Shown: in pieces, positions 1-20,000 of the stretch | Layout of the letters: each line of letters begins with the position of its first letter | Numbering within the stretch: position 1 is the stretch's first letter | From: Seison nebaliae | Lineage: Eukaryota | Length of the DNA stretch: 20,000 nucleotides | Assembly (NCBI GenBank): GCA_023231475.1 | Contig: JALJEE010001557.1 | Coordinates: 47,644 to 67,643, forward strand | Direction of reading: 5' to 3' | Notes under the pieces: model-generated | What the model saw: the letters and a program-made list of their open reading frames with translations, nothing else | Told to the model about the DNA's origin: nothing | Databases searched by the model: none | Translations under genes and position numbers: made by a program

Positions 1-9256: not shown

Positions 9257-12200
9257 ATGGCACGTCGAAAGCATGATACGTCACTTAATGTTTATCATTT
9301 TCATGAACAGTCGTTCTTAATATCCATAAATATTTCAGCAACTTATTTCTACGCAAGAAGAATGGGAAGAAATGTTAGAGAAAGATGGACTTTGCAGTTA
9401 GTTCTCCTTTTAGCCAAATTCTTTAGAGAGATTATTAAAAAAAGTCTTGGAAAATTATTCTACGTTATAAAAATTTTAATTTTAATTGGAAGATGACTGA
9501 TAGAAAATATTTTCTTTATTATAGTTATATAACATTATGGTTAGAGTAGTTATGAAATGAATGAGATTTCGAGATTTTATGAGAAAAAATGAATTTTCGA
9601 TGAATGAAAAATTGAGAAAGAGATAAATTAAATATTATTAAATAGTTATAGATGTTTTCGGTGAATTTGCTGGACGATGTTCGGCAATGGACAATATATT
9701 CAGTAGGTTCCTTCATACCGAAGCACCAGAGCCCGATCAAATATTCTTCTTTGCGGTGAATAATTTTGAAAAATTATTAATTTACTTTCTGTTCCTTCAG
9801 TTGTTGATGTGTTTCAATTATGGACTGGTCCTTGTCGAGCGATGGACAATGATTTCCGTACAATTCGCAATTTATTTGACTCATCAATTTTATCATTTTA
9901 TTCTGTTCGTTTTCTTTCTCCCTTTTACTTTCTTTAATTATTATAAACTTCCTCTAATCATCTCCTAATTAATGTGATAGGCATGTGCTGATAAAATAGA
10001 CTCGCTAGACAAATATCGTGGAAAATGTGAACCTTGTTTTTTATTCTATTCGGTTCGTTTCTATTATCCTTGAACTTCATTTATCGAGATTTTAGGGAGG
10101 AGCATTAGTTGCAGCAGTAAGAGGAGCGAATGCGCCTGATCTTACCGAGACGATGAAACAGATGGCTAACAAAGAAATATTGATACAAAAAGGAGAAGCA
10201 ACGAGAGTTGAAATCAAAGATCCGGCTATCGCTCTAATCGAAAGAGAGGAGCAAATTCAAATGGAGAAACAACGAGTGATCGATAGTGAAGGTTAATTTT
10301 TACCCAACATTTTTTTAGGAAAATATCTTTTGGTTCAATTAGATATTATCTTCTATGGAATGAATTCACTTTATGGACATCAATTTCTTCTGCCATGTAA
10401 TTTGATAACTTTTAATTTTCCTGTGACAAATCCTTTCTGTTCCCAAAACTACTTGTGGAATGTCTCCCTATTTTCTATTGAAAAATTTGTTCTTGAAACA
10501 TTTCCAAATTGTCTAATTTCTCTATTTTCTAGCAATGGTGAGAAATTTTATTACAACTGCTCTCATTAAGCCGGATATCGTGGCTGACGGAAAAGTCGAT
10601 CTAATGTTGGAAGAGATAGAAAACGCAAATTTTGTAGTTGTATCTCAAGTGACGAAAACGTTTACAGAAGATGAAGCTAAAGAGTTTTATAAACATCATC
10701 GTGAAGAAGTTGTGGTTTTTTTCGAAAAACAAAATAATAATAAAATCTTGTCAGTTATTCTTTTATGAATTGGTGGATTTCATTATAAGTGGAGAATGTA
10801 TCGCCGTGGCCATAACATTAAAATCATTATATAATATCAAGACGTTGGATGACGTAGTTAATCGATGGAGATCAGTTATCGGTCCATGGAATATGGGACA
10901 AGGAACTCAAGGTGAGAATGATGGAACTTTAAGGAAGAAATATGCTTCAGATGAAATTAAAAATGCCATTCATGGTCCTGATAAGGCAGCTCAAGCGAAA
11001 AAAGAATTGGCCTTATTCTTCCCCAATCTCATCATTCCTCCGGAAATTATCAAAAAAATCGTTGACCAAACTGATAAAGATAAGGCGGATGTGATTGATA
11101 AGAAGAGTTCAGTTCAACGTGAACGGACAATTGCAATTATTCGCCCGAAAGCAAATGCTTCATTGAAAGGTTTATATTCATTTTCTTCGATTAATCCTAA
11201 TACAAATTTAAATGATTAGTTGAGATATTAGATGCGATCAAAGAAAAAGGATTCAAAATTGCCATGAACAAGGAAGTGACATTGGAAGTAGAAGATGCTC
11301 AAAAAATTTATGAAAAATTCCAGGAAGAACCATTTTATGAAGGACTCATTAATGAAATGACAAAGTTGCATTTTTAAATTATGAAAACATTTATCGTATT
11401 TACATCGATTTAGTGGTCCGTTAATGGTTCTGTGTTTAGTCAGTGAGAATGCGATAGAGAAATGGAGAGGTTATTTGGGACCAAAAGAAAAGAAAGATTT
11501 CCCCGCATTTATTGACAGTTTCCGTGCTAGATTCGATATTGTCGATTCGCCAATCAACACTTTGCATGGTGCGTCTACTCGAGCTGAAGCGAACGCTGAA
11601 TTGGCATATTACTTCAAATTGGAGCAGACGGTGGCAATTATTCAAAATGATCCAAAAGTCAACCGAGGTTCATTTTCGTCGTTTGAGAAAAGAAACATAA
11701 AAAATTTTTAAAAACTTAGATCGAATTATTTATCAAATGGAAGATTCGGGATTTATCATCAGTTCGGAAATACGAATGAATTTCACCGAAGAACAAATAA
11801 GGGAACTTTATGCAGAAAAAGTGGATGAAGAGTGGTTCCCCAAATTCGCTCGATATATGACAGAGTTAATAATTTTGATAATTCAACTTTTTTAAATTGT
11901 GGGTTTTTCTAGTGGGGAAAGTGATATTTTATTATTGACAGGGGAAGACGCTATCGAGAAATGGAATACAATGATGGGACCGTATGACCCGGAAGAAGCT
12001 AAAGAGACAGCTCCCGACTCGTTTCCTCAATTTTGACTTTCCTTAATTCTACATTTCCTTTTATAGTTTACGTGCTATGTATGGTAGTAAATTGCCTCAA
12101 AATGCAGTACATGGTCCATCCAATACGGAAGAATTTGAAAGATTTATGAAACTTTTGTTTCCAGATTGTGAGAAGGATGAAAAAGGAATATATACTGGTC

Positions 12201-12299
12201 CTAATATTGATGATCTTGGTTTTTTTGGATTGTTAAATTATTTTTTTGAAATTCTCTTTTTCAGGCGTTGAAAGAAAATCTATTGATTCAAACGGTTAA
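9257..12299 (+). CDS. NME8: NME8/NME9 (TXNDC3/TXNDC6, outer-arm dynein IC1-like) thioredoxin + 3 NDP-kinase domain protein. Exons 9257-9289, 9339-9396, [9646-9755 or 9801-9904], 9981-10052, 10096-10291, 10533-10708, 10755-11169, 11220-11364, 11414-11667, 11720-11864, 11913-12020, 12067-12218, 12265-12299
   Basis: Thioredoxin domain: MARRKHDTSLN/QLISTQEEWEEMLEKDGLC/IVDVFQLWTGPC../ACADKIDSLDKYRGKCEPCFLFYS/GGALVAAVRGANAP, matching the NME8/9 Trx domain. Three NDK domains follow: TALIKPD..NAIHGPD, TIAIIRP..NTLHGAS and TVAIIQ..NAVHGPS. All joins keep frame. Confidence 0.92.
9646..9755 (+). other. Alternative thioredoxin active-site exon A (IIDVFGEFAGRCSAMDNIFSRFLHTEAPEPDQIFFFA)
   Basis: Acceptor ..aaatag at 9645, donor GTGAAT at 9756. 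Phase 1 in, phase 0 out, open frame, paralogous to exon B. Confidence 0.8.
9801..9904 (+). other. Alternative thioredoxin active-site exon B (IVDVFQLWTGPCRAMDNDFRTIRNLFDSSILSFYS)
   Basis: Acceptor ..ttccttcag at 9800, donor GTTCGT at 9905. Phase 1 in, phase 0 out. Closest to canonical VVDVYQxWCGPC. Confidence 0.88.
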
Positions 12300-13128
12300 C
12301 TTTTGCTTTTTAGTAAAATCACTAGAATATAATTGAACAATAATGGATGAGGGGAAAATAATTTTAACTACTACTTTTTTAGGTTTCTTTTACTGGGCAT
12401 TAGAGGCTAAATCTAAAATGAGACGAGGTCGCGCTACTAGTATTAGCTCATGAAATAAGAAATATAAATGAAATTAATAATGTTTTAGTCTTTCTTCAAA
12501 TTAAAAGTAGAAAAATTAGGAAACTAGTAGAATGTGTAGACTTTAATTTTTCTTATCTTTTATTTATTTTTCAGAATAAACCACTCGACTTCTTAAATAC
12601 GTCGTATACGAACATTAATTTCCCCAATAATTTATTTATTTATGAAGACGCGATTACAATGCACGCGATTGTATTTGCAAACACTTTAATTTTTACTATT
12701 ACATTTTAACATTTTATTAATGGAATATTATAGTTTTAATAAATTTTCATTCTATTCAAACTTGATATATTTCATCTTTCTTTCAATCTATCTGTAAATT
12801 CTTTTCTGAAAATTATCACCTTCTTGTTTATTTTTACATATATATCTATTATAAATAATCTTATTTCAAATCATCTAATGATACTCTTTCTGGTTTTAAT
12901 AAGCATTATTAGATGGGAGTATTAAATAAAATAAATAAAACAAAATGAATAATAATCCTGTTGGAATAGGATTATTTATAATTATCATAATGGAATATCT
13001 TATGTTTATTGCAATAACTTTAAATGAGATAAAATAGAAAATGAAGAAATTTTCGTATTAATTTCTTCATTAAAAGAAACGATTAAAATTTATAAAATTT
13101 CCGCTCAAACATTATAAAAAAAAAGAAA

Positions 13129-13419
13129 ATGAGTTTAACTTCAAAAATCGTCTTAGGGTGCTCGTTAAGTGGTTGTGCTGGTGTGATCTGGTATGTGAAT
13201 CATCTGAAAGACAAAGAACAAGAAGTTGAGAATTTCTTTAAAAATTTAATTTCTATCTCTAACATGTAGAGGATGTCAAAGAATGTATTGAAAGATTTGT
13301 TTGAAGCGAATGAGAATGCTAAATCAAATCCACCTGAAAATGTGTTGACAGTTCAAGAGAATAAAGAGTTATATGACGAACAATTACGAATCATAAATAA
13401 ATTGAAAGCAAAACAATAA
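13129..13419 (+). CDS. PET117: PET117 cytochrome c oxidase assembly factor, 81 aa. Exons 13129-13224, 13270-13419
   Basis: MSLTSKIVLGCSLSGCAGVIWYVNHLKDKEQE/RMSKNVLKDL...QENKELYDEQLRIINKLKAKQ* matches the PET117 pattern (MSRSSKVVLG..VAGVH..RLRDGVIRDIE..KENIRLLGEQIILTEQL). One 45-nt phase-0 intron, 13225-13269. Confidence 0.82.
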
Positions 13420-13614
13420 AAAAAACTTTTGAAAGAGATATCAAGGATCTTTCCCTTTTCCCCAAATTGACGTCATGTCCACTCCTAATTTATTTTCTGA
13501 CGTTAACATCGTAAAAATGAGAAATAAAACATTATTTGAAATTAAAATTTTTTAATAATACATAATAATTATTATAATTTAATATATTTCTTTCAGATAT
13601 CTCCATTCCATTCA

Positions 13615-16600
13615 ATGTCTCTAGAATTTGTACAATTTCGTGGATTAATTCGAAGAAATTTCACAATAATCCGTAGACATTTCACATTTCTTTTAACAGT
13701 TCATTTTCTTTCTCATTCATCTACAAATCTATCACATTCTAGTGTATAATTATACCGATAATATTTTGTTTAATTGTAATTGGAAGTGAAAGTTTAAAAG
13801 AAGATTCACTTCCATCAATTGGAACGATTTTGAGAGAGTCACCAGAATTCACTCAATCGATCCATTCAGAAGAGAACAAATTCTATCAACATTATTTCTC
13901 GAGAAAGATTCCATTCAAAAAACCGAATTCAAAACATGAAATTCTCATATTTGAAGAGAAGAAAAATTCGAGTGAGAAATTTCAAGAAATTTTGAATGAT
14001 AATCAAATTCGATTTTCGTTCGTTAATAATTCAAGTGAAATCGAAACGAAATTGGCATTGAATTGGAAGACGATAATTTTTGGAGTGAAATTCAAGAATA
14101 CCATTTCAATTCATTTTCAATATAATAATAAGAAGAGTTCGAAATCGTTTTCTGATATAACGGAAATCGATGAAGGAATTCAGGAATTTCGCGATTTTAT
14201 CATCTCTGGAAATAATGACCGTTCATGTATTTATGCTTATGGTCTCTCCAATGATGATCATGAATGTTATGTGAAATTGAGGAATGATAAAGGAATTTAT
14301 TATTCGTTTCTTCTTCTTCTTAAATCAATGGGAATTGAAGAATTCGATCAATTCAATTGGTCTTTCCAACTCCATTACACTAATGAGACTATCGAATCAT
14401 TTAAAGATGAGAAAACGAGTTCGATTTCACAAATCAATTCCATCTCGTTAATTCTTCTACCGTTATTGGTGAGTGGAATTATCACTCCCATTCTTATGGT
14501 AATGATCGAAGAGAAGGAGACACAAGTGAGACATGTCATGATCATTATTGGCATGAAAATTTATATTTGGTGGTACAGATTTTTTCTTCTTCATTTTTTC
14601 CTTTTCTAAATTTCAGAATTTTTTTAGGATTGCATGGTTTTCTCTTATTATTCTTGTGAGCATTATTCAAAGTATTTTTTTTATAATTTTAACAATCATA
14701 TTCGACATCTTCTCGGACGGATCGAATAGATTCGAATTGGCAATCGTCATCTTTTTATACGCATGTTCATTCACTACTTTCTCTTTCGTTTTTTACTTAT
14801 TCTTCGATCGTCCGAAAACTTATATGAATTTCTTGACGATTTCTGATATGATTCTCAATTTCCTTTTCGTCATTCCAATGGTCATGATAGGAGTGGATGT
14901 TCATGTACCGAAAGTGATGTCTATTCTTTTCTGTTTCAATCCGTCTTTCCCCTTCCAAATCTATTTGACAAAAGTTATCTCAATTTTCAACAATTACAAA
15001 ATCATTTAAACCTATTCATTTCTAGTTAGATAATGAGAATGAGAAATATTCAGAATTCCTTCAGAACGAATTAGATAATCGTCAAGATATTGGCAATCTA
15101 TTGACCAGTACAGAAATCATAATTTATCAATTTGTCATTACCATATTATATTTGATTATAACGATAATATCCGATCATTTCATTAATAGTTCCCTCCATT
15201 TTCTCATGTTCAAATGAAATATTTTTTTAGAGAAATATGCAGCAGATGATTTGGAGAATGGGAATGTATTGATGGAAGTGAAGAATTTAAAAAAGATTTA
15301 TCATAAAAAACGATTAATTCCTAAGAAATATTATCAGTCTGATGATTTGGTGGCTGTGAACGATCTCTCATTTAAGATCGAACGTGGAGAATTGTTAGCA
15401 TTGATCGGTCATAATGGTGCGGGAAAAACGTCATTAATTAAATGTCTCATTGGAATGGAGAAATGGAATGATGGAAGTATCTCGATGAATGAGAAGAATT
15501 CCATCGGAATTTGTCCTCAAGAAAATACGATTATTAAACAATTAACATGTTATGAGAATATTTTAGCATTCTCTTCAATCAACGGACAATATCAATGTGA
15601 TAAGATTAATAGTGTTCTCTCACAATTAGGTCTATTATCTATGAGGAATAAGAAATCTGGTGGATTGAGTGGAGGACAAAAGAGGAAATTATCGTTGGCG
15701 ATGGCTGTAATTAGTCAACCACAAATCCTCATTCTAGACGAACCAACAACTGGTATGGATCCTCAAAGTCGTCATAATGTCTGGAAATTTTTAAAAAATT
15801 ATAAAATGTATGGTTTGGATGATGGTTTGAATGGAACTTTGGCACCATGTATCATTCTCTCCACTCACTACATGGACGAGGCGGATATCGTTGGTGACAA
15901 TAAACTGATGATGGCACACGGTCAATTACGATGTTATGGCACTTCACTCGATCTTAAAATGGAATTCGGTTCTGGGAAATATTTGACAATAACAAAAAAA
16001 ACGGGGAAAACATCAAAGGAGAATAATTTAATTATTAACCAAATTCTCCAAACGAAAGACATCAAATTAGAAGAGGAGACGAATGAATTATTGAAATTTT
16101 TCATCTCAAGTAAACTTCCTTCCATCACTTTTTTGGAAACCATCAAAAAAGTTCAAGAAATGCAGGATTTGAAACGGATTTATCGTTTCATAATCAATTC
16201 CATTACTTTGGAACATTTATTCCTCAAATTGAACAAAGAAGAAAATGAGAGTGTGGAATCATTAAATGGAACGATTAGTAATCAATCGGTTGAATTGCAA
16301 GAAATGGATCGTATTCATCGAGATTCCGATAATATTATCAGAAATGATGGAAATGACGATGGAATTAATCCATATAATTATTTAGTAAATAAGTCCTCAA
16401 TAAAATCGGATAATATTCTCATTTGGTACAATATCATCTTTGTGGAATTCATGAAAACTTTAACGAATTTCAAATATTCCATCAGTCGAATATTAATACC
16501 ATTATTAATGACCAGTCTCTTCTCATTCGTCATTAAACAATTAGAGAATTATGTTGAGAAGAAAGAAGAAGAATTGAAACCTTTGGAATTAGTTTTATCA

Positions 16601-18894
16601 TCTATTACCTCGAAGAATTTGGATGGAAGGAAAAAATTTGATTTCAATTCAATTTCTTTATTTACCAATGAATCATCATTTTGTCCATCATTCGTCCAAC
16701 AACGACCATTTAGTTCATTACCAAACGATTTCCAATATTCTTATACGAATTCCAATTCGACAATAAATTTGATTTCCAGTTCGAATTATTTCCATTTAAT
16801 GGAATTCTTCTATTTTACAATTATTTCTTGTTGGAAGAATAAAATCGATAATATAATCGAATTAATTTCCGTCAAAGATCATTCGATTTATCTCAATTTC
16901 TTTGGGACATCATCAACAACATCATCCGCTTTCAGTTCCATGTTAATTCCCATGACATTCACTGGATTAATTTATTCATTTGCTATTGATGTGGCTGAAG
17001 ATCGAATTAATGGAACGAAAAAACAGATGTTATTGACGAAGGCGACAACGAAAGTTTTATGGATATCTCTTGCAACTGCTGCAATAATTCAATTATTGAT
17101 CATGTTCATTTGTGTGATTATTATCATCTTTATAGCAGAGATACATATGTTAACATCCATTCAATCTGTAATCATTTTATTCTTTTTCTTTCTCGTTTGT
17201 TGTCCGATGACATTATTTCTTTATTATCTTCTCTCATTCTTCGGGAAAAGAATGGATGAAGTGACATCGATTATGAGTATCGCCATAATTCCATCAAATG
17301 TCGCTTATCTTTTAGTGACGTTTGTGAAGAATCGTAATAAGAAATTAACAATTCATTATATCCTCTCTGCCATTCTTCCACCATATAACATGTATGGAAT
17401 TTATCATTTCCTTCAACTCATTTACGACGAGAATGATGGAAATGTTTCATTCTCAGAATATCTGGCATTTGATAATGGAATTTTTTGGAGTTTCATCTGT
17501 TCATTCATTTGGCTCATTATATCCATTCTCTTATTGAATCGAGTAGAATATGTTTTCAATGAAACGGATCACAATCAATTTAAAGATGAAAATAAAAAAT
17601 TAGTTCATGAAATCTCATCGAAATCAGAAGAAGTTGAAGATGAGGAAATAATTGTAACAGAACAATTGGAATTAGAAAATAATCCATCAATCCGATTCCT
17701 CGTTTATCATTTATATAAGAGATATGATAATTTTTTTGAGTTTGTCAAAACCATCTCAAAATTCTTCAATTCCATATCGTGCTATAATTGTCTAATGAAA
17801 TTATCGAAAAAGAATATTCATTCGAATAAGAAGAACGCATTAACTGATGTGACGATTGCTTTCCGTTCAAAAGAAATTTTCGGTCTATTGGGACCGAATG
17901 GTGCAGGGAAAAGTAGTTTGATGAATATCATGGTAAATTCTACGATTCCTGATTATGCCGTCATGAAATGGTTCCATAAGAAAAAGAAGGAAAATATAAT
18001 TGGATATTGTCCTCAAACTAATCCACTTTATTCCATGTTTACCACCGAACAACATTTAGCCATATACGATTCGATTAATAATCATCAAATGCTCAAATGG
18101 AAATGTTGGAAAAATAATCGAATTAAATTTTTATTAGATTATTTCAATTTAACTCCTTATGCTGGAACATTATCAAAGAATTTATCTGGTGGCAACAAAA
18201 GAAAATTAATATTGGCCATAAGTATTTTAAGGAATCCTGATTTGTTGTTATTAGACGAACCGTCAAGTGGAATGGATCCATTTAGTCGGAGGAATTTATG
18301 GAAAATCATCAAAAAAACCATCACGACAAATTCGGATCGTGCTACAATTCTCACTTCACATTCGATGGATGAAATTGATGAATTATGTTGTCGCATCGCT
18401 ATTCTGATCAATGGAGAATTGAAGTTTTTTTTTTGTTATTTATTAAAAATTTTAAAAATTTTTTTCGTTTATTCTTCAAATTCGACAGATCGATCGGATT
18501 GAAAGAATATTTAAAGAATAAATATAATTCAGGATATGTTCTTCATTTGAAACGGAATATAGAGAAAATCGATCGAAATGAAATGTTGAAATTGATCACA
18601 GACATTTTCAATAAGAAAAAGAAACATACAACTGATTTAACAATTTCCGTTGTGGAGATCGAACATTTTAACGACTATCAAAAGATTCGTATCGACAAAC
18701 AACTGATTAATGAGAACGCGATCGACATATCGAATTCCATCGATCTCTACGATGTGTTTGACGGATTGGAAAATTTGAAAAACGAAGATTTGTGTTTCGA
18801 ATACGAATTTACACAAATGTCACTCGAACAATTGTTTTTGGATTTGGTGAAGTTCAGCGATTCGTCACCAATCATTGATAAACAGATTTATTAA
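13615..18894 (+). CDS. Full-length ABC transporter, subfamily A (TMD-NBD-TMD-NBD), about 1673 aa. Exons 13615-13698, 13743-14572, 14628-14973, 15026-15188, 15231-18423, 18489-18894
   Basis: ABCA-type N-terminus QFRGLIRRNFTIIRR and EEKETQVRHVMIIIGM. NBD1: GHNGAGKT, LSGGQKRKL, LILDEPTTGMDP, STHYMDEAD. NBD2: GPNGAGKS, LSGGNKRKL, LLLDEPSSGMDP, TSHSMDE. C-terminal QMSLEQLFL. A possible in-frame upstream exon 13475-13501 could join via intron 13502-13596. Confidence 0.95.
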
Positions 18895-18982
18895 TTCTCA
18901 TACAATCGCCAAATAATTTATTGTTTTGTAATTCCTTTACAATTACTATAGTTTAAATAAATTCATTGAAATATTTCAAAAA

Positions 18983-20000
18983 TTAATTCGAACTTTCATT
19001 TTCTTCCAATTGTGGACAGATACGATAAGCGGTTGAATAATTCCATCTTTTCTTCTTCGATTTATTGTGAATTTGCAAATAAGATCCTTTATCTATTCGA
19101 ACATTTATTCCCAGATGTATCAGAGCGATGTTCATCGATGCTCGTATCTGAAAAAGAAAAGTTTTAAATTCAAAATTTTATGAAGAAAAACCGGAATTAT
19201 TAAATGTCCAAATGGTTTGTTTAAATCGTGTAAATGGAAGAAATCCCATTTACTTCCATCATTCATCCATTCGGATGACTGACTTGTACCCAACGGTCGA
19301 AACTAATAGAAAAAAAGTTAATTTTTTTAAAAAGAAAAAGAAACTTCGAATGGAAATGATTCATCTATTAATTTAATGCACATATCATCAATTAATGCAC
19401 ATTCGATATTTCTTGTTAGATTTGTTAATAAATTATCGTAGAATGTTTTACTAAAATGAAGAAATTTTAAATTGAGGTAAGAATTTAAAAAGCGAGAACA
19501 TTATGGGGAAATTCTTCTTTGGTACATAATCGATTGACGTTCTGATATTCGAATAGAAAATCTGACGAAAAATTTATAATTTTTTTATCCGAAGACATAA
19601 TAAACATTTTCTTTTCGTAATTGAATCGATATATCGTCGAACAATGTCATTTTGGTGAAATTGTGACAGAGTTCAATTCGTGGTTCCAAATTTAAAATTT
19701 CGATATTGGATCTCCAATAAGGCAGTCGATATCGGTAAGTACAATAAGCAGATTTCTGATATTTTGAAATATTATGAAAAATATCAGACGACGATTTATC
19801 GTTTATTATCAAATCGTTTACCATCAAATTTGGATTGTAGAAATGATTTGTCTTTTTGAACGAAATTTGAGAATTTTTAGGAAATGAAAGAAACTTCTAG
19901 TCGAGATTGACATAAAGAGAAATATTTGTACTTCGTTAATTCGTCTTCTCGAATTTGCCATTGAGACAAGATGTCTTCTTTGTGAAAGGCATTTTCTGAA
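18983..20000 (-). CDS. Divergent prolyl 4-hydroxylase alpha-subunit-like protein, 3' part (5' end outside window). Exons >20000-19895, 19851-19606, 19561-19500, 19450-19345, 19302-19192, 19147-18983
   Basis: Five 42-49-nt GT..AG introns keep one open frame. KYKYFSLCQ resembles P4HA KYEMLCRG. KSAYCTYRYRLPYWRSNIEILNLEPRIELCHNF resembles LxCRY..PFLxLAPxKxExxxxDPxIxxxHD. LGINVRIDKGSYLQIHN..NYSTAYRICPQL resembles VGASVWPKKGTAVFWYN..DYSTRHAACPVL. The gene model is solid; the family assignment is moderate. Confidence 0.7.

What the first reader, a model, noticed from the sequence alone, without database searches (positions are those of the whole stretch)
9646..9904. Duplicated, mutually exclusive exons swap the thioredoxin active site of NME8/9
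Seen: two adjacent paralogous exons occupy the same slot between ..EKDGLC and ACADKIDSL... Exon A (110 nt) is IIDVFGEFAGRCSAMDNIF.. and exon B (104 nt) is IVDVFQLWTGPCRAMDNDF... Both are phase 1 in and phase 0 out, with intact splice sites and no stops despite strong divergence. Including both shifts frame to a TAG early in the next exon, and skipping both also shifts frame, so only A-or-B is productive. The 45-nt spacer is a normal intron size here, so exclusion is probably regulated or NMD-enforced rather than steric. Established: the canonical motif is WCGPC. Both variants lack the N-terminal nucleophilic Cys (AGRC, TGPC), so neither is a classical dithiol reductase. Inference: an isoform switch giving two axonemal (dynein-associated) Trx surfaces, e.g. 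sperm flagellum versus somatic cilia. I know of no described mutually exclusive active-site exons in this family.
Basis: partly seen in the sequence, partly recalled or inferred. Interest (0 to 1): 0.85.

Follow-up and report, generated by a model that had tools for sequence, protein, structure and literature searches.

The report
Swappable thioredoxin exon in cilia protein
A rotifer gene for a likely dynein-arm subunit of cilia (NME8) carries two intact, interchangeable versions of the exon for its thioredoxin active-site loop, an arrangement also seen in other rotifers and in bivalves, which likely gives different cilia different versions of the same motor accessory.

Summary
Confirmed and wider than reported. 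The window is Seison nebaliae NME8 (thioredoxin + 3 NDK). Exons A (9646-9755) and B (9801-9904) are phase 1/0; A+B or neither gives an early stop. GenBank models already use A or B. Exon A is not dead: against a second Seison lineage its listed changes give dN/dS about 0.10. The same exon is swapped in annotated isoforms of 5 of 13 named species read (Seison, Brachionus, an oyster with three versions, two scallops) and is tandemly doubled in 9 of 21 spanning metagenome loci. In Brachionus the swap is WCGPC versus YGGPL; in scallops both keep WCGPC, so the common change is the loop-helix-strand surface, not redox on/off. Corrections: one GenBank model joins 33 nt of A to B in frame; 'sperm versus soma' is doubtful because probable bdelloids (no males) keep both exons under selection. 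No Seison RNA was available, so usage and exclusivity here are inferred. One origin before the rotifer-mollusc split is suggested but not resolved.

The parts
9257..12453 (+). NME8/TXNDC3-type gene (thioredoxin domain + three NDK domains), GenBank SNEBB_003212, 14 coding exons per isoform
   Evidence: spliced mapping of KAI3384477-80.1 on the window; Pfam
9339..9396 (+). constitutive upstream exon, ends in phase 1
9397..9645 (+). upstream intron, 249 nt (about five times the gene's usual 43-52 nt)
9646..9755 (+). alternative exon A (110 nt; FAGRC motif); strongly diverged from homologues but under purifying selection; donor GTG, the only non-GTT donor of the gene
9646..9678 (+). 33-nt short form of exon A (internal donor at 9679) used with exon B in one GenBank model, in frame; RNA support unknown
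9756..9800 (+). 45-nt spacer intron between A and B; no unusual fold (z -0.2)
9801..9904 (+). alternative exon B (104 nt, the conserved length; WTGPC motif)
9981..10052 (+). constitutive downstream exon, starts in phase 0; holds the premature stops of the A+B (9997) and skip-both (9989) forms

Best explanation
Exons A and B are an intact tandem-duplicated pair in the Seison NME8 gene that is likely spliced one-or-the-other, so that a predicted outer-dynein-arm subunit would come in two forms differing only in the thioredoxin active-site loop, the following helix and strand, likely for use in different ciliated cell types. Shown: anatomy, frame logic, purifying selection on both exons, the same swap in other rotifers and bivalves, single-exon inclusion of each type in intron-free contigs of related rotifers. 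Inferred: (i) Seison splices both; (ii) exclusivity is kept by regulated splice-site choice with frameshift and decay of double or null products as the back-stop; (iii) the protein sits on the tail of an outer-arm heavy chain like human TXNDC6/NME9; (iv) the swap changes a binding or redox-sensing surface rather than a reductase activity, because both Seison forms lack the N-terminal Cys; (v) the choice follows cilium type (for example locomotory/feeding versus internal or sperm axonemes). The pair likely dates at least to the rotifer ancestor. Odds: functional alternative exons about 0.9; dynein-arm surface swap tied to cilium type about 0.6.
For: Frame and splice sites. GenBank has A-only and B-only models. 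Second Seison lineage: no indel in either exon (all 4 gaps in the spacer), exon A 9 synonymous to 5 non-synonymous among 14 listed changes, dN/dS 0.10, p 0.0004; B 6 to 0 in the listed part. Same-length isoform pairs differing only within this exon in Brachionus calyciflorus, Saccostrea echinata (three versions), Pecten maximus, Argopecten irradians; the Brachionus models come from BRAKER with RNA-seq if they are the set of PMC7943196 (passage). Tandem phase-1/0 pairs in 9 of 21 spanning genomic loci, pN/pS 0.19-0.29 for both exons. Unnamed monogonont-clade proteins on contigs too short for introns carry the first type (8 of 9 clusters) or the second type (1 of 9) alone. Best PDB hit is human TXNDC6 in the respiratory axoneme, 8j07 (E 4e-66; 1.2 A over 130 columns); it binds the tail of an outer-arm heavy chain (PMC10886578 passage). 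The exon encodes the end of strand 2, the loop, helix 2 and strand 3 in both models. [quoted passage not shown]
Against: No Seison junction read was seen. The tool cut the list of differences; if up to 9 unlisted changes were all non-synonymous in A, pN/pS would be 0.40 (p 0.03). In-frame double-inclusion models exist in Seison (1 of 4) and Brachionus (2 of 4), so exclusivity may be leaky or those models are prediction artefacts. 8 of 13 named species read showed one version only, and 12 of 21 spanning loci have one exon, so the pair is dispensable in many spiralians. No tissue, localisation or binding data for any isoform. The structure models lean on the alignment and say little about A's own stability. 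The sources disagree on NME9 in sperm (present in mouse sperm flagella per PMC7785291; absent).
Confidence: 0.6

Rival explanations
1. Redox on/off switch: the exon choice gives a dithiol-competent or a redox-dead thioredoxin on the dynein arm, and Seison has kept a remnant with one Cys in each form.
For: Brachionus WCGPC versus YGGPL; oyster WSGPC versus two WCGPC forms. Redox state modulates Chlamydomonas beating and outer-arm ATPase (PMC10886578 passage). Both Seison exons keep the C-terminal Cys, with no listed change in the second lineage.
Against: Both scallop versions keep WCGPC; Seison, the third rotifer lineage and L004/L023 lack the first Cys in both versions. Human NME8 and NME9 show no detectable thioredoxin activity (PMC13256974, PMC2777172 passages). 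Most differences between versions lie in helix 2 and strand 3.
Confidence: 0.15
2. Sperm-versus-soma switch: one exon is for sperm flagella only.
For: Mammalian NME9 is restricted to non-sperm cilia and NME8 is testis-enriched. Seison has permanent males and its exon A is the fast-evolving one.
Against: A third rotifer lineage, by elimination Bdelloidea, keeps both exons at pN/pS about 0.26; its identity is inferred, no named bdelloid sequence came up. It could still hold in Seison or bivalves alone.
Confidence: 0.15
3. Exon A is a decayed or rarely used duplicate; B is the working exon.
For: A is far from all homologues (best pair score 46 against 88 for B), lowers the Pfam thioredoxin score below the cut-off (19.3 against 27.1 bits), is 6 nt longer and has an atypical donor.
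Against: Purifying selection and intact frame and donor in a second lineage about 15% diverged; GenBank models use A in 2 of 4 isoforms.
Confidence: 0.05
4. The pair is a Seison-specific re-duplication or gene conversion that only looks like the pairs of other rotifers.
For: A and B share DVF and AMDN, not seen in the other rotifer exons; the exon tree does not place them.
Against: Position-specific profiles put B with second exons (11 bits) and A weakly with first exons (5 bits), matching the order in the gene; monogononts and the third lineage share the pair, a monogonont-only duplication is rejected at p 0.04, and Seison is nested among them (PMC12256650 passage).
Confidence: 0.2

Closest known systems
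NME8/TXNDC3/SPTRX2 (DNAI8), sea-urchin IC1, Ciona IC3
   Same: N-terminal thioredoxin domain plus three NDK domains (architecture per PMC2777172, PMC8754002 passages); ciliary, assigned to the outer dynein arm; human NME8 also has two transcripts whose ratio matters in ciliary dyskinesia.
   Different: The human variant (TXNDC3d7) is described as an exon-deleted isoform (name; in-frame skipping is recalled), not a choice between homologous exons. Seison lacks the N-terminal Cys in both forms.
Human TXNDC6/NME9 (PDB 8j07) and Chlamydomonas LC3/LC5 (8glv)
   Same: Best solved relatives of the thioredoxin domain; bind outer-arm heavy-chain tails; NME9 is cilium-type restricted.
   Different: Separate genes with intact CXXC; diversification by gene duplication, whereas here one gene swaps an internal exon.
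Tandem-duplicated mutually exclusive exons (general class; PMC5740500 passages, PMC8373072 term search)
   Same: Adjacent homologous exons of like length and phase; 60% of human clusters are frame-incompatible when joined, as here.
   Different: No NME8/NME9/thioredoxin mention in the main text of either survey; supplements not seen.
RefSeq/GenBank isoform models of Brachionus calyciflorus, Saccostrea echinata, Pecten maximus, Argopecten irradians TXNDC3/6 homologues
   Same: Same exon, same boundaries, equal-length isoforms.
   Different: Automatic annotation only; Brachionus and oyster versions differ in the CXXC cysteines, Seison's do not.

Membership tests
NME8/TXNDC3 | N-terminal thioredoxin domain followed by three NDK domains | tested here: met
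   Pfam: NDK 3 stretches; Thioredoxin 27.1 bits for B form (cut-off 23.5), 19.3 for A form
NME8/TXNDC3 | Closest named relatives are TXNDC3/6 homologues; groups with rotifer orthologues | tested here: met
   tree without the exon, SH-aLRT 98, quick search, long Seison branch
NME8/TXNDC3 | Component of the outer dynein arm | not testable with these tools
   inferred from 8j07 and reviews
NME9/TXNDC6 | Single NDK domain after thioredoxin | tested here: not met
   three NDK stretches; definition
Classical dithiol thioredoxin | CXXC with N-terminal nucleophilic Cys | tested here: not met
   FAGRC and WTGPC; human TXND6 has Cys39/Cys42
Mutually exclusive exon cluster | Adjacent homologous exons, same phases, similar length, intact splice sites | tested here: met
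Mutually exclusive exon cluster | Each exon under coding constraint | tested here: met
   (list of differences incomplete)
Mutually exclusive exon cluster | Each exon spliced singly into mRNA of this species | tested here: inconclusive
   GenBank models of unknown evidence; relatives' intron-free contigs; no Seison RNA junction seen
Mutually exclusive exon cluster | Never both in productive mRNA | tested here: inconclusive
   full A+B stops at 9997 but an in-frame 33-nt A + B model exists
RNA-structure (docking/selector) controlled clusters | Conserved competing intronic pairings with compensatory changes | tested here: inconclusive
   none in Seison; a 7-bp spacer-to-exon-2 pairing in 6 relative loci with no compensatory change

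The most novel reading that the evidence does not exclude
A single exon duplication in the common ancestor of rotifers and molluscs created a splice switch on the outer-dynein-arm thioredoxin that is set by cilium type and, in some lineages, turns its CXXC on or off: a splice-level counterpart of the mammalian NME8/NME9 split, and a natural experiment on what the dynein thioredoxin does. Hints: rotifer first exons group with one bivalve type (SH-aLRT 84) and that type also lies first in locus L005; the AU test neither rejects this (p 0.76) nor a rotifer-only origin (p 0.49).
Probability: 0.25. Interest if true: 0.75.

Novelty: new variant of a known kind. Interest (0 to 1): 0.55.

Why it matters
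How the thioredoxin subunit modulates axonemal dynein, and what the NME8/9 thioredoxin domain is for, are stated as open in recent reviews. Here one gene supplies matched pairs of proteins that differ only in 12-20 residues around that site, in Brachionus with and without both cysteines, in culturable animals with existing RNA-seq. That makes 'redox chemistry versus binding surface' and 'cilium-type specialisation' directly testable. The splice mechanism itself is ordinary, and the isoforms already sit unremarked in public annotations.

Tried and rejected
No whole genome was held. No RNA holder listed for the stretch; the laid contigs were genomic or had no cover (X6, X7), so junctions could not be tested. 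Assembly artefact: rejected. Dead exon A: rejected. Hairpin shortening the Seison spacer: z -0.2, 121 of 300 shuffles as stable, rejected. Inverted repeats around the Seison exons: only AT-rich 70-80% matches. Spacer-to-exon-2 duplex in relatives: 2 of 8 loci beat shuffles (2/300, 9/300), no compensatory pairs; a lead only. Steric exclusion by intron length as a general rule: spacers of 109-243 nt in relatives argue against; not excluded in Seison. ESM Atlas on a neighbour gene of L054 gave no usable taxon. Careful tree did not finish; the quick tree is used. AU tests with the Seison exons were not obtained (one search gave no answer; one search was run on 30 rows without them and without the long-branch L004/L023 second exons). 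Fold search of the whole model was dominated by NDK domains. No complex prediction was run: no dynein partner sequence was at hand. Literature: 'TXNDC3 + mutually exclusive + exon + thioredoxin' 0 papers, 5 papers, two read as passages with no such exon, 79 papers, none of the 20 listed holds 'mutually exclusive exons', 130 papers, 15 listed, none on this gene by title; 'Seison + SNEBB' 0. The library lacks most subscription journals and supplements of the exon surveys were not seen.

Full report
IDENTITY. A long exon of the gene matches a protein labelled SNEBB_003212 of Seison nebaliae at 100%. Its cluster holds four GenBank isoforms, all of which map exactly on the window from 9257. Pfam gives one thioredoxin and three NDK domains, the NME8/TXNDC3 architecture (PMC2777172, PMC13256974, passages). 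The best solved relative is human TXNDC6 in the respiratory axoneme (8j07; E 4e-66).

OBSERVATION. Exon A (9646-9755, 110 nt) and exon B (9801-9904, 104 nt) lie 45 nt apart, have AG/GT ends, are open and fit between exons ending 9396 (phase 1) and starting 9981 (phase 0). A+B stops at 9997, neither stops at 9989. They are homologous far beyond chance (0 of 5000 shuffles). Contigs of three runs from two studies carry the region unchanged. GenBank uses B in one model, A in two, and in the fourth 33 nt of A joined to B in frame through a donor at 9679; I could not find how that annotation was made, so these models are not counted as RNA evidence. Nine of 13 introns on the A path are 43-52 nt; all donors begin GTT except that of A.

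IS EXON A ALIVE? Low-depth contigs in 3 of 4 runs laid cover A, the spacer and B with about 15% differences; they fit a second Seison lineage, which PMC8351084 reports for this species (section 6), though a related species is possible. All four gaps fall in the spacer. Of 14 listed changes in A, 9 are synonymous and 5 not (dN/dS 0.10, p 0.0004); in the listed part of B, 6 and 0. The list was cut; about 9 further differences lie somewhere in 9633-9836, and if all were non-synonymous in A, pN/pS would be 0.40 (p 0.03). Both forms model as a thioredoxin fold with the exon giving the end of strand 2, the active-site loop, helix 2 and strand 3 (alignment-driven, weak evidence).

RELATIVES. Isoform clusters were read for 13 named species (at most 15 members listed per cluster). 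Five show equal-slot variants confined to this exon: Seison; Brachionus calyciflorus (WCGPC versus YGGPL, 584 aa each, plus 2 of 4 models joining both in frame); Saccostrea echinata (three versions, 810 aa); Pecten maximus and Argopecten irradians (two versions, matching across the two genera). Eight showed one version (Magallana, Acanthosepion, Lineus, Tubulanus, Owenia, Lingula, Gigantopelta, Mytilus californianus); absence from annotation is not absence from the genome, and an unnamed Mytilus-like protein carries the other bivalve type (P0192). B. calyciflorus genes were predicted with BRAKER on RNA-seq in PMC7943196 (passage); that the accessions belong to that set is my assumption. A metagenome scan gave 57 loci; 44 hold the downstream exon, 21 span both flanking exons, and of these 9 have two tandem phase-1/0 exons and 12 have one (several loci are near-duplicates). 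Two partial loci (L005, L024) are also double. Both exons are constrained: pN/pS 0.27 and 0.25 in five loci of one lineage, 0.19 and 0.29 in L004/L023. Unnamed proteins of the Brachionus clade lie on 1.7-2.0 kb contigs, too short for introns, and carry a single version, first type in 8 of 9 clusters and second type in 1: indirect RNA evidence of single inclusion.

AGE. In a quick tree without the exon, Seison, the Brachionus clade and a third lineage (L003, L012, L021, L054, P0124) form one group (SH-aLRT 98). The third lineage has compact introns and is by elimination most likely Bdelloidea (inference; gene compactness; no named bdelloid was retrieved). Its second exon shares a YGG motif with the Brachionus second version (SH-aLRT 99), and a monogonont-only duplication is rejected at p 0.04. 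With Seison nested in Hemirotifera (PMC12256650 passage) the pair likely dates to the rotifer ancestor. Seison B scores 11 bits towards second exons, A 5 bits towards first exons, but A and B share motifs of their own, so conversion or re-duplication is open. Shared origin with bivalves is hinted (SH-aLRT 84; same order in L005) but unresolved on 34 columns (p-AU 0.76 against 0.49 for a rotifer-only origin). L004/L023 have a conservative first and a derived second exon, and the oyster has three versions, so repeated duplication is also plausible.

MECHANISM. Exclusion: exon lengths of 104-110 nt make double or null inclusion frameshift in every case seen; that is the commonest situation in human clusters (60%, PMC5740500 passage). 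Spacers are 109-243 nt in relatives, so length-based steric exclusion is not general; in Seison (45 and 41 nt) it is not excluded. No RNA structure stood up. Function: TXND6/LC3 binds the tail of an outer-arm heavy chain and how its redox chemistry acts is unclear (PMC10886578 passage); human NME8/9 show no detectable thioredoxin activity. The cysteines are swapped in Brachionus and the oyster but not in scallops, Seison or the third lineage, so the shared effect is a new loop-helix-strand surface. NME9 is confined to non-sperm cilia in mammals (PMC11779644, one passage; PMC7785291 cites it in mouse sperm flagella), which makes cilium-type choice the most likely purpose. Sperm-only use is doubtful if the third lineage is bdelloid. 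A further untested idea: the first type dominates monogonont transcript assemblies, and Seison, which lacks the rotatory corona, has the most diverged first exon, as expected if the first exon serves coronal cilia.

NOVELTY. The class is well known. I found no description for NME8/9 (main texts and listings only, no supplements, library incomplete), and the scan held no note on this gene; it did note a comparable alternative thioredoxin exon in ERdj5. Papers seen as passages: PMC8351084 (plus section 6), PMC12256650, PMC13256974, PMC2777172, PMC8754002, PMC7943196, PMC10886578, PMC7785291, PMC6859573, PMC11779644, PMC5740500; PMC8373072 as a term search with no hit. Verdict: real, selected, widespread and apparently undescribed; function inferred. 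New variant of a known kind, interest 0.55.

Noticed in passing
window 4190-4522 (+): Single-exon ORF of 110 aa with a hydrophobic N-terminus and four copies of MDPFAFGGKL-GKR: a neuropeptide precursor for an amidated peptide; likeness to buccalin/allatostatin-A is recalled, not tested.
   Followed up: partly
L003:1407-1545, L010:868-1016, L012:395-531, L020:2765-2904, L054:4865-5007, L055:1166-1305: Spacers keep 137-149 nt and a conserved (C)CAC[CT]AT element that can pair with ATGGTGG in the second exon, looping out its acceptor; 7 bp, one-sided changes only.
   Followed up: partly
window 9397-9645: The intron before exon A is 249 nt, about five times the gene's usual size, and about 125 nt in the second lineage; may hold regulatory elements.
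   Followed up: no
window 12295-12325: GenBank isoform KAI3384479.1 maps with a 31-nt last intron, shorter than any other in the gene, giving a shorter C-terminus.
   Followed up: no
L004:1445-1551 and L023:2951-3057: An unnamed lophotrochozoan lineage has a 107-nt second exon with no cysteine in the motif (W[AS]GKS) and a strongly derived helix, still under purifying selection.
   Followed up: partly
P0345 versus P0298 (Lingula anatina): Two Lingula isoforms differ in the N-terminal 30 residues upstream of this exon, suggesting alternative first exons.
   Followed up: no
window about 13600-18900 (+): By eye from the sequence: an almost intron-free gene with two Walker-A-like stretches, resembling an ABCA transporter; no search run.
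   Followed up: no
window 1-2580 (+): By eye from the sequence: 3' part of a gene resembling a Slo-type potassium channel; no search run.
   Followed up: no
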